Notes: a model not told the origin generated them from the sequence alone. A stretch of DNA of 64,000 nt from Candidatus Kuenenia stuttgartensis (GCA_945906725.1 CAMDRI010000003.1:2436-66435), one strand, 5' to 3'. Counted from the stretch's first letter, positions 1 to 64,000 are shown. Made by a program: numbers and translations.

Positions 1-274
1 AGCGGTGATAAGCAAACGCCTGCCCATCGTCTTCCATGAACTCTCGAATGCTGCCCAAGACACGCTCGATGAAGTGGCTATCGTTCGTGATGCCTTTGCC
101 GAACAACACCGTCGAGTAGAGCGACTTGGTATTGCTCACGATGATGTACTGCGTTCGATCCGCAACGAACAAATGAGCCGACCAGTCCACAAACGGGTTA
201 TCGTCCAGCGGCATCGTTTTCAGCGACCCCGCCTTGATCTTGGTGCAGAGCTTCTGGGAGAGGCGAAGAATCAT
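1..274 (-). CDS. hypothetical protein, 5' part only (gene continues past the left edge)
   Basis: Not in the ORF track because there is no stop inside the window. The reverse-strand ATG at 274..272 gives MILRLSQKLCTKIKAGSLKTMPLDDNPFVDWSAHLFVADRTQYIIVSNTKSLYSTVLFGKGITNDSHFIERVLGSIREFMEDDGQAFAYHR. Codon position 3 is strongly G/C, like neighbouring genes. The ATG overlaps the TGA of the upstream gene (ATGA 274..271). The listed + ORF 5..370 is its antisense shadow. Confidence 0.5.
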   Translation of the reverse strand, partial: MILRLSQKLCTKIKAGSLKTMPLDDNPFVDWSAHLFVADRTQYIIVSNTKSLYSTVLFGKGITNDSHFIERVLGSIREFMEDDGQAFAYHR

Positions 275-1437
275 TTGGATTTGACTCCCCCTGCCGCCCG
301 GATTAGCAACTCCTTTTCCTGCCGTGAAAGTGCCTTGATTGCCAACTCTCTTTTCAGTGCAAGGCTGTGACTCGCCAGTGCCTCCTGATAGACCAAGACG
401 GCGGGTAGTCGGCTGCGGGTGTAACGTGAGGCGATTCCGGCGTTGTGCTGGACCAATCGACGGGGCACGTCATTGCTGATGCCGGTGTAGAGCGAGCCGT
501 CCGCACACCGCAGGAGATAGACAAACCAAATTGTTTCCGGCTGCCCGTTCTTCAACTCCGTCCGCAACTTCTCCACCGCCACTTCTTTCGCTTTGGCTTC
601 GACTTCGACGGTGATCTTTTTACGCCGCCAGCAATCAGGGAAGTCTTTCACGTCGATGAAGTCGTGATGTCGTTCGGGCTTTCGGCCGTCCCAGCCTTCA
701 ATCGGGCTGGAAAGATGGAACATCGGCTCCCGACCCCATGTCGCCAGAGCCTTCTTCGTGGCTTGTTCGACGCTCAGGCTATCGGGATTGCAGCGGTGGT
801 GATGCACGTCGTAGACCAACGGGATGCCGGTTGCCTTGCAGAGTGGTAGCAGATCGGCTGGCGTGTACGTCTTGTCGTCATTCTCAACGGTCAATCGGCT
901 TCGGACGCTCAATGAAAGCCGGTCAAGGTTGCGGGCGAAATCATCGAGAGCCTTTGGCTTATCGCCGTAGGCACCGCCCCCGTGAATGTTGATGACATCG
1001 GCCCCGATCCACTCGGCCACTTCCGCTTGGTATTCAAGCTCCTGCACGGACTTCTCAACCACGTCGAGTCGGGGGGAGTTCATCACCACGAATTGATCGG
1101 GATGGAAGCACGTTCGCAGTTTGTGCTTCTTGACGAACGTGCCGCACTCCTTGAAGCGGCGAATGATCTCGTCGCCATCCGGCAAATCGCCCACGGAATA
1201 TCCGCAGGTTGGATGAGTCTTGATCGGAAGAATTTGGCTGTTGACCCGAAAGCAGCCGATCTTGTTCTCGGCACAGAACTGAAGAGCGGCGAGCAGAGCG
1301 GCGGCATTTTCCAAACAGAGACGGCTCAACTTCGCCAAGGCATCGTGCCGCTTCATTTTGCTGATGGATGTCGCCGTCGTCGTCAGGAATTTGATGGGCT
1401 GGTCCCGAAACAGACAGCAGAGGCCAAGTCGAATCAT
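271..1437 (-). CDS. uvdE: UV damage endonuclease UvdE fused to a C-terminal GIY-YIG nuclease domain (388 aa)
   Basis: ORF 271..1833 trimmed to the ATG at 1437 (MIRLGLCCLFRDQPIKF), which overlaps the tspO stop (ATGA 1437..1434). Roughly the first 300 aa read as UvdE/Uve1 (INIHGGGAYGDK, LTVENDDKTYT, LVYDVHHHRC). The last ~90 aa (IWFVYLLRCADGSLYTGISNDVPRRLVQHN...KRELAIKALS) read as a GIY-YIG (YhbQ/SLX1-type) domain in the same uninterrupted frame. Confidence 0.85.
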   Translation of the reverse strand: MIRLGLCCLFRDQPIKFLTTTATSISKMKRHDALAKLSRLCLENAAALLAALQFCAENKIGCFRVNSQILPIKTHPTCGYSVGDLPDGDEIIRRFKECGTFVKKHKLRTCFHPDQFVVMNSPRLDVVEKSVQELEYQAEVAEWIGADVINIHGGGAYGDKPKALDDFARNLDRLSLSVRSRLTVENDDKTYTPADLLPLCKATGIPLVYDVHHHRCNPDSLSVEQATKKALATWGREPMFHLSSPIEGWDGRKPERHHDFIDVKDFPDCWRRKKITVEVEAKAKEVAVEKLRTELKNGQPETIWFVYLLRCADGSLYTGISNDVPRRLVQHNAGIASRYTRSRLPAVLVYQEALASHSLALKRELAIKALSRQEKELLIRAAGGVKSK

Positions 1438-1838
1438 GGCCTCCCCCAATTCATCGCCGTGATCGACAATTGCAGCACGGTTGCCAACGACACCCAAACA
1501 AAATACGGCACTTGGGCCACGGCTACCCAGCGATAGTGCTTCCAGACGGCGATCATCATCCAGATGATCGTGCCCCAGACGATCAGGATGTCCACCGCCG
1601 CCAGCGGCAAGTTTCGCATTCCGAATTGAATCGGGGTGAAGATCAGGTTGGCGACAAGATTGATGGCGAACGGCAACGCCACAAGCCACGGAACTTTTCG
1701 CCGGATCGCCTGCACGAAAACGAACCCGAAGCTGATGAGGATAATCGGGTAGAGAATCTGCCAGATCAGCCCGATGGTGGCCGGGGCCGGTGTCCAGCTT
1801 GGTTTCGAGAGCGAGTTGTACCATTCCATCCATGTCAT
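1434..1838 (-). CDS. tspO: TspO/MBR family tryptophan-rich sensory protein (134 aa)
   Basis: ORF 1434..1907 trimmed to ATG 1838 (MTWMEWYNSLSKPSWTPAPATIGLIWQILYP). The protein is Trp-rich with five hydrophobic helices, the typical TspO N-terminal pattern. AAGGAAG lies upstream. Confidence 0.85.
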   Translation of the reverse strand: MTWMEWYNSLSKPSWTPAPATIGLIWQILYPIILISFGFVFVQAIRRKVPWLVALPFAINLVANLIFTPIQFGMRNLPLAAVDILIVWGTIIWMMIAVWKHYRWVAVAQVPYFVWVSLATVLQLSITAMNWGRP

Positions 1839-2040
1839 CGGCTGCAACTCTTCCTTCGTTTGGGCAAGCTCGTTGAGGTCAGCGTTCGTCCCACCGTGGA
1901 GACGCAACTCGTATTGCTGATTTTACCCGTGCCCGACCAGAAGCCCAACCTGCCGATGAATGCGGAGTTCTTCTCTCCGATTTCCACCGCCAAAGTGAAA
2001 GTAAAAGCCAACGTCGGGTATTGATGGGAGAGGAACTCCC

Positions 2041-2646
2041 ATGCAACACCCCACGAACATTCTTGATGCCCCCATCGCAACCGAATTGCTCCGGTTCTTC
2101 GACGAGAACCCGGTTCTTTCATTCGTCGGATTTGATCTGCTGACGTTTGACGGGATCACGGACGAGGCTGCTTCCGCTGTTGCTGAGAGCGGTCTTGATC
2201 CGCTTTATCTCGACTCGCTGAAGTTCCTTTCACCAGAAGCCGCACGACGACTTGCCCGATTCAAGGGCGGCTTCCTCAGCCTCTGTGGTCTGGAAGAAAT
2301 GTCATCGGAAGTCGCCGCCGCCCTTGCTGGGTATCCGGGATCGGTCCTTTCTCTGAACGGACTGACGGACCTCACCCCCGAAGTCGCCACCGAATTGAGC
2401 TGCTTTCCCGGTTTGCTGGTACTCAACGGCATTCAAACCCTCTCGGTCGCAACGGCTGTCGCTTTGGCCCCTCACCGTGGCGATTTAATTCTCGATGGGC
2501 TGCTTCATCTGCCCGTTGACGTGGCCAAAGCGTTGAGCAAGCACGAGGGGAAGTCGCTCTCAATGGAATCGCTGCGCTTTATGTCGGATGGAGCGGCGAA
2601 GGCTATGGCAGCGTATCGGGGCAAGTTGGAGTTGTTGAGTGGCTGA
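2041..2646 (+). CDS. hypothetical protein built of ~24-residue leucine-rich-type repeats (201 aa)
   Basis: ATG at 2041. There are six to seven tandem units such as LSLCGLEEMSSEVAAALAGYPGSV / LSLNGLTDLTPEVATELSCFPGLL / LILDGLLHLPVDVAKALSKHEGKS / LSMESLRFMSDGAAKAMAAYRGK. Codon bias matches neighbouring genes. Confidence 0.6.
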   Translation: MQHPTNILDAPIATELLRFFDENPVLSFVGFDLLTFDGITDEAASAVAESGLDPLYLDSLKFLSPEAARRLARFKGGFLSLCGLEEMSSEVAAALAGYPGSVLSLNGLTDLTPEVATELSCFPGLLVLNGIQTLSVATAVALAPHRGDLILDGLLHLPVDVAKALSKHEGKSLSMESLRFMSDGAAKAMAAYRGKLELLSG

Positions 2647-2712
2647 AATTATCGGATTTTCGAGACGAATTTGTCGGATTTTTGATTTTTCGAGCGATTT
2701 TCGTCTTTCGAT
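2647..2712. repeat. AT-rich spacer with short direct and inverted repeats (TCGGATTTT..CGAG motifs)
   Basis: cggatttt occurs at 2653 and 2676, and ttttcgag at 2657 and 2688. cgagacga (2661) is mirrored imperfectly by tcgtctttcg (2701). The stretch is markedly lower in GC than its surroundings and abuts the integrase remnant. Confidence 0.4.
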
Positions 2713-2749
2713 ATAAGGAACGCAAACGGCTACCAGAAAAGGCATTGCG

Positions 2750-3493
2750 TCAACTTGGCTGATATGGATTTTTGGTTCCCTCCCTCTCCGCTTTATCAAT
2801 TGCCATCAGACAGCCGCAATCCTCATCAATCGTCTTAGTTGACTGAGGGTTGCGGCTGTCGGAGTTTGGGAGTGATTCCTCGACTCCATGACCTGCAGTC
2901 TTATCAACCGTCTTCAATGATTGGCGTTGGTTGTTAGAAAAACCGGCAACCATTAGTGCAGCCAACTCAGAATCGCTTTCGCTCGATTCATCATTCGATT
3001 CGTCTGATGTCGTGCTTGTTGAAAGTGGCAACGGGCACATCTGCCGAACAACGGAGCCAAGGTCGTTGAGATCGGCGTGCGTGTAGCGGTCGATGGTCAA
3101 TTCAACGGTGGAGTGCCGCACGAGCTTTTGCATCGCTTTCGCCGAGACTCCGGATCGGCCCAAACGTGAGAGATAGGTGTGACGCAGCGCATGGAAGTCA
3201 GTTTGGCCGATTTCATTCTTGTAATGCAGCATCGAAGATTTGGAACGGATTTCACGCTCCGGTTCGTTGGGGGCATCCGCAATCAAACGCGTGCACGCAG
3301 TTTCGAGGTCTTGCTGAATCAACCTTCCGGACCGCTTCTGCGCGGACCATTTACCCGACCACAGCGGAGCATCGGCTGGAACTTTCAGAATCCACGACTG
3401 CATGACGGTCACGAGTTCCTGAGGCGACGGGATCACATCTCCGCGACGCGCCTTCTCACTTTTTTGCTTTACTGTGGACGACCGGGACTCCAA
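2750..3493 (-). pseudogene. tyrosine recombinase/phage-type integrase, 5'-truncated fragment
   Basis: Contains the box II and catalytic Tyr region (TDFHALRHTYLSRLGRSGVSAKAMQKLVRHSTVELTIDRYTH). The N-terminal SAM-like domain and the box I Arg are missing. The ORF opens on a TTG only ~100 aa before HxxR. A long acidic/Ser-rich tail follows the Tyr. Confidence 0.7.
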
Positions 3494-3681
3494 TACCGCT
3501 GCCGACAGGGTTGAGTCTCATCCCAACCCCGCTTGGCGACCTGCTGCGAGTCACAATGCAGACAAGTGACCCCGGTGGGCCAACGCAGTTGTCGCACCGA
3601 TTCAAAGCACTTCTGATCGTCAATCAACGGCAAGAGCGTCAGTTCCATCTGTGGCTCCTCGCATCCAACCACCCACATCAT
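3469..3681 (-). mobile_element. IS1595-family transposase, N-terminal zinc-ribbon fragment only
   Basis: The 70-aa ORF reads DDQKCFESVRQLRWPTGVTCLHCDSQQVAKRGWDETQPCRQRY, matching the Zn_Tnp_IS1595 pattern (C..LRWP.G..CP.C....). It stops after the second Cys pair and no DDE domain follows. Its end overlaps the integrase fragment in another frame. Confidence 0.6.
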
Positions 3682-3740
3682 TCACGCGGCTGCTTGCCAC
3701 GCGGCTGACTCAACTTCTAACCTCTTTCTCATTCCCAAAA

Positions 3741-3995
3741 CAGACCAGCCCGGATCACCGGTTGAGCCTTGCGGCGGCATTCGGTGTTGAGACCATCACG
3801 CTTTTCGGTCCGACGCATATCGCTTGGAGCGAAACCTTTCATCCTCAGGCCGCTCACCTGCAATTGCCCGTCGCCTGCGGACCGTGTCCGCTCAAGCATC
3901 ATCGCTGCTTGCGAGATTTTTCGGTCGAGCATGTGTTTGCAGAAATCACTCGCCGCTGGCCGAACATTTCGCCGCGGCTCAGAAAAGCCGTCTGA
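3741..3995 (+). pseudogene. glycosyltransferase family 9 (heptosyltransferase-like), 3' remnant
   Basis: The tail of ORF 3651..3995 reads SPDHRLSLAAAFGVETITLFGPTHIAWSETFHPQAAHLQLPVACGPCPLKHHRCLRDFSVEHVFAEI. This is the characteristic GT9 C-terminus (..D.GP.HLAAA.G...V.LFGPT....W.P.......C.PC....C...H.C...I....V). No N-terminal two thirds are present upstream. Confidence 0.55.
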
Positions 3996-4033
3996 CTGAA
4001 GTTGCAACCGAAACGCAGTTTGACGAATTTGGA

Positions 4034-6433
4034 TCAGGCTGTGTCGAGTTCTTTCAGCCATCTCAGCCGAGTCGGAGACCAGAACCGAGCATGGGCAACC
4101 GCTGCCAAAAATAGCAGAGTGCCCAGACTGATCGCCGCTCCCCACAGAACGGAGCGCGGCCGATAGTTCCAGACCACCCGATGCGAGCCGGGGTCGAGCC
4201 GCACACCTCGGAACTGAAGATCGACACGGAACGACTCGGCCGGTCGGCCATCGACAGTCACCGACCAACCTGGATAGTCGAGATCGGCGAGCACCAGCAT
4301 TCCCGGTTCCTCCAACACCACCGAGCACGCGACTGAATTCGCCAGCGAATCGAAGGCGGTCAACTTCCAAGTCTTCGGATCGCGCACCTCGCCGTTGAGC
4401 GAATGTAACTGCAACCGGCCGAGCGAATTGTTCAGCTCGTACAAAAACAACGGATGCCCCCCCCTGCCCCACGCCGGATTGAGGAACGGATCGTCTCCTT
4501 GCCACACCAGCGCCATCGCCGATGCAAGCGCGGGAGGCTCGAAGCACAGCACATGCGTGACGCCGACGCGACTCAACCAATCGAGTTGCTCGCGCGTCGC
4601 CGGCACAACAGTCGTCCCTGTCGCGGCAGGCAGCAGCAGTGACTCGTCCACATACTCGGCCGGTCCAAACGTCAGATAGATCGGAGCACTCGACACCCCC
4701 AACGTGCTCGGCAAGTTGGCCCCCGGCGCGAACAACCGCAACGTCGGCCGAGCTTTCGCCGCAGCGAGCAACGCCTGCCTCACCGGACTTTGTTCCAGCG
4801 ACTGTAGTGGCGGCGACTCGACCGTCTGCGTGAACGTGACTAAGCGACTGATCGCCCAGAACTCAACGACCGTTGTGAGAAGAACCAACCCCACAAGATG
4901 AATTCGTGCACCGGATTCTTTGGGCCGCTCAGAGAACCACAACAAGATGATACTGACGGCGAAGACGACCCCCGCGAGCAAAAAGAGTTGGACGAAGCTC
5001 ATCAGGACTCCTTCGCCGCGAGGATTTGTCCACGTCAACGACAGTGGGTTGCGGATATCGACGTTGCGAAGTTCGAAATGAGTCATCATGGCGGTGAGGT
5101 CATCGCCAAGAAAATAAAACGTGCTCAAGGACCACATCGAGCCAACAATAAAAGTCCACGCCAGCCACCGTGAGGCATTCGGCTCGCGCAGAAAACGGTC
5201 GGCGACAGAACCTGCCAACACGGCGACAGCCCACGTCGTCAGTAGGCCGTAGCGACCTGGACCTTGAAAGTAACTGAACCCCGGCAGATGCCGAGTCAGT
5301 GGCAGCAACCAACCACTCGTATAAAGTCCGCTGACGATCGCGACCGTCAACCAAAATACGGCGAACCGATCCACAGACCGCTTGGCGATGAGTTTGCGCA
5401 ACAAACCAGCAACACAGACCGCTATCAACAACAGCGGCGCGAGGCCGAAATACAAATGTGCTTCGGCCGAATTCGTCCGTGAATGTCCCAGCGGCGGACT
5501 CTCGCGGAAAGCCGCCTCACGGTCGGTCAGCGGTGAATACCAGTAGCTCGGCCAAAATACTTGCGACCAGTACCAAGGCGGAATCGCACCAAAGTCGAGT
5601 TCATGTTCTTTGCCGACAGTCGCTCGCTGACTGCGCAGTTTGAGCTCGTAGGTCGGCGCGAGTTGTACGGCCGCAAGTCCGATTCCACACAGCATCGCGG
5701 CGAATACGACCGTTGTGGCTCGATGAGGTTGGGATAACGGCTGTCGGTTGTCTGTGTCCGGCCGATGGCCGATGGCCGATGGCCGATGGCCGTTATCCCA
5801 AAACCAGCACACTCGCGCTGGCACGTAAACCGCCAACAAAAGCAACGTGAACCACGCGATCTGAAAATGTCCGGCGAGCAATTGCACGGCCAGCACGCCG
5901 CTCAAGCCGATCGCGTATCGCCACAAACGAGTCGCGAGAAACGATTCGACACACCACAGTGCGGCCGGCAGCCAGGTGCCACCGATGATCGCCCACTCGA
6001 CACACGTCCGAGGCGGGAACCAGCCATAAACGTAGACGAGCGCGGTCAGCCAAGACGGCAAGAGTCCCAGGCCGAGACGTCTCGCTGCCGCACTGGCGAA
6101 AATGAAGGCTGCGAAATAGTGCAGCAAGAAACTGACGTGAAATGCCGAGTGCGGATCGAGCATCCGATACAGCACTAGATTGGGCGGGTAGAAAAGCCCC
6201 GTCTGGCTTTCAGCCAACAACGGATATCCGAAGCCCGCGCGAGCGTTCCACAGCGGTAGTTCACCTGCGTGCAGCGATTCCGAGTAGATAACCTTCTGCG
6301 GAAAGAAATACGAATAAACGTCGCCGCCGACAAATCCCGCTCCGCTCCAGATCGGCAACCAGAACACGAGCGTCAGGCCCAACGCGAGTCCGCCCGTCGC
6401 CAGCCAGCCGAGCCATTCGCGCCGCGTTTGCAT
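4034..6433 (-). CDS. YfhO-like large polytopic membrane protein (799 aa)
   Basis: The full ORF has its ATG at 6433. The N-terminus GDVYSYFFPQKVIYSESLHAGELPLWNARAGFGYPLLAESQTGLFYPPN matches the YfhO pattern. More than 12 hydrophobic helices are followed by a soluble C-terminal domain. Confidence 0.8.
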   Translation of the reverse strand: MQTRREWLGWLATGGLALGLTLVFWLPIWSGAGFVGGDVYSYFFPQKVIYSESLHAGELPLWNARAGFGYPLLAESQTGLFYPPNLVLYRMLDPHSAFHVSFLLHYFAAFIFASAAARRLGLGLLPSWLTALVYVYGWFPPRTCVEWAIIGGTWLPAALWCVESFLATRLWRYAIGLSGVLAVQLLAGHFQIAWFTLLLLAVYVPARVCWFWDNGHRPSAIGHRPDTDNRQPLSQPHRATTVVFAAMLCGIGLAAVQLAPTYELKLRSQRATVGKEHELDFGAIPPWYWSQVFWPSYWYSPLTDREAAFRESPPLGHSRTNSAEAHLYFGLAPLLLIAVCVAGLLRKLIAKRSVDRFAVFWLTVAIVSGLYTSGWLLPLTRHLPGFSYFQGPGRYGLLTTWAVAVLAGSVADRFLREPNASRWLAWTFIVGSMWSLSTFYFLGDDLTAMMTHFELRNVDIRNPLSLTWTNPRGEGVLMSFVQLFLLAGVVFAVSIILLWFSERPKESGARIHLVGLVLLTTVVEFWAISRLVTFTQTVESPPLQSLEQSPVRQALLAAAKARPTLRLFAPGANLPSTLGVSSAPIYLTFGPAEYVDESLLLPAATGTTVVPATREQLDWLSRVGVTHVLCFEPPALASAMALVWQGDDPFLNPAWGRGGHPLFLYELNNSLGRLQLHSLNGEVRDPKTWKLTAFDSLANSVACSVVLEEPGMLVLADLDYPGWSVTVDGRPAESFRVDLQFRGVRLDPGSHRVVWNYRPRSVLWGAAISLGTLLFLAAVAHARFWSPTRLRWLKELDTA
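5758..5792. repeat. heptanucleotide tandem repeat (GCCGATG)x4 plus partial units, inside the YfhO-like CDS
   Basis: The read is ccg gccgatg gccgatg gccgatg gccgatg gccg. On the coding strand it translates as GHRPSAIGHRP. It is flanked by the perfect 12-bp inverted repeat tgggataacggc (5730..5741) / gccgttatccca (5789..5800). Confidence 0.9.
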
Positions 6434-6457
6434 GGGGATTGCTCTCTCTCGGCACAG

Positions 6458-7564
6458 TTAAGGACAAAACGCCTCGAACGGCATGTCGAAGGTTTCGGCC
6501 ACCGCTTGATTCGTCACTCGGCCGCCGTGCATGTTGACCGCATGAGCGAAACCGATGTCGGCGGCGCATGCGGCGGCGAGGCCGCGCTTCGCGATTTTGA
6601 GCACGTACGGAAACGTGACATTGCACAGCGCGTACGAACTGGTTCTGCCGACAGCTCCCGGCATATTGGTGACGCAGTAATGCACGATGCCATCCACCAG
6701 ATAGGTCGGCTTCGAGTGCGTCGTCGGCTTGGTCGTTTCGATGCAACCCCCTTGATCGACGGCCACGTCGATGATGACCGCCCCCGGTTTCATCAACTTC
6801 AGGTCGTCACGGCTAACAAGCACCGGCGCTCGAGCCCCTTCGATCAGCACCGCTCCGATGACGAGGTCCGCCAGTCGCAGTTCTTCGCGGATGTTGTGCC
6901 GATCACTGAACAGCGTGTTGACGTTGGGCGGCATGATATCTTCCAGGTACCGCAGTCGGTCGATATTGATGTCGATGATGACCACATCCGCCTGGAATCC
7001 TGCCGCGATCTGCGCCGCGTTCTTGCCGACGACTCCGCCACCCAGAATCAGAATGTGAGCCGGCGCGACTCCTGGCACACCGGCCAGCAGAATGCCGCGG
7101 CCTTCTTGTGGGCGTTCGAGATATTTTGCTCCTTCTTGAATACTCATGCGGCCGGCCACTTCACTCATCGGAGTCAAACAGGGCAGGTCTCCGCGAGGTC
7201 CGCGCAGCGTCTCGTAAGCCACTGCTGTGATGCCCGTGGCCAACACATTGCGAGACAATTCCTCGTCCGCCGCCAAATGAAAATACGTAAAGAGAATCTG
7301 CCCTGGCCGTAACAACGGCCACTCAGCGGCAAGTGGCTCCTTCACCTTCACGACCAACTCAGCAGCACCAAAGATCCCGGTCGGACCATCGACTAACTCG
7401 GCCCCGTTGACGGAATACTGCTCGTCGGAGATGCCGCTGCCCAAGCCCGCTCCGCGCTCGATGAGCACGTGATGGCCGTTCCGCACCAACTCTTCGACCC
7501 CCGACGGCAACATCGCCACACGATACTCGTCCGATTTGATCTCCCGAGGCACTCCGACAATCAT
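6458..7564 (-). CDS. ald: alanine dehydrogenase (368 aa)
   Basis: ORF 6458..7810 trimmed to ATG 7564 (MIVGVPREIKSDEYRVAMLPSGVEEL), preceded by GGAAGGAGA. It carries a Rossmann motif ILGGGVVGKNAA and shows end-to-end Ald-like sequence. Confidence 0.92.
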   Translation of the reverse strand: MIVGVPREIKSDEYRVAMLPSGVEELVRNGHHVLIERGAGLGSGISDEQYSVNGAELVDGPTGIFGAAELVVKVKEPLAAEWPLLRPGQILFTYFHLAADEELSRNVLATGITAVAYETLRGPRGDLPCLTPMSEVAGRMSIQEGAKYLERPQEGRGILLAGVPGVAPAHILILGGGVVGKNAAQIAAGFQADVVIIDINIDRLRYLEDIMPPNVNTLFSDRHNIREELRLADLVIGAVLIEGARAPVLVSRDDLKLMKPGAVIIDVAVDQGGCIETTKPTTHSKPTYLVDGIVHYCVTNMPGAVGRTSSYALCNVTFPYVLKIAKRGLAAACAADIGFAHAVNMHGGRVTNQAVAETFDMPFEAFCP

Positions 7565-7685
7565 GGGTGGTCTCCTTCCGTCTGCCCGAGAACTCACGCT
7601 TCGGCCGAAGAGTAGCCGACGTTTGGCTTCCGAGGAAACGGCGGTCTCCAATGATCCGTCATCGGTTCGGACGAAGGGGACCGAA

Positions 7686-9170
7686 CTACTCATGGCGCCG
7701 TGCCAGTGCCTCTTCGTAGAGCGCAACGTACCCGCGGGCGGAGCGATTCCAGGACCAATCGCGTGACATTCCCGATCGTTGCAGACGTCGCCAGGCCACC
7801 GTGTCAGCAAACAGCTTCAACGCCCAAGCGAGTTGCTGCCACAGCTGATCGGGATCGTGAACGCCGAACGAGAATCCGGTCGCGGTCTCGTTGTTCAACG
7901 ATTCGGGCGTCGCACCAACCACTGAATCGGCCAGCCCGCCGGTCGCTCGGACAATCGGCGGAGTGCCATAAGCCATCGAATACATCTGATTGAGTCCGCA
8001 TGGCTCGAACTTGCTGGGCATCAAGAACATGTCCGATCCCGCCTCGATCAAATGCGCTAAAGCTTCGTCGTAACCAATCACTGCATGAACCTTGTTGGGA
8101 TATGCCGCAGCTAAGTGCCGGCACAGATCTTCGTACTCCGGCTGCCCGTTGCCCAAGAAAACAACCTGCACGTCTCGTTCGAGCAGCCGACTCACGCACG
8201 CGCCGATCAAATCAAATCCCTTCTGCCACGACATTCGCGAAACCATGCCCAATAGCGGCACATCGTCACGCACAGGCAATTGCAGACGTTGCTGCAACGT
8301 ACGCTTGCAAATTGATTTACCCGTCTTCAGAGATTCGATGTCGTATCGCACTGGCAGGTACGGGTCGTTCGAAGGACTCCATTCCTGCAGGTCGATGCCG
8401 TTCAGGATGCCGGTCAAATCCGCCGAGCGATCTCGCAACACGCCATCCAAGCCGTGACCAAATTCGACCGTTTGAATCTCGCGCGAGTACGTCGGGCTGA
8501 CAGTACAAAGCTGATCGGCGAAAACAATTCCCGCCTTCAAGAAGTTCACTCGGCCCCAACACTCGAATTGCTTCCAGTTGTAGAACTCCCAGCCCAGTCC
8601 CGTCAGAGGCATGACGTCGGACGAGTATGCACCCTGAAACGTCATGTTGTGCAGCGTCATGATCGCCGCCGTGCGTCGCAGGTCAGGAACCCACTGACGA
8701 AACTGCGTCTCCAGCAATGCCATCACCAACGCAGTCTGCCAATCGTGTGCCTGAATGACATCCGGCTTGAGCTTCAAGCGTGCCACCGCTTCCAAAGCCG
8801 CCCGACTGAAAGCGATGAATCGTTCCGGGTTGTCGCTGTAGTCGGCCTTAGTCTCCGGGTCTTGATACAGGCCGTCTCGGTCGTAGTAATCCGGCTGATC
8901 GACTAGCACGACATCGACGCGACTCCCCGGCATCTGTGTTCGCTGAAGTTGGATTCGCACCTGCCGATCACCTAACGGAATCTCAAAAGCTTCTCCGATT
9001 GGCTCCACTGCAACGCCGCACTTCGCAAGGAAGCGTGAGTACAACGGCAGGATCAACGTGACTTCGTGACCAAGTTCCGCGAGTGCTTTGCTGAGCGCGC
9101 CTGCGACGTCCGCCAAGCCGCCAGTCTTCGCGAATGGCACGGCTTCGGAACTGACCTGGACGATTCGCAT
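7686..9170 (-). CDS. glgA: glycogen synthase (ADP-glucose type), 494 aa
   Basis: ORF trimmed to MRIVQVSSEAVPFAKTGGLADVAGALSKALAELGHEV, the canonical GlgA N-terminus (KTGGL). The C-terminal part reads FLMPSKFEPCGLNQMY...TGGLADSV. ATG 9173 is an alternative start. Confidence 0.92.
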   Translation of the reverse strand: MRIVQVSSEAVPFAKTGGLADVAGALSKALAELGHEVTLILPLYSRFLAKCGVAVEPIGEAFEIPLGDRQVRIQLQRTQMPGSRVDVVLVDQPDYYDRDGLYQDPETKADYSDNPERFIAFSRAALEAVARLKLKPDVIQAHDWQTALVMALLETQFRQWVPDLRRTAAIMTLHNMTFQGAYSSDVMPLTGLGWEFYNWKQFECWGRVNFLKAGIVFADQLCTVSPTYSREIQTVEFGHGLDGVLRDRSADLTGILNGIDLQEWSPSNDPYLPVRYDIESLKTGKSICKRTLQQRLQLPVRDDVPLLGMVSRMSWQKGFDLIGACVSRLLERDVQVVFLGNGQPEYEDLCRHLAAAYPNKVHAVIGYDEALAHLIEAGSDMFLMPSKFEPCGLNQMYSMAYGTPPIVRATGGLADSVVGATPESLNNETATGFSFGVHDPDQLWQQLAWALKLFADTVAWRRLQRSGMSRDWSWNRSARGYVALYEEALARRHE

Positions 9171-9230
9171 CATGCACTCCCAACATCGCAAAGCGGGACT
9201 TCGGAAGTGCATCGTTTCAGAAATGCGGCG

Positions 9231-9276
9231 ACAAAAACAGGAAAGAGGGCACTCGTTCAATCAACGAGCGCCCTCT
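9231..9276 (-). terminator. intrinsic terminator downstream of the lipoprotein gene
   Basis: The minus strand reads AGAGGGCGCTCGTT-GATTG-AACGAGTGCCCTCT followed by TTCCTGTTTTTGT. This is a 14-bp stem with one mismatch. It lies between the stop at 9313 and the glgA start. Confidence 0.55.
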
Positions 9277-9312
9277 TCAGTTGTCGTGCCAAGAGTCAGT
9301 CGCAGCGGGCGA

Positions 9313-9705
9313 CTATTTCAAGAAGAAATCAGACGGGCCTTTGCAGGTGTAGTACGGATAGACGACGGCTGCGGCCGGCTGGTTCTGGGATGGGTACGTC
9401 AAATTCTTCGGTTGGCGATAGTCGAAAGTGTGATGGTGTTTCGGCCAGTGATAGTTCTCGGGACAGTCATTCGGGTTTTGCGCCCATTCCGGCGGATACG
9501 ACATTGAGTCCGCACCGGCCGGTCCGTCGTAGTACATCGGAGCGGGCATGGCTCCCATCGGACCATGTGGTCCCATTGGACCATTCGCTCCCAGTGAATG
9601 CGGTGCGGGGTTCTGTCCGCGAACAACTGCATGATTCGATTGGCAGCCCACGATCGCCACCATCCCAGCGAACAGAGCACACAACATCCATTGAGACTTC
9701 ATCAT
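9313..9705 (-). CDS. small secreted lipoprotein, Pro/His/Tyr-rich (130 aa)
   Basis: Trimmed to MMKSQWMLCALFAGMVAIVGCQSN, a signal peptide plus lipobox Cys. GGGAGGCGAGGA lies upstream. The C-terminus reads VVYPYYTCKGPSDFFLK. Confidence 0.65.
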   Translation of the reverse strand: MMKSQWMLCALFAGMVAIVGCQSNHAVVRGQNPAPHSLGANGPMGPHGPMGAMPAPMYYDGPAGADSMSYPPEWAQNPNDCPENYHWPKHHHTFDYRQPKNLTYPSQNQPAAAVVYPYYTCKGPSDFFLK

Positions 9706-10009
9706 TCCTCGCCTCCCTGCGAATTTGAGCGATGCACTGACTCGACGACCGTCTGCATCTCGATCGTCGCGGAACTCAGTCCTTCGCAATTGTTATCGAC
9801 CCGCAGGCTCGGCGGATTGCGAGGATTCCTCACAACCGGAAAAGTCAGCCCAGTCCGCGGAATTCCTCGATCTTGCAGCACTTTCCGAGGCCAGATAGAG
9901 TCCGACCCGCTCAGGATTGCCCCACGGCAAGTTCCCGACTTCGCCGCAAACAGCACTCTGCCAGCCACTTGCCACCGACAGAGTGACACTGATCAAAGGA
10001 TTGACCGGT

Positions 10010-10756
10010 ATGTTCGTCGCCGCTTCGAGTCGCTGTTTTTCTGACAAAAGTTTCGCGGAAGCGTGTCACCTGATCACGGATTTGGAGTTCGACAAAGTCG
10101 AACTCTGGTTCGACGACAACAGTCAGCACCTGCGGCCCAGCGATGCGGTGAAGAACCTCGAAGGCTTTTTCGCTCAATATCGCGAAGCCACACGCCTCAT
10201 TCCGGTCGCGTTTTGTTTGGAACACGATGTCCCCGCAACCATGCTGCATGACCTTTGCAAACTGGCCAAGTTGATGCGCGTCGCGCAAATCACGGTTCCC
10301 GCTTCGGCGTTGGGGACACCCTTCAACGAAGAAATCGACCGCCTCCGCAATTTTATCCGACTGGCCAATGAGGAAACGATCCGACTCTCCATCAAGACGA
10401 AGACCGGCACGTTGACCGAAGACCCGCGCACGGCCGTGGAACTCTGCCAATCGGTACGTGGTCTCGGATTGACGCTGGACCCCAGCTACTACCATTGCGG
10501 ACCACACGCTTCGCGAGAAATCGATTCGTTGATGCCGCTGGTCTATCACGTCCATCTTCGCGACAGCACCGCCACGCAACTTCAGATTCAAGTCGGTCTT
10601 GGCGAACTGGACTACACGAGGCTGATCGCTCAACTTCACAAGGAGAATTTCGAGCGGATCCTCTCCGTCGAACTCTTCCCGGAGCTTTACGATTCAGAAA
10701 TCAACCGTCTGCTCGAGATGCGCAAGCTGCGAATGCTGCTCGAAACGCTGCTGTAG
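10010..10756 (+). CDS. xylose isomerase-like TIM-barrel protein (sugar phosphate isomerase/epimerase family), 248 aa
   Basis: Trimmed to ATG 10010 (MFVAASSRCFSDKSFAEACHLITDLEFDKVELW), with AAGGA 9 nt upstream. The pattern is typical AP_endonuc_2 (..VHLRD...Q...G.GELDY..L...L). Confidence 0.8.
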   Translation: MFVAASSRCFSDKSFAEACHLITDLEFDKVELWFDDNSQHLRPSDAVKNLEGFFAQYREATRLIPVAFCLEHDVPATMLHDLCKLAKLMRVAQITVPASALGTPFNEEIDRLRNFIRLANEETIRLSIKTKTGTLTEDPRTAVELCQSVRGLGLTLDPSYYHCGPHASREIDSLMPLVYHVHLRDSTATQLQIQVGLGELDYTRLIAQLHKENFERILSVELFPELYDSEINRLLEMRKLRMLLETLL

Positions 10757-10789
10757 GATGCACACCCTTGCCCGTCCAGCTTGGCCGAC

Positions 10790-11224
10790 TCAGGTTGATT
10801 TCTTGCGGATCGCGCGACGAAGCTTGTCCGCGCCGGACGTTTCTTCCGCCGCATCGAGAGATGCCAAGGACCGCGAGACTGCTTCCAGCAGCACTTCCAT
10901 TGCGAACGGTTTCCGCAGGTAGTCGTCGACGCCGAGCATCTCAGCGTAGGCTTTGTGCCGCCCGCCTTCATTGGCGGTGATCATGATGACCTTCGGCGGA
11001 TGCGGCAGACCTTTGAGAAACTCAAGCACCGGAAAGCCGCCCATCTTCGGCATCATCATGTCGGTGATGACCAAGTCCGGAGAAATCGACTCCGCCAACC
11101 GCCGGCCTTCGAGGCCATTTTGGCCCCATTGCACCGCGTAACCAGCGTTTTCCAACACTTTGAGCAGCGTCGAGGCGATCTCGCGGTCATCTTCGATCAA
11201 CAAAATCGTTCGTCCGGCGGGCAT
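10790..11224 (-). CDS. stand-alone CheY-like response regulator receiver (144 aa)
   Basis: Trimmed to ATG 11224 (AAGGAGA upstream). Motifs are [33 protein letters not shown] and DDYLRKPF, so all phospho-acceptor and switch positions are present. There is no output domain. Confidence 0.88.
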
Positions 11225-11284
11225 GGCATTCTCCTTGGCCGAAATTCCTACGGCTTCGAATAGTAGGCCGGCGGGCAAGCGTTC

Positions 11285-12172
11285 TCAAGCACTCTCTTCG
11301 AGCACCAGGCCTTGTTCGCCAATCTCGAACGGCACAATCGTATCGTCACAAGCACTGCCACGATGCTTGGCGACATGCAACGCGCGGCGCATGCGCAACC
11401 CGTCACGAACCTTGCCCATCAGGATGATCGTATTGGCATTCGACAACGAGTCGCCGCTCCCCAACGGTCGGGCCAAGAGATCATCGAGCATGACTTCATG
11501 CGAGGTGTAAAGCAGCGTGCAACAGATTTCTCGATAGTCGTACCGGTGGGCAGCGACGTTGTCGGCTTGCGACCGGAAATGAACACGGAACAAATCGCGA
11601 GCAACCCAATCATCGTCCTTTCGCAGAATCTGATGATAGATGTAGTCGATCACCTGGAACTGAAAGCTGTCGCTGTCTCGCTCGGTCGGTTCGATGCCAT
11701 CGAGCACGCAGCGACGCACTCCATGCACGAAGTTGCCGTAAAAAAACTGCACCGCGCGATCGAGTTTGCGAGCCAACTCCGCGTTCCATTCCTGCCACTC
11801 TTCGACGGAGAGATCGGCTTGAGTGACTCGACGTCCGCTGCGGCGGAACAAGTGCAAGTAGTCGTGTCTCGCGCGATCGCGCTGCCAGACATCCTCGGAG
11901 TCGATGCTGCCTTCAGGCGCGAACTCTCGGAAGCTCCAATCGAACAAACGCCGCGCGTACTCGGCCTGATTCTGCGAATCGCCGCGCGTCGTGAGATCCA
12001 GCACCAGCCCCGGCTCGCCTTCTTGCGTTCGTCCCGCGTGAGCGAATTGCAGCCCAAGCTGTGTCTTGCCAATGCCGGTCGCGCCAACGACCACTGTCAG
12101 AGTGCCAGGCAGCAAGCCTCCGCCCAACATGTCGTCCAAGCGCGGGATGCCAGAGCTGAGGCGAGACGTCAT
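11285..12172 (-). CDS. single-domain KaiC/RecA-superfamily ATPase (295 aa)
   Basis: Trimmed to ATG 12172 ([43 protein letters not shown]). Walker A is GATGIGKT and the Walker B-like motif is RCVLDGIE. This is the KaiC-type opening (GI..LD..LGGG...G). Confidence 0.8.
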
Positions 12173-12186
12173 CGGTTTCCATCCGG

Positions 12187-12870
12187 CTAAAACGCTGGGC
12201 TGCCGGCTTTTTGCGGGGCGACCTGCTTCACGGCAGGAGCCTGTGAGGAAGCCGCACCGGTGCCGGCTCCGATTTCGCGGCGCGATGCGTACCGAATCGG
12301 AAACGAGGGCCACACCGTGTTCGTGACGGCCCCCGCCTCACCCATGATTTTGTCCGGTCCATCAAAAATTCGCTTGGGCCATTTGGAGAAAACCCGTTCG
12401 CTGGTCCATTGCGTGAATCCGAGCCATTGCCGATCCGGTGCCATTCCAAAGAAATTGCTCCGCTCCGATTTGAACCCCATGAACTCACGACCGAGCGGTG
12501 CGGTGTGCAAAGCGGTCAACAGAAACGCCATCGTCACATAGCCGGCCAACACTCCGCAGCCCCAGCGAGCACATTCGTGGAACATGCGATGCACGCTGAT
12601 GTACGAAGGCGACAAATAGTCTGCACCGGCTCTCAATCCCGCCACCGCAGCTCCGAATAATCCCACTAACACGATCAAATCTAGCCGTGCCTGCCAGTAG
12701 TAATTCGATCCGAGCAAGCCGTCACAGATTGGCTCGAAGAGATTCATCGATAAGAGTCCGCCGAGAATCACGCAAATCGCTGTGATCGCCGCACCCCATG
12801 CACCTTCGCCGGCGACGCAGTACGTCACTCCCCCGAAGATCAATAAGAGCAGAATGTCGATGACAGCCAT
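12187..12870 (-). CDS. CvpA-like four-helix membrane protein (227 aa)
   Basis: ATG 12870 is preceded by GAGGAG. The N-terminus [38 protein letters not shown] fits the CvpA family pattern. Four hydrophobic helices are followed by a soluble tail. Confidence 0.7.
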
Positions 12871-12888
12871 GTTGGCTCCTCAGAGTTT

Positions 12889-14751
12889 TTACTTCACAAC
12901 CCGCAGCAACTCGTCGATCGACGTGATGCCTTTCACAACCAGCCGCAAGCCTTCTTCCTGCATGTAGAGCATTCCGCCCTTGCGAGCCTCCGCCTTGAGC
13001 GCCGACAGCGCGGCCTTCTCTCGAATCAGGTCTCGCATGCGATCGTTAATCACCAGCAATTCGTAAACGCCGACTCGGCCACGATAGCCCATGCCGCCGC
13101 AAGTCGGGCACGCGACATTCTCGCCTTCTTTGGGGGGCCGGTAGAGCTTGTCGATCTTTTCTGCGGGGAGGTTGGCTTTCTTCAGAAACTCGGATTTCGG
13201 AACGTACGACTCTTTGCAATCGGGGCAAAGCCGTCGAGCCAATCGTTGAGCGAGAATCGCGCTCAGGGAACTCGACAGCATCGACACATCGACGCCGAGG
13301 TCGATCATGCGGTACAGCGCCGTGATGGCGTCATTCGCGTGTACCGTCGAGAAGACCATGTGGCCGGTGTTCGCCGCCTGGCAAGCAATGTTGGCGGTTT
13401 CGCCATCTCGGATTTCGCCGATCATCACGATGTCCGGATCTTGCCGCAGCACGCTGCGCAGCGAAGTCGCGAAGGTCTGTCCCGCCTTCATGTTGATCTC
13501 GATCTGTGTGACATTCGCCATCTTGTATTCGACGGGGTCTTCGATCGTGATGATGTTCTGTTGAAACGAGTCGATGTCGTTCAGGCAGGCATACAACGTC
13601 GTCGACTTACCGGCACCAGTGGGACCGCAGACCAGCAGCAGACCGTGTGGCTGATGGACGACTTCTTTGAGTTGCTCTTCCAGTTGCTTGCGAAAGCCGA
13701 GGTCGAGCAGCGTGCTGACGGAATTCGATTGATCGAGGATGCGCAGGGTCATTTTCTCGCCGTCGCGAGTTCCTTGCGTGGCAACGCGGAAGTCAATTTC
13801 GCGACCATCGGTCACGGCGCGGAAACTGCCGTCGAGCGACTTGCGCTTCTCGGTGATGTCCATCGCGGCCAGAATTTTGAAGATGTTGATGACGTTATCG
13901 CCAAGCGCGCGGTCAAATGGCTCAACCGAGTACATCACACCGTCCACGCGCAGCCGGACCTGCAGCTCATCTTCTTTCGGTTCGAGATGAATATCCGTTG
14001 CGCGTTTGATGATCGCGTCGTAGACCAACTCCTTTGCCGCCAGGAATCCGCGCGAGTTCTCGACCTGTGACGTGCGGCTGGTGTCGCGGCGGCCGGTCGA
14101 AGTTTTGCCGATGAATTCGATGTCCGGACCGAGCAATTGCTGCTTCATCTTCTTGCCGCCGAGGTGCAACCCCATCCGAGCCAGCGTGCGAAACACGACG
14201 CTCTTGATGTGTTTCCGAGTGAGCAGACGAGCGGAATCCGGCACGCAGGCATTTCGCTCGCGGATGTACAATCCCAGTGGCAGGCCTTGCAGCGAGAGAC
14301 TCAAAAAGAATCCCAGCGAAAATGGCGACATCGACACGCCGACCAGCATTGATGTCAATCCGCCTGCAAAGTACGCCGAGTTCCAAAACTCACTGTTGAC
14401 TTTCAGTGAAGTGGCGTCCTGATTGACCCACTTTCCCAATGCCACCCAGCCAAAAAACAAACCAACGATCGGCACAAACTTCCACAAGCTCAAGTAAAAA
14501 CCGGCTGGTTGCCCCCAAGCTCGATTGCCGCGCATGAACCCGTCGGGGTTCGGCGGAAATCGACTGACGTCGCGAACTGCGGCAGCCGCTGGTTGAGCCG
14601 CAGGAGTGGTCTCTGCCGCCGGTGCGGCATCTTTCGCGGGAGCTGGTTGAGCGAATGACTCGTTCGCGATACCCAACGCCAACAGCACAATGGCGACCAT
14701 CTGCCTCAGCCAGCGCGTTCGTTTTGACTCATTCTCATGAGGTCGCATCAT
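12889..14751 (-). CDS. GspE/PilB-family (type II/IV secretion) ATPase with N-terminal transmembrane module (620 aa)
   Basis: Core motifs are ATDIHLEP, Walker A VCGPTGAGKSTT, IITIEDPVEY, DPDIVMIGEIRD, GHMVFSTVHAN and the tetracysteine CPDC...CPTCGG. Residues 1-165 are signal-like plus three hydrophobic helices. Confidence 0.9.
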   Translation of the reverse strand: MMRPHENESKRTRWLRQMVAIVLLALGIANESFAQPAPAKDAAPAAETTPAAQPAAAAVRDVSRFPPNPDGFMRGNRAWGQPAGFYLSLWKFVPIVGLFFGWVALGKWVNQDATSLKVNSEFWNSAYFAGGLTSMLVGVSMSPFSLGFFLSLSLQGLPLGLYIRERNACVPDSARLLTRKHIKSVVFRTLARMGLHLGGKKMKQQLLGPDIEFIGKTSTGRRDTSRTSQVENSRGFLAAKELVYDAIIKRATDIHLEPKEDELQVRLRVDGVMYSVEPFDRALGDNVINIFKILAAMDITEKRKSLDGSFRAVTDGREIDFRVATQGTRDGEKMTLRILDQSNSVSTLLDLGFRKQLEEQLKEVVHQPHGLLLVCGPTGAGKSTTLYACLNDIDSFQQNIITIEDPVEYKMANVTQIEINMKAGQTFATSLRSVLRQDPDIVMIGEIRDGETANIACQAANTGHMVFSTVHANDAITALYRMIDLGVDVSMLSSSLSAILAQRLARRLCPDCKESYVPKSEFLKKANLPAEKIDKLYRPPKEGENVACPTCGGMGYRGRVGVYELLVINDRMRDLIREKAALSALKAEARKGGMLYMQEEGLRLVVKGITSIDELLRVVK

Positions 14752-14896
14752 CGGCTAACACTCACCGCTATCGGCTGTCGGTTGATCAGCGCAGCCCTGG
14801 CTAAGATTTCGCCCGCTCGAGAGCCGGGCATGGTACTGGCGACTCCCAGCACTGGCTAGTTTCGCCGCACGGGGTCGCTCACCGACCGGCACCGCT

Positions 14897-15271
14897 TCAC
14901 GAAAACATGGATGACGAGAGGCTCACATCCACAATGCTGCATGCACAGATCACTGGAAGTGCGAGCTTCTCGGCGACCGACAACAGCTCTTCGCTTTCGC
15001 TGCCGGGATTCAGCCAGACTTCGCGCGGCTGACACGCGACGATGTCCTCCAGCAGCGTGATCCCAATTTTTGGCGGAAGATAGACGGTGACCCGATCCAA
15101 CGAGCGAACCGGAATCTCCCGCAGCGAGCGAAACGCACGAAAGCCCTCGATCTCCGCCGCCTGCGGGTTGATCGGGAAAATTTCCCAGCCCGCTCGCGCA
15201 TGAGCACGCACCGATCTGTTGCCGTACTTGGAGCGATCGCGACTGGCTCCCAAAACAGCAACGGTGGGCAT
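14897..15271 (-). CDS. CoA-binding domain protein (YccU-like), 124 aa
   Basis: The sequence MPTVAVLGASRDRSKYGNRSVRAHARAGWEIFPINPQAAEIEGFRAF fits the CoA_binding_2 pattern. Confidence 0.8.
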   Translation of the reverse strand: MPTVAVLGASRDRSKYGNRSVRAHARAGWEIFPINPQAAEIEGFRAFRSLREIPVRSLDRVTVYLPPKIGITLLEDIVACQPREVWLNPGSESEELLSVAEKLALPVICACSIVDVSLSSSMFS

Positions 15272-15361
15272 GAGGCTCTTTCCGTAGGTCTGGCGTTCCA
15301 GCCTGACCCGAATACTCCAACGGCGTCGTTCCCAAAACCGGGTCAGCCTGGAAAGGCTGAC

Positions 15362-16750
15362 CTACGACATCCGAATCGGCTCGTAATCTGAAAACACGCG
15401 AGCCAGATCGAAGGGCAGATTCCGTTGCAGCCGCACCTCGCCGACATCCAGCAGCGTGTGCATGATCGTGCCAATGAGATTGCGGATCGTGACTTTGTCC
15501 GAGTTCGGCTCCCCCGCGTCTTTCGACGATTGGCCGATGACTCGGCCCATCGGCAGGCCGCCGCCGGACAACAGCAGCGGCGCGAGATTGCCCCAGTGGT
15601 CGCGCCCGCCACCAGCGTTGATGCGCGGCGTGCGACCCATCTCGCCGCAGCAGACCAGCAGAATCTTATCGCTCAATCCGCGAGCTTCCAGATCTTCGAT
15701 GAACGCCGACACGGCGTGATCGAACGGCACGCCGCAGTATTTCATTCCCTCTTCGACGCCGGCGTTATTCACGTCGGCGTGATTGTCCCACACGAAGTTA
15801 GTCGTCACGGTGACGAACTTGCAGCCCGCCTCGCACAACCGCCGAGACAACAGAAGCAGTTTGCCCAGCGTCTGCGTGTGATCGGTGTAGAACTTGTAGT
15901 TGTTCAACTTCTTGTCGATCTCCTCCGGCCGAATCAGCGGAGCGGTGTCGTAGCGGGCAATCGTCTTCGGATCTTCTTTGCTGAGATCGAACGCCTCGGA
16001 GATCCCTCGCAGAATCGTGTCGAGCGCCTGCTCCTGAAACTTGTCGAGACCTTCCGCCTCGCCGCGCACGTCAACGGTACGGCGGATGCGATCAAATTCC
16101 TGCCGGAGCTTGCGGCGGTCGTCGAGTCGCTCGCGCGGCAGCGTCAGCTTCAAACTCTCCTGAAATGATCCTTCACCGCCGGGCAAGAACGGCGAGTACG
16201 CCGAACCCAAGGCTCCCGAATCGGTGAACCGTCCGAAACCCGTCTGCATGGCTTGAGCTTGCGGATTGATCGCCTGCGGAAAGAGCGCGGCGTTGACCGG
16301 CATCCCGGTCTGCGAATTCACCGCCCCCGCCACTCGCGCGTACAGCGAACCTAGATTCGCCTTCAGTGTGTCCGCCGAAACAATTGGTTTGATGTCGTGA
16401 TTGCCGTCTCCGGTGACGAACGATCGCACAACCGTCAGCTTCTCCGCCAACTGCGCGAGCTTCGGATATGTCGCCCCGAACGTGACTCCGGGCAAAGCGG
16501 TCTGCACTTCGCCGTTGATGCTGTGAATTCCGGACGGTGCCGTCATTTTCGGATCGAACGTCTCGATCTGGCTCGGCCCGCCGTGCATGAACAGAAACAC
16601 GACCGACTTGTCCGTCGTCACCGCTCGCCCCGCCGCCGACGCCGTTGTCCGCAACCAGTCAGCCAAAGTCAGGCCGCCCAGCGCCAACCCGCCGATGCGC
16701 AAGAAATCCCGACGAGAACCGCGAGCCAACGGATCGAGAATGCTCAGCAT
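15362..16750 (-). CDS. DUF1501 domain protein (sulfatase-fold, Tat signal), 462 aa
   Basis: The twin-arginine signal is SRRDFLRIGGLALGG. DUF1501 hallmarks are [19 protein letters not shown] and GRDHWG. GGGGAGG lies upstream of ATG 16750. Confidence 0.88.
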   Translation of the reverse strand: MLSILDPLARGSRRDFLRIGGLALGGLTLADWLRTTASAAGRAVTTDKSVVFLFMHGGPSQIETFDPKMTAPSGIHSINGEVQTALPGVTFGATYPKLAQLAEKLTVVRSFVTGDGNHDIKPIVSADTLKANLGSLYARVAGAVNSQTGMPVNAALFPQAINPQAQAMQTGFGRFTDSGALGSAYSPFLPGGEGSFQESLKLTLPRERLDDRRKLRQEFDRIRRTVDVRGEAEGLDKFQEQALDTILRGISEAFDLSKEDPKTIARYDTAPLIRPEEIDKKLNNYKFYTDHTQTLGKLLLLSRRLCEAGCKFVTVTTNFVWDNHADVNNAGVEEGMKYCGVPFDHAVSAFIEDLEARGLSDKILLVCCGEMGRTPRINAGGGRDHWGNLAPLLLSGGGLPMGRVIGQSSKDAGEPNSDKVTIRNLIGTIMHTLLDVGEVRLQRNLPFDLARVFSDYEPIRMS

Positions 16751-16850
16751 GAAGCGACCTCCCCAACGGCATCATTTCGGCCTGGATGCGGCCTCAAATC
16801 AATGACACCTTATTTATTATCGGCGGGCCTGTCCATCGGCTTGTTTCAAG

Positions 16851-17204
16851 TCAGCCGTTTTGGATTTTTGACTCGTCGTCACCGACCCTCGATTCCAGGT
16901 TGGAAGGACGTTTTGAGAGTGCTCGAACTCCGTAAACCAAACCACCCACAAGCGCGCCGTACACGGCGGAGAGCAACACTCCGGCAAGCATACCACCGGC
17001 TTCCTCCAAGAACTTTCGATCAATGACTGGCGGTCCCGCCAACTTCGCTTGATGCCATTGGACCACCAAGATGGAAAAACCAACGGCGAGCATGATGCCG
17101 CCCGCAACGGCAGCACCAAACCGGGCTCCCCGCCAAACCGCCAACCAAGCTGTTTTTGTTCTCGCAGAACACACGATCCGAAGCCCTTCGATGCGGATCA
17201 TCAT
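16851..17204 (-). CDS. small two-helix membrane protein (117 aa), hypothetical
   Basis: The ATG overlaps the stop of the upstream propeller gene (ATGA 17204..17201). Two clear hydrophobic helices are present. No recognisable family. Confidence 0.5.
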   Translation of the reverse strand: MMIRIEGLRIVCSARTKTAWLAVWRGARFGAAVAGGIMLAVGFSILVVQWHQAKLAGPPVIDRKFLEEAGGMLAGVLLSAVYGALVGGLVYGVRALSKRPSNLESRVGDDESKIQNG

Positions 17205-18442
17205 TTCTCAGACAGAAACGGTACGCACACCAACTCGGTGTCGCTGCGAGCGTATACCCGCGAGCCGGCGAACGCGGGGTGTGCCCAAGTGTAACCGATG
17301 ATGTTGGTGCGTGATTGCTCGTGATAGCCGGTCTCGTTGAGCCGCGCGAGGATCAAGTCGCCTTCACTGTTGAGGATGATCGCTCGATCGGCGTCGCCCA
17401 GCCACACGAGGCTCGCGTGCGGGTTGCGGCCGCGCGGGGTCATTTGGTTGTCGTCGTCCCAGAGCTTCGTCGAGGTCTTCAGGTCGAAGCAGGTCAGGCC
17501 GTATTGCTTGTCGAGCAGATAGACGAGTCCGTCGCGGTACAGCGGCTGCGACATCAAGCCGCGCAGAAAGTTATTTTCTTCCCAAGCCAGCTCGGCTTGT
17601 TCCGGCTGTGCTCCAAGGCGGATCGCTTTCGAGCCATTCCAATAGCCGCAGACGAGAACCAGTCCCTCTTGAAAAAGAGGTTCGGCAATCGCGACGCCGT
17701 AGGTGATCTCGTAGGGTACCTGCCAGAACAGTTTGCCGGTCACTGGGTCGAGACCTCGAATGTGCGACGGAGTCCAACAAATCAACTGCCGCCGCTCGTT
17801 GTGCGTGATGATCATCGGCGTCGCGTAGCCCGCAGCATCCGAAAGGCTTTGCCAAACGATCTTGCCCGATTGTCGATTCAACGCCGCGATGCTGTGGCCA
17901 TCCTTGCCTCCCGGTTGCAGGATGACGTTTTCGCCATCGACGAGCGCGGAGCCGGCGAAGCCCCATTCCTGCAATCGGCCATTGAGATCGCTGACATAAC
18001 TCACCGACCAAATCTTTTCACCAGTTGTCGCGTCGAGACAGCGGCACTCGCCGAGTGCTCCGACCGTGAAGAGTTTTCCGTCGTGCCACGTTGGAGCAGC
18101 TCGCGGGCCGGTGCCGTAGTCGAGCTTGCCGTAAGCCACCGGATACTCGTGCTTCCAAATCTGCTGGCCGGAGTTGGCATCGAAACAGATCACTCGTTCG
18201 GCTTCGGGTTCCTTCTGACGGTCCATGACGAAGACACGTTGACCGACAACGGTGACTCCGGAATACCCGCCGCCGATCGGCACTTTCCATTTCGGCTTCA
18301 GGCCTCCCTCCGGCCATTTCTCCGGCAGCTTGGGTCCGTGCCATGTGCCGTCTCCGCGCGGCCCGCGCCAACGCGGCCAGTCTTCGGCAGCCAACTGGCT
18401 AGCCAGACCGACGACGATCAGGAATGTGATCCAGCGGTACAT
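17201..18442 (-). CDS. PQQ-like/BamB-like beta-propeller repeat protein, secreted (413 aa)
   Basis: Trimmed to ATG 18442 (MYRWITFLIVVGLASQLAAEDWPRWRGPRGDGTW), with GAGGAAG upstream. It has a signal peptide followed by repeated G..V...d...G...W propeller blades. It is a paralogue of 57207..58508. Confidence 0.85.
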   Translation of the reverse strand: MYRWITFLIVVGLASQLAAEDWPRWRGPRGDGTWHGPKLPEKWPEGGLKPKWKVPIGGGYSGVTVVGQRVFVMDRQKEPEAERVICFDANSGQQIWKHEYPVAYGKLDYGTGPRAAPTWHDGKLFTVGALGECRCLDATTGEKIWSVSYVSDLNGRLQEWGFAGSALVDGENVILQPGGKDGHSIAALNRQSGKIVWQSLSDAAGYATPMIITHNERRQLICWTPSHIRGLDPVTGKLFWQVPYEITYGVAIAEPLFQEGLVLVCGYWNGSKAIRLGAQPEQAELAWEENNFLRGLMSQPLYRDGLVYLLDKQYGLTCFDLKTSTKLWDDDNQMTPRGRNPHASLVWLGDADRAIILNSEGDLILARLNETGYHEQSRTNIIGYTWAHPAFAGSRVYARSDTELVCVPFLSEK

Positions 18443-18458
18443 TGGAAACTTCCTCAAG

Positions 18459-19469
18459 CTAACCCGCCGTGGCATCTTGCTGAAACACCTCGGCAATGAC
18501 TTCTTCCAGTGGGCGGTCTTGGACGCTGACGTCTTCGATCTCGTAACGGCTGAGCAACGCCGTGAGCGTTTGCGCCACTTCGCTGCGTGGGATTCGCAAC
18601 TTTAACCGCGGCGACTTGATGTCGAAGACCGTGCCGAACCGTTCCAACTCGGAGTTCGCCGGCAGCTCGCTGGCGAATTGCAGTTCGATAACTTTGGTTT
18701 GGCTGAAGCGTCCTACGATCGAGGCCAACGGGCCGTCGTGCTGAATCAGGCCTTGATTGATGATGACTGCGCGCTCGCAGAGAGCCTCGACGTCTTTCAT
18801 GTAGTGGCTGGTCAACAGGACTGTGATTTGCCGCTCGCGCTGATAGTGCTTGAGGAACTCCTGGACCTTGCGCTGCGAGACGACGTCCAAACCGATGGTC
18901 GGCTCGTCGAGAAGCAGCAAATCCGGGCTGTGCAGCAGTGCGGCGATCAATTCCATACGCATCCGCTCACCGAGCGACAATTCGCGCACCGGCTGGCCAA
19001 CGAGCTTGCGGACTTCCAGAAGATCGGTCAGCTCGTCAAGCCGGCGCTGAAACGCGACTGGCTCAATGTGATAGATCGCTTCATGCAGACGAAACGATTC
19101 TTGAGCGGGCAAGTCCCACCAGAGCTGATTCTTCTGCCCCATGACCAGCGAGAAGCGACGGCGATACGCGATCTCACGTTGCCACGGTGTGAAGCCTAGC
19201 GCCGTCGCGCTGCCGCTCGTCGGATAGATCAATCCGCTGAGCAGCTTCAGAGTCGTCGTCTTGCCGGCTCCGTTGGGGCCGAGAAACGCGACCATCTCGC
19301 CCTGGCGAATCGAAAAGCTGACTCCGCCGACGGCGGTCACGGTTTTGTATTCGCGACGGAACAGGCTCTTGAGCGACGCCGCCAGGCCCTCGCGTTTTTG
19401 GAACACGCGATAGACCTTCGTGAGGTCGCGAACTTCGATGGCATTGGGAGCATCGGCGGCGGATGTCAT
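18459..19469 (-). CDS. ABC transporter ATP-binding protein (336 aa)
   Basis: Walker A is [10 protein letters not shown], the signature is LSLGERMR and Walker B is [14 protein letters not shown]-terminal extension is present. Confidence 0.92.
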
Positions 19470-19552
19470 AAGCGTTATCCTAGAGGCCGTCGGCAGTGGA
19501 CAGTAGGCATCGCAGGCGTGTCGAATTCAACGGCGTGATTGGAACATCAACA

Positions 19553-20401
19553 ATGAAAATTGAGAAAAGCAAAATCTGGGCAACGCGAGTGGTCGTGTCC
19601 GGCCTGCTGGTGTTGGCCGTTGGAGCGGCGTTCGCCGAAGAACCGAAAGTGCCGAACGCCGCGAGGTCTGTGCATCTCGGATTTCCGGCTCCCGACGCGA
19701 CCGTTTTTTACAACGAAGTCACCGTCGAGGAGTCCGTCCCCGGCAGCTACTTCATGGTCTGTGGATTTAAGCACGGCTACCTAGGCATTCAAGAATTGAG
19801 CGGGCCGGAGGACAAAGTCGTGTTGTTCTCGATCTGGGATCCTGGCGATCAAAACGATCCAAACTCGGTGCCGGCGGATCGGCGGGTTGAGGTGTTGCAC
19901 AACGACAAGGACGTTCGCGTCGGTCGCTTCGGCAACGAGGGGACCGGAGCACAGTCGTTCTACAAATTGAAGTGGCAGATCGGGCAGACGTATCGCTTTT
20001 GCGTGAAGGCAACCATCGAGAAGTCGAAAACGTCGTTCGCTGCGTACCTGTGGCTCGAAGAATCGAAAGAGTGGAAACATCTGGCGACGTTTCGGACGCA
20101 AACAGGCGGCGAGCCATTGCGTGGGCTGTATTCATTTCTCGAAGACTTTCGCCGAGACGGCCGCAGCGCGAAGCAGACTCGGCGGGCGACCTTTGGGAAT
20201 GGCTGGGTGCAGACCACGAACGGTGATTGGGTCTCGCTAACGAAAGCTCGATTCACGGGCGATGGTACGCCACTCGACAACATCGACGCGGGGGTCAAGG
20301 ACCGCCGCTTTTGGCTGGTGACGGGCGGGGACGCGAAGAATCATGTGCCGCTGAAGTCGATGCTGTCGTGGGTACCGGTCGATTTGCCGTCGAACCCCTG
20401 A
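19553..20401 (+). CDS. secreted protein, DUF3472-like (family assignment tentative), 282 aa
   Basis: Trimmed to ATG 19553 (MKIEKSKIWATRVVVSGLLVLAVGAAFAEE signal peptide). The motifs YFMVCGFKHGYLGIQE and VLFSIWDPGDQN resemble DUF3472. Confidence 0.75.
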   Translation: MKIEKSKIWATRVVVSGLLVLAVGAAFAEEPKVPNAARSVHLGFPAPDATVFYNEVTVEESVPGSYFMVCGFKHGYLGIQELSGPEDKVVLFSIWDPGDQNDPNSVPADRRVEVLHNDKDVRVGRFGNEGTGAQSFYKLKWQIGQTYRFCVKATIEKSKTSFAAYLWLEESKEWKHLATFRTQTGGEPLRGLYSFLEDFRRDGRSAKQTRRATFGNGWVQTTNGDWVSLTKARFTGDGTPLDNIDAGVKDRRFWLVTGGDAKNHVPLKSMLSWVPVDLPSNP

Positions 20402-20740
20402 TGTAGCGTTTTGGCAATACGTTGCCAAAGTGCAGCACTCGTGGTGTGGCCCAGCAACATCGGGTCGTCGAAAATGCGAGGACGGAGCTAAATCGGATGC
20501 CGCTGCTCTTGGCCGATCCGAACATCCCGCACGCGACCGATCGGCTGATCGGTATGATGCTGCGAGACGAGATCGCTCGCGGTGACTCGTGGCATTTGTT
20601 TCTGCCAAACAGCGTCTAGGGCACGACCGTCGATCATCGCTTGTGGCGACCGACCGAGTTGCGCGAACTGACGGTGACTCACGACCGCCGGGGGACAATT
20701 CGCACGCGATTACAACGCTGGTTGGCAGGAGACCGGCGAG

Positions 20741-22513
20741 TTACTTCAACGTCTTATTGCTGAAGTCCGAGATCTCAGTTCCGAGGAATTTCAAGAGCCC
20801 CTCGTCGAACCGGGTTGATCCGGTGACGCGGCCGTTCTTCGCATCCAGCTTGGTTTCAATCGTGTCCTTGCCCTCTTTCAGAACCTCCAGCGCGAGCCTG
20901 CGGTGCGCCGCACGGTCTTTTTTGTCCTTGAGGTTCGCGTCGGACAACTTCACGTCAGACGGCTTCGCGTCCAACCGAACTCGCCGCGTGTCGACGAGTT
21001 CCAGCCACGGACCAACATGATAAAACAATGTCAGAAAGTTGCTGGCGAGCACCGCATTCGGCTGAGTCGAGTCTGTGATCGCCTTCTTCAGTTGATCGAG
21101 CGACTTCGGACCAATCGCGACCCACCACGCCTTCGGGCCGGTCGCCACGTAGACGGGAACGCCTTTACCGAAGAGCAACTCCATGTCTTCATTGGTGTCT
21201 GGAATGGCCAGAGTGTGGATCGCGTAGTCACCAAGTTTTTCGACATCAAATTGCACTTTGTACCCGCCGTTCATTTTCGGGAGCGGTTCCAAAGCTCCCT
21301 TCACGGCGTTTCCGTCTTTGGCCTTCAGAGCGAAGACGAGATTCGACTTCTCTCCGTTCGGCTGAGAGACCTCGATCAAGCCATCGACGCCCCCTTCGTT
21401 GACGCCGTCCGTGAGCATGTCGAACCAGACCTTCCACGCCTGTTTGCGGGCGGCTTTCTGCTCGTCCGTGTAATCCTTCGAGATTGTGATCTTGGCTTCC
21501 TCGCTGGCGCGAAGCAGTGGAATGGCTCCCAGGAAGTTGGATTTCCGGAATCCATCCAGCGGGAAATGAATACGTCCGCTGAGGATCGCGTCCTTGCCGC
21601 GCGGGACGCCGGAGAACATTCCCGGCGCTTGGCCCAGCAGCTTGGCGCTGACCTCCAAGTCGGTGCCAGGAACCGCTTCGAACTCCAGGTCCAGCCGGGC
21701 CTCTTTCTTCGGAGCGTCGGTCGTCCAACCGAGCGTCAACTCGGATGACTCAGAAATGAATCGGCTTAACTCGCCGAGGTTGTGATCGAGGATCGCCTTC
21801 TGCACCGCGAATGCTTCGGGGAGTTCGTCGGCGGCCTGCTTGATCCCCGCGTTCAGTTCGTCCTTTACTTTTTGAAAGTCTGCCGCGCGGGCCTTGATCG
21901 AGGCTGCGTCCTTTTTGAGATTTTCCAGCATGATGCCGACATCAAACTTTTTTGCCAGCAGTGCGGCGATAACCTTAGCTGCCATCGGATCACCCAGATT
22001 GGGTGGAAGAGTTGCACGTTTTTTGGCAATCACCGAGTAGTTGACCGGTGCGACAAGAATTCGCTGAAAGCCATTGAATGCCGATCCGGGGATTTCCTTA
22101 TCACCACCGCCAAGCTGATAGAAGTTGGCGACCAACTTCTTCGATTTGATCCCGATCCCATCAATGTTCCGCAGGAACTTCTCGCCGAGCGGCTTCCCCG
22201 GAACGACTTGCAACGGAAAATAGGCTCGCACGTCCGCTCCGGTCGGAGCCAGCAGAACGTCGAAGATCGCCGGCTTCGAAGTGTCGGTGCCACTGAAGAT
22301 CTCGGCCAGAAACGACTCCAACAGCTTCCAGCCTCGGACCCCTTGCGGCCCGGCTAGTTCGCACATGAACTTGAGGTCCGCGGAGAGTTCGTCACCGGAT
22401 AGCAGGACGGCATGGATTTCCGGAGCGTGCGGTGGCGCGACGGCTTGTGCGAAAAGCGACTGCTGAGCCAATCCCAATGAGAAGCACAGAGCCAAAGCAG
22501 CGAGGCGAATCAT
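20741..22513 (-). CDS. secreted hypothetical protein (590 aa)
   Basis: Trimmed to ATG 22513 (MIRLAALALCFSLGLAQQSLFAQA signal peptide). The long ORF is non-repetitive and Lys/Asp-rich with normal codon bias. No recognisable family. Confidence 0.75.
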   Translation of the reverse strand: MIRLAALALCFSLGLAQQSLFAQAVAPPHAPEIHAVLLSGDELSADLKFMCELAGPQGVRGWKLLESFLAEIFSGTDTSKPAIFDVLLAPTGADVRAYFPLQVVPGKPLGEKFLRNIDGIGIKSKKLVANFYQLGGGDKEIPGSAFNGFQRILVAPVNYSVIAKKRATLPPNLGDPMAAKVIAALLAKKFDVGIMLENLKKDAASIKARAADFQKVKDELNAGIKQAADELPEAFAVQKAILDHNLGELSRFISESSELTLGWTTDAPKKEARLDLEFEAVPGTDLEVSAKLLGQAPGMFSGVPRGKDAILSGRIHFPLDGFRKSNFLGAIPLLRASEEAKITISKDYTDEQKAARKQAWKVWFDMLTDGVNEGGVDGLIEVSQPNGEKSNLVFALKAKDGNAVKGALEPLPKMNGGYKVQFDVEKLGDYAIHTLAIPDTNEDMELLFGKGVPVYVATGPKAWWVAIGPKSLDQLKKAITDSTQPNAVLASNFLTLFYHVGPWLELVDTRRVRLDAKPSDVKLSDANLKDKKDRAAHRRLALEVLKEGKDTIETKLDAKNGRVTGSTRFDEGLLKFLGTEISDFSNKTLK

Positions 22514-22751
22514 TTTCACAGGGGACTCCCTCCAATAGCAATCCTCGATTGAGCTTGTTCGGGATTCCCAACAAACCCAACTAAGGTACCAAGCCAAATC
22601 AGTAGACCCGCTCCATGGGTCGGCGGATTTTAGGGCGATCAGAAAAAATTGGACAAGACGGGTTCCAACAGTCGGAGGCCCAGCATCGCCTACGGTGGAA
22701 TCGCGGAGCAGTTGAATGGCCGATCTCCCGCGAAGGTGAACTCCGATACGA

Positions 22752-23996
22752 TTACATCACTCGCTCCAACACCAGACAGGCATTGTGGCCGCCGAAGCCG
22801 AAGCTGTTTTTCAAGATTCGACGGATCGGCATCGGCCGCGCTTCGTGAGGCACGTAGTCGAGATCACATCCCTCGTCCGGATTATCGAGATTGATCGTCG
22901 GCGGTGCGACTTGATTCTGCAGCGCGAGCACACAGGCAACGGCTTCCACGCCGCCCGATGCACCGAGCAAATGTCCCATCTGGCTCTTGATGCTCGACAC
23001 GGCGATCTTGCGGACGTATTCGGCGAACACGGTCTTGATCGCGAACGTTTCGGCTTTGTCGCCCAGCGGAGTACTCGTGCCGTGAGCGTTCACGTAGTCG
23101 ATGTCACTGGCATTGATTTTGGCGTCCTTGATCGCACATTGCATCGCGCGCGCGGCTCCGCGACCCTCGGGGTCCGGCGCGGTCATGTGATTTCCGTCGG
23201 CCGACATGCCGTAGCCCAGAATCTCAGCCAGAATGTTGGCACCACGTTTCTTGGCGTGTTCGTATTCTTCGAGAACGAGGACTCCGGCCCCTTCCGCGAT
23301 GACGAAACCGTCACGGTCTTTGTCCCAGGGGCGGCTGGCTCGTTCAGGTTCTTCATTGCGAGTCGATAGTGCAGCCATCCGTGCGAAGCCGGACAACCCC
23401 ATCGGAGTAATCGCGGCTTCGCTGCCTCCGGTAATCATCGCGTCGGCATGGTCGAGTTGAATCAGACGGAAAGCGTCGCCGATCGCATTCGTCGCCGACG
23501 CACAGGCGGTCGCAACCGCACTGTTCGGGCCGCGCAGTTGCCAATTCACAGAGATATTGCCGCTGGCCGCATTGACCATCAGTTTGGGAATCATGAACGG
23601 CGAAACACGCGAAGGCCCGCGTTCAAAGAGTTGATTATGTTGCTGCTCGATTTCTTGCAGGCCACCGATCCCGCTGCCAATCAACACGCCATTTCGGTAT
23701 TGATCACCTTGTGAGAAATCCATTCCTGACTGACGAACGGCCTTGGCGGCGGCAGCCATCGCGAATTGCACGAAGCGATCCAGGCGTTTGACGTCCTTGG
23801 CTTCGATCTGCATGTGTTCGGTGAGTTCGAACTCTTTGATCTCACCCGCGAAGCGGACTTTGTAGTCCGAGCAATCAAACCTGGCGATTGGACCGACGCC
23901 GCTCTTACCCGCGCAGATGCGGTCCCAAAAATCGGGAACCTCGAAGCCCAGCGAAGTAACCACGCCCAGGCCAGTGACGACAACTCGACGACTCAT
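22752..23996 (-). CDS. fabF: 3-oxoacyl-ACP synthase II (414 aa)
   Basis: The sequence MSRRVVVTGLGVVTSLG, the active-site region ACASATNAIGDA, and HGTSTPLGD and GHLLGASG show the classical KAS II Cys-His-His triad context. It lies directly downstream of acpP. Confidence 0.95.
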   Translation of the reverse strand: MSRRVVVTGLGVVTSLGFEVPDFWDRICAGKSGVGPIARFDCSDYKVRFAGEIKEFELTEHMQIEAKDVKRLDRFVQFAMAAAAKAVRQSGMDFSQGDQYRNGVLIGSGIGGLQEIEQQHNQLFERGPSRVSPFMIPKLMVNAASGNISVNWQLRGPNSAVATACASATNAIGDAFRLIQLDHADAMITGGSEAAITPMGLSGFARMAALSTRNEEPERASRPWDKDRDGFVIAEGAGVLVLEEYEHAKKRGANILAEILGYGMSADGNHMTAPDPEGRGAARAMQCAIKDAKINASDIDYVNAHGTSTPLGDKAETFAIKTVFAEYVRKIAVSSIKSQMGHLLGASGGVEAVACVLALQNQVAPPTINLDNPDEGCDLDYVPHEARPMPIRRILKNSFGFGGHNACLVLERVM

Positions 23997-24178
23997 CCTT
24001 GTACTCTTCCCAATGCCAGTCCGTCCGCTGCAGGTTGACCGAACCGCGCCCGAACGGGTGTGGGTTCTCGCAATGTGCGACTCGCCTCCAAGGGCGGACC
24101 AGAGTTCGCTCAGAGGAATCAGCCCACGGCTGACTCGTGATTGCGATGGTCAGCTTATCGGCTGACAACCGCGAGTCG

Positions 24179-24418
24179 CTAGGCGGCGTTCTTCTTGTCC
24201 GTGATGTATTTCACCGCGTCGCCGACGGTCTTGATCTTGTCGTAATCGTCGTCGGGAATGGTGACCTCGAATTCGTCCTCGAACTCCATGACGAGTTCCA
24301 CGACATCGAGCGAGTCCGCCTTCAGATCGTCCACGAACTTGCTTTCAGACTTGATCTCTTCTTTGGCAACTCCGAGTTGCTCGCACACAATGGCAATCAC
24401 TTTTTCTTCAACTGACAC
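24179..24418 (-). CDS. acpP: acyl carrier protein (79 aa)
   Basis: GTG 24418 is preceded by GGAGGG 7 nt upstream ([17 protein letters not shown]). The phosphopantetheine site is [18 protein letters not shown]. Confidence 0.92.
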
Positions 24419-24767
24419 GGAATAGCCCTCCGAAGGCTGATCGCAGTTTTGGCCCACTCTGGATTCGCCCGCACGTCATTGCGGTCACGGCCACTCGGCC
24501 GAAAGATTCATTCAAACATTTTGACAAATCGCCCAACACGCTTCGTCAAAACGCGAGCACATATAACCGTTTCCGAAAAACGTGTAAACGGAGAAGCCGG
24601 TTGAGAAACCGACAGATCAAAAGTGAACTCCGGCTGGACGCAACTTCGATCACCCATCACGGAGATTCTTGCCCCCGGAAGTCGTCGATAACCCCGCCTT
24701 GACCGATTTCTGCAATCTCAGCTATTTCGCCCGTCTCATTCGCCGCAGAGTCACACGGAGGTGCGTC

Positions 24768-25385
24768 ATGATCAAGCGTTGGCTGACCGGATTCGGAATC
24801 ACCGCCTACTTGGGGACGCTGATGTTTGGCATCGTCTCTCACGCCGCCAACTTTCAGGACGGTTCGCACCCGTCGATGTACTTCATCGTCTGGGACATGT
24901 TCTGCGGTTGGTCGGCCTACGAGAATCGAACGCACATCGTCGGGCAAGGAGTCAGCGGCAAATACTACGAACTCTCACCCGGCCCGTGGGGCGACTATCA
25001 GCCCTACGGCAACATCAGCCGACACCATTATGACTCGTTCAATCTGAATCCGCAGACCATCGCGGTCAATTGTCTGAAGCACACGACTCACGAACCAATG
25101 ACTCGGCTGTACGTCGTCGAGGAAGCCTGGGCAAAGAAGTACAACCTGCCGGAATCGCTTTGGCAGCAGCGGTACTCCGAGCCGAAGGAGCCGTACTCCT
25201 ATTTTCACGTCCGTACGGTGTTGACACCGGAGGGACAGATCACTGGAAACGCAGTGCCTTGGTTGTCCTATCAGACCAACTTCACGATCTCGGACAACCC
25301 GCGACTGCAACGAGAATCCCAAACGAGCGTGCCGATGTTCATGGTTCGCCCGATTTCCGAGACGTCGTCTCCTTCCGCGAATTGA
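24768..25385 (+). CDS. membrane-anchored hypothetical protein (205 aa)
   Basis: Trimmed to ATG 24768, with ACGGAGG 6 nt upstream. The N-terminal helix is WLTGFGITAYLGTLMFGIVSHAA, followed by a soluble domain (MYFIVWDMFCGWSAYENR...). It lies 86 nt upstream of the HTTM gene. Confidence 0.65.
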   Translation: MIKRWLTGFGITAYLGTLMFGIVSHAANFQDGSHPSMYFIVWDMFCGWSAYENRTHIVGQGVSGKYYELSPGPWGDYQPYGNISRHHYDSFNLNPQTIAVNCLKHTTHEPMTRLYVVEEAWAKKYNLPESLWQQRYSEPKEPYSYFHVRTVLTPEGQITGNAVPWLSYQTNFTISDNPRLQRESQTSVPMFMVRPISETSSPSAN

Positions 25386-25471
25386 GTTTCCGGAGCACTC
25401 CTGCCCGTCCCGGGTTTGAATGATGGGCAAGAGTGCCCATCCTACTGACGCAAAGAGTCAAGGAAGACAAC

Positions 25472-27055
25472 ATGACCACCACGTCACATCACGCCGGCAA
25501 CGAAATTCCGTCTGGTTTGCGAGCGAGAATCGGGAAGTTCTTCTTTGCCGAGGAAACCTCGTTCGGTTTGGCACTCGTCCGAATCGTCATTTGCATCGCG
25601 TGTCTACTGGTGACGGTGCCTCGCTGGATTCACTCGCGCGAACTGTACTCCTCAGACGGCGCGCCGACACCGTTGGCGTTGAATTACGGATATGCCGACC
25701 TGCTGCCAATCCCGTCAGGAGGACTCGCGGTCGCGCTGATGACGATTCTGACTTTCTGCTGCACAACGGCCTGTATCGGCTGGTGTACTCGTGCGTCGTT
25801 GGCGATTTCCGCGGTGCTCTACACTTACCTGAACTTGCTCGACTCCATCAGCACGATGACGAAGTACTCGGTCATCACGTCGCATGTGTTGTTTCTGCTG
25901 GCCTTCTCGCACTGCGGAGCCGTCTGGTCGGTTGATGCCTGGCTGCGCCGGCGACGATTGGGGCTGCCGCAACCGACGTCACTGGCGGAACACCCAAAGT
26001 TTGCCGCCTGGCCTCGACGTCTGATCCAAATTCTGATCGGCGTCGTCTACTTCGGAGCCTCCGTGACGAAATTACACACGCCGGCCTATTTCAGCGGCGA
26101 CCAGCTTTGGCACTGGATGATCACCAACGTCAACAACGCCAACCCCGTCGGCGAATGGATGACTCTGTACCCGGCCTCTCTGGTCGGGTTCGCGTATCTG
26201 TGCGTGATCTGGGAAATCCTGTTCCTGTTCGTGAGTTGGCGAGGCTGGAGTCGCGTCTGCATGTTGACGATGGGCGTGGGCTTTCACGTCATGACGACGC
26301 TGACGCTCGGCCTGTACTTGTTCCCGATCACCTGCATCGCGACCTATTTCGCGTTCGTGAATTCCGAGGATGTCGTCGCGGCTGCCGCTCGTTGGCGACG
26401 CTGGAATCGCCGTCACGGCGAGACTTGGCTGCCACGTTTCAACGCCGTCACTCGGTTGCCGCGAGTGCTCGCGGTCTGGGCGACTACCGCGCTGCGTCCT
26501 GCCGGACTTCGGCTGACACCAGCGGGATCGCTCGGAGTTTTCGGCATGCTGCTGACTGTCGTCTCAGTGGGAGCGGTGGAAGTCGAATACCGTCTCGATA
26601 TCTACGGCGAACGTGGTCCCAATGGTCCGCTCGCACTGAAAGAAATCGATCCGAAAGTTGTCAAGCAAATGTTCGCCGGAAGCAAGAGGCTCCGCGAATA
26701 TGACAAGCTGCTCGCCTTCGACATCGGTTCGAGCATGTTTGGCGGCATGATCACCGGAGTGCGCGACACTTTTCAATACGGTGATTCCATCATCGCCCAA
26801 TGCTCGCTCAGCCCACCGCACGAGGACATGTGGCTCGAGTGCAACTTGCACGACGCCAACAACGTCCTGATCGACCGGGTTGGCCAGATCGTTGTTCGCT
26901 CGCAACTGCGAGGCAACTTTCTGTACCGAGCCTGTGACGCTCTCGATCCCGGTACGTACTTCCTGGTTCTGCGCACGGGAACTCAGGAACTCACCCGCCG
27001 CAAAATCGAAATCCTGCCGAGTGACGAGGCCCGCTGCCGAATCAACGCAAACTGA
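25472..27055 (+). CDS. HTTM domain (vitamin K-dependent gamma-carboxylase-like) membrane protein (527 aa)
   Basis: Trimmed to ATG 25472 (AAGGAAG upstream). The opening FFFAEETSFGLALVRIVICIACLLVTV...YSSDG and the following helices fit HTTM. About 230 aa of uncharacterised C-terminal domain follow. Confidence 0.8.
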   Translation: MTTTSHHAGNEIPSGLRARIGKFFFAEETSFGLALVRIVICIACLLVTVPRWIHSRELYSSDGAPTPLALNYGYADLLPIPSGGLAVALMTILTFCCTTACIGWCTRASLAISAVLYTYLNLLDSISTMTKYSVITSHVLFLLAFSHCGAVWSVDAWLRRRRLGLPQPTSLAEHPKFAAWPRRLIQILIGVVYFGASVTKLHTPAYFSGDQLWHWMITNVNNANPVGEWMTLYPASLVGFAYLCVIWEILFLFVSWRGWSRVCMLTMGVGFHVMTTLTLGLYLFPITCIATYFAFVNSEDVVAAAARWRRWNRRHGETWLPRFNAVTRLPRVLAVWATTALRPAGLRLTPAGSLGVFGMLLTVVSVGAVEVEYRLDIYGERGPNGPLALKEIDPKVVKQMFAGSKRLREYDKLLAFDIGSSMFGGMITGVRDTFQYGDSIIAQCSLSPPHEDMWLECNLHDANNVLIDRVGQIVVRSQLRGNFLYRACDALDPGTYFLVLRTGTQELTRRKIEILPSDEARCRINAN

Positions 27056-27063
27056 TCGAGCAG

Positions 27064-27107
27064 AAAAAAAGCCCGGCATCTTCGAGATGCCGGGCTTTTG
27101 ATTTTTT
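27064..27107. terminator. bidirectional intrinsic terminator between convergent HTTM gene and clpC
   Basis: The read is AAAAAAA-GCCCGGCATC-TTCGA-GATGCCGGGC-TTTTGATTTTTT. This is a perfect 10-11 bp GC-rich stem flanked by A and T tracts. Confidence 0.8.
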
Positions 27108-27111
27108 GCCG

Positions 27112-29670
27112 TTATGCCCCGGCCGTCGCTGGTGCGGATGTCGATCCGGACTCGACGAGTTCGCCTTCGGGCTTGGCAGCCTCAGCGGCGGCTTCCGTCG
27201 AACCGTCGAACGCTAAGTGCTTTTGGTCGCCGGTCTCGGTGACTCGGACTGTAATGGTGTCCTTTCCGGCGAAGCTGCCTCGCAGCAACTCCTCGGAGAG
27301 CGGGTCTTCGACCCATTGCTCGACCGACCGGCGGAGCGGGCGAGCGCCGTAGTCCAAGTCGCCACCCTTGTCGATCAAGAACTCGCGAGCTTCATCGGTG
27401 AGCACCAGCTTGAGCTTTCGCTCACTGAGACGCTCGCGGACTTTTACGAGTTCGATCTCGACGATGTTCTTCAGGTTCTCGCGCGTCAGGTGACGGAAGA
27501 CGACGACTTCGTCGATACGGCCCAGGAATTCGGGTTTGAATTCCTTTTCGACTTCCTGCATCAGTCGTGTCTTCATGCCCTGATACGTCGCATCTTCGTC
27601 CTTCTTGGCGAAGCCGAAGCCGCCGCCGGACTTGATGACTTCAGCACCAGTGTTGGTCGTCATGATCAAGATGACGTTTCGGAAGTCGATCTTGCGACCG
27701 AAGCTGTCGGTCAGGTGGCCCTCTTCCATGATCTGCAACAGCATGTTGTAGACGTCCGGGTGAGCCTTCTCGATTTCGTCCAGCAGCACGACGGCGTACG
27801 GGCGGCGGCGAATCTTCTCGGTGAGCTGTCCACCTTCCTCGTAGCCGACGTAGCCCGGAGGGGCACCGATCAGACGGCTGATGTTGTGCTTCTCCATGTA
27901 TTCGGACATGTCGATCTGCACGAGGGCGTCTTCGTCACCGAACATGAATTCGGCGAGCGTCTTCGCCAGCAGCGTTTTGCCGACGCCGGTCGGGCCGCAG
28001 AACAGGAACGCGCCGGTCGGGCGTTTCGGATCTTTCAGGCCGCTGCGGCTGCGACGGACCGCTTTGGAAACTTGCTTGATCGCCTCGTCCTGGCTGATGA
28101 CGCGCTTGTGCATCTCCATTTCCATTTCGAGCAGCCGCACGGTGTCTTCGCTGGACAGCCGAGTCAACGGGATGCCGGTCATCTTGGCGACAACCTCGGC
28201 GATGACTTCGCCATCGACCAATCCGTCGGCTTCCTTGGACTTTTCTTTCCACTCGCGAGTGATCGTGTCCTTCTTCTTCTTGAGCTTGTCGGCCTGATCG
28301 CGAAGCTGAGCGGCTCGCTCAAAGTCTTGGTTGGCGACCGCCTCTTCCTTCGACTGATTGAGCTTCTCGGACTCGACTTCCAGCTCCTTGAGATCGGGCG
28401 GACGAACCATCGACTTCAAGCGGATGCGAGCACCCGCCTCGTCGATGACGTCGATCGCCTTGTCCGGCAGGCAGCGAGCGGTGATGTACCGCTGCGACAG
28501 TTCGACGGCCTTCTCCAAGGCATCGTCGGTGTAGGTGACGTGGTGGTGCTCCGCGTACCGCCCGCGCAGTCCCTTGAGGATCAGGATCGCGTGTTCGGGG
28601 CTGGGCGGCTCGATGACGACCGATTGGAAGCGGCGTTCGAGCGCGTGATCCTTCTCGATGTATTTGCGATATTCATCGAGCGTCGTCGCGCCGATGCACT
28701 GCAACTCGCCACGGCTGAGCGCGGGCTTGAGCACGTTGGCCGCGTCGATCGCGCCTTCGGCTCCACCGGCTCCGACCAGCGTGTGAAGTTCGTCGATGAA
28801 CAGGATCGTGTTCTTCGCGCGGCGAACTTCGTTCATGACGGCTTTGATGCGCTCTTCAAACTGGCCGCGATACTTTGTGCCGGCGACCATCATGGCGAGG
28901 TCAAGCACGACGATTCGCCGATCACGCAGCAGTTCGGGGACGTTGTTATCGACTACCATCTGGGCAAAGCCCTCGACGATGGCGGTCTTGCCGACGCCCG
29001 CTTCGCCGAGCAACACCGGGTTGTTCTTCTGGCGGCGAATGAGAATCTGGATGACTCGTTCGATTTCGTTCTCACGGCCGATGACCGGGTCGAGTTTCCC
29101 TTGGCGAGCCAATTCCGTCAGGTCGCGACCGAAGCTGTCGAGGGCGGGCGTCTTGCTCTTGCCCTGTTTCTGGCCCTGCGCGCCGCCACCTCCACCGCCG
29201 GAGGTCCGTTCGGTTTGCTCGCCCCCTTCTACGCCGTGGCCGAGCAGATTGAGCACCTCTTCGCGGACGTCTTCCAATTTCAAGCTGAGGTTCATCAGCA
29301 CTTGAGCCGCGACCCCCTCTTGCTCGCGCAGCAGGCCGAGTAGCAGGTGCTCGGTGCCGACGTAGTTGTGATTCAGGTTGCGAGCCTCTTCCATCGCATA
29401 TTCGATGACTTTTTTAGCTCGCGGCGTTTGCGGCAGCTTGCCCATCGTGACCATGTCCGGCCCCGATTGGACGATTTTTTCGACTTCAAGGCGAATCTTA
29501 CGGAGATCAACGTCGAGCCGCTTCAAGACGTTAGCGGCGACGCCCGAACCCTCTTTGACCAAGCCCAGTAGGACGTGCTCGGTGCCAATGTATTCGTGGT
29601 TGAAGCGCTGCGCCTCTTGATTGGCCAACTGCATCACTTTGCGAGCACGGTCAGTGAATCGCTCGTACAT
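27112..29670 (-). CDS. clpC: ATP-dependent Clp protease ATP-binding subunit ClpC (852 aa)
   Basis: Trimmed to ATG 29670 ([37 protein letters not shown]), with GAGGAGAAA upstream. It has a double Clp_N repeat, two AAA+ modules ([25 protein letters not shown]) and a UVR-like linker. Confidence 0.95.
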
Positions 29671-30019
29671 TCCGTTTCTCCTCAAGGCCTCGTCAGCGGG
29701 TATCGTCCCGTGTCGCGGTGGGTTTTCAGAATCCGTTCTGATGTCTTGTTCATGGTTTGTTTTTCGCCCGGGAGGGAAAGACGTCAAGTCGAGAAAACCG
29801 ATTCAACCGATCTCCCGTCAATTTTTCTTCCAATTCCTCCGTGGTGAACTTTTGGGCTGGGGCCAGAGTCTAGCTCGCGAAACAGGGTCGCAACTGAGCC
29901 ATTTTTCCGAAATTGGCAGCCGCGCGGACAGAATGCACACCCCGCGCCACCGGCCTTGATTTTGGTCCCTGTTGCTCGCTGACAATCCCTTCTTGCGGCA
30001 ACCGGCCGGGAGACCAAAC

Positions 30020-30046
30020 GGCTCAAGCAGTTGAGCCACTTTTTTC
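30020..30046 (+). terminator. orphan intrinsic-terminator-like hairpin in the clpC upstream region
   Basis: The read is GGCTCAA-GCAG-TTGAGCC followed by ACTTTTTTCTC on the + strand. No + strand gene ends upstream of it. Confidence 0.45.
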
Positions 30047-30232
30047 TCGGTCACTGGTCGCGGCGGGAGTGTAGTTCCTGCCCCAGAAGGGCGGCAAGGT
30101 AGCCCTGCCGCGTGTGGCGACCCCAGAGCGTCCTTGCCCTGCCACGCCATGGATGGCAACATCAAACGGAGACGACTTCCAACCTCGCTGGCGACGCCGG
30201 CAAGAACTCAGGCGCTGGCAGACTCTGGATTT

Positions 30233-30892
30233 TCACGGTTTGCCCGCTGCCAGCGGCGAAAGCAACGGAGCAACCGCGATGCGGTCGAACTCCATGAGGT
30301 CGTCTGCCAAAAGCGATTCTTCGAGAAAAGCGAACACGTCCGCGTGCGAGACGATCGTTGGATTCTGTGAGCCTGACGCGATCTCAGTCGCCTTATAGAT
30401 TGGCGAGCCTGACGAATTGCCGACGTCACTGGCCATCTCGCCGCTCTGGTAGAAGTGCAGCGCCGGCGAATTGGTCGTCGCTCGGCAAGCGAGCGGCTCA
30501 GCCGGCTTTTGCAGCACGTCGATTCCGGAAAACGCGGTCGCGAAATGTTGGCCTGCGATCGGTAACGCTTCGAGTGTCCCAATCGGGACCGCTGCAAATA
30601 CCTGCTGGCACAGAAGGTGGGCGGCAAACAATTCCTCCAAAACCGGACGTGCGACTCGCGCAGCCAAAATGACCGACGGCTGAGATTCCTCCAAGATCTC
30701 CGTCAACTGCCCGCCGACGCTCACCAACCCCGGCATCTCCGGGTCTGCATGCGGTGTGTCGACAAACAGCAGCGGCATCAGACCTGCGATTACGGCTTTC
30801 ACATGCGCTGTCAGATCGACGTGCGGTCCCTGTTCCGTCGCCAGCAAGCGCGGAATCTGTGGGATGTCGTCGAGAGTCAGCGGTCGAATCAT
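30233..30892 (-). CDS. hypothetical protein (219 aa)
   Basis: ORF 30233..31171 trimmed to ATG 30892 (MIRPLTLDDIPQIPRLL), with GAGAGG upstream. The longer N-terminal extension runs through a palindromic repeat and is rejected. G/C at codon position 3 is good. No family recognised. Confidence 0.55.
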   Translation of the reverse strand: MIRPLTLDDIPQIPRLLATEQGPHVDLTAHVKAVIAGLMPLLFVDTPHADPEMPGLVSVGGQLTEILEESQPSVILAARVARPVLEELFAAHLLCQQVFAAVPIGTLEALPIAGQHFATAFSGIDVLQKPAEPLACRATTNSPALHFYQSGEMASDVGNSSGSPIYKATEIASGSQNPTIVSHADVFAFLEESLLADDLMEFDRIAVAPLLSPLAAGKP

Positions 30893-31060
30893 GGAACCTC
30901 TCGCTGGAACGGAAGGGCAAGCCGAATAACCTGCACCACAAATCGACGGCTGGAAACGGGCGAGCGGCATCGGCCTGCCAGCTTTCCAAACTGGGGCGGC
31001 GTTCGTTCGTGTTGGGCTAGTCGCGTTGCCTTTTGGCAACTTCGACTTGCGGGCCTCACG

Positions 31061-31138
31061 AACCCGAAGTGTCAGCGAGGGCGAGTGCTCCAAACTCGCA
31101 GCCATCGGGAGCGTTCGCCCTCGCTGACGCTTCGGGTT
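31061..31138. repeat. palindromic repeat element PE-1, copy A (24-bp arms, 30-nt loop)
   Basis: The arms are aacccgaagtgtcagcgagggcga (31061..31084) and tcgccctcgctgacgcttcgggtt (31115..31138). Only one position is non-Watson-Crick (T/G). Confidence 0.9.
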
Positions 31139-31187
31139 AAATTCCTGGCGGGTTGAAAACCTGTGCCCCACGAATCCGGAGCCACTG

Positions 31188-32477
31188 ATGCCGATGTCCC
31201 GCGAACGCAGCCAAGCTCAATTCCAGCGAGCCTTGAAGTCGATCCCTGGCGGAGTGAACAGCCCCGCCCGCGCGTTCGGAGCGGTCGGCGGCGAGCCGTT
31301 GTTCATCCATCGTGCCGACGGCGCGTACCTCTGGGATTTGGATGGCAACAAACTGATCGACTTTGTCGGCTCGTGGGGTCCGCACATTCTGGGACATCGA
31401 CATCCCGCCGTCCTCGCGGCCATCGAAGACGCGCTGACGCGCGGCACGAGCTTCGGCGCTCCGACCGAACTCGAATCGGAACTCGCCGAACTCGTGATCG
31501 CCGCAGTCCCATCGATCCAAAAAGTCCGCATGGTCAGCTCCGGCACCGAAGCCACGATGAGCGCAATTCGTGTCGCTCGCGGATTCACCGGCCGAGATAA
31601 AATCATCAAGTTCGCGGGCTGCTATCACGGCCACGTCGATTCGTTGCTGGTCAAAGCGGGCAGCGGAGCGTTGACGCTCGGCGTGCCGTCGAGTCCCGGT
31701 GTGCCTGCCGGCTGCACCGCCGACACGATCGCCCTGGAGTTCAACGATCCGAACGCACTGGCCGACACGTTTGCGGCTCAAGGCGACAAAATCGCAGCCG
31801 TGATTCTCGAACCGGTCGTCGGCAACATGGGGGTCGTCGTGCCTCAACCGGGATTCCTCGAAGCCTGCCGCGAACTCTGCACGAAGTACGGTGCCGTTTT
31901 GATCTTCGACGAAGTCATGACTGGCTTCCGACTGTCGTTCGGCGGGGCTCAAGAGCTATTCAAGATCACGCCCGACCTGACGACGCTCGGAAAAATCATC
32001 GGCGGCGGAATGCCCGTCGGAGCCTACGGCGGCCGAGCCGACATCATGGCGAAGGTCTCACCCGCCGGCCCGGTCTATCAAGCCGGCACGCTCTCCGGCA
32101 ATCCGCTGGCGATGGCCTGCGGCATCGCGACGCTGCGAACGCTGCGCGAATCGAATCCGTATTCCTCACTGGCTGCGAAGACCGAACGACTCACTCGCGG
32201 CCTCAGCGACGCCGCGTCTGCCGCCAGAATCGCTCACACACTGCCGCATGTCGGCAGCATGTTCACGCTCTTCTTTAATCCCGATCCAGTGACGAATAAC
32301 ACGGTCGCCGGCCGCAGCGACACGAACCTCTTCGCCCGCTATTTCTGGGGCCTGATCGAGCACGGCGTCTACCTGCCGTGCAGCCAATTCGAGGCGAATT
32401 TCGTTTCGGCTGCTCATTCCGACGCCGACATCGACGCGACAATCGCGTCAGCAAAGGACGTTTTGCGGACGCTGTGA
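31188..32477 (+). CDS. hemL: glutamate-1-semialdehyde 2,1-aminomutase (429 aa)
   Basis: The sequence [30 protein letters not shown]... and the PLP-lysine region [18 protein letters not shown] are typical HemL from end to end. GGAG lies 7 nt upstream. Confidence 0.95.
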
Positions 32478-32618
32478 ATCGGTCGCAGAACTCGTTTTGA
32501 CACGTTTTGGACTCGCGGCTATCGTCCCGCCGCAATTCGCCGGACGAGGCTCTGTCACGAAGGATCGTGATACACAACCTCGCCTCGGTTTCGATCGCCG
32601 ACAAGGAAGGCAGGCATC

Positions 32619-32960
32619 GTGGTGGGTCACTCGCCGAGCATTTTAGTGGTAGACGGATTGTCGGAAACGACCGCCGTTCTCAAGGCGGTGTTCGAGCCGC
32701 GCGGCCACGCGGTCAACCGCGTCCGCCAATCGCAGTTGCCCAACAGCACGCTGAGTGCGCCGCGCGTCGTGGTCTGGCATGCCAGCGAATCGGATTTCAC
32801 ATCGCTGGCGGCTCGCTTTCAGGGAATCCCTCGGATCTTCATTGGCCGAGCCGACGATCCCGCGCCCGATGCGGAGACTCGACGCTTCGCGCAACCGTTC
32901 GAATACCGCGAACTACTCGGCACGATCGAATCGCTGCTGGCGAAAGCAGACGCTGCCTGA
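32619..32960 (+). CDS. receiver-like (pseudo-receiver) domain protein (113 aa)
   Basis: GTG 32619 has AAGGAAGG 8 nt upstream. The layout is receiver-like (ILVVDGLSETTAVLKAVFE ... PFEYRELLGTIESLL). The phospho-acceptor Asp position reads VVVWHASE and the conserved Lys reads AQPF. Confidence 0.55.
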   Translation: MVGHSPSILVVDGLSETTAVLKAVFEPRGHAVNRVRQSQLPNSTLSAPRVVVWHASESDFTSLAARFQGIPRIFIGRADDPAPDAETRRFAQPFEYRELLGTIESLLAKADAA

Positions 32961-33033
32961 AAAAGCGGTAGCCTGTCGTGAACGATCGGCGTTGATATCA
33001 TGGCTGCGTCGTTGAAACGCAGTGCCGCGAACT

Positions 33034-33090
33034 AACCCGAAGCGTCAGCGAGGGCGAACTCTGAAGACGCCCTCGCTGATGCTTCGGGTT
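33034..33090. repeat. palindromic repeat element PE-1, copy B (23-bp arms, 11-nt loop)
   Basis: The arms are aacccgaagcgtcagcgagggcg (33034..33056) and cgccctcgctgatgcttcgggtt (33068..33090), with one G/T position. Confidence 0.9.
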
Positions 33091-33168
33091 CCAAGTGGGC
33101 TGCGAATCAGCCGGGCTGATTCTCGTCCGCGCGACGATGCCACGTCCGCGTTGCCACGGAGGCGATTT

Positions 33169-34872
33169 GTGCCGAAGGCCACGTTGCTGGTGATCCAGGG
33201 AGCCGATCAAGGGCTGCGCTTCGAGCTGGATGGCGGCGAGGTCACGCTCGGTCGCGGCGCGCTCAATCCGATTCGGCTGCGAGACGACGAAGTCTCCCGC
33301 ACGCACGCCGCTATCCGCTTCGACGAGTCGGCCGGCAGCTTTTTCATCACCGACCGGAACAGTTCCAACGGCACGTTCGTCAACGGTGAGGCGATTCAGA
33401 CTCGCAAGCTGGTCAGCGGTGATCAAGTCGCCGTCGGAACCACGGCGTTCTTGTTTCAAGAGGTCGCGGCTGTTCTCCCCGCGCGAGCGGCGGATCAACT
33501 CGAAGTGTTCGTCGGCGATGACGCTCGCGAGCGTTCCAGCATCATCAGCGAACTCAGTCAAGAAGTCGGACAACAACTGCTCCGCGACGCGACTTCGATC
33601 ATCAAAGCCAGTTCGACGACGCAGACGCTCGCCAATTTGCAGGTGCTGTATCGCATCACCGAAGAGGCGGTCACGCCAACGCTGTCGCTCGACCAACTGC
33701 TGCACCGCATCCTGGAGTTGACCATTGAAGTCGTCGGAGCCGATCGCGGCTGCGTTCTGGTCAATGACCCGCACACCAGCCAGCTCACACCAAAAGCCTT
33801 CAGCCATCGCCGAGGTTTTGCGCCCGGTAGCCCGATGCCAGTCTCACGCAGCATTGTCGATTACGTTCGGAAGAAAGGGCAAGGGGTCCGTACGTCCGAC
33901 GCGCCGCACGATCAGCGGTTTAGTCAGCAGAGCATCATGCAGGCCGGCATCCGCGAGGCGATGTGCGTGCCGATGCAAGGTCGATACGAACTGATGGGTG
34001 TGCTGTATCTCGACACTGCCACGCCGAGCGATCAGCTTCCGCGCCTCGGCCCGGAAGGCTATCGGTTCACCGAAGAGAAGCTGCATTTGCTCGCCGCGAT
34101 CGGCCGGCAAACGGCGCTCGCGGTCGAGGACCATCGCTTCCAAGACGCCTTCCTTAAAGCCGAACGCTTGGCGGCGATCGGACAGACCATCGCGATTCTC
34201 TCGCACCACATCAAAAACATCCTGCAAGGCGTGCGCGGAGGCAGCTACTTGATCGACATGGGCCTGAAACAACACGACGAAGATCTGATCGGCCGCGGCT
34301 GGAAAATCGTCGAAAAAAACCAAGACCGGATTTATCACCTCGTCATGGACATGCTGAGTTACAGCGCCGAGCGAAAACCGGCGTTGCAGGTCGCGAACCT
34401 GAACGAAGTCGTTCGCGATGTGTGTGAGTTGATGGAACCTCGCGCCGCCGAATGCCAAGTCGAACTGACCTGCAAACTCTCCGATCAAGTGCCCGAGAGC
34501 GCGTTCGATTCCGAAGGGATTCACAGGGCCGTGCTCAATATCGTCACGAACGCGATCGAGGCCGTCGAAGGTACGACAGGCGGCCGAGTCACCGTCCAGA
34601 CCGGCTTTGACACGAAGTCGGATGAGCTGGTTGTGTCGGTCCGTGACAATGGCCCCGGAATCCCGGCCGCTCAGCAGGCGATGCTGTTCAACATTTTCGA
34701 ATCGACGAAAGGCTCACGCGGCACGGGACTCGGCTTGGCCGTGTCGCAGAAGATTATTCGCGAACACGGCGGCGATATCTTCGTCGAAAGCCACGAGGGC
34801 GAAGGAGCAACCTTCCGCCTCGTTCTTGCTCGATTGGAAGACGAAGCTGGCTCGGAGATCGTCAAGCGATGA
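33169..34872 (+). CDS. FHA-GAF-histidine kinase (567 aa)
   Basis: ORF 33022..34872 trimmed to the in-frame GTG 33169, with GGAGG 6 nt upstream. The earlier part is repeat PE-1. FHA: TLGRGALNPIRLRDDEVSRTHAAIRF...ITDRNSSNGTFVNGE. GAF: ADRGCVLVND...MGVLYLD. H-box: ILSHHIKNILQGVRG. HATPase: VRDNGPGIP...GTGLGLAVS. Confidence 0.88.
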   Translation: MPKATLLVIQGADQGLRFELDGGEVTLGRGALNPIRLRDDEVSRTHAAIRFDESAGSFFITDRNSSNGTFVNGEAIQTRKLVSGDQVAVGTTAFLFQEVAAVLPARAADQLEVFVGDDARERSSIISELSQEVGQQLLRDATSIIKASSTTQTLANLQVLYRITEEAVTPTLSLDQLLHRILELTIEVVGADRGCVLVNDPHTSQLTPKAFSHRRGFAPGSPMPVSRSIVDYVRKKGQGVRTSDAPHDQRFSQQSIMQAGIREAMCVPMQGRYELMGVLYLDTATPSDQLPRLGPEGYRFTEEKLHLLAAIGRQTALAVEDHRFQDAFLKAERLAAIGQTIAILSHHIKNILQGVRGGSYLIDMGLKQHDEDLIGRGWKIVEKNQDRIYHLVMDMLSYSAERKPALQVANLNEVVRDVCELMEPRAAECQVELTCKLSDQVPESAFDSEGIHRAVLNIVTNAIEAVEGTTGGRVTVQTGFDTKSDELVVSVRDNGPGIPAAQQAMLFNIFESTKGSRGTGLGLAVSQKIIREHGGDIFVESHEGEGATFRLVLARLEDEAGSEIVKR

Positions 34873-34885
34873 AGGATTTCAGCTC

Positions 34886-35335
34886 ATGACGCCCGACGAG
34901 TCCGTCCAGGAACTGCTGCACGGTTGGGCCCAAGGTGATTAATCCGCGGCCGACGAATTCTTTCAGCGTTACGCCTACCGGACTTGGAAATTCGCGGAGA
35001 ATCTGATCGCTCAGCGACTGAAACCGCGGTTTTCCGGCGACGATATCGTGCAATCCGTGTTTCGCACGTTCTTGCGGCGATCGCGCGACGGCGAATTGGA
35101 CGTGCCCGCCTCGGACACAATCTGGCATCTGCTGGTGGCGGTCGCGCACAACAGAATCCGCCGGCAAGTTGCTCATCACTGGATGCAGCGACGCAATGTC
35201 GATCGAGAACGGTCGGCTGTATCGCCAGACTCCGCATCGTCTCCGCTAGAGGAATGGCTCGACGCGGAACCAACGGCTGACGATGCGGCGGTAGACGTTC
35301 GGACCGGCTTTGGAAGACTTCATTCCGGCGCCTGA
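34886..35335 (+). pseudogene. ECF-type sigma-70 factor, interrupted by an in-frame TAA and lacking region 4
   Basis: ATG 34886 has GAAGGA upstream. The read is MTPDESVQELLHGWAQGD-TAA(34940..34942)-SAADEFFQRYAYRTWKFAENLIAQRLKPRFSGDDIVQSVFRTFLRRSRDGELDVPASDTIWHLLVAVAHNRIRRQ, all in one frame. This is the typical ECF region 2 pattern. No recognisable region 4 HTH follows. Confidence 0.7.
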
Positions 35336-35339
35336 CGAC

Positions 35340-35864
35340 TCGTTGCGGCTGCGAGCGCTGATCGAGTAGGTCCGCATTGGTCACCCCCACGACCTTCGCC
35401 GCCTGTCCCCGCTTCCATCCACAATGCAGCAGCCACAAGACCCACAAGCGCCTCCGCACACAAGCCTTCGCGTACGACTCGCGTTCACTGAGCGATCCGT
35501 TGCTCCGCCTTCTTGCGAAAACCTCCACGGTTTTCCTGACCGACAACGTAATCTCTCAAAATCTGGCCTTCCGAGAAATTTCTCATTGGGAACCGCGCGG
35601 TTCGAACCGCCCAAAGCAATTCGCAAACTCGCCCAAAAACTCGCTCAGAGCGGCTCTCAAACTCTCGATCTGTTTGACGGTCATCCTTGACCCCCCAACT
35701 AATTCAACGAATTCTTCGACCAAAAACTTGAAAACCCTATAACTCACAGCAATTTTCGCAAATAGCGCGCGGAAGTAGTAGAAATCGACGGATGCAGCCT
35801 GCAGCATCTTCAGCAGTGCAGCCCGCGACGATCCAAGACGTCTTATCTCTGAAAATGATACCAC
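35340..35864 (-). mobile_element. IS701-family-like transposase 5' remnant (pseudogene) with adjacent AT-rich end
   Basis: From ATG 35684 the read is MTVKQIESLRAALSEFLGEFANCFGRFEPRGSQ-TGA-EISRKARF-TGA-EITLSVRKTVEVFARR...LLHCGW...LLDQR in a single frame. The two in-frame TGAs lie at 35583..35585 and 35556..35558. The pattern F.R.EPR....RK..E..A matches IS701-type N-termini. No DDE domain follows. The lower boundary (~35340) is approximate. Confidence 0.5.
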
Positions 35865-35905
35865 CGTTCATGCGAAGAGCCTCGCGATCGTACTTGAAGG
35901 AGGAC

Positions 35906-36631
35906 TCAATAACTCGATGGCGAAACAGCCTTGGTGGCCGTCACGATCGCCCGTAATCCCAATCGCAGGCGGCACTCGTTGAGGATCTCGGCCGTCTTGC
36001 TGGCTCCGCAGCGGGTGATGAAGGGGCGGGCTTCGAGCAGTTGGTCGAGCGTGCGGATGCCTCCGGCGGCTTTGACTTGGACGTGCGGCGGCGAGTGCTC
36101 GCGCATCAGCTTCAAGTCGGCGAGCGTCGCGCCGCCGGTGCCGTAGCCGGTTGAGGTTTTGACCCAGTCGCACTTCAGCTCGCCGCAGATTTCGCACAGC
36201 CGAAGCTTGTGTGAGTTCTGCAAGTAGCAGTTCTCGAAGATGACTTTGATCTTCTGCCCGGCCGAGTGCGCGGCGTCGGTGATCTCTTGGATCTCTTGCC
36301 GGACGTAGTCCCATTGGCCGCTGAGCACTTGGCTGATGTTGACGACCATGTCAAGTTCCTGGCAGCCGTCTTTGAGCGCCTGCAACGCCTCGGCGACTTT
36401 GATCGCGGTCGTGTGGCCGCCGTGCGGAAAGCCGATCGTCGTGCTGGCCTTCACAGTGCTGCCGGCGAGAATGTCGGCGCAGCGTTTCACGGAGTACGGC
36501 AGGATGCAGACGCTGGCGGCGTCATAGTCGCGAGCGAGCTGGCAGCCGGCTTCGAGTTCATCGACCGTCAGCATCGGTTGCAGGAGCGAGTGGTCGATCA
36601 TCTTGGAGATGTCGGAGTAGGAGTAAGGCAT
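35906..36631 (-). CDS. deoC: deoxyribose-phosphate aldolase (241 aa)
   Basis: Trimmed to ATG 36631 (AAGGAAC upstream). The sequence is MPYSYSDISKMIDHSLLQPMLTVDELEAGCQLARDYDAASVCILPY, followed by DMVVNIS and the Schiff-base Lys region WVKTSTGYGTGGAT. Confidence 0.88.
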   Translation of the reverse strand: MPYSYSDISKMIDHSLLQPMLTVDELEAGCQLARDYDAASVCILPYSVKRCADILAGSTVKASTTIGFPHGGHTTAIKVAEALQALKDGCQELDMVVNISQVLSGQWDYVRQEIQEITDAAHSAGQKIKVIFENCYLQNSHKLRLCEICGELKCDWVKTSTGYGTGGATLADLKLMREHSPPHVQVKAAGGIRTLDQLLEARPFITRCGASKTAEILNECRLRLGLRAIVTATKAVSPSSY

Positions 36632-36654
36632 GATGGTTCCTTGGGCTTCAAATC

Positions 36655-36820
36655 TGCCTCTCTCTCTGGGAGAGGGTGGCCGCAGGCCGGGTGAGGGACG
36701 ATCAGCGTTTGACGTTCCTTGTTGCAGTTGGATTCCAGAGGTTGTGCGGTTCGGGTGAAGTTGGAGAGTCAAACGTGATCGAGTCCCTCACCCTAGCCCT
36801 ATCCCAAAGGGAGAGGGCGG
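36655..36820. repeat. hairpin-rich repeat PE-2, long copy
   Basis: cctctc-tctctgg-gagagg is followed by gtggccgcaggccgggtgaggga (36657..36698). Then come tccctcaccctagccctatccc-aaa-gggagagggcgg (36784..36820). The first block is near-identical to 46248..46277. Confidence 0.6.
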
Positions 36821-36829
36821 GCAAGGCAC

Positions 36830-37756
36830 TCACGCCGTGTGTTTCGGGATGTAGTTTCGCAAATACGTCGCGCTTTGACGCAACGACGCCTTTCGGGAGT
36901 CGAGCGATTCTTCGTAGGCTCGGTCTTCAACCTCGACGCAGACCGGGCCGCGATAGCCGGCGTCGGTGAGGGCCGAGAAGAACTGGCCCCAATCGACGTC
37001 GCCGAGGCCGGGTAGTTTCGGAGTGTGATACTCCGACGGATGCGCGAGGATGCCGACTTCGTTCAGCTTGTGCCGGTCGATGCGGACGTCCTTCGCGTGG
37101 ATGTGGAACAGCCGGTCTTTGAACTCACGCAGCGGCGCGACGTAGTCCATGTGCTGCCAGATCATGTGCGATGGGTCGTAGTTCAGGCCGAGATTGTCGC
37201 TCTCCAGGTCGGCGAACAACTTCCGCCAGATCGCCGGACTGGTCGCGAGATTCTTGCCGCCGGGCCATTCGTCTTTGCTGAACAGCATCGGGCAGTTCTC
37301 GATGCCGATGCGAACTTCGTGGTGCTCGGCGAAGCGGACGATTGGTTCCCACGTTTCCAACATGCGGGGCCAGTTGTCGGCAACAGACTTGGTCCAGTCG
37401 CGGCCGATGAACGTGTTCATCTGCCGGACTCCGAGCAGTTCGGCCGCCAAGATCACCTTCTTGATGTGCTCAACGGCAATGTGAGCTTCGTCGTGATTGG
37501 GGCTGAGCGGGTTCGGGTAGTAGCCGAGTCCGCTGATCGTCACGCCGTACTTGGCGACGGTCTCGTGGACTCGTTCCGCCTCGCTGGTGCCGAAATAGCT
37601 GACGTCGACGTGCGTCACGCCGGAGTACCGTCGCTCCGCCTTGCTGACCGGCCAGCAGCAGAGCTCGATGCAGTCGTAGTCCTTGACCTTGGCGATCTGG
37701 CAGACTTCTTCGAGCGATAATTCGGGCAAGATGGCGCTGACGAATCCGAGTTGCAT
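36830..37756 (-). CDS. xylose isomerase-like TIM-barrel protein (308 aa)
   Basis: Trimmed to ATG 37756 (GGAAGGA upstream). The sequence is [36 protein letters not shown], followed by HIHAKDV and [11 protein letters not shown]. Confidence 0.85.
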
Positions 37757-37876
37757 GAGATGTCCTTCCGAGGTGAAATGACTTCGCTGAGGGCCAGCAG
37801 CTTCTAGCCTTCGTGCGGCGACACGTCTACAAAGCTGCTTGGCCGACGAGAACATCAGCGAAGGAGATCCCAGGCT

Positions 37877-39382
37877 ATGTCCGGTTCACGGCTAACTGCG
37901 AGATTCGCCCGCAATCCGATTGGCGAGCCGGAGGGCGTTAGCCAGGCCAGTGTTCGCGAACGTCCGGGGGCTAACGTCCTCCGGCTCGCCGAAACCCGGC
38001 GCGAATTCTTTTCGCGCGCCGGCAGCGGACTTGGTGGGATCGCGCTGGCGGCGATGTTGGCTGGTGAATCGTCGGCGAGTACTGCGAATCCGCTGGCTCC
38101 GAGGCTCACGCATTTTGAACCGCGAGCGAAGCGTGTCATTTGGCTATTCATGCACGGTGGGCCGAGTCACGTCGATTTATTCGATCCGAAGCCGGAGCTG
38201 ACGAAGCTCGCGGGGCAGACGTTGCCGGAGAGTTTTGGCGAGGTGATGACTCGGCGGAAGGTCGCGGCGAATCCGTTGCTGCCGGCAATCAAACCGTTTC
38301 GACCGCGAGGCGGTTCGGGACTGGAGGTCTCCGATTTCTTGCCGCACATCGCCGAGTGCGCCGACGAGTTATGCGTGCTGCGGTCGTGTCACGGCGACAG
38401 TGTGAATCATCCGCAGTCGGTTTATCAGATGAATACCGGCAGCATCCTGACGGGTCGGCCGAGCGTCGGATCGTGGGTCGCGTACGGACTCGGCACTGAG
38501 AACCAAAATCTGCCCGCGTTCGTCGTGCTGCCCGATCCGGGTGGCGGAGTGAAAGGTGGGCCTCCGGCATGGGGAAGCGGTTATCTGCCGGCGACGTTTC
38601 AAGGGACGACGATGCGGCCGGGCAAGAGTCCGATCTTATACCTGCAACCGCCGGCCGGAATCACGGACGATCGACAGCGTCGGTTACTGTCTTTCGTGCA
38701 GCGTGCCAATGAGCGGCATCTCGCGGAACGGAACTTCGATGATCAGCTCGCGGCGCGGATGAACGCCTACGAATTAGCGTTTCGGATGCAGTCCGAGGCT
38801 CCGGATGTTGTTGATTTGCGTGGCGAGTCGGCGGCGACGCTCAAACAATACGGCATCGGCGAGTCGGAGACCGACGATTACGGGACGCGCTGCCTGTTGG
38901 CTCGACGGATGATCGAACGGAGCGTGCGGTTCGTGCAGGTTTACTCCGGCGACACGAACGGTTGGGACGCTCACACGAACGTGCTCGACAATCACACGAC
39001 GATGTGTCGTCGCACCGACAAGCCAGTGGCCGGATTGCTGCGGGATCTCAAACAACGCGGGTTGCTCGACGACACGCTGGTTATCTGGGGCGGCGAGTTC
39101 GGGCGGATGCCGATGAGCGAACAAGGCAAGGGACGCGATCACAATCCGTGGGGCTACACGGTCTGGCTCGCCGGAGCGGGCGTGCGCGGCGGCCTGGCCT
39201 ACGGAGCGACCGACGCCGTCGGACTGCGAGCGGCCGAAGACAAAGTTCACGTCCACGACTTGCACGCGACAATTCTGCATTTGCTTGGCTTTGACCACGA
39301 GCAATTGACCCATTTCCACAACGGCCGCAACGAACGATTGACAGACGTAGCGGGTCGGGTCGTGCGCGAGATTCTGGCGTAG
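37877..39382 (+). CDS. DUF1501 domain protein (Tat signal), 501 aa
   Basis: AAGGAGA lies 9 nt upstream of ATG 37877. The Tat signal is [21 protein letters not shown]. Hallmarks are [20 protein letters not shown] and GRDHNPWG. It is a paralogue of 15362..16750. Confidence 0.88.
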
Positions 39383-39455
39383 CGCACGCGATTCGCGTGC
39401 GATGACGGCGAATCGCACACGAGCCGCGTGCGCCACAAAAGGCGGATCAAAATTC

Positions 39456-42400
39456 ATGATGAGTGATGTCGATGCGTTGTTGTTGCACTCGCCGTTCGGT
39501 TGGCTCGCCGTCCGTTGGCCGGACGGGGATGTTCTGACGGCGAATCGCAAAGCCGCTGAGTTGTGTGGGTGCGTGACCGAGCAGATCGTGGGACGGCCGT
39601 GGTGGGAATTGCTGGAACCCGAATCAGCTCAGCGTCTCTCGGATTGGATCACGCAGTGGCAGCGCGGCGAGTTTCCGGGGGAACGATCCGGCGTCTGGCT
39701 GCATCGTACCGATGAAACGAAGACGCCGATCACGTTGCGCGCGGCCACGCTGTCCGAGGTTGTCTCCACAGTTCACACCCAGGCTCAGCATTTCTTGATC
39801 TTGGAAGATCGCCGCGAAACGCAGGCGCTGGCCGAGCGACTCAACAATGCCGAAGCTCGGCTAGAAGAGACGCAGCGTGTCGCTCGCCTGGGATGGTGGG
39901 AATGGGACATCCAGCATGGTCGGATCGCATGGTCGGATTCGTTGTACGAGGTCATGGGAATTCCGTCAGGCGAATTCGGTGGCACGTTGGAAGCGTTCCT
40001 GGAAGGGGTGCATCCCGACGACCGCGCGGAAATGCGGACGCGATTGGGAGCTACACTGAAACGCGGCGAACAGTTTGTCCATGAGTTTCGGACGCTCGAC
40101 AAGAACGGCACGGTGCGCCATCTGCGATCGCAAGCCAAGTTGTCGCGTGACGAATTTGACTGGCCGATTCGCCTCTACGGCACCAGCCAGGACGTCACCG
40201 CGCGGACGCTGGCAGTGCAGGAACTCATGCAAAGCGAGCAGAAGTATCGAGACCTCGTCGAGACTTCTAACGAACTGATTTGGTCGGTCGACATGCAGGG
40301 GCGGTTCACGTTCGTGAATCAAGCGGTTCGCGAATTCTACGGCTACGAGCCGGAGGAATTGCTCGGCCAAGTCTTCTCCCTGTTGTTGCCGTCGGAACGA
40401 CGGGAACCCGACTGGAAAGTCTTCGAGTCGGTGCTCGCCGGGCAGCGATTGTTCGATTACGAGACCGCGCATCTGCGGAAAGACGGCCGACAGATCAACC
40501 TGAGCTTCAATGCAATTGCCATGCACGATGCGAACGGGCGATTGATCGGAGTGACTGGTACGGCAATCGACATCTCGGAACGCAAGCGGCAACAGGAACT
40601 GCTCCGCGAACGCGAAAGCTGGTTCCGCGCGATCTTCGAGAACGCGCCGCAATGCCTGATGATCCTCTCGCCCGACGGCAAACTGCTGGACATCAACCCG
40701 ACGGGCCGGGAAATCTTCGAGGCGACCGCGGGCCATCATTTTATGGGGAACTCCGTCAGCGACTGGCTTGCGCCGCAGTCGCGATCACAGTTCCACAAGA
40801 CCATCGAAGCGGTGCGCAACGGGGCGGCTCGGTCGTGGCAGGCGCAGATTCACGGCGAGCCGAGTTCGCACGGTTGGCTGGAAGGGCAAATGGTTCCGTT
40901 GCGCGATGCCAACGGACAAATTATTCGCTTGCTGGCGGCCGCTCAAGACGTGACCGCGCGGCGCAAGGCCGACACTCTGCGCGAAGGCGAGCAGCAAGTG
41001 CTGGAGGAAATTGCCTCCGGTCATGACCTGCAACGCGTGCTGCGGACGGTCATCAAGATGCTGGAGATGCAACTCCCCGGCGCGCTGTGTTCGATCTTAC
41101 TGCTGCAAGCGGACACAATGCGTCTGGCCGTCGAGGCCACTTCGCCGATGTCTGAAGAAATCCATCAGCAGCTGGCACAGGTGCCAGTCGTCGTGGGGGC
41201 CCCCTCATTCGCGGATGCGGTCGCCAATGGTCGACGACGCATCGTGGAAGACACCGGCACTGATCCCTCGTGGCGCGGACTCCGCACGCTGGTCGATCGG
41301 TTTCAACTCCGTACCTGCTGGTCGCAACCCATTCGCGGCTTCAGCCGCGACGTGCTGGGAGTGCTGTCGATTTTTTTTCAGTGGCCTCGGTCGCCTGGAA
41401 TGGATGATCTGCAACTGCTCGACACTGGAGCGTATCTTGCTGGCATCGCGATTCATCGCACGCGGGCGGAGCAAGCTCTGCGCGACAGCGAACAACGCTT
41501 CCGCACGCTTTTCGAACATTCGCCCGATGCGATCTTCGTCGAATCACCGACCGGTAGCGTCCTGGATGTGAATCCCGCCGCGTGTGAACTGCACGGCCTC
41601 CCACGCGATCAGCTCATCGGCAAGAACATCCTGGAATTGGTCCCGCCCGGCAATCGCGACGACGTGCGCCGCGACTTTCCAAAGTTGGCGTCCGGTGATC
41701 TGCGGCAGTTGGAAGGCTTCAGTTGGCATGCCGAACGTGGAGCGGTGCCCATCAGTCTGCACGTCAGCCAGACCGAGTACGCATCTCAGCCCGCACTGCT
41801 GTTTCACGTCCGCGATATCAGCGAACGAAAACGAGCCGAAGATAAAGCTCGCGAGGTCGAAGCACAGCTCGCGCACGTCGGCCGACTCAGCTTGATGGGC
41901 GAACTCATGGCAGGCATCTCGCACGAGATCAATCAGCCACTGTTCGCGATTGCCAACTTTGCAAAGGCCTGCGAGAAAACTCTCTCCGACGGCAAGCTCG
42001 ATCAACTCGACAAGGTACTGGAATGGACTCACAAGATCGGCCAGCAAGCCATTCGTGCCGGCGAGATCATCCGCCGCATGCGCGACTTCAGCCGCAAATC
42101 GACGCCAGATCACTCGACGGTCGATGTCGCCGACATAATCCACGAAGCGATCGAACTCATGGCGGCGGAAACGAAGTCGCAGCACATCGACTTAAAGTGC
42201 GATATTCGACCGCCGCACCTGATGGTGCTCGCTGACCGCATCCAGATTGAGCAAACCCTGGTCAACTTGCTCCGCAACGCCTACCGCGCGATGGCCGAGA
42301 ACGCGGTCGGAGATCGGCGCGTCAATATCCGCACGGAATTGGAAGACGGCATGCTGACCGTCTCCGTCCGAGACGGTGGCCACGGCTTCAAAGGAGTCAC

Positions 42401-42569
42401 CCCCGAAGAAATTTTCAACCCGTTCTTCACGACGAAGCAGGACGGACTCGGTCTTGGTCTGACGATCAGCCGCTCGATTATCGAGGCCCATCGCGGCAAG
42501 CTGTGGGCCGTACAGAATTCCGACCTCGGCGCGACGTTTTTGTTCACGCTTCCTGTGGGTCCGATGTAA
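39456..42569 (+). CDS. multi-PAS/GAF sensor histidine kinase, cytoplasmic (1037 aa)
   Basis: It carries several PAS/PAC units (for example RFTFVNQAVREFYGYEPEELLGQ and GVTGTAIDISERK) and a GAF-like segment. The H-box is ISHEINQPLFAI and the HATPase is VRDGGHGF...GLGLGLTISRSI. The start at ATG 39456 is uncertain by a few codons. Confidence 0.9.
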   Translation: MMSDVDALLLHSPFGWLAVRWPDGDVLTANRKAAELCGCVTEQIVGRPWWELLEPESAQRLSDWITQWQRGEFPGERSGVWLHRTDETKTPITLRAATLSEVVSTVHTQAQHFLILEDRRETQALAERLNNAEARLEETQRVARLGWWEWDIQHGRIAWSDSLYEVMGIPSGEFGGTLEAFLEGVHPDDRAEMRTRLGATLKRGEQFVHEFRTLDKNGTVRHLRSQAKLSRDEFDWPIRLYGTSQDVTARTLAVQELMQSEQKYRDLVETSNELIWSVDMQGRFTFVNQAVREFYGYEPEELLGQVFSLLLPSERREPDWKVFESVLAGQRLFDYETAHLRKDGRQINLSFNAIAMHDANGRLIGVTGTAIDISERKRQQELLRERESWFRAIFENAPQCLMILSPDGKLLDINPTGREIFEATAGHHFMGNSVSDWLAPQSRSQFHKTIEAVRNGAARSWQAQIHGEPSSHGWLEGQMVPLRDANGQIIRLLAAAQDVTARRKADTLREGEQQVLEEIASGHDLQRVLRTVIKMLEMQLPGALCSILLLQADTMRLAVEATSPMSEEIHQQLAQVPVVVGAPSFADAVANGRRRIVEDTGTDPSWRGLRTLVDRFQLRTCWSQPIRGFSRDVLGVLSIFFQWPRSPGMDDLQLLDTGAYLAGIAIHRTRAEQALRDSEQRFRTLFEHSPDAIFVESPTGSVLDVNPAACELHGLPRDQLIGKNILELVPPGNRDDVRRDFPKLASGDLRQLEGFSWHAERGAVPISLHVSQTEYASQPALLFHVRDISERKRAEDKAREVEAQLAHVGRLSLMGELMAGISHEINQPLFAIANFAKACEKTLSDGKLDQLDKVLEWTHKIGQQAIRAGEIIRRMRDFSRKSTPDHSTVDVADIIHEAIELMAAETKSQHIDLKCDIRPPHLMVLADRIQIEQTLVNLLRNAYRAMAENAVGDRRVNIRTELEDGMLTVSVRDGGHGFKGVTPEEIFNPFFTTKQDGLGLGLTISRSIIEAHRGKLWAVQNSDLGATFLFTLPVGPM

Positions 42570-42655
42570 CCCGAAGCGTCAGCGAGGGCGAGCGATTCAC
42601 AGCGCCCGCAACTCGTCGCGTTTTGGATCGCCCGCCCTCGCTGACGCTTCAGGTT
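42568..42655. repeat. palindromic repeat element PE-1, copy C (23-bp arms, 42-nt loop)
   Basis: The arms are aacccgaagcgtcagcgagggcg (42568..42590) and cgccctcgctgacgcttcaggtt (42633..42655). The kinase TAA stop (42567..42569) overlaps the first bases (T)AA of the element. Confidence 0.9.
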
Positions 42656-42714
42656 ATTTTTCGCCGCCTCCCGGCTAAACTCCGACCCACAAACTCCTCG
42701 AAAGGCCAACCAAC

Positions 42715-43647
42715 TTGACCTCCGCGACTGATACTGCCGCACCGCCGACTCTTTTGAATCTCAATGGCACTCCGATCGCCGACACGTTCGCCGAAGCGTT
42801 TCCGATCACCGCCACGCGACTGATCATCACCGCTGCAACCGAGGCTTGGGCACGGACGGCGGCCAGTGAACTCTGCGGCTTCGCTACCAGCGTGATCGCC
42901 TGCGACTGCGAAGCGGCACTCGAACGCGCGATCGCCGCAGACGACACGCTCGACGGTCGTCCGGGAGTCAGCGTGCTGCTGTTCGCGTTCAGTCGCGACG
43001 CTCTGCAAAAGGCAGCCACGGAACGAGTCGGTCAATGCGTGCTGACTTGCCCCACGACAGCCTGCTATGACGGTCTTCTCGGAACGCCGCGTGACAAACA
43101 AATCACCGTCGGCGGTCAACTGCGATTCTTCGGCGACGGCTTTCAAGCCTCGAAGAAACTCGGCACACGCCGCTTCTGGCGGATTCCGGTCATGGATGGC
43201 GAGTTCGTTTGCGAAGACCGCATCGGCACGATCAAAGGGGTCGCCGGTGGCAACTTGTTGATCTGCGCCGTTAATCAAACTCAAGCGTTGCTTGCCGCCG
43301 AATCTGCGGCGATCGCGATGCGGGAAATTGCCGATGTCGCCCTCCCCTTCCCTGGTGGCATCGTTCGAGCTGGCAGCAAAGTCGGCTCGCGGTACAAGAA
43401 ATTGAAGGCCAGTACCAACGACGCCTACTGCCCGACTCTGACCGCCGTCACGCGCAGCGAACTACCGCCCGGCACTGGTGCCGTCTACGAATTGGTCGTC
43501 GATGGACTTTCCGCCGATGCAGTGCGGTCCGCGATGCTCGCGGGATTGCACGCAGCGTCACGCTGCTCCGGCCTGACGCTCATCACGGCCGGCAACTACG
43601 GTGGCAGACTGGGACCGCACCATTTCTATTTGCGCGAGTTGTTATGA
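42715..43647 (+). CDS. ftr: formylmethanofuran--tetrahydromethanopterin N-formyltransferase (Ftr/FhcD homologue), 310 aa
   Basis: There is a TTG start at 42715 and no in-frame ATG near the N-terminus. The motifs PIADTFAEAFPITATRLIITA, GFATSVIACDCEA, DGRPGVSVLLFA, GQCVLTCPTTA, FFGDGFQ, RIPVMDGEF, GVAGGN, PFPGGIVRAGSKVGSRYKKLKASTN and ITAGNYGGRLG are collinear with Ftr. Confidence 0.88.
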   Translation: MTSATDTAAPPTLLNLNGTPIADTFAEAFPITATRLIITAATEAWARTAASELCGFATSVIACDCEAALERAIAADDTLDGRPGVSVLLFAFSRDALQKAATERVGQCVLTCPTTACYDGLLGTPRDKQITVGGQLRFFGDGFQASKKLGTRRFWRIPVMDGEFVCEDRIGTIKGVAGGNLLICAVNQTQALLAAESAAIAMREIADVALPFPGGIVRAGSKVGSRYKKLKASTNDAYCPTLTAVTRSELPPGTGAVYELVVDGLSADAVRSAMLAGLHAASRCSGLTLITAGNYGGRLGPHHFYLRELL

Positions 43648-45683
43648 CTCAGCATGGCCCAACTGCCCCGAACGATTCCATTGCCGATCCTCGCGCGGCG
43701 CGGCGATTCGCGATGCTGTTGATCATCGCCACGTCATCGGCAATGTCGTTCGTACAGATCCTGCAAGCTCCGCCATTGCAGTCGGCAAATGACCGTTCGC
43801 GGTGGTCGACCGTCTGGTCTCTGGTCGAACGTGGCACCTACCAAATCGACGAGATCGACGCCGCTCCAGGCTGGGGGACGATCGACAAAGTGCGGCACGA
43901 AGGACATTTCTATTCTTCGAAGCCGCCGCTTCAGAGCACGCTCGTCGCCGGAGTTTATTGGTGCGTCAAACGGATCACCCACTGGAACCTGACCGACCAG
44001 ACGGCCGAGGTTTCGAGAATCATCCTGCTGCTGGTGAACTGGCTGCCGCGGCTCCTCTCTCTGATCGTCACGGCGATGCTCGTTGAGCGTTACGCTCGAC
44101 GCGATTTCGGCAAGTTATTCGTGGTGGCGGTCGCAAGTTGGGGGACTCTGCTCGGCCCGTTCACGTCGTCGCTCAACAATCACACGCCGGCAGCAATCTG
44201 CGTTGTGCTGGCGATGTATCCGCTGCTCCGAGTCATCAGCGACGGCGATCACCGGAAGAGGTTCTTCGCATTGGCCGGTTTCTTTTCGGCAGCAACCTTC
44301 ACGCTGGAACTTCCGGCCGCTCTACTCGTCGTCGCCTTCGGAGCGTTGCTGTTGAAAGCCAATCCAAAACGGACACTGACCGTGTTCGTGCCGGCGGCGT
44401 TGATTCCGGTGGTCGCCTTCGTGGCGTTGAACTGCGTCGTGACCGGATCGTTGTCGACGTTCTATTCCAGCTACGGCAGCGACAAGTACATCTACGAGCA
44501 CGAAGGGATTCCGAGCTATTGGTCGAATCCACAAGGCCTGGATCGCAACCTCGATTCGCCACTGATGTATTTCGTGCATTGCACGATCGGCCATCACGGT
44601 CTGCTGTCGCTGACACCGGTCTGGCTGCTGACGCTGATCGGCTGGCTCGGCTGGCGGCGTTGGGCGGAGTTCCGCCAGCGCACGATACTGCTGGTCGGAG
44701 CGGGACTGACGGCGATCGTCTTCGGCTTCTATCTGACGCGGATGCAAAACTACAACTACGGCGGCAACAGCGTCGCGCTGCGCTGGATGCTGTGGCTCGT
44801 GCCACTGTGGCTGATCGCGATGATACCGGTCTTCGATACTTGGGGCTCACGTCGAGGATTTCAGGTTTTCGCGTCGATCCTGCTTGCAGGCTCCGTCGTC
44901 TCGGCCAATCTCCCCGGCAGCAATCCGTGGCAATCGACGTGGCTGCTGACGCTGATGGAAAAGTGGAAGTGGGTCGATTACTCCGAATCGCCACCTCCTT
45001 TTGAGTTCGGCCATCCGCTGTGGTCGTGGTTTCCGAAACTAGGTGATCCAAAGGCTGAAGGTGAAACATTCGTCCGTTTCGCTGGAACAGGGTCGCGATT
45101 GTTTGGGTCTGAGAGTTTGAATTTTGGGATTGGGGAAACAGACTTGTCATTGCAGGCCGGGACAAACCAAGACGATCGGACTGGAGATTTCCAAGGAGTG
45201 CAACTGATTTGGAACGACCGCAGTGCCGAGGCGAAGGACCGCGCAGCAGTCGTCTTCATCGACGTCGCGAAGTTGAACGCTGGTCGAAAGTCGTCCGAGT
45301 TTCTGCGCTCGTCGGCTGGAGCCGCGTTGACACGAGATGAGTTGCTCGCCGCACAGCGACTCGTCACTGGATTGCCGCAGTCCGTTGAGTATCGCCCCGG
45401 ACACATTCGATATCTGAAGACTCCTTTGCGACCGGACAAAGCATTCCGTTGTCAGCGAGCCGCCGCTTACACAGACTTCCAACCCAAGCACGCCGACCAT
45501 CCGCTGCGCTATCGAGTGGACTTGTGGTTGTGCAATGAGATTCCTTTCGGAGTCGCTCAGATCGAAATCACGATCACCGATCCGCCGACGGGTCAGATGC
45601 TGACGTCTCAGCGACTGACGGCGGTAGAGGCAAACGGGTTTTCGTCTCAAGACGGAACAAAGCGGTCTCGACCGAACGAGTAG
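43644..45683 (+). CDS. large polytopic membrane protein, GT-C/ArnT-PMT-like (tentative), 679 aa
   Basis: ATG 43644 overlaps the ftr stop (ATGA). The first-loop motif is ANDRSRWSTVWSLVERGTYQIDE...DKVRHEGHFYSSKPPLQSTLVAG. About 11 hydrophobic helices are followed by a ~230-aa soluble C-terminal domain. Confidence 0.75.
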   Translation: MTQHGPTAPNDSIADPRAARRFAMLLIIATSSAMSFVQILQAPPLQSANDRSRWSTVWSLVERGTYQIDEIDAAPGWGTIDKVRHEGHFYSSKPPLQSTLVAGVYWCVKRITHWNLTDQTAEVSRIILLLVNWLPRLLSLIVTAMLVERYARRDFGKLFVVAVASWGTLLGPFTSSLNNHTPAAICVVLAMYPLLRVISDGDHRKRFFALAGFFSAATFTLELPAALLVVAFGALLLKANPKRTLTVFVPAALIPVVAFVALNCVVTGSLSTFYSSYGSDKYIYEHEGIPSYWSNPQGLDRNLDSPLMYFVHCTIGHHGLLSLTPVWLLTLIGWLGWRRWAEFRQRTILLVGAGLTAIVFGFYLTRMQNYNYGGNSVALRWMLWLVPLWLIAMIPVFDTWGSRRGFQVFASILLAGSVVSANLPGSNPWQSTWLLTLMEKWKWVDYSESPPPFEFGHPLWSWFPKLGDPKAEGETFVRFAGTGSRLFGSESLNFGIGETDLSLQAGTNQDDRTGDFQGVQLIWNDRSAEAKDRAAVVFIDVAKLNAGRKSSEFLRSSAGAALTRDELLAAQRLVTGLPQSVEYRPGHIRYLKTPLRPDKAFRCQRAAAYTDFQPKHADHPLRYRVDLWLCNEIPFGVAQIEITITDPPTGQMLTSQRLTAVEANGFSSQDGTKRSRPNE

Positions 45684-45817
45684 TTTTTGCAGAAATTGTG
45701 GGTTTTTTCGCAACAACGCAGTTGCAATTTCGCGGCCGAATTATTTTCATGCCTTCGTTCGTACGTCACGTCGACGTGTTCACGTCCATCATCACCATGC
45801 TAGGAGGGTTACTGATC

Positions 45818-46132
45818 ATGGCCAAAGCGGCTGCCAAAGCTCCGTCCAAATCCGAAATCTTTACCAACGTCTCTGAGGCGACTGGCCTCAACAAGAAGCA
45901 AGTGGCGTCTGTGTTCGACGCGCTGGCTGCAGAAGTCGGCAAGGCGTTGGGCAAGAAGGGACCAGGAGTCTTCGCGATTCCGGGCCTGTGCAAAATCGTT
46001 CGCAAGAACAAGCCGGCTCAACCCGCTCGCAAGGGTGTCATGGTGCTCGGCCAATTGCGTGACCTGCCGGCGAAGGCCGCCAGCGTCGCAGTTCGCGTTC
46101 GCCCGCTCAAGGCGTTGAAGGACATGGTGTAG
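45818..46132 (+). CDS. HU/IHF-family DNA-binding protein (104 aa)
   Basis: Trimmed to ATG 45818, with GGAGGG upstream. The sequence is MAKAAAKAPSKSEIFTNVSEATGLNKKQVASVFDALAAEVGKALGKKG...FAIPGLCKIVRKNKPA, i.e. an HU fold with an arm region. Confidence 0.85.
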   Translation: MAKAAAKAPSKSEIFTNVSEATGLNKKQVASVFDALAAEVGKALGKKGPGVFAIPGLCKIVRKNKPAQPARKGVMVLGQLRDLPAKAASVAVRVRPLKALKDMV

Positions 46133-46162
46133 TTGATTGCTTTGACACTCAACGATCCACGA

Positions 46163-46196
46163 AAGCCCGGCTGCGAAAGCAGACCGGGCTTTTTTG
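46163..46196 (+). terminator. intrinsic terminator after the HU gene
   Basis: The read is AAGCCCGGCTGC-GAAA-GCAGACCGGGCTTTTTTG. Confidence 0.8.
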
Positions 46197-46235
46197 TTAG
46201 GCAAGCGTAATCCCTGACTGCGGCCACGTTGCGGG

Positions 46236-46312
46236 CCTTCTCCCTTTGGGAGAAGGTGGCCGAAGGCCGGATGAGGATTTCTTGAACTGTCGGCTCCCTC
46301 ACCCCGAGGGAG
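46236..46312. repeat. hairpin-rich repeat PE-2, short copy
   Basis: ccttctccc-ttt-gggagaagg forms a perfect 9-bp stem. tggccgaaggccggatgagga follows, then ctccctc-acccc-gagggag. It lies between the HU terminator and the scpB stop. Confidence 0.6.
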
Positions 46313-46329
46313 AATTACGGAGCATCGAC

Positions 46330-47046
46330 CTACGCCGCGTTCGTCATCTCTTCCGCGATGGAATTTCGTGGACGGCGCAAGCGGTCGGCCATCGGCAGAT
46401 CACCGAGCGATTGCAGGCCATACAGTTCCAAAAACTTTCGCGTCGTCTCGTACAAGAATGGGCGACCGAGCGAATCGTCTTCGCCGGCAATGCGGATCAG
46501 TTCCCGCTCGATCAACTGCTTGAGCATTTCGGACGACTGGACTCCGCGAACCGCTTCGAGGTCGGCTCGGGTCAGCGGCTGCCGGTAGGCGACGATCGCC
46601 AGCGTTTCGAGCATCGGCGGGGTCAACTTGAAAGCCGCCTGCCGCTGGTGCAGTTTGTCGAGCCAGAAGACAACCTCTCGCCGAGTCAGCAATCGCAAAC
46701 CGGTTGCGACACGCTCGACTCGGAACGTCGAACCACTGGCGTCGTAAGCCAGGTTCAGCCGGTCGATCAGTTGTTGAGCCTCTTCCACGTCGGCCAAGGT
46801 TGCGAGTTGCACCAGCCGTTTGATCGGCAGCGGTTCGTCGGCGACAAACAAAACGGCTTCTAGCCGGGCCATCTTTGGCGTGCGTCGACGCGCATCGGTG
46901 GGAAGTTTCGCCGTCGAACTGTGAAGGCTTCTCGTTGCGAAGAAATTCCACCGGAAGCCAGCCGCTGTTGAGGAACGTGCTGAGATCCCAGCGAGCCCGG
47001 ACATGACGGACAGATCGCGAGTCGGACTCGTACTCATGAGAAACAT
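46330..47046 (-). CDS. scpB: segregation and condensation protein B (238 aa with N-terminal extension)
   Basis: The ScpB core is LEAVLFVADEPLPIKRLVQL...LAYDASGSTFRVERVATGLRLLT...LTPPMLETLAIVAYRQPLTRADLEAVRGV...GRPFLYETTRKFLELYGL. The chosen start is ATG 47046, with GAGG 5 nt upstream. ATG 46872 (MARLEAV) is an alternative. Confidence 0.85.
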   Translation of the reverse strand: MFLMSTSPTRDLSVMSGLAGISARSSTAAGFRWNFFATRSLHSSTAKLPTDARRRTPKMARLEAVLFVADEPLPIKRLVQLATLADVEEAQQLIDRLNLAYDASGSTFRVERVATGLRLLTRREVVFWLDKLHQRQAAFKLTPPMLETLAIVAYRQPLTRADLEAVRGVQSSEMLKQLIERELIRIAGEDDSLGRPFLYETTRKFLELYGLQSLGDLPMADRLRRPRNSIAEEMTNAA

Positions 47047-47057
47047 GGTGGCCTCAA

Positions 47058-47882
47058 TCAGCGTCGTGTCGACCACTCGTCGATTTGCCGCAGCACAGCC
47101 TGGACCGCGAGCAACGGTTCGGCGGCTTCGGCTTCAAAGCGGCGTGTGACGCGAGCGTCGCGGTGCGGAGTGAACTCGCACGCGAAATAGAATTCACCCG
47201 GTTGACTGCCCGGCTCCAGACGGAACTCTTGAATGCCGAGTTCGTTCAGACGGCGCACCGCCTCACGCCACGTCAGGCCCTTGTCCGATCGTTCCGAGTT
47301 GGCAGCGAAAACTACGGCTGGCGCATGTTTCGCGCCCGGCTCGCCTAGCGGCCGAGAGATCGTCGAACGAGTTCGGTTTCGCGGCTCGGACGGATTGGTG
47401 ACGGCGACGGAATTCCCAAACAGATCCTCCAACCGTTGATCCGCTGCTGCAGCCGGCTCTTGCGAAGTACTTTTCGTCAACCAAGTTTCGGCGTTGAGCG
47501 AAGTCTCGACGAACTTCGTCTCAGGTCCGCGCGATTCGACGTCATGAATTTGACGGCTGTCGCGACGAGGACGCTCCACCGGACGAAAGATGTCTAGCAG
47601 CGGCTGCTCACCACGCGAACTGGAATCTCGCAGGGAGGATTCCGCCACAATCGTGGTCGGCGACGCAGACTCACCGACACCGGGTTTGGGTCGAGTTCCC
47701 ACAGGCGGAGTTATCGCATCATTGACGGACGACGCGATCACCGGAACGAATTGCGGAACTCCAAACATCGCCATCAGCGGGACGCCGAGTAGCGGGACCA
47801 TGAACATCAACGTGGACATTGAATTGCCAGTTCGAGAGCGCATCCTTGCGAATCTCCCTGTTCCCGGACCAACTGATTTCAA
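47058..47882 (-). CDS. membrane-anchored hypothetical protein (up to 274 aa)
   Basis: One N-terminal helix (MSTLMFMVPLLGVPLMAMFGVPQFVPVIA) is followed by a long Ser/Pro/Arg-rich linker and a compact C-terminal domain (GLTWREAVRRLNELGIQEFRLEP...). The start may be ATG 47819. No family recognised. Confidence 0.6.
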   Translation of the reverse strand: MKSVGPGTGRFARMRSRTGNSMSTLMFMVPLLGVPLMAMFGVPQFVPVIASSVNDAITPPVGTRPKPGVGESASPTTIVAESSLRDSSSRGEQPLLDIFRPVERPRRDSRQIHDVESRGPETKFVETSLNAETWLTKSTSQEPAAAADQRLEDLFGNSVAVTNPSEPRNRTRSTISRPLGEPGAKHAPAVVFAANSERSDKGLTWREAVRRLNELGIQEFRLEPGSQPGEFYFACEFTPHRDARVTRRFEAEAAEPLLAVQAVLRQIDEWSTRR

Positions 47883-48276
47883 ACCTCACATCTTGCGAGG
47901 CCGACGCGAGGCCGGAATGTAGGCCGACTCGCGAGAACACCTCAACGGCAGTTTTCGCCGATTTAGCCTGTCGGGGTCAGTCCTTCGCGAGTACAAGGCT
48001 CCGCGAGACCTTTCGGGTCGCAGCGTGGACAACGCTCGTGGGTCTGCGGACGCGGGTCATTCCGGTTTCTTGAGGCTTGGCCGGTAAAGTGAATCGCCTG
48101 CCCGTCCCGATACGAACTGCGATGAAACGGGATTCGGCACTGTCGCCGAGCCGCGTCGTGGCTGCCAGTCGGAGACTTGTGCTCGAGACGTCGCTCACTT
48201 GCATCCGCCCCGCGCCGAGTTGCCCTCCTGGAGGAGAGCAATCCGCCCGCTGTTTTTCCGAAGGAGTTGAAGCTCT

Positions 48277-49098
48277 ATGAGCCTGAAATCTATGAATCAA
48301 GGTCGTCGTTCTTTTCTGAAGCAGTCCGTCGCAGTCTCCTCTGGCTTGCTGTTGCCAAGTTGGGTGATCGCGGACGACGTCCCCAAGACGGCGAAAAGCA
48401 ACAATGCCACCAGCGGTGAGACCCACAAACTCGGAGCCGCAATCAAGTTCGCCAAGGATGTCCAGGAGACACTGAAAAAAGCGAAAGACTACGAGGCGAC
48501 GTTCACCAAAAAAGAAGTCGTGGGCAAGAAGCTGATTCAGACCGAGATGTACATCAAGTTCCGCGAACAGCCCTTCAGCGTCTACCTCAAGTTTCTCAAC
48601 CCGCATGGCGGCCGTGAAGTGATTTACGTCGCTGGCAAAAACAAAGATAAATTGTTGGCTCATGGCGAGGGGATCACCTCCATCGTCGGAACCATCACGC
48701 TGAAGCCGGACAGCAAAGACGCGATGGACGACAATCGCTATCCGATCACGATGTTCGGCATGTCGAAGTTGGTCGCGACGCTGGTGCAGCAGTGGGAGGC
48801 GGGCGAGAAACACGACGATTGTGTCGTGAAATTCTTCCCGAACGCGAAGCTCGACAAAACCGAGTGCAAAGTGGTCGAAACGACCTATTCGAAGCAAGTT
48901 CCGCACGCTCCGTTCCATTTGACGCGAATGTACATCGCAAAGGACTCCGGACTTCCGGTGCGTGTTGAGCAATTCGGCTTCCCTGCCAAAGGTGCCCAAC
49001 CACCGATCATCGAGGAGTACACGTACTCGAACATCAAGGTCAACGTGGGCCTCGCAGACCTCGATTTTGATACGGACAATAAAGCCTACGGCTTCTAA
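48277..49098 (+). CDS. DUF1571 domain protein (LolA-like fold family), Tat-type signal, 273 aa
   Basis: AAGGAG lies upstream of ATG 48277. The signal is GRRSFLKQSVAVSSGLLL. The motifs YEATFTKKEVVGKKLIQTEMYIKFREQPFSVYLKF...GREVIYVAGKNKDKLLAH fit DUF1571. Confidence 0.8.
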   Translation: MSLKSMNQGRRSFLKQSVAVSSGLLLPSWVIADDVPKTAKSNNATSGETHKLGAAIKFAKDVQETLKKAKDYEATFTKKEVVGKKLIQTEMYIKFREQPFSVYLKFLNPHGGREVIYVAGKNKDKLLAHGEGITSIVGTITLKPDSKDAMDDNRYPITMFGMSKLVATLVQQWEAGEKHDDCVVKFFPNAKLDKTECKVVETTYSKQVPHAPFHLTRMYIAKDSGLPVRVEQFGFPAKGAQPPIIEEYTYSNIKVNVGLADLDFDTDNKAYGF

Positions 49099-49127
49099 CG
49101 CTGGCAAGCCTGCTGACGAAACGTCCA

Positions 49128-49158
49128 AGCCCGATGAGTCTCGCTCATCGGGCTTTTT
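49128..49158 (+). terminator. intrinsic terminator after the DUF1571 gene
   Basis: The read is AGCCCGATGAG-TCTCG-CTCATCGGGCT followed by TTTT. Confidence 0.8.
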
Positions 49159-49191
49159 CGTTGACCGTCCGACCATCGAGTCGCCACCGAT

Positions 49192-49827
49192 GTGTCACTA
49201 AACTTCATGTCCTTCAACCTGTCCCACGAATTCCGGCGGACACCCCGGCTTCGCCGACACTTCAAATCGGAAACGACCGTGACCCGCATCTTTTTGACAC
49301 TCGCATCGGTGAGCACGCTGTTGTTGCTGACGGTTTTCGCTCTTGGCCTAAACATCGACGACCCGAAATTGATCGAGTCAATGAGCCTCAAGCGTTGGCA
49401 CTTGGGATTAGCGATCGGTGGATTGATTTCCGCCACGCTGGTTCATGCGCTCGTTCTGACCTACTTCATGGGAACCGGACGTTGGGTGGAGGACGTCAGC
49501 AAAGCCTATCAACTGGAGGATTACTGGCGGCGAGAAAGTCAGCGGCTCAAATACCGCGTTCTGCCGGCCATGTCAGGTTGTTTCTTGCTGCTGTTAGTGA
49601 CGGTTGGCTTTGGAGCTGCCGCCGATCCTGGATCGGGGATGAAGTTTGAAGGTTTTGGCGGACTCTCTGCCGGGACGTGTCACTTGCTCATCGCGCTCAC
49701 GACCCTCTTCTGCAACTTCTTCGCGAACGTCCGCGAATTTCAGTCGATCGATCGCAACGGCCAACTCGTCAACGAGGTCGTCGCCACGGTCCGCGAGATT
49801 CGGATCGCTCGCGGCTTGCCCGTGTGA
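49192..49827 (+). CDS. four-helix membrane protein, hypothetical (211 aa from GTG 49192; 206 aa from ATG 49207)
   Basis: Four clear hydrophobic helices and normal codon bias. It lies directly upstream of fadI on the same strand. Confidence 0.65.
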   Translation: MSLNFMSFNLSHEFRRTPRLRRHFKSETTVTRIFLTLASVSTLLLLTVFALGLNIDDPKLIESMSLKRWHLGLAIGGLISATLVHALVLTYFMGTGRWVEDVSKAYQLEDYWRRESQRLKYRVLPAMSGCFLLLLVTVGFGAAADPGSGMKFEGFGGLSAGTCHLLIALTTLFCNFFANVREFQSIDRNGQLVNEVVATVREIRIARGLPV

Positions 49828-49898
49828 TACGCGACGGGCTACACCTCACGTGCGAGCCTCGGAGTGGCTCGTCACTTCTTTCTGCCAGCGAGGGCATC

Positions 49899-51194
49899 AT
49901 GCCAGAAGCGGTGATCGTCGGAGGCATCCGGACTCCGTTCGTGAAAGCCGGAGCCGCGTTCAATCAGCTTCCGGCTCAGGAGTTGGGCCGCTTGGCTGTG
50001 CGCGAGTTGCTGGACCGAGCCAACCTCGATCCTGCTCGTGTCGATGAGCTGATCTGCGGCAACGTTGCCAGCCCCGTCGATGCCGCGAATGTCGCACGAG
50101 TCATCTCACTGCGAGCCGGTATTCCGCGAGACAAGATTGCTCACACCGTCAGCCGCAATTGTGCCAGCGGCTTCGAGTGCGTGACGCAGGCATGTGACCG
50201 AGTCGTCTCCGGCCAAGCGAAATGTGTCGTCGCTGTCGGCGTCGATTCCATGAGCCATATCCCGCTCTTCTACCCGAAGAAATTCTCCGACAAGTTGCTG
50301 CGACTAAGTTCCGCGCGGTCGACCTGGCAGAAGCTCAAGGCTTTCGCCTCGTTTCGCCTGAGCGATCTGACTCCGCAAATCGGGATCAAGCTGGGACTGA
50401 CCGATCCGGTCACCGGCCTGATGATGGGAGACACGGCCGACAAGCTCGCCCGCGAGTTCAAGATCACTCGCGACGAACAGGATCAATTCTCGCTCCGCAG
50501 CCATCAACTCGCCGCTGCGGCCTGGCAGGAAAATCGGTTGGCTTCCGAGGTGATGACGGTCTACGTCGACGAGCGCGACGGCGGAGTCAAACCGATCTCG
50601 CAAGACGTCGGCTTCCGAACCGATCAGTCGCGCGAATCGCTGGCGAAGCTGAAGCCGTATTTCGATCGTCGTTGGGGGAGCGTGACGATTGGCAACTCGT
50701 GCCAAATCACCGACGGAGCCGCCGCGCTGTTGATTGTCGAAGCGAACACCGCTCGCGAATGGGGTCTGACACCGCTGGGCCGCATCCGCGATTACGCCTA
50801 CGCCGGCTGCGATCCGGCTCGCATGGGACTCGGCCCGGTGTTCGCTACCTCGCGAGTCTTGCAGCAAACGGGCCTCAAGCTGTCCGACATGCAGTTAGTG
50901 GAACTCAACGAAGCCTTCGCCGCGCAAGCGATCGCGTGTCTGCGCGGGTTCGAGTCACCTGCCGGGGCGTGTGCTGCCGCGGGTTGTGAAATGGCTCCGC
51001 TCGGCTCAATCGAATTCGACCGGCTCAACGTGAACGGCGGAGCGATCGCGCTGGGACATCCCGTCGGGGCAACCGGGACGCGATTGATCCTCACGCTGTT
51101 GCATGAACTTCGCCGCCGCAATCTGACTCATGGCTTGGCGACGCTCTGTATCGGCGGCGGGCAAGGCGGAGCGGTGGTGGTCGAAACGGAGTAG
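49899..51194 (+). CDS. fadI: 3-ketoacyl-CoA thiolase, FadI-type (431 aa)
   Basis: Trimmed to ATG 49899 (MPEAVIVGGIRTPFVKAGAAF). Features are the active-site SRNCASGFE, a FadI-specific insertion (KKFSDKLLRLSSARSTWQKLKAFASFRLSDLTP), NVNGGAIALGHPVGATG and CIGGGQG. The thiolase-first gene order matches fadIJ. Confidence 0.9.
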   Translation: MPEAVIVGGIRTPFVKAGAAFNQLPAQELGRLAVRELLDRANLDPARVDELICGNVASPVDAANVARVISLRAGIPRDKIAHTVSRNCASGFECVTQACDRVVSGQAKCVVAVGVDSMSHIPLFYPKKFSDKLLRLSSARSTWQKLKAFASFRLSDLTPQIGIKLGLTDPVTGLMMGDTADKLAREFKITRDEQDQFSLRSHQLAAAAWQENRLASEVMTVYVDERDGGVKPISQDVGFRTDQSRESLAKLKPYFDRRWGSVTIGNSCQITDGAAALLIVEANTAREWGLTPLGRIRDYAYAGCDPARMGLGPVFATSRVLQQTGLKLSDMQLVELNEAFAAQAIACLRGFESPAGACAAAGCEMAPLGSIEFDRLNVNGGAIALGHPVGATGTRLILTLLHELRRRNLTHGLATLCIGGGQGGAVVVETE

Positions 51195-51221
51195 TCGCAC
51201 GAGGTCTCCAAGGAATTGACG

Positions 51222-53396
51222 ATGACAACCACAGTGGCCGAAGTCGGCAGCACAACGACAACTCTCCTGCCCAATGCCGTGATGTGGCACGCGGAACTCC
51301 TGGGCGGTGGCATTTTGAAAGTCCGCATCGACCGGCGCGACAAGTCCGCCAACGCGCTGTCGAAGGGGATGCTGGAGGAACTGGAACGGCTGATTGCCGA
51401 AATCCGGCGGGACGCGGCGGTGCGCGGCGTGATGTTTCTTAGCGGCAAGTCGGGGAGCTTCATCGTCGGTGCCGACGTGGCCGAGTTCAAAACGATGACT
51501 GGCGGGGCTGAAGCGATCGAGTTGTCCAAGCTCGGACAGCGCGTGTTCGAGTTGCTCGAAACGCTGCACGTGCCGACGGTCGCTTTGATTTCAGGAGCGT
51601 GTCTCGGCGGCGGTCTCGAGTTCGCGATGTCGTGTCGGTATCGCGTCGCGGACGATCATGCGAAATCGCTGCTCGGCCTGCCGGAAGTGAAGCTCGGGCT
51701 GATCCCGGGTTGGGGCGGAACAGTGCGATTGCCCAAGCTGGTGGGACTGATCGAGGCTCTACCGATGATCCTGACCGGCCGAGTGCTCAGCGGTCGGCAG
51801 GCTCGGTCGAAGGGACTCGTGCATGACATGGTGCCGGTCGAGGCGTTGCCGTTTGTTGGCGAAGACTTGCTGCGGGCGGTCATCAAATTGGGAACGGCCA
51901 GCACGCTCTTCAAGCGGCCGAAGCGATCGCTGGTGGCTCGGCTTACGGAGTCGATTCCGCCTCTGCGAAATCTCGCGTTCCGCAAAGCCGAAGGCAAAGT
52001 GCGGCACGAGACGAAAGGCAATTATCCGGCTCCACTCGCGGCCATCGAAGTGTTGCGGGCTGGATTTCGGCAACCGCCGTCGATCGGCTTCGCGGCCGAA
52101 TCGGCGGCGATTGGACGACTCGCCGACGCACCAGTGACTCGCGAATGCTTGCGGCTGTTCTTCTTGCAGGAGGATGCGAAGAGGCCCGTCGAGTTGGCCG
52201 ACATCGCCACCAAGCCGATCAGCAATGCGGCTGTCCTCGGCGCGGGGGCGATGGGAGCCGGCATCGCGCTGCTGATGGCTCAGAAAGGAATTTGGACTCG
52301 GCTGAAGGACCTCAAGCCAGAGTTTCTGGCGAACGGGATCGCGACCGCTCGCAAATGGGTGAAGAGCGATGTGCAGCGTAAAAAGATGACGCCGCTTCAG
52401 GCCAGCGACGCGCTCGACCGCTTGCGCCCGACGACCGATTTCTCGGGGTTCAAACAGACGGACTTGGTGATTGAGGCGATTGTCGAATCACTGCCGATCA
52501 AGCAGCAGGTGTTCCGCGAACTTGCGGAGGCGACCTCGCCGACGACCGTGCTCGCGACGAACACCAGCTCGCTTCTCGTCACCGAGATCGCCGACGGCGT
52601 GCCGCACCCAGAACGAGTTGTCGGCCTGCACTTCTTCAATCCGCCGTTACAGATGCCGTTGGTCGAAGTGATTCGCACCGATCAAACCAGTCCCGTCGCG
52701 CTGGCCACGGCATTCGCGCTGACGCAACGGCTCGGCAAGACGGCGGTGATCGTGAAGGACTGCCCCGGCTTTTTGGTCAATCGCTTACTCGCACCGTACA
52801 TGAATGAAGCCGGTTGGCTGTTGCTGGAGGTCTCCGACCCTCTGGAGATCGAAAACGCCGCTGTCGCGTTCGGTCTGCCAATGGGTCCGCTCGAACTCAC
52901 CGACTTGGTCGGATTGCAGGTCGCTCAACACGTCGCTGCGAACATGCACGCGGCCTACGGAGATCGAATGCTGCCGGCTCCGTTGTGGGCCGCACTCAAG
53001 GAGCTAGCCGCTAACGATCCGAAGGCTGCGAAGTCGCTGCTCATCGGAAAAGGCTCGAAGAAAAAACTGAATCCGGCCGTTCGCCGAGCCATCGACAAGG
53101 TGCGGCAGTCTGGCACGTACTCGGTCCCCGGCGGGACACCGACATGCGAGGAACTGACTCAGAGAATGATCTTTCCAATCGTCAACGAGGCCGCGCGATG
53201 TCTCGCTGAAGGCATCGTCTCGAAGCCGGAAGACATTGATCTCGCGATGGTTTTCGGCACCGGCTTCGCCCCCTTCCGGGGCGGCCCCATGCGTTACGCC
53301 GAGAGCCTCGGCTTCGCAAAAATTGTCGAGATTCTGGAGAAACTTGCCAACGGACGTCCGCGATTGTCACCGTCGGAGGCACTGAAGCGGCTTTGA
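51222..53396 (+). CDS. fadJ: multifunctional enoyl-CoA hydratase / 3-hydroxyacyl-CoA dehydrogenase (724 aa)
   Basis: ATG 51222 has AAGGA 7 nt upstream. The crotonase part is FIVGADV...[16 protein letters not shown]. The NAD-binding part is [17 protein letters not shown] motifs follow. Confidence 0.92.
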
Positions 53397-53485
53397 GAAC
53401 CAAACTTCTCTTTCGGTTTTCACAGCGGTCTGTCATTCTCCCGCCGCTTTCCTCACCCCATTACCCCGCCCCCCTGAGCCCTTCG

Positions 53486-54727
53486 ATGCCGTTCGGCTTT
53501 TTCCGTCGAGCCAAGAAACGAGTGACCGGAGTCGTCAAGCAGGCGATCATCCGGCACCACAAGAATTCAGGGGTCGTGCTGTTCTCCGACACGACACTGC
53601 GTGACGGCGAACAGATGCCGGGCGCGACACTCGACCCGGACGACAAACTGCGGATCGCACTGGCTCTCGAAGAGGCGGGAGTGCATTCGCTCGATGCCGG
53701 CTTTCCCGCGTCGTCACCAGCAGATGTCGAAGCGATTCGACGCATGGTCGGCGTCGTGAAAAAACCGGTGCTGACCGCGCTCTGCCGAACCATGCGCGGC
53801 GACGTGGATGCGGCCGACGAGGCTCTCGACGGCAACCCCACCAACAAACGCGGCGTCAGCTTGTTCTGCGGCACGAGTCCGCTGCATCGATTGCACAAGC
53901 TGCAAAAGTCGGAAGCGGAAGTTCTAAAGATCATCACCGACTCGGTTGCCTACGCCAGCGAGAGATTTGAGATCGTCGCTTTCAGTCCGGAAGACGCCAG
54001 TCGCACCGAACTGCCGTATCTCTGCCAGTGCTATCGCGAGGCAATCGATGCCGGCGCGACAACCATCGGCTTCCCGGACACGGTCGGCCTCCTGACGCCG
54101 GAGAAAGCTCGCGACTTCATTCGCACAATTCAGGACAACGTGCCGAACCTCAGCAAGGCGCTGCTGGCGGTTCACTTTCACAACGATTTGGGTCTCGCGG
54201 TCGCGAACACATTGGCTTGCGTCGCCGAGGGAGCAAACGTCGTGCAATGCACGATCAACGGCATCGGTGAGCGGGCTGGCAACGCTTCGCTTGAAGAAGT
54301 CGCGATCGCGCTCGCGCTGCATCCCGATCAGTACCGCGTCGAGTTCAAGCTCGACACGACGAAGTTGCATGCGCTCTGTCAGTTGGTCAGCGAGTTGACC
54401 AACTTGCCATTGGCGAGGAACAAGCCGGTCGGCGGCGAGAACATCTTCGCAACCGAAGCGGGTATCCATCAGGACGGACTCCTGAAAAACCCTGACACGT
54501 ACTTGCCATATCGTCCGGAAAAAGTCGGGGCGAGTGGACTCACGTTGGTCATCGGCCGCCACAGCGGCCGTCGTGCTGTCGCTCACCGATTGCATGAACT
54601 CGGCTTCGAGTTGTCCGAAGAACAGGTCTTAGTCGTCTTACAAGCCATCAAAGATGTCCCCAAGGATGCGCGGATTACTGACGAATTGCTGACTCAGTTC
54701 GCTGGTCGAGTCACAAGTTCGGTGTGA
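53486..54727 (+). CDS. 2-isopropylmalate/homocitrate/citramalate synthase family (HMGL-like) protein without LeuA regulatory domain (413 aa)
   Basis: Motifs are [28 protein letters not shown] and [17 protein letters not shown]. The start is ambiguous. ATG 53486 is chosen, but TTG 53393 overlaps the fadJ stop (TTTGA). Confidence 0.88.
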
Positions 54728-54802
54728 CGCGCAGGCCACACAGGCTTCGCGATCGGTCGGCGAAAATATGTTGTCCGATTTTGGCAATGGCTGATATTCT
54801 AC

Positions 54803-54834
54803 CGCCGCTGACTCGTCCGGCGTTGATTTTTTTT
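54803..54834 (+). terminator. weak terminator candidate after the synthase gene
   Basis: A 5-bp stem cgccg/cggcg with a 10-nt loop is followed by TTGATTTTTTTT. The stem is weak and the T-tract is strong. Confidence 0.35.
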
Positions 54835-54890
54835 GAGTACAAGTTTCCAGTACCGACCAAGTCAACAGGACTTTGACGGAGGGCTCGACG

Positions 54891-55835
54891 ATGGCTGCCG
54901 ATCTCGAAAGCCTCTGCAAAGCAGGCCGGCAATTGTTTCGACAAGGCAAACACGCCGAGGCAATTCAAGCATTCGATCAAGCCTTGCAGGCGCACCCCGA
55001 CCAGGCCGATGTGCATGATGCAATCGCCGCCGCCTATTTCGTCGTCAAACAATACGACAAGGCGATCGAACACTTCACACGTGTGACGCAACTCAAACCT
55101 AGGGACGCCAAGGCCTACATCAATCTTGGAGCCGTCTACAATCGCAAGGAAGAGTTTCAGAAAGCCGCCGACATCCTGAAACGGGCGCTCTTACGCGACG
55201 GAAAAGCGGTCGAGGGATACTACAACCTCGGTATCGCCTACCGCGGAATGAAGCAGCCGGCAATGGCGATCAACTCGTACAAAGAGGCGATCAAACTCAA
55301 TCCGCGCATGCTCGATGCGATGCAGAACTTGGGCAACACGTACTTGGAGATGAACAATCCCAAAGCGGCCATCGAGCAATACAAAAAAGCATTAGAGATC
55401 AATCCCGATTTTGAGCGTGCTAAACGGGGATTGGCCCGCGCCGAGGAAGCCATCAAACAGGCCAAGGAGAGCGTCAGCCCCTTTGGACGGCTGGTCGATC
55501 AGCACGCGACCAAGCAGGTGAACGTCGATGCGCGACTCAAGACAATGACCCCCGAAGAACGATCTCGAGATCGGCAAGCCATCCGTCGTCTGGCCGTCGA
55601 AACCCAAGCCGTTTCGCAGCAGTTACTCGAACACCTGCGCGACCATCTGCAAGACGATTTGACGCAACTGGATCGCGGAGTGCAGTTCAGTTTGCGGGAG
55701 ATTCACAAATCGATATTCGACGCCAACGAACGGTTTCTTACTTCCTTTGAGAATTTTCAAGACTTGCGAACTCAGTTGCAGCGATTGGCAAAAGAGCTTC
55801 GTTCCCATGAGGCCGCTTTGAAAGAAGCCAATTGA
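54891..55835 (+). CDS. tetratricopeptide repeat protein (314 aa)
   Basis: GGAGGG lies upstream of ATG 54891. There are five to six 34-residue TPR units (for example AKAYINLGAVYNRKEEFQKAADILKRAL and AMQNLGNTYLEMNNPKAAIEQYKKALEINP). A coiled-coil tail follows. Confidence 0.85.
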   Translation: MAADLESLCKAGRQLFRQGKHAEAIQAFDQALQAHPDQADVHDAIAAAYFVVKQYDKAIEHFTRVTQLKPRDAKAYINLGAVYNRKEEFQKAADILKRALLRDGKAVEGYYNLGIAYRGMKQPAMAINSYKEAIKLNPRMLDAMQNLGNTYLEMNNPKAAIEQYKKALEINPDFERAKRGLARAEEAIKQAKESVSPFGRLVDQHATKQVNVDARLKTMTPEERSRDRQAIRRLAVETQAVSQQLLEHLRDHLQDDLTQLDRGVQFSLREIHKSIFDANERFLTSFENFQDLRTQLQRLAKELRSHEAALKEAN

Positions 55836-55851
55836 CGCATCGAGTCCCGTG

Positions 55852-56250
55852 ATGTTGCAACTTCCGTTATTCGCCTTTGGCACGTTGCGTCGAGGCGAAT
55901 GCAATCATGGCTGTCTCGCTGGAGCCTTCGACCGAGTTCTACCGGCGCGGTTACCCGGTTTCGCTCAAGTCGCGCCCCTGATGATCGCTCGCGAAGCGGC
56001 TTCTTTGGTGGACGGAGAGCTTTTCTGCCTCACACCCGCGACCTACGAAACCACGCTGTCGGCCTGTGATCGGCTGGAAGAATTGCCAACCGGCAACTTG
56101 ATCGGTCACGAATACCGCCGCACCGCCGTCCGTGTGCAGACAGACTCCGGCGAATTCATCGCCTGGGTCTATGCGAGTCCCGACGCCGAATGTGACGCCG
56201 ACTTGCTGCCGTTGATCACTGCTGAACTGCAACGCATCGAAAACTTGTAG
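55852..56250 (+). CDS. gamma-glutamylcyclotransferase (GGCT/AIG2-like) family protein (132 aa)
   Basis: The sequence MLQLPLFAFGTLRRGECNH... fits the typical (Y/F)GTLRRGE opening. GTG 55849 is an alternative start. Confidence 0.8.
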   Translation: MLQLPLFAFGTLRRGECNHGCLAGAFDRVLPARLPGFAQVAPLMIAREAASLVDGELFCLTPATYETTLSACDRLEELPTGNLIGHEYRRTAVRVQTDSGEFIAWVYASPDAECDADLLPLITAELQRIENL

Positions 56251-56374
56251 AGGCTGAGCGGTGAAGCTCGTCGACTCTTGAAAAACCTCCGAAGTTGTCG
56301 ACTGCACAATCCCACAATCCGGACAAAAAATGATTGTCACCGGCGGCATGCCTCAAATTCGTGACCTAGTTTGA

Positions 56375-57197
56375 AGATGGGTCCCTCCCAAATCGGCGAT
56401 CGTGGTCAGGCCGAATGATGGCCGCTTTGGACCACCGAGGATTCCATCGCCTCACGGTGACCAGGAATTGTCGCTGTTTTTCGCACGGGCGATGGGGAAC
56501 AAAACGGCCGCGCTGATTGTCAAAGCAACCGCCATACTTTCTCCAGGAAGAGGGTTCTACATCCCTCCTGGGAGTGGACTCACCTGTCCGCTGTTGCCAC
56601 TCGTGATCGACGAATTGACTTGAGGCAATCTGGTCCTCAACGGCGTCGGCTCCGACAACTACAAATACAACAGCAAGAGCAACGGGAATGACACAGTGAC
56701 CAGTGGCACGGACGGCATTAAAGAGGTCAACTTTGTATCCTGGCGGAGACAGCAGCGTTCCGTCCGGCAATCGCGGGACCATCGATAGCGGCCCATCGGG
56801 CAACAGCACGGCCGATCTGTCACGACAGATTCGCCATGGCCCCAACGAAGCCGATTTGGTGCATTTCGGTGGCAAAACTCAGATCCCCTCGAGCGGCTTG
56901 ATGCCGGTCAACGGCGACACAGGTCTGAGCGCCGGCATCAAGGACGATCTCGATGCGATCATCGGACAACCGCGAGCCATCGCTGTCTATCGCTCTGTCG
57001 CCGGTCCCGGAAACAACGCCACCTTTCAAATCTGCAAGTTCGTTGGCATTCGGGCTCTGTATGTGAAGCTCACCGGCAGTCCGAGTCAGAAGATGGCCAT
57101 CATCCAACCCGCGCCCGTGTTTTCTGGCACGATCACCAGCACGCCCGGAGCGATGCAGTCGAATTCGATCATGTCTCCGCTGAAGCGGATCCACTGA
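56375..57197 (+). pseudogene. TadG-like (Flp/Tad pilus-associated) protein remnant: N-terminally truncated, in-frame TGA, +1 frameshift
   Basis: Frame A reads ...QELSLFFARAMGNKTAALIVKATAIL...LLPLVIDELT-TGA(56621..56623)-GNLVLNGVGSDNYKYNSKSNGNDTVTSGTDGIKEVNFV. After a 1-nt shift near 56736..56740, frame B reads PGGDSSVPSGNRGTIDSG...AVYRSVAGPGNNATFQICKFVGIRALYVKLTGS. The FFAR.LG...A.A and G.GNNA.F.I..F motifs are TadG-like. The open frame begins only at 56375, so the Tad_N membrane anchor is absent. Confidence 0.55.
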
Positions 57198-57206
57198 TCG
57201 CAGACG

Positions 57207-58508
57207 CTATTGTTGTTGTCCGATGCACATCAACTTCTCTCGACGTTGCCCATCAACTTGGTGCGCGACGCGGAAGTAGATGCGGCTGCCGCAGATCGTC
57301 GGTGTGGCGAAGACTTCTCCGCCCAGCGAGTTCTCGGCGACAAGTTCGAACGCTTCGGGAGTCGCTTGGAAAACGAACGTCTGCCCCGCTTCGTTCGTGG
57401 CGAAGAGGTGCTCGCCGACCAGCGCGGGTGACGCACTGAAGGTTCCGCCGAGTCGGCCCTTCCAGATTTCTTTGCCGGTGTCGCACTTCCAGCACATCGC
57501 CACGCCGGCATCCAGCACCGAGTACAAATAGCCGTCGCGCACCAGCATCGACGGGACGTACACGCGCGAGCCGTTTTCCCACGCGATCTTCCCGGAGCCG
57601 TCGGCTTTTACGGCCGACAGATGATTCTTCGGGTAGCCGCCGCTGGTGAAAATGAGCTGGCCATCGGTCACGGTTGAGGTCACACACTCGGTCGTCGAGC
57701 CTTCGATCTCCCATAGCTTCTTGCCGGTGAGCGGGTCGAAACTGGTCACGAGATCGCAGCCGGTGAAGAATAGCTGCTCGCGACCGGCGACGTTAAGAAT
57801 GATCGGCGACGTGTAGTTTGGGAACTTCGGCCGCTCCTGTTTCCAAACCACCGAGCCGGTCGCACGATCCAGCGCGGCGATGACTCCCGTCCCTTTGTTG
57901 TCGGCCGAGACGATCACCAGCGACCGATAAATCGCCGGCGAAGAACCGAAGCCCTGATGCAAAACGTAGTCGGTGATCTTCGTCTGCCAGAGCTGCTTGC
58001 CGTCGCGATTCAACGCGGTCGTGTAGACCGCTCCGTCATGCAGAAAGTTGATGAACAGCCGCTGTCCATCGCAGGCCACAGTGGATGAAGCCAAAGAACT
58101 CTTCGAGTTGCCCTTCTTGAGCACTGGCTCAAAGGCACCCTGATGAATCTCAGTTTGCCAAACCTTCTCGCCCGTCTGGCGATGGAGGCAGAGCACCGAT
58201 TGCACCTCGCGGTCGTGCTCGGCGGTCGCCAGGAAGACTTGATCGCCAACGACCGTGGGCGAACTGTGGCCGCGGCCCGGAATCGAAGTTTGCCAGAGCA
58301 CGTTCTCGGAGTCGCTCCATTTGAAGGGCGGTTTTTGATCGGCCGACGCGATCCCGTTGCGGTTCGGACCGCGCCACCACGGCCAGTCGGTCGGAGCAAA
58401 CTCGATCCGCTCACCCGGCGACGGCTTGGATGGCTCCGCCGCGAGAACCAATCCGGCACCAGAAATCGCGAGCACAATCAGACCAAACACCAACAGACGT
58501 CGTGACAT
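57207..58508 (-). CDS. PQQ-like/BamB-like beta-propeller repeat protein, secreted (433 aa)
   Basis: Trimmed to ATG 58508 (MSRRLLVFGLIVLAISGAGLVLAAEP), with GGAGAAAGG upstream. The motif DWPWWRGPNRNG is followed by propeller repeats. It is a paralogue of 17201..18442. Confidence 0.88.
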   Translation of the reverse strand: MSRRLLVFGLIVLAISGAGLVLAAEPSKPSPGERIEFAPTDWPWWRGPNRNGIASADQKPPFKWSDSENVLWQTSIPGRGHSSPTVVGDQVFLATAEHDREVQSVLCLHRQTGEKVWQTEIHQGAFEPVLKKGNSKSSLASSTVACDGQRLFINFLHDGAVYTTALNRDGKQLWQTKITDYVLHQGFGSSPAIYRSLVIVSADNKGTGVIAALDRATGSVVWKQERPKFPNYTSPIILNVAGREQLFFTGCDLVTSFDPLTGKKLWEIEGSTTECVTSTVTDGQLIFTSGGYPKNHLSAVKADGSGKIAWENGSRVYVPSMLVRDGYLYSVLDAGVAMCWKCDTGKEIWKGRLGGTFSASPALVGEHLFATNEAGQTFVFQATPEAFELVAENSLGGEVFATPTICGSRIYFRVAHQVDGQRREKLMCIGQQQ

Positions 58509-58774
58509 TGGCGAACCTTTCTCCAATCAGGTGGCTGAAGCGGAGTGGAATGTAGCCCGCACTCAAACGGGCCACAAAGGGCTAGGTCCGATTGCAACGA
58601 TTGCACGGATCGGGCGAGATCCCTCAGGCGGGAAACTGGCCGGTTCTCAATTCCACCGCCGGAAAAGTTCTGCCCCCTATTTTTCCGCAGAGCAACCACC
58701 GTTGCGTTCGGAGAACACTCCCCGTGTGCCTGAAGGGCATTGGCTCATGATCCGTTCCTGGAATCGTCTCGCAG

Positions 58775-59584
58775 TTGGCATTTCTGCTGATACTGGGAGT
58801 CTGTGCGGTGATGATTCTGCGGCCAGCCGAGTTGTTTCCTGCACTGGATATCGTCCCGATCTACGAGTCGCTGATCGTGGGGGCTTTGGTCTGCGGGCAC
58901 GCTGGCCTGAAACGACATTTCCAGTGGCGGAATCTGACTCAGCAACCAGCGATGCTGTATGTGGTCGGAGTTTTGATCGCGATCGCGCTGTCACACCTGC
59001 GACGTTTCTATCTGCACGGCGTGAAGGAAGGCTCGATCGACTTCCTCAAGGTGCTGTTGTTGTTCGGCTTGGTCGTTTCGCAGACCGACACGGTGTTCCG
59101 GCTGAAGACGCTGCTGGCCGTCATCGCCGTCACGGCGACGATCACCGTGACGATGTGCGTACTCGATTTCTACAGCTTCGCGGATTTCGAGTTCATCACG
59201 CACATCTCCGACGTGGACGGATTGACGGACGTGAATGAACTCCGTCGCGTGTCGCGAATGCGAGGCACTGGTATCTTTCAAGCCCCGAATGATCTCTCGC
59301 TGCTGATCGTATTTGCGGGAGCCATCTGGGCGCCGATCCTGTGGGATCGGTCGCTTGGTCCGCTGCGTTTCGTGTCGCTGGGACCGTTGGTATTACTGGT
59401 CACGGGTTTGTTCTACACGAAGTCGCGCGGCGGCCTTTTGGCGGCAGCGGGCGCGTTCCTGCCCATCTTGCTTTGCCAATACGGATGCAAAATGGCAATC
59501 GTTGTCGGCTTGATGTGCTTGAGCGCGTGCGAGCCGCACCGTAGAACGGACGCCTACGTCCGTTCGATCCGACGTTACCCGTGA
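58775..59584 (+). CDS. O-antigen ligase (Wzy_C)-like membrane protein, apparently 3'-truncated (269 aa)
   Basis: The signature is RMRGTGIFQAPNDLSLLIVFAGAI...LLVTGLFYTKSRGGLLAAAGAF. The ORF ends about 45 aa after SRGG, inside repeat sequence (...EPHRRTDAYVRSIRRYP-TGA). The start is TTG 58775 or a downstream GTG/ATG, and is uncertain. Confidence 0.55.
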   Translation: MAFLLILGVCAVMILRPAELFPALDIVPIYESLIVGALVCGHAGLKRHFQWRNLTQQPAMLYVVGVLIAIALSHLRRFYLHGVKEGSIDFLKVLLLFGLVVSQTDTVFRLKTLLAVIAVTATITVTMCVLDFYSFADFEFITHISDVDGLTDVNELRRVSRMRGTGIFQAPNDLSLLIVFAGAIWAPILWDRSLGPLRFVSLGPLVLLVTGLFYTKSRGGLLAAAGAFLPILLCQYGCKMAIVVGLMCLSACEPHRRTDAYVRSIRRYP

Positions 59585-59613
59585 AGCGTTCGCCCTCACT
59601 GACGCTTCGGGTT
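59546..59613. repeat. short perfect hairpin plus degenerate PE-1 copy D
   Basis: gaacggacg-ccta-cgtccgttc lies at 59546..59567. At 59577..59613 the read is acccgtgaagcgt + tcgccctcactgacgcttcgggtt. The right arm is intact and the left arm is internally deleted. Confidence 0.7.
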
Positions 59614-59626
59614 ACTATTTCTCGCC

Positions 59627-60904
59627 ATGAGCACCACCCAGAATAAACAGCTTCGGGCCGGCATGGTCGGCATGGGAATGATCTTCGACGAGACGTATCG
59701 CCCGTTCTTCGAGCGAGCACACGTCACCGGCGTCTACGACCGAAAGTTCGGCGATGTTGATGTCCCGCTGACGTCGGTCGCATCGAGAACCGGCAGTCGT
59801 GCCGAGAAATATCGAGCCGAAGCCGGCAACTCGATCGGCCCTTTTCAAAACTTTGCGGGCAACGATTGCGTGCCGAAACTGCTGGCGGCCGGAGTCGATT
59901 TTGCCTGCGTCGCGACCCCCGACAATCGGCACTTCGAGGGGGCCAAGCAAATCCTCGAAGCCGGGGTGCATCTGCTAATCGAGAAGCCGTCGGTACTGAC
60001 GCTGCAAGAACTCGACGAACTGGTCGCGATCGCCAAAAAGAAAAACGTGCTGGCGAAAGTCGTCTATCACAAATTGCTCGACCCGGATCACAAGCGGCTG
60101 CGGACGCTGGTTGCCGACAACGTGCTGCAACACGTCAACAACGGCTACTGCTCGCTGTTGGAACCGAAGTCAATTTCCGGCGGACAGTTCGCCGAATGGA
60201 TCAAGGGCCGCAACCCCGGCACCTACGTCGCGGTGCATTACGTCAAACTGATCGATTTCAGTTTCGGAGGCCGATTGAGAACCATCACCGCGACCGGCCA
60301 GCGAGGCATCGTCGGACCGAAGGACGGCCCGACGTGGGACAGCAATCAGATGCGGATGGTCTACGAATACGCCGACGGTCGCGAGGCGGCGTTCGACATT
60401 CACACCTCTTGGGTCACTCCCGATAACTTCCCCGGCTACGTCGAACAAGAAGTCCAATTCCGCTTCGACAACGGCGTCTGGAACGGCCACTCTCGTAAGC
60501 GAGGTATCGAGCTAACCGTCGAGGGCAAGACGCCGATCGAGCTGAAGACCACGATCAACACGCACTACAACGGCAAGTGCTTGGAACCGTGGGGCGAGCG
60601 TGCTCAACGCGGCTACGGCATCGAAGTCATCGAACGTTTCGTGCGTGAGTTGGCCTACGTCGAACACGCCGGCGATGCGTCCGGCCGAGCCGCTCGATTG
60701 GCCGAAGTCCAAAAACTCTCGTACAACGACCTCGCCTCCGACCGCCAAACCGTCGCAGCCGTGCAAGCTCTTGAATGGATCCTCGCTCACGCAGCAAACG
60801 GCGAACCGGACTGCGTTGTCCGAGTCAACGGTTCGCACGGCGGCCTCGTGCTGTATCGTCCAGGCAGCGACGAACCCGAAGTTCTGTACGCTCCGCGTGT
60901 GTGA
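59627..60904 (+). CDS. Gfo/Idh/MocA family oxidoreductase (425 aa)
   Basis: The Rossmann opening is LRAGMVGMGMIF and the EKP motif is HLLIEKPSVLT. A long C-terminal alpha/beta domain follows. Confidence 0.9.
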   Translation: MSTTQNKQLRAGMVGMGMIFDETYRPFFERAHVTGVYDRKFGDVDVPLTSVASRTGSRAEKYRAEAGNSIGPFQNFAGNDCVPKLLAAGVDFACVATPDNRHFEGAKQILEAGVHLLIEKPSVLTLQELDELVAIAKKKNVLAKVVYHKLLDPDHKRLRTLVADNVLQHVNNGYCSLLEPKSISGGQFAEWIKGRNPGTYVAVHYVKLIDFSFGGRLRTITATGQRGIVGPKDGPTWDSNQMRMVYEYADGREAAFDIHTSWVTPDNFPGYVEQEVQFRFDNGVWNGHSRKRGIELTVEGKTPIELKTTINTHYNGKCLEPWGERAQRGYGIEVIERFVRELAYVEHAGDASGRAARLAEVQKLSYNDLASDRQTVAAVQALEWILAHAANGEPDCVVRVNGSHGGLVLYRPGSDEPEVLYAPRV

Positions 60905-60908
60905 TGAT

Positions 60909-61247
60909 ATGGACGATTCTGTTGCGAACGTAGAACTTGTCGAACTCACTGCCGAAGGCGTGCGTCTGCCGGTTCGTATTGAAATTGGCCAACCACGCCC
61001 GGATGGGCGAGGCGCATGGGACTGTCCCGTCCTTGTAGACGGCATTGATGGTAAGCTGCGACACGCCTACGGAGAGTATTCGCTACAGGCACTTCGTCTG
61101 GGGCTTCGGCTCGTTCACACGCTTTTGGAGTGCGGCCTGAAGCAAGGCAGTCGTCTCATTGATCCGGTTGAAGGAACAGATTTTCCATTGGATGCATACT
61201 TTGGCGTTTCATCAGTCGAAATCACGAGGCCGTCGCTCCAGTCTTGA
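60909..61247 (+). CDS. small hypothetical protein (112 aa)
   Basis: ATG 60909 lies 4 nt after the oxidoreductase stop and is the in-frame tail of track ORF 60600..61247. The sequence is MDDSVANVELVELTAEGVRLPVRIEIGQPRPDGRGAWDCPVLVDGIDGKLRHAYGEYSLQALRLGLRLVHTLLE. No family assigned. Confidence 0.6.
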   Translation: MDDSVANVELVELTAEGVRLPVRIEIGQPRPDGRGAWDCPVLVDGIDGKLRHAYGEYSLQALRLGLRLVHTLLECGLKQGSRLIDPVEGTDFPLDAYFGVSSVEITRPSLQS

Positions 61248-61271
61248 ATAGTTGCATGGAAGGATTCGACG

Positions 61272-62354
61272 TTGTCCGCTTCTGATCTGCTGCTCGCGAT
61301 TGAATCTTCGTGTGACGAAACCGCGGCGGCGGTCATTCGGCGAGACTTGTCCGTCTTGTCGAACGTCGTCGCCAGCCAGAATGAATTGCATGAGCGGTTC
61401 GGCGGCGTCGTTCCGGAGATCGCTTCGCGAGCACACGTTCGCTGCATCCTGCCGGTCATCGACGAGGCGTTGCGAAAGGCGAACGTGAAGTTCGGCGAGC
61501 TTTCGGCCATTGCGGTTGTCACTCAGCCAGGATTGGTTGGCTCACTGCTGGTGGGACTGACGGCCGCGAAGACGCTGGCACTCGCGACGGGCTTGCCGCT
61601 GGTGGCTGTCAATCACATCGAAGCGCACCTCTACGCTTGCCGGATGCAAGCCGGGCGAGACATCTTTCCGGCGATCGGTTTGGTCGTCAGCGGCGGACAC
61701 TCCAACTTGTACGACTGCCACGGTCCGACCGATTTCGAGTGGCTCGGCGCGACGATCGACGACGCGGCGGGCGAAGCGTTCGACAAGGTCGCGCAGATTC
61801 TCAGACTCTCCTACCCTGGCGGCCCCGCGATTGAGCAAGCTGCGCTCAACGGCGATCCAAAGGCGTTCAACTTCCCGCGAGTGTTTCTCAAAGAGGAGCG
61901 GCTCGAATTCAGTTTCAGCGGACTGAAGACAGCCGTGCTCTACAAGGCCACCGGCATCCCCGGCTCGCGCGAGCCGGTCCCTGAGCTGACTCCACAACGA
62001 GTCGCCGATCTCGCCGCAAGCTTTCAAGCCGCCGCTCTCGAAGTTCTCGTCGGCAAATGCCGGCAAGCTCTGCAGAAACGGGATCGCACTCGGCTGCTGG
62101 TCGGCGGCGGAGTGGCGGCCAACAGCGTATTTCGGCTACGGCTTGAAGAGATGTGTCGCCGCCAGCGAGTTGAACTTTTCATCGCTCCGCGCGAAATGTG
62201 TACCGACAACGCCGCGATGGGAGCCATCGCCTGGGAATTGCTCACTCAAGGGCAGATCGCCCCGCTGGACCTTGACGTCACACCCGGCTTGGTCCGAAAA
62301 CCAAAGTCGACCCCGACACCCGCTTCATCGAGGCAGCCGTCGAACAATCCATGA
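61272..62354 (+). CDS. tsaD: tRNA N6-adenosine threonylcarbamoyltransferase TsaD (360 aa)
   Basis: TTG 61272 has GGAAGGA 7 nt upstream. Motifs are [37 protein letters not shown] and SGGHSNL, plus the C-terminal [10 protein letters not shown]. Confidence 0.93.
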
Positions 62355-63283
62355 AAACCACCTTCGGAAAAAATGCTCGTGACGATGTGCCGCTATCGGA
62401 CCCGACGGCTCTGGCCAAATTCGGCAAGCTGGAAGTTGTCGCGAAGTTGGTCGTCGAAGGCTATTTGATCGGGCAGCACAAGAGTCCGTTCAAAGGGGCC
62501 AGCATCGAGTTCGTCGAGCATCGGCAATACTACCCCGGTGACGAAATCCGGCACATCGACTGGCGAGCGTTCGGAAAAACGGGCAAGTACTACATTAAGG
62601 AATACGAGGACGAAACCAACCTGCGGGCGTACCTGCTGGTCGATGCGTCGGGCAGCATGAACTACGCTGGGAAGACGCTGAGCAAATGGCATTACGCTCG
62701 GCAGGTGGCGGCGGCGATGGGTTATCTTTTGCTGTCGCAGCGCGACTCTGTCGGGCTGATGACCTTCGACACAGCCGTGCGTGACATTGCTGAGCCGTCC
62801 ACGGCAGCTCATAGTTTTGAACGGATCACGGCTCTGCTCAGTGAACGAGAACCCGGTGGCGAGACGAGTCTCGGCGATGTGCTGGCTGGGATCGTTCCGA
62901 CGCTCAAACGGCGCAGCCTGGTGTTTGTCGTCAGCGATTTGTTTGATAAGGTCGACAAGGTCCTGGCGGCGATGAAGGAGTTGCGGCACTCGCGACACGA
63001 AGTCGTGTTGCTGCACGTCGTCGCTCCGGAAGAAGAAGAGTTTCCGTTCGCTCGGCCGACGAAGTTCCGTAACCTCGAAATGCTGACGAATCGAGTGCTG
63101 GTGGACCCGCATCGGTTGCGCAAGCACTACCTTGAAAACTATCGCTGCTTCTGCAAAGAGTTGGCGGCGGGTTGCGGAGCGCTCGGCTGCGACTACTTCA
63201 AGCTGCGGACGACCGATCCGTACGATCGCGCGTTGGGCGAGTACCTCGACACACGATCTCGCGGACGACGCGGAGGGCGGTGA
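62351..63283 (+). CDS. DUF58 domain protein (vWA-like, MoxR-associated family), 310 aa
   Basis: ATG 62351 overlaps the tsaD stop (ATGA). Motifs are [45 protein letters not shown] and LLVDASGSM. Confidence 0.88.
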
Positions 63284-63293
63284 GCGGGGAGGA

Positions 63294-63339
63294 TTTTCGA
63301 TTGATGATTTGAACCGCAATCCAAATCCCCAATCGAAAA
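63294..63339. repeat. perfect 10-bp inverted repeat (ttttcgattg / caatcgaaaa) with 26-nt spacer
   Basis: Read directly at 63294..63303 and 63330..63339, in an AT-rich gap between DUF58 and the small basic ORF. Confidence 0.7.
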
Positions 63340-63374
63340 TCGCAAATGTAAAACATCTCATAAAGGAATGAAGA

Positions 63375-63554
63375 ATGACTGGCTACACGGTTCACTCCGG
63401 CACCACGGTCAAGTTTTCGGAAAGCTGGGACCGCATCTTCCAAGAGGGTGCCGCGAAATCCACCACGGCCAAAAAGTCGCCAAAGAAGAAACCTGCGAGC
63501 GGGGCCGCGAAGGCAAAAGCTCGCGGGAAGCGTGCCGGGAAGAAGAAACGTTGA
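63375..63554 (+). CDS. small Lys-rich basic protein (59 aa), not in the ORF track
   Basis: ATG 63375 has AAGGA 7 nt upstream. The sequence is MTGYTVHSGTTVKFSESWDRIFQEGAAKSTTAKKSPKKKPASGAAKAKARGKRAGKKKR, with TGA at 63552..63554. The track lists only the out-of-frame ORF 63368..63649. Confidence 0.5.
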   Translation: MTGYTVHSGTTVKFSESWDRIFQEGAAKSTTAKKSPKKKPASGAAKAKARGKRAGKKKR

Positions 63555-63565
63555 ACGAAGGTGAC

Positions 63566-63817
63566 TTAGGACTTCGCTTGGCTAGATGGCTTCTTGCGAC
63601 CGGTCAATTTGGAGACCGGAACGTGGGCCTTGCGAATGGCCAGAAGTAGGTCCAGCCAAGTCACGACCTCGAGCCCCGATGTGCAGATGCCGAGAATCAG
63701 GAACTCAGGACGGTAGTGGTAGCCCCAAAACAGCAGGCCCGCACTGAGCACGAACGAGAGCGTCGCGAGAGCCAGCTTGGCTTTGATCGACTGCCTGATC
63801 TGAGCCGCTTGGTACAA
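63566..63817 (-). CDS. small two-helix membrane protein (83 aa), hypothetical
   Basis: Two hydrophobic helices (LALATLSFVLSAGLLFWGY, FLILGICTSGLEVVTWLDLLLAI) and a basic tail. It is convergent with the small basic ORF. Confidence 0.45.
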   Translation of the reverse strand: MYQAAQIRQSIKAKLALATLSFVLSAGLLFWGYHYRPEFLILGICTSGLEVVTWLDLLLAIRKAHVPVSKLTGRKKPSSQAKS

Positions 63818-64000
63818 TCAGGCAAATCCTGTCGGCGGAGCGACGGCCGACCTTGTTGACCGGTCGATTTCGACTCACCCATAATCGGTCGTCGGGGTAT
63901 GCAGAGTCTTGGCTGAAGTTGGAGACGAACGCCATGTCGGGGTGGCTCTCGCGAGCGAAAGGAGCTTTGAGCGGTCGTGAGGCCGAAGTTGCTCTCGAAC

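Follow-up and report, generated by a model that had tools for sequence, protein, structure and literature searches.

Positions 10790–14751 of the 64-kb stretch of DNA analysed here (the window) hold four co-directional genes on the minus strand, which encode, in order, a PilB/GspE-type ATPase, a CvpA-like membrane protein, a KaiC-like P-loop protein and a receiver (Table 1). On re-reading the open reading frames, the gene order and the intergenic gaps of 18, 14, and 60 nt given in the earlier note proved exact, and its domain descriptions agree with the Pfam calls and the translated motifs, that of the CvpA-like protein resting on its homologues and an AF2 model. An RBS-like motif lies ahead of each of the four genes, and no minus-strand terminator-like sites were found within the block. 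The start of the KaiC-like protein at MTSRL is also the start position in its homologues; a longer GTG ORF from 12313 would overlap the upstream gene.

Table 1. Features of the four-gene locus, with positions counted in the window.
Feature	Position	Strand	Size and basis
ATPase	12889-14751	-	620 aa ORF
N-terminal membrane domain of ATPase	14041..14751	-	residues 1-237; hydropathy, alignment
T2SSE core (N2 + C-terminal ATPase)	12889..14040	-	PilB/GspE extension-ATPase type; Pfam
CvpA-like membrane protein	12187-12870	-	227 aa ORF
KaiC-like P-loop protein	11285-12172	-	295 aa from MTSRL; PF06745
Receiver	10790-11224	-	144 aa; Response_reg

The ATPase and its probable CvpA-like partner

The ATPase matches the Pfam T2SSE family over residues 240–617 (385.6 bits), and its translation contains the motifs GPTGAGKST, CPDC...[12 protein letters not shown] and RCVLDGIE; the Walker A, Asp box, Walker B, His box and tetracysteine zinc motif are all intact in our motif table. 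Judged by sequence, the core is of the extension-ATPase type (PDB matches to PilB at 320 bits, GspE at 315–317 and PilF at 315) and far from PilT (~125 bits). The protein nonetheless falls below the NCBIfam equivalog models for both GspE (TIGR02533, 444 bits vs. a cutoff of 630) and PilB (TIGR02538, 421.5 bits vs. 675.65), and its match to the FlaI/ArlI model (NF058587) is partial, with 61.8 bits vs. a cutoff of 550. Among the Planctomycetaceae loci, the core is 68–99% identical.

Residues 1 to ~237 comprise, from hydropathy and alignment, a signal peptide and a membrane domain with three hydrophobic helices, both overlooked in the earlier note. An A-x-A↓Q site is followed by an Ala/Pro-rich linker and a conserved periplasmic motif, [FY]PP.P..F[FY]RGN, after which come one TM helix, a cytosolic loop that is again conserved, and a hydrophobic hairpin, followed by a linker, PLGLY..ERN..VP. 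This domain stands where GspE and PilB have their N1 domain, which normally docks ATPases of this type to GspL/PilM. It is conserved in an alignment of 22 loci and one fusion protein (see below), and a PDB search with residues 1–237 gave no match. An exhaustive phmmer search returned 271 representative clusters, the full-length members of which are 555–690 aa long with the domain at the N-terminus; all ten of the ten sampled have a C-terminal T2SSE domain. Most of this wider membrane-anchored family are predicted pseudo-ATPases, with a catalytically degenerate core.

The CvpA-like protein has no direct match in Pfam (E ≤ 0.01) or NCBIfam, and its assignment comes from its relatives. Homologues at ~50–55% identity carry PF02674/Colicin_V and the NCBI name “CvpA family protein”, several of them with a precomputed PF02674 assignment, and the relatives match this profile over positions 1–126 of 144, the orthologues scoring 27.5–28.3 bits against a Pfam gathering score of 29.3. 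The AF2 model has four TM helices (pLDDT 76), and the conserved C-terminal domain reads PDRQWLGF ... SFPIRYAxRR ... terminal F. The best reading is that of a divergent CvpA-family inner-membrane protein and conserved partner of the ATPase. Its C-terminal domain would be periplasmic, as is predicted for the C-terminus of E. coli CvpA (10.1101/2020.09.25.314492).

The pairing is seen in the gene neighbourhoods. In loci taken from GTDB species representatives (Gimesia, Schlesneria, Planctomicrobium and others), the ATPase lies directly upstream of the CvpA-like gene on the same strand in 73/76 Planctomycetaceae loci, with a median gap of ~80 nt, while in L064, L073 and L076 the CvpA-like gene is present and the ATPase is missing. 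The pair has no further co-conserved gene family beside it; the next commonest occurs in 19 of 80 loci. A single member of the family, P0383 (757 aa, from one 3.2-kb metagenomic contig), has Colicin_V, membrane domain and T2SSE fused in one protein; its N-terminal part matches the HMM of the window's CvpA-like protein (E = 2.3e-24), contains the motif APDRQWLG and scores 33.6 bits against PF02674. The order of this fusion agrees in topology with a periplasmic C-terminus of CvpA. No report of CvpA coupled genomically to a T2SSE protein turned up in the literature searched.

More divergent members of the family are found in a different setting. All five of the loci looked up have the order hisF, pilT, membrane-anchored T2SSE, and in four of these five a Colicin_V gene comes next (L174 is without a CvpA gene), often with overlapping stop and start codons. 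The neighbouring pilT genes are catalytically intact, 49–67% identical to NCBIfam-validated PilT and above the cutoff of the PilT model (385 vs. 319 bits), and the ATPase core is catalytically degenerate in the lineages where the pair directly follows pilT. PilT also lies directly upstream of the ATPase in six Planctomycetaceae loci.

These neighbourhoods bear on a plainer explanation, that the ATPase is simply the PilB/GspE of its lineage, acting on a PilC/GspF platform encoded elsewhere, and that the CvpA-like protein is a neighbour with no role in the motor. The core is indeed equally similar to PilB, GspE and PilF, pilT adjoins the pair in several lineages, and a PilC-like gene was found near it in 1/80 loci (L072, HofC-like, divergently adjacent to the ATPase); in Planctopirus limnophila, furthermore, there are canonical operons of the T2SS type (E/PilT/E/F) and, elsewhere in the genome, ~10 paralogues of “T2SS protein E” (PMC10632474). 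We nevertheless consider this unlikely: the adjacency to the CvpA-like gene persists while all other neighbours change, and extends to overlapping codons in the divergent loci and to one fusion protein. A plain PilB role is also hard to fit because the ATPase core is dead in most members and the CvpA partner is kept.

In the window itself, a Pfam scan of ~49 ORFs found no T2SSF, Secretin, Peptidase_A24, N_methyl or second T2SSE domain, and tblastn with E. coli HofC and PpdD, a Tad-type T2SSF and a DUF1559 pilin gave no match, so that both searches bear out the earlier statement that GspF/PilC, pilin, prepilin peptidase and secretin genes are absent from the 64 kb. The same is true of pilT. For the “TadG-like remnant” said to lie at 56.4 kb, there was no supporting match even at E ≤ 0.5.

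The KaiC-like protein and the receiver

The third protein matches PF06745 with 69.4 bits (gathering score 26.6), and has a Walker A motif, GATGIGKT, and a Walker B-like motif, [10 protein letters not shown]; in the alignment and the PDB profile, Thr/Ser occupy the positions of the catalytic Glu-Glu of KaiC. Its best PDB matches, in sequence and in fold, are KaiC and the archaeal proteins PH0186, PH0284 and SSO2452, with the CI/CII domains of KaiC leading in Foldseek (E ~ 1e-11), and FlaH/ArlH is not found among the top 60 sequence or the top 50 fold matches. Three more specific identities were rejected: ArlH (NF052589, 18.1 bits, E = 0.0018, cutoff 215), circadian KaiC proper (a single domain here, PRK09302 at 55.4 bits vs. 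408, and the Glu pair absent) and the repair protein RadA/Sms (TIGR00416, 23.9 bits vs. 403, in the Walker A region only). There are more than 4227 homologues, the best 120 of them at 65–97% identity. By its sequence, the gene is orthologous to a planctomycete gene that is highly conserved and usually stands alone, and the protein is probably a signalling or nucleotide-switch protein. Its neighbours across the family are usually unrelated housekeeping genes, among which a D-Ser-dehydratase-like gene recurs in 26 loci, a hemE-like gene (named by sequence-motif reading alone) in 14 and TruD in 6.

Public names for the family include “recombinase RecA” and “RAD55 family ATPase”, the KaiC-like gene is followed by DprA (244 bits) in L102 and by an SNF2 helicase in L007/L008, and on this basis one could take the protein for a RadA/RadB-like DNA-transaction factor, placed behind a PilB-like ATPase owing to a link with competence or DNA uptake. 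We find this very improbable, with the RadB and RadA models at 20–30 bits only, a PDB profile of 1e-23 for KaiC vs. 4e-5 for RadA, no DNA-binding domain in the protein, and DprA in one locus only.

The receiver matches Response_reg (PF00072) over 110/111 profile positions with 83.8 bits, and its phospho-acceptor pocket (EDD, the aspartate of TD(MMMP), ITA and RKP in the translation) is intact. It follows the KaiC-like gene in 13/16 loci of the window's clade, and in L005/L006 the two are present with the ATPase and CvpA genes absent. The receiver tracks the KaiC-like gene rather than the ATPase, and does so in the window's clade only, a lineage-specific link. The Pfam scans of the window ORFs showed no che genes and no kaiA or kaiB.

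How far the KaiC-like gene belongs with the ATPase/CvpA-like pair depends on the distance at which one looks. It lies downstream of the CvpA-like gene in 17/17 loci of the window's own clade (CvpA identity 66–93%, gaps of 2–183 nt) and in 0/53 more distant Planctomycetaceae loci. A search anchored on KaiC found ATPase/CvpA genes upstream in 5/66 metagenomic loci, with one distant lineage, L102, in which the order ATPase, CvpA-like, KaiC-like recurs; its ATPase nests with the Schlesneria-like clade, far from that of the window. The full adjacency within the clade and this recurrence argue against pure happenstance, and because of L102 a regulatory link retains residual support. Beyond the immediate clade, the four genes are not syntenic, an outcome that the earlier note had itself named as refuting its proposal.

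That note saw in the locus the logic of an archaellum motor: all four proteins would form one machine, in which the KaiC-like protein binds the ATPase hexamer and controls it in the way that ArlH controls ArlI, with the CvpA-like protein in the place of ArlJ and the receiver bringing in a CheY-like phospho-signal. The tight spacing without an internal terminator and the constancy of the arrangement in the clade speak for it, as does L102, with its phylogenetically distant ATPase; that the genes came together a second time by chance is unlikely. The missing Glu-Glu pair is a further point in favour, since ArlH acts as a switch that binds nucleotide and not as a hydrolase. Against this, the link is absent from all of the distant CvpA-anchored loci and from 61/66 of the KaiC-anchored ones, six KaiC-like homologues at 66–85% identity sit beside unrelated genes, and no KaiC-like gene occurs in the five divergent loci where pilT precedes the ATPase. 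The ArlH and FlaI scores are far below their cutoffs, the best matches in sequence and structure are to cyanobacterial KaiC, and the receiver, which the note took for a CheY-type input to the motor, goes with the KaiC-like gene. We therefore regard a single machine as distinctly unlikely and the archaellum logic as largely unsupported. What does survive of the membrane-embedded ATPase machine that was suggested is an uncharacterised unit of ATPase and CvpA-like protein, with its conserved adjacency, its own anchor and its one fusion.

Two probable modules at one locus

The reading we favour, at a probability of about 0.58, is that of a PilB-like motor which carries its own anchor and has a CvpA-family protein as its partner, next to which a separate KaiC-like/receiver pair has been juxtaposed in this lineage: two evolutionarily separable modules, which are probably co-transcribed in the window genome. 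The first would be a PilB/GspE-class hexameric traffic ATPase that has lost its N1 domain, is tethered in the cytoplasmic membrane via its own signal peptide and three-helix domain, and works with the four-TM CvpA-family protein. The C-terminal domain of the latter and the short N-terminal motif of the ATPase would lie on the same, periplasmic side, and a physical complex of the two, as we infer, may link the hydrolysis of ATP in the cytoplasm to the envelope. The genes for the pilins and secretin of the module, and for a PilC/GspF platform if it has one, would lie elsewhere. Because its positional orthologues in divergent lineages lie between pilT and cvpA, this module is most probably part of a type-IV-filament system, either a pilus or an endopilus, a link suggested by gene neighbourhood. 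The second module, a KaiC-like protein with a single-domain response regulator, would have landed downstream of the first in the window's clade.

Tentatively, and with the odds against it, one may go further and propose a new type-IV-filament-related machine of Planctomycetota, in which the self-anchored GspE/PilB-like ring and a CvpA-family protein would provide the anchoring otherwise done by GspL/PilM, and possibly also the platform otherwise formed by GspF/PilC; in Planctomycetaceae the ring would be catalytically active, and beside PilT in other lineages it would be a scaffold made of pseudo-ATPases, with the KaiC-like switch and the receiver recruited as regulators in some. If this were true, CvpA would gain its first mechanistic partner.

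Comparison with known systems

The archaellum motor is made of ArlI, ArlH and ArlJ, and CheY acts on it through adaptors. In the window genome, the likeness to it is that a secretion-superfamily ATPase adjoins a KaiC-superfamily protein of one domain, together with a polytopic membrane protein and a receiver. The differences are that the ATPase belongs to the bacterial PilB/GspE type, that the KaiC-like protein falls outside ArlH, that the membrane protein is of the CvpA family rather than T2SSF/ArlJ, that there are no archaellins in the window, and that the gene association is not conserved. True archaella have been reported from bacteria of the Chloroflexota, and these have bona fide arl genes (PMC12488501).

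With KaiC, PH0186, PH0284 and SSO2452, the KaiC-like protein shares the RecA-like fold, the Walker A motif and a C-terminal K-x-R-G-S motif. Only residues ~3–90 and 247–292 align with these, however, the ~150 in the middle being family-specific, and unlike KaiC itself it has one domain and Thr/Ser in place of the catalytic Glu-Glu. In comparison with E. coli CvpA, the conserved C-terminal domain of the CvpA-like protein is longer and specific to its family; the protein is itself below Pfam detection and is coupled genomically to a T2SSE protein.

With GspE, PilB and PilF, the N2 and C-terminal core aligns over 380 residues (~315–320 bits) with its motifs intact, and pilT adjoins the module in several lineages. 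The window ATPase differs from them in having a signal peptide and three-helix membrane domain and no N1/MshEN-type domain, in the absence of pilins and secretin nearby, in a wider membrane-anchored family made up mostly of predicted pseudo-ATPases, and in its constant partner, which is a CvpA-family protein rather than GspF, PilC or GspL.

Gene order in the block and its relatives

The four genes of the block (see table) lie on the minus strand with spacings of 18, 14 and 60 nt, exactly as the earlier note had it; an RBS-like motif stands before every one of them, no terminator-like site was found on the minus strand within 10790-14751, and co-transcription in this genome is plausible. While this observation stands, its interpretation as a four-component machine on the ArlI/ArlH/ArlJ/CheY logic of the archaellum largely does not: the archaellum-like pairing with a KaiC-like protein is lineage-specific and represents no conserved design. 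What is conserved is an uncharacterised two-gene module, composed of a self-anchored PilB/GspE-like ATPase and a CvpA-like partner, with pilT as its probable ancestral neighbour. The KaiC-like protein and the receiver are a separately conserved pair, juxtaposed with this module in the window's clade.

Features of the block, of the remainder of the window and of related loci (L-numbers, loci from other genomes or metagenomes; P-numbers, proteins of the membrane-anchored ATPase family)
Feature	Position	Strand	Description
ATPase	12889-14751	-	620 aa; T2SSE 385.6 bits, residues 240-617 (Pfam)
CvpA-like membrane protein	12187-12870	-	227 aa; four TM helices in AF2 model (pLDDT 76)
KaiC-like protein	11285-12172	-	295 aa; PF06745 69.4 bits (Pfam); start backed by homologue alignment
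Receiver	10790-11224	-	144 aa; Response_reg 83.8 bits (Pfam)
Endonuclease ORF	271-1833	-	520 aa; UvdE UV-endonuclease domain (216 bits) and C-terminal GIY-YIG nuclease (53 bits)
Integrase-like ORF	2750-3493	-	247 aa; match confined to C-terminal part of phage-integrase family (profile positions 65-169 of 172)
Sensor kinase	33022-34872	+	FHA-GAF-HATPase_c; HisKA domain not detected
Sensor kinase	39402-42569	+	PAS x4-GAF-HisKA-HATPase_c
Formylmethanofuran–tetrahydromethanopterin formyltransferase	42715-43647	+	FTR and FTR_C, ~193-195 bits each
ORFs at supposed TadG-like remnant	56366-57194	-	no pilus-related match even at E<=0.5
Insert gene	e.g. L032:9365-9943		~190 aa; L032, L034, L036, L037, L038, L040, L042, L044, L045, L050, L082
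DprA directly after KaiC-like gene	L102:6976-8217		DNA_processg_A, 244 bits
Degenerate ATPase-family members			L172-L176; P0269, P0279, P0289, P0378, P0383, P0393 and others

With the CvpA-like gene as anchor and one genome per GTDB species, the ATPase gene is the immediate upstream neighbour, in the same orientation, in 73/76 loci. The KaiC-like gene, on the other hand, directly follows the CvpA-like gene in 17/17 loci of the clade to which the window belongs (CvpA identity ≥66%) and in 0/53 of the more distant loci, so outside this clade the expected synteny of all four genes in related genomes fails at the KaiC-like gene. Anchoring on that gene in a metagenome scan gives the same picture, with the ATPase and CvpA-like genes upstream in only 5 of the 66 loci that had enough upstream sequence. 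The receiver comes after the KaiC-like gene in 13/16 loci of the window's clade, and does so in L005 and L006 too, which have neither the ATPase nor the CvpA gene. A regulatory link of the KaiC-like protein to the ATPase–CvpA module is possible; for the module it is clearly dispensable.

One distant lineage, represented by locus L102, has the order ATPase, CvpA-like, KaiC-like, DprA, with identities to the window of 67% (KaiC), 45% (CvpA) and 70% (ATPase core), and its ATPase nests within a Schlesneria-like clade, far from that of the window; by this gene order, the KaiC adjacency has either two separate origins or a single ancestral one followed by loss in many lineages. We considered a competence link via DprA as a general explanation and set it aside, since DprA beside the KaiC-like gene does not recur in the other KaiC-anchored loci.

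No further gene family accompanies the ATPase–CvpA pair on a broad scale, nor is there a conserved third gene downstream of the CvpA-like gene across the loci compared. A conserved ~190-aa gene (MGLFDFFSR...PRCDHYSFAHVVLR...), for which neither Pfam nor NCBIfam gave a match, separates ATPase and CvpA-like genes in 11 loci only. Three loci 91-99% identical to the window's ATPase (L011, L013, L028) carry the MAG labels “Candidatus Kuenenia stuttgartiensis” (two) and “Dehalococcoidia” (one), and are probably Planctomycetaceae contigs with an error of binning or labelling.

As to the rest of the window, the reported absence of pilus and secretion genes is borne out: comparison of ~49 ORFs with Pfam gave no T2SSF, secretin, prepilin peptidase, N_methyl pilin or second T2SSE, and tblastn of the window with E. 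coli HofC and PpdD, a Tad-type T2SSF and a DUF1559 pilin gave no match. The “TadG-like remnant” placed at 56.4 kb found no confirmation (see table). The integrase-like ORF may be what truncation has left of an integrase, or the scar of a mobile element; L005 has an intact integrase directly upstream of its KaiC-like gene. The formyltransferase is read as a gene of an H4MPT-linked C1 pathway, and either of the two sensor kinases could be a candidate cognate kinase of the orphan receiver.

The KaiC-like protein

Profile comparison speaks against the 295-aa protein being an ArlH. With NCBIfam models it scores 55 bits for KaiC, 41-51 for archaeal KaiC-like models and 24 for RadA/Sms, while ArlH reaches 18 bits against a cutoff of 215. 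A profile built from 18 family members matches cyanobacterial KaiC (1e-23), PH0186 (6e-9), PH0284 and SSO2452 (~1e-5) and RadA (4e-5) in the PDB, with FlaH/ArlH absent among the best 60 matches, and all of the best 50 Foldseek matches to the AF2 model (pLDDT 71) are KaiC. The alignment with KaiC covers no more than the surroundings of Walker A and the C-terminal portion, and Thr/Ser occupy the positions of the KaiC catalytic Glu-Glu. Judged by profiles and predicted fold, this is a distinct single-domain KaiC-superfamily protein, neither ArlH nor RadA.

Homologues are abundant (more than 4227 matches, the best 120 at 65-97% identity), and members 66-85% identical have unrelated gene neighbours, on contigs up to Mb scale. 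The recurrent neighbours are D-Ser-dehydratase-like (26 loci), TruD (6 loci), and a hemE-like and oxidase pair (14 and 12 loci), hemE here being a label read from a sequence motif only.

The membrane-anchored ATPase and its CvpA-like partner

The window ATPase is without an N1 domain and has a membrane domain at residues 1-237, on which the earlier note was silent. This begins with a signal peptide (A-x-A|Q site) and a variable Ala/Pro-rich linker, followed by a short conserved periplasmic motif, [FY]PP.P..F[FY]RGN. Next come a TM helix, a cytosolic loop that is again conserved, a hydrophobic hairpin and a conserved linker to the T2SSE core. Residues 1-237 found no match in the PDB; residues 238-620 match PilB, GspE and PilF at 315-320 bits, whereas PilT reaches just ~125 bits. 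A word-indexed homologue search with the N-domain returned 6 fragments only, and exhaustive phmmer, used instead, gave 271 representative clusters sharing the membrane domain. It is N-terminal in full-length members (555-690 aa), and a C-terminal T2SSE is present in 10/10 members sampled.

For the 227-aa partner there is no direct Pfam or NCBIfam match, its orthologues scoring 27.5-28.3 bits against the PF02674 cutoff of 29.3; homologues ~50-55% identical to it are assigned PF02674 and named “CvpA family protein”. Profile and fold searches of the PDB found nothing. The two components are naturally fused in P0383 (757 aa), known from a single 3.2-kb contig and composed of Colicin_V(7-133), the membrane domain and T2SSE. 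Its N-terminal part matches the HMM of the window's CvpA-like protein at E=2.3e-24, including the APDRQWLG signature, and stands where the signal peptide and linker would be, directly before the first TM helix. In E. coli, the CvpA C-terminus is predicted to be periplasmic and partner-binding (10.1101/2020.09.25.314492); from this prediction and the domain order of the fusion, we infer that the C-terminal domain of the CvpA-like protein and the N-terminal motif of the ATPase lie on the same, periplasmic side.

The pilT context emerges from five divergent family members (24-37% identity to the ATPase of the window). In all five, genes for HisF and a PilT-type ATPase (~385 aa) precede the membrane-anchored T2SSE in this order; in 4/5 it is followed by a Colicin_V gene (~210 aa), and stop and start codons frequently overlap. 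Compared with PilT validated by NCBIfam (385 bits, cutoff 319), the PilT of these loci is 49-67% identical, and its Walker motifs are intact. PilT is also directly upstream of the ATPase in six Planctomycetaceae loci; the Gimesia-type pilT, 9.5 kb off, was not counted as linked because housekeeping genes intervene.

By catalytic state the family falls into two groups. The type found in the window, with Walker A, Asp box, Walker B and His box all intact, accounts for 59/60 Planctomycetaceae loci and 7/50 full-length representatives. The Walker A Lys, Walker B Glu and His box are lost in 43/50, among them the fusion and all five divergent members, and 40 of these 43 keep the CxxC...CxxC Zn-binding motif. 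In the divergent loci, the degenerate member is encoded after an intact pilT (5/5) and before cvpA (4/5). Such membrane-anchored GspE-like members are predicted to be pseudo-ATPase scaffolds.

Proposed mechanism and comparison with known systems

GspE/PilB-class traffic ATPases are described as soluble hexamers, recruited to the PilC/GspF platform by N-terminal docking domains. A membrane-integral ATPase family with a CvpA-type partner in nearly all loci breaks with this textbook design, as does a catalytically dead majority that is still found beside PilT. We favour, somewhat above even odds (probability about 0.58), a model in which the ATPase would form a traffic-ATPase ring integral to the membrane, the CvpA-like partner would couple this ring to the envelope, and the module would work in a type-IV-filament-type system.

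The literature searched holds no link of CvpA to GspE, PilB or PilT and no membrane-anchored GspE/PilB and, for planctomycete pili, no precedent for the module. CvpA function has been called largely unknown (10.1101/2020.09.25.314492), and the module offers it a candidate, testable partner. In planctomycetes, the pili-like fibres that emerge from crateriform structures bind dextran and are implicated in polysaccharide binding (PMC5394234); the module is a possible motor or scaffold of these fibres.

Planctopirus limnophila has ~ten “T2SS protein E” genes, some of them in an essential operon of T2SS-E, twitching-motility protein, T2SS-E and T2SS protein followed by six planctomycete-specific genes (PMC10632474), so that canonical platform genes can sit elsewhere in such genomes. 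Plim_0082/Plim_0083, a non-essential “T2SS protein E” of restricted conservation followed by a planctomycete-only hypothetical protein (PMC10632474, supplementary file 3), could be a candidate orthologue of the module. The bacterial archaella of Chloroflexota have true arl genes (PMC12488501), and in this they differ from the window locus.
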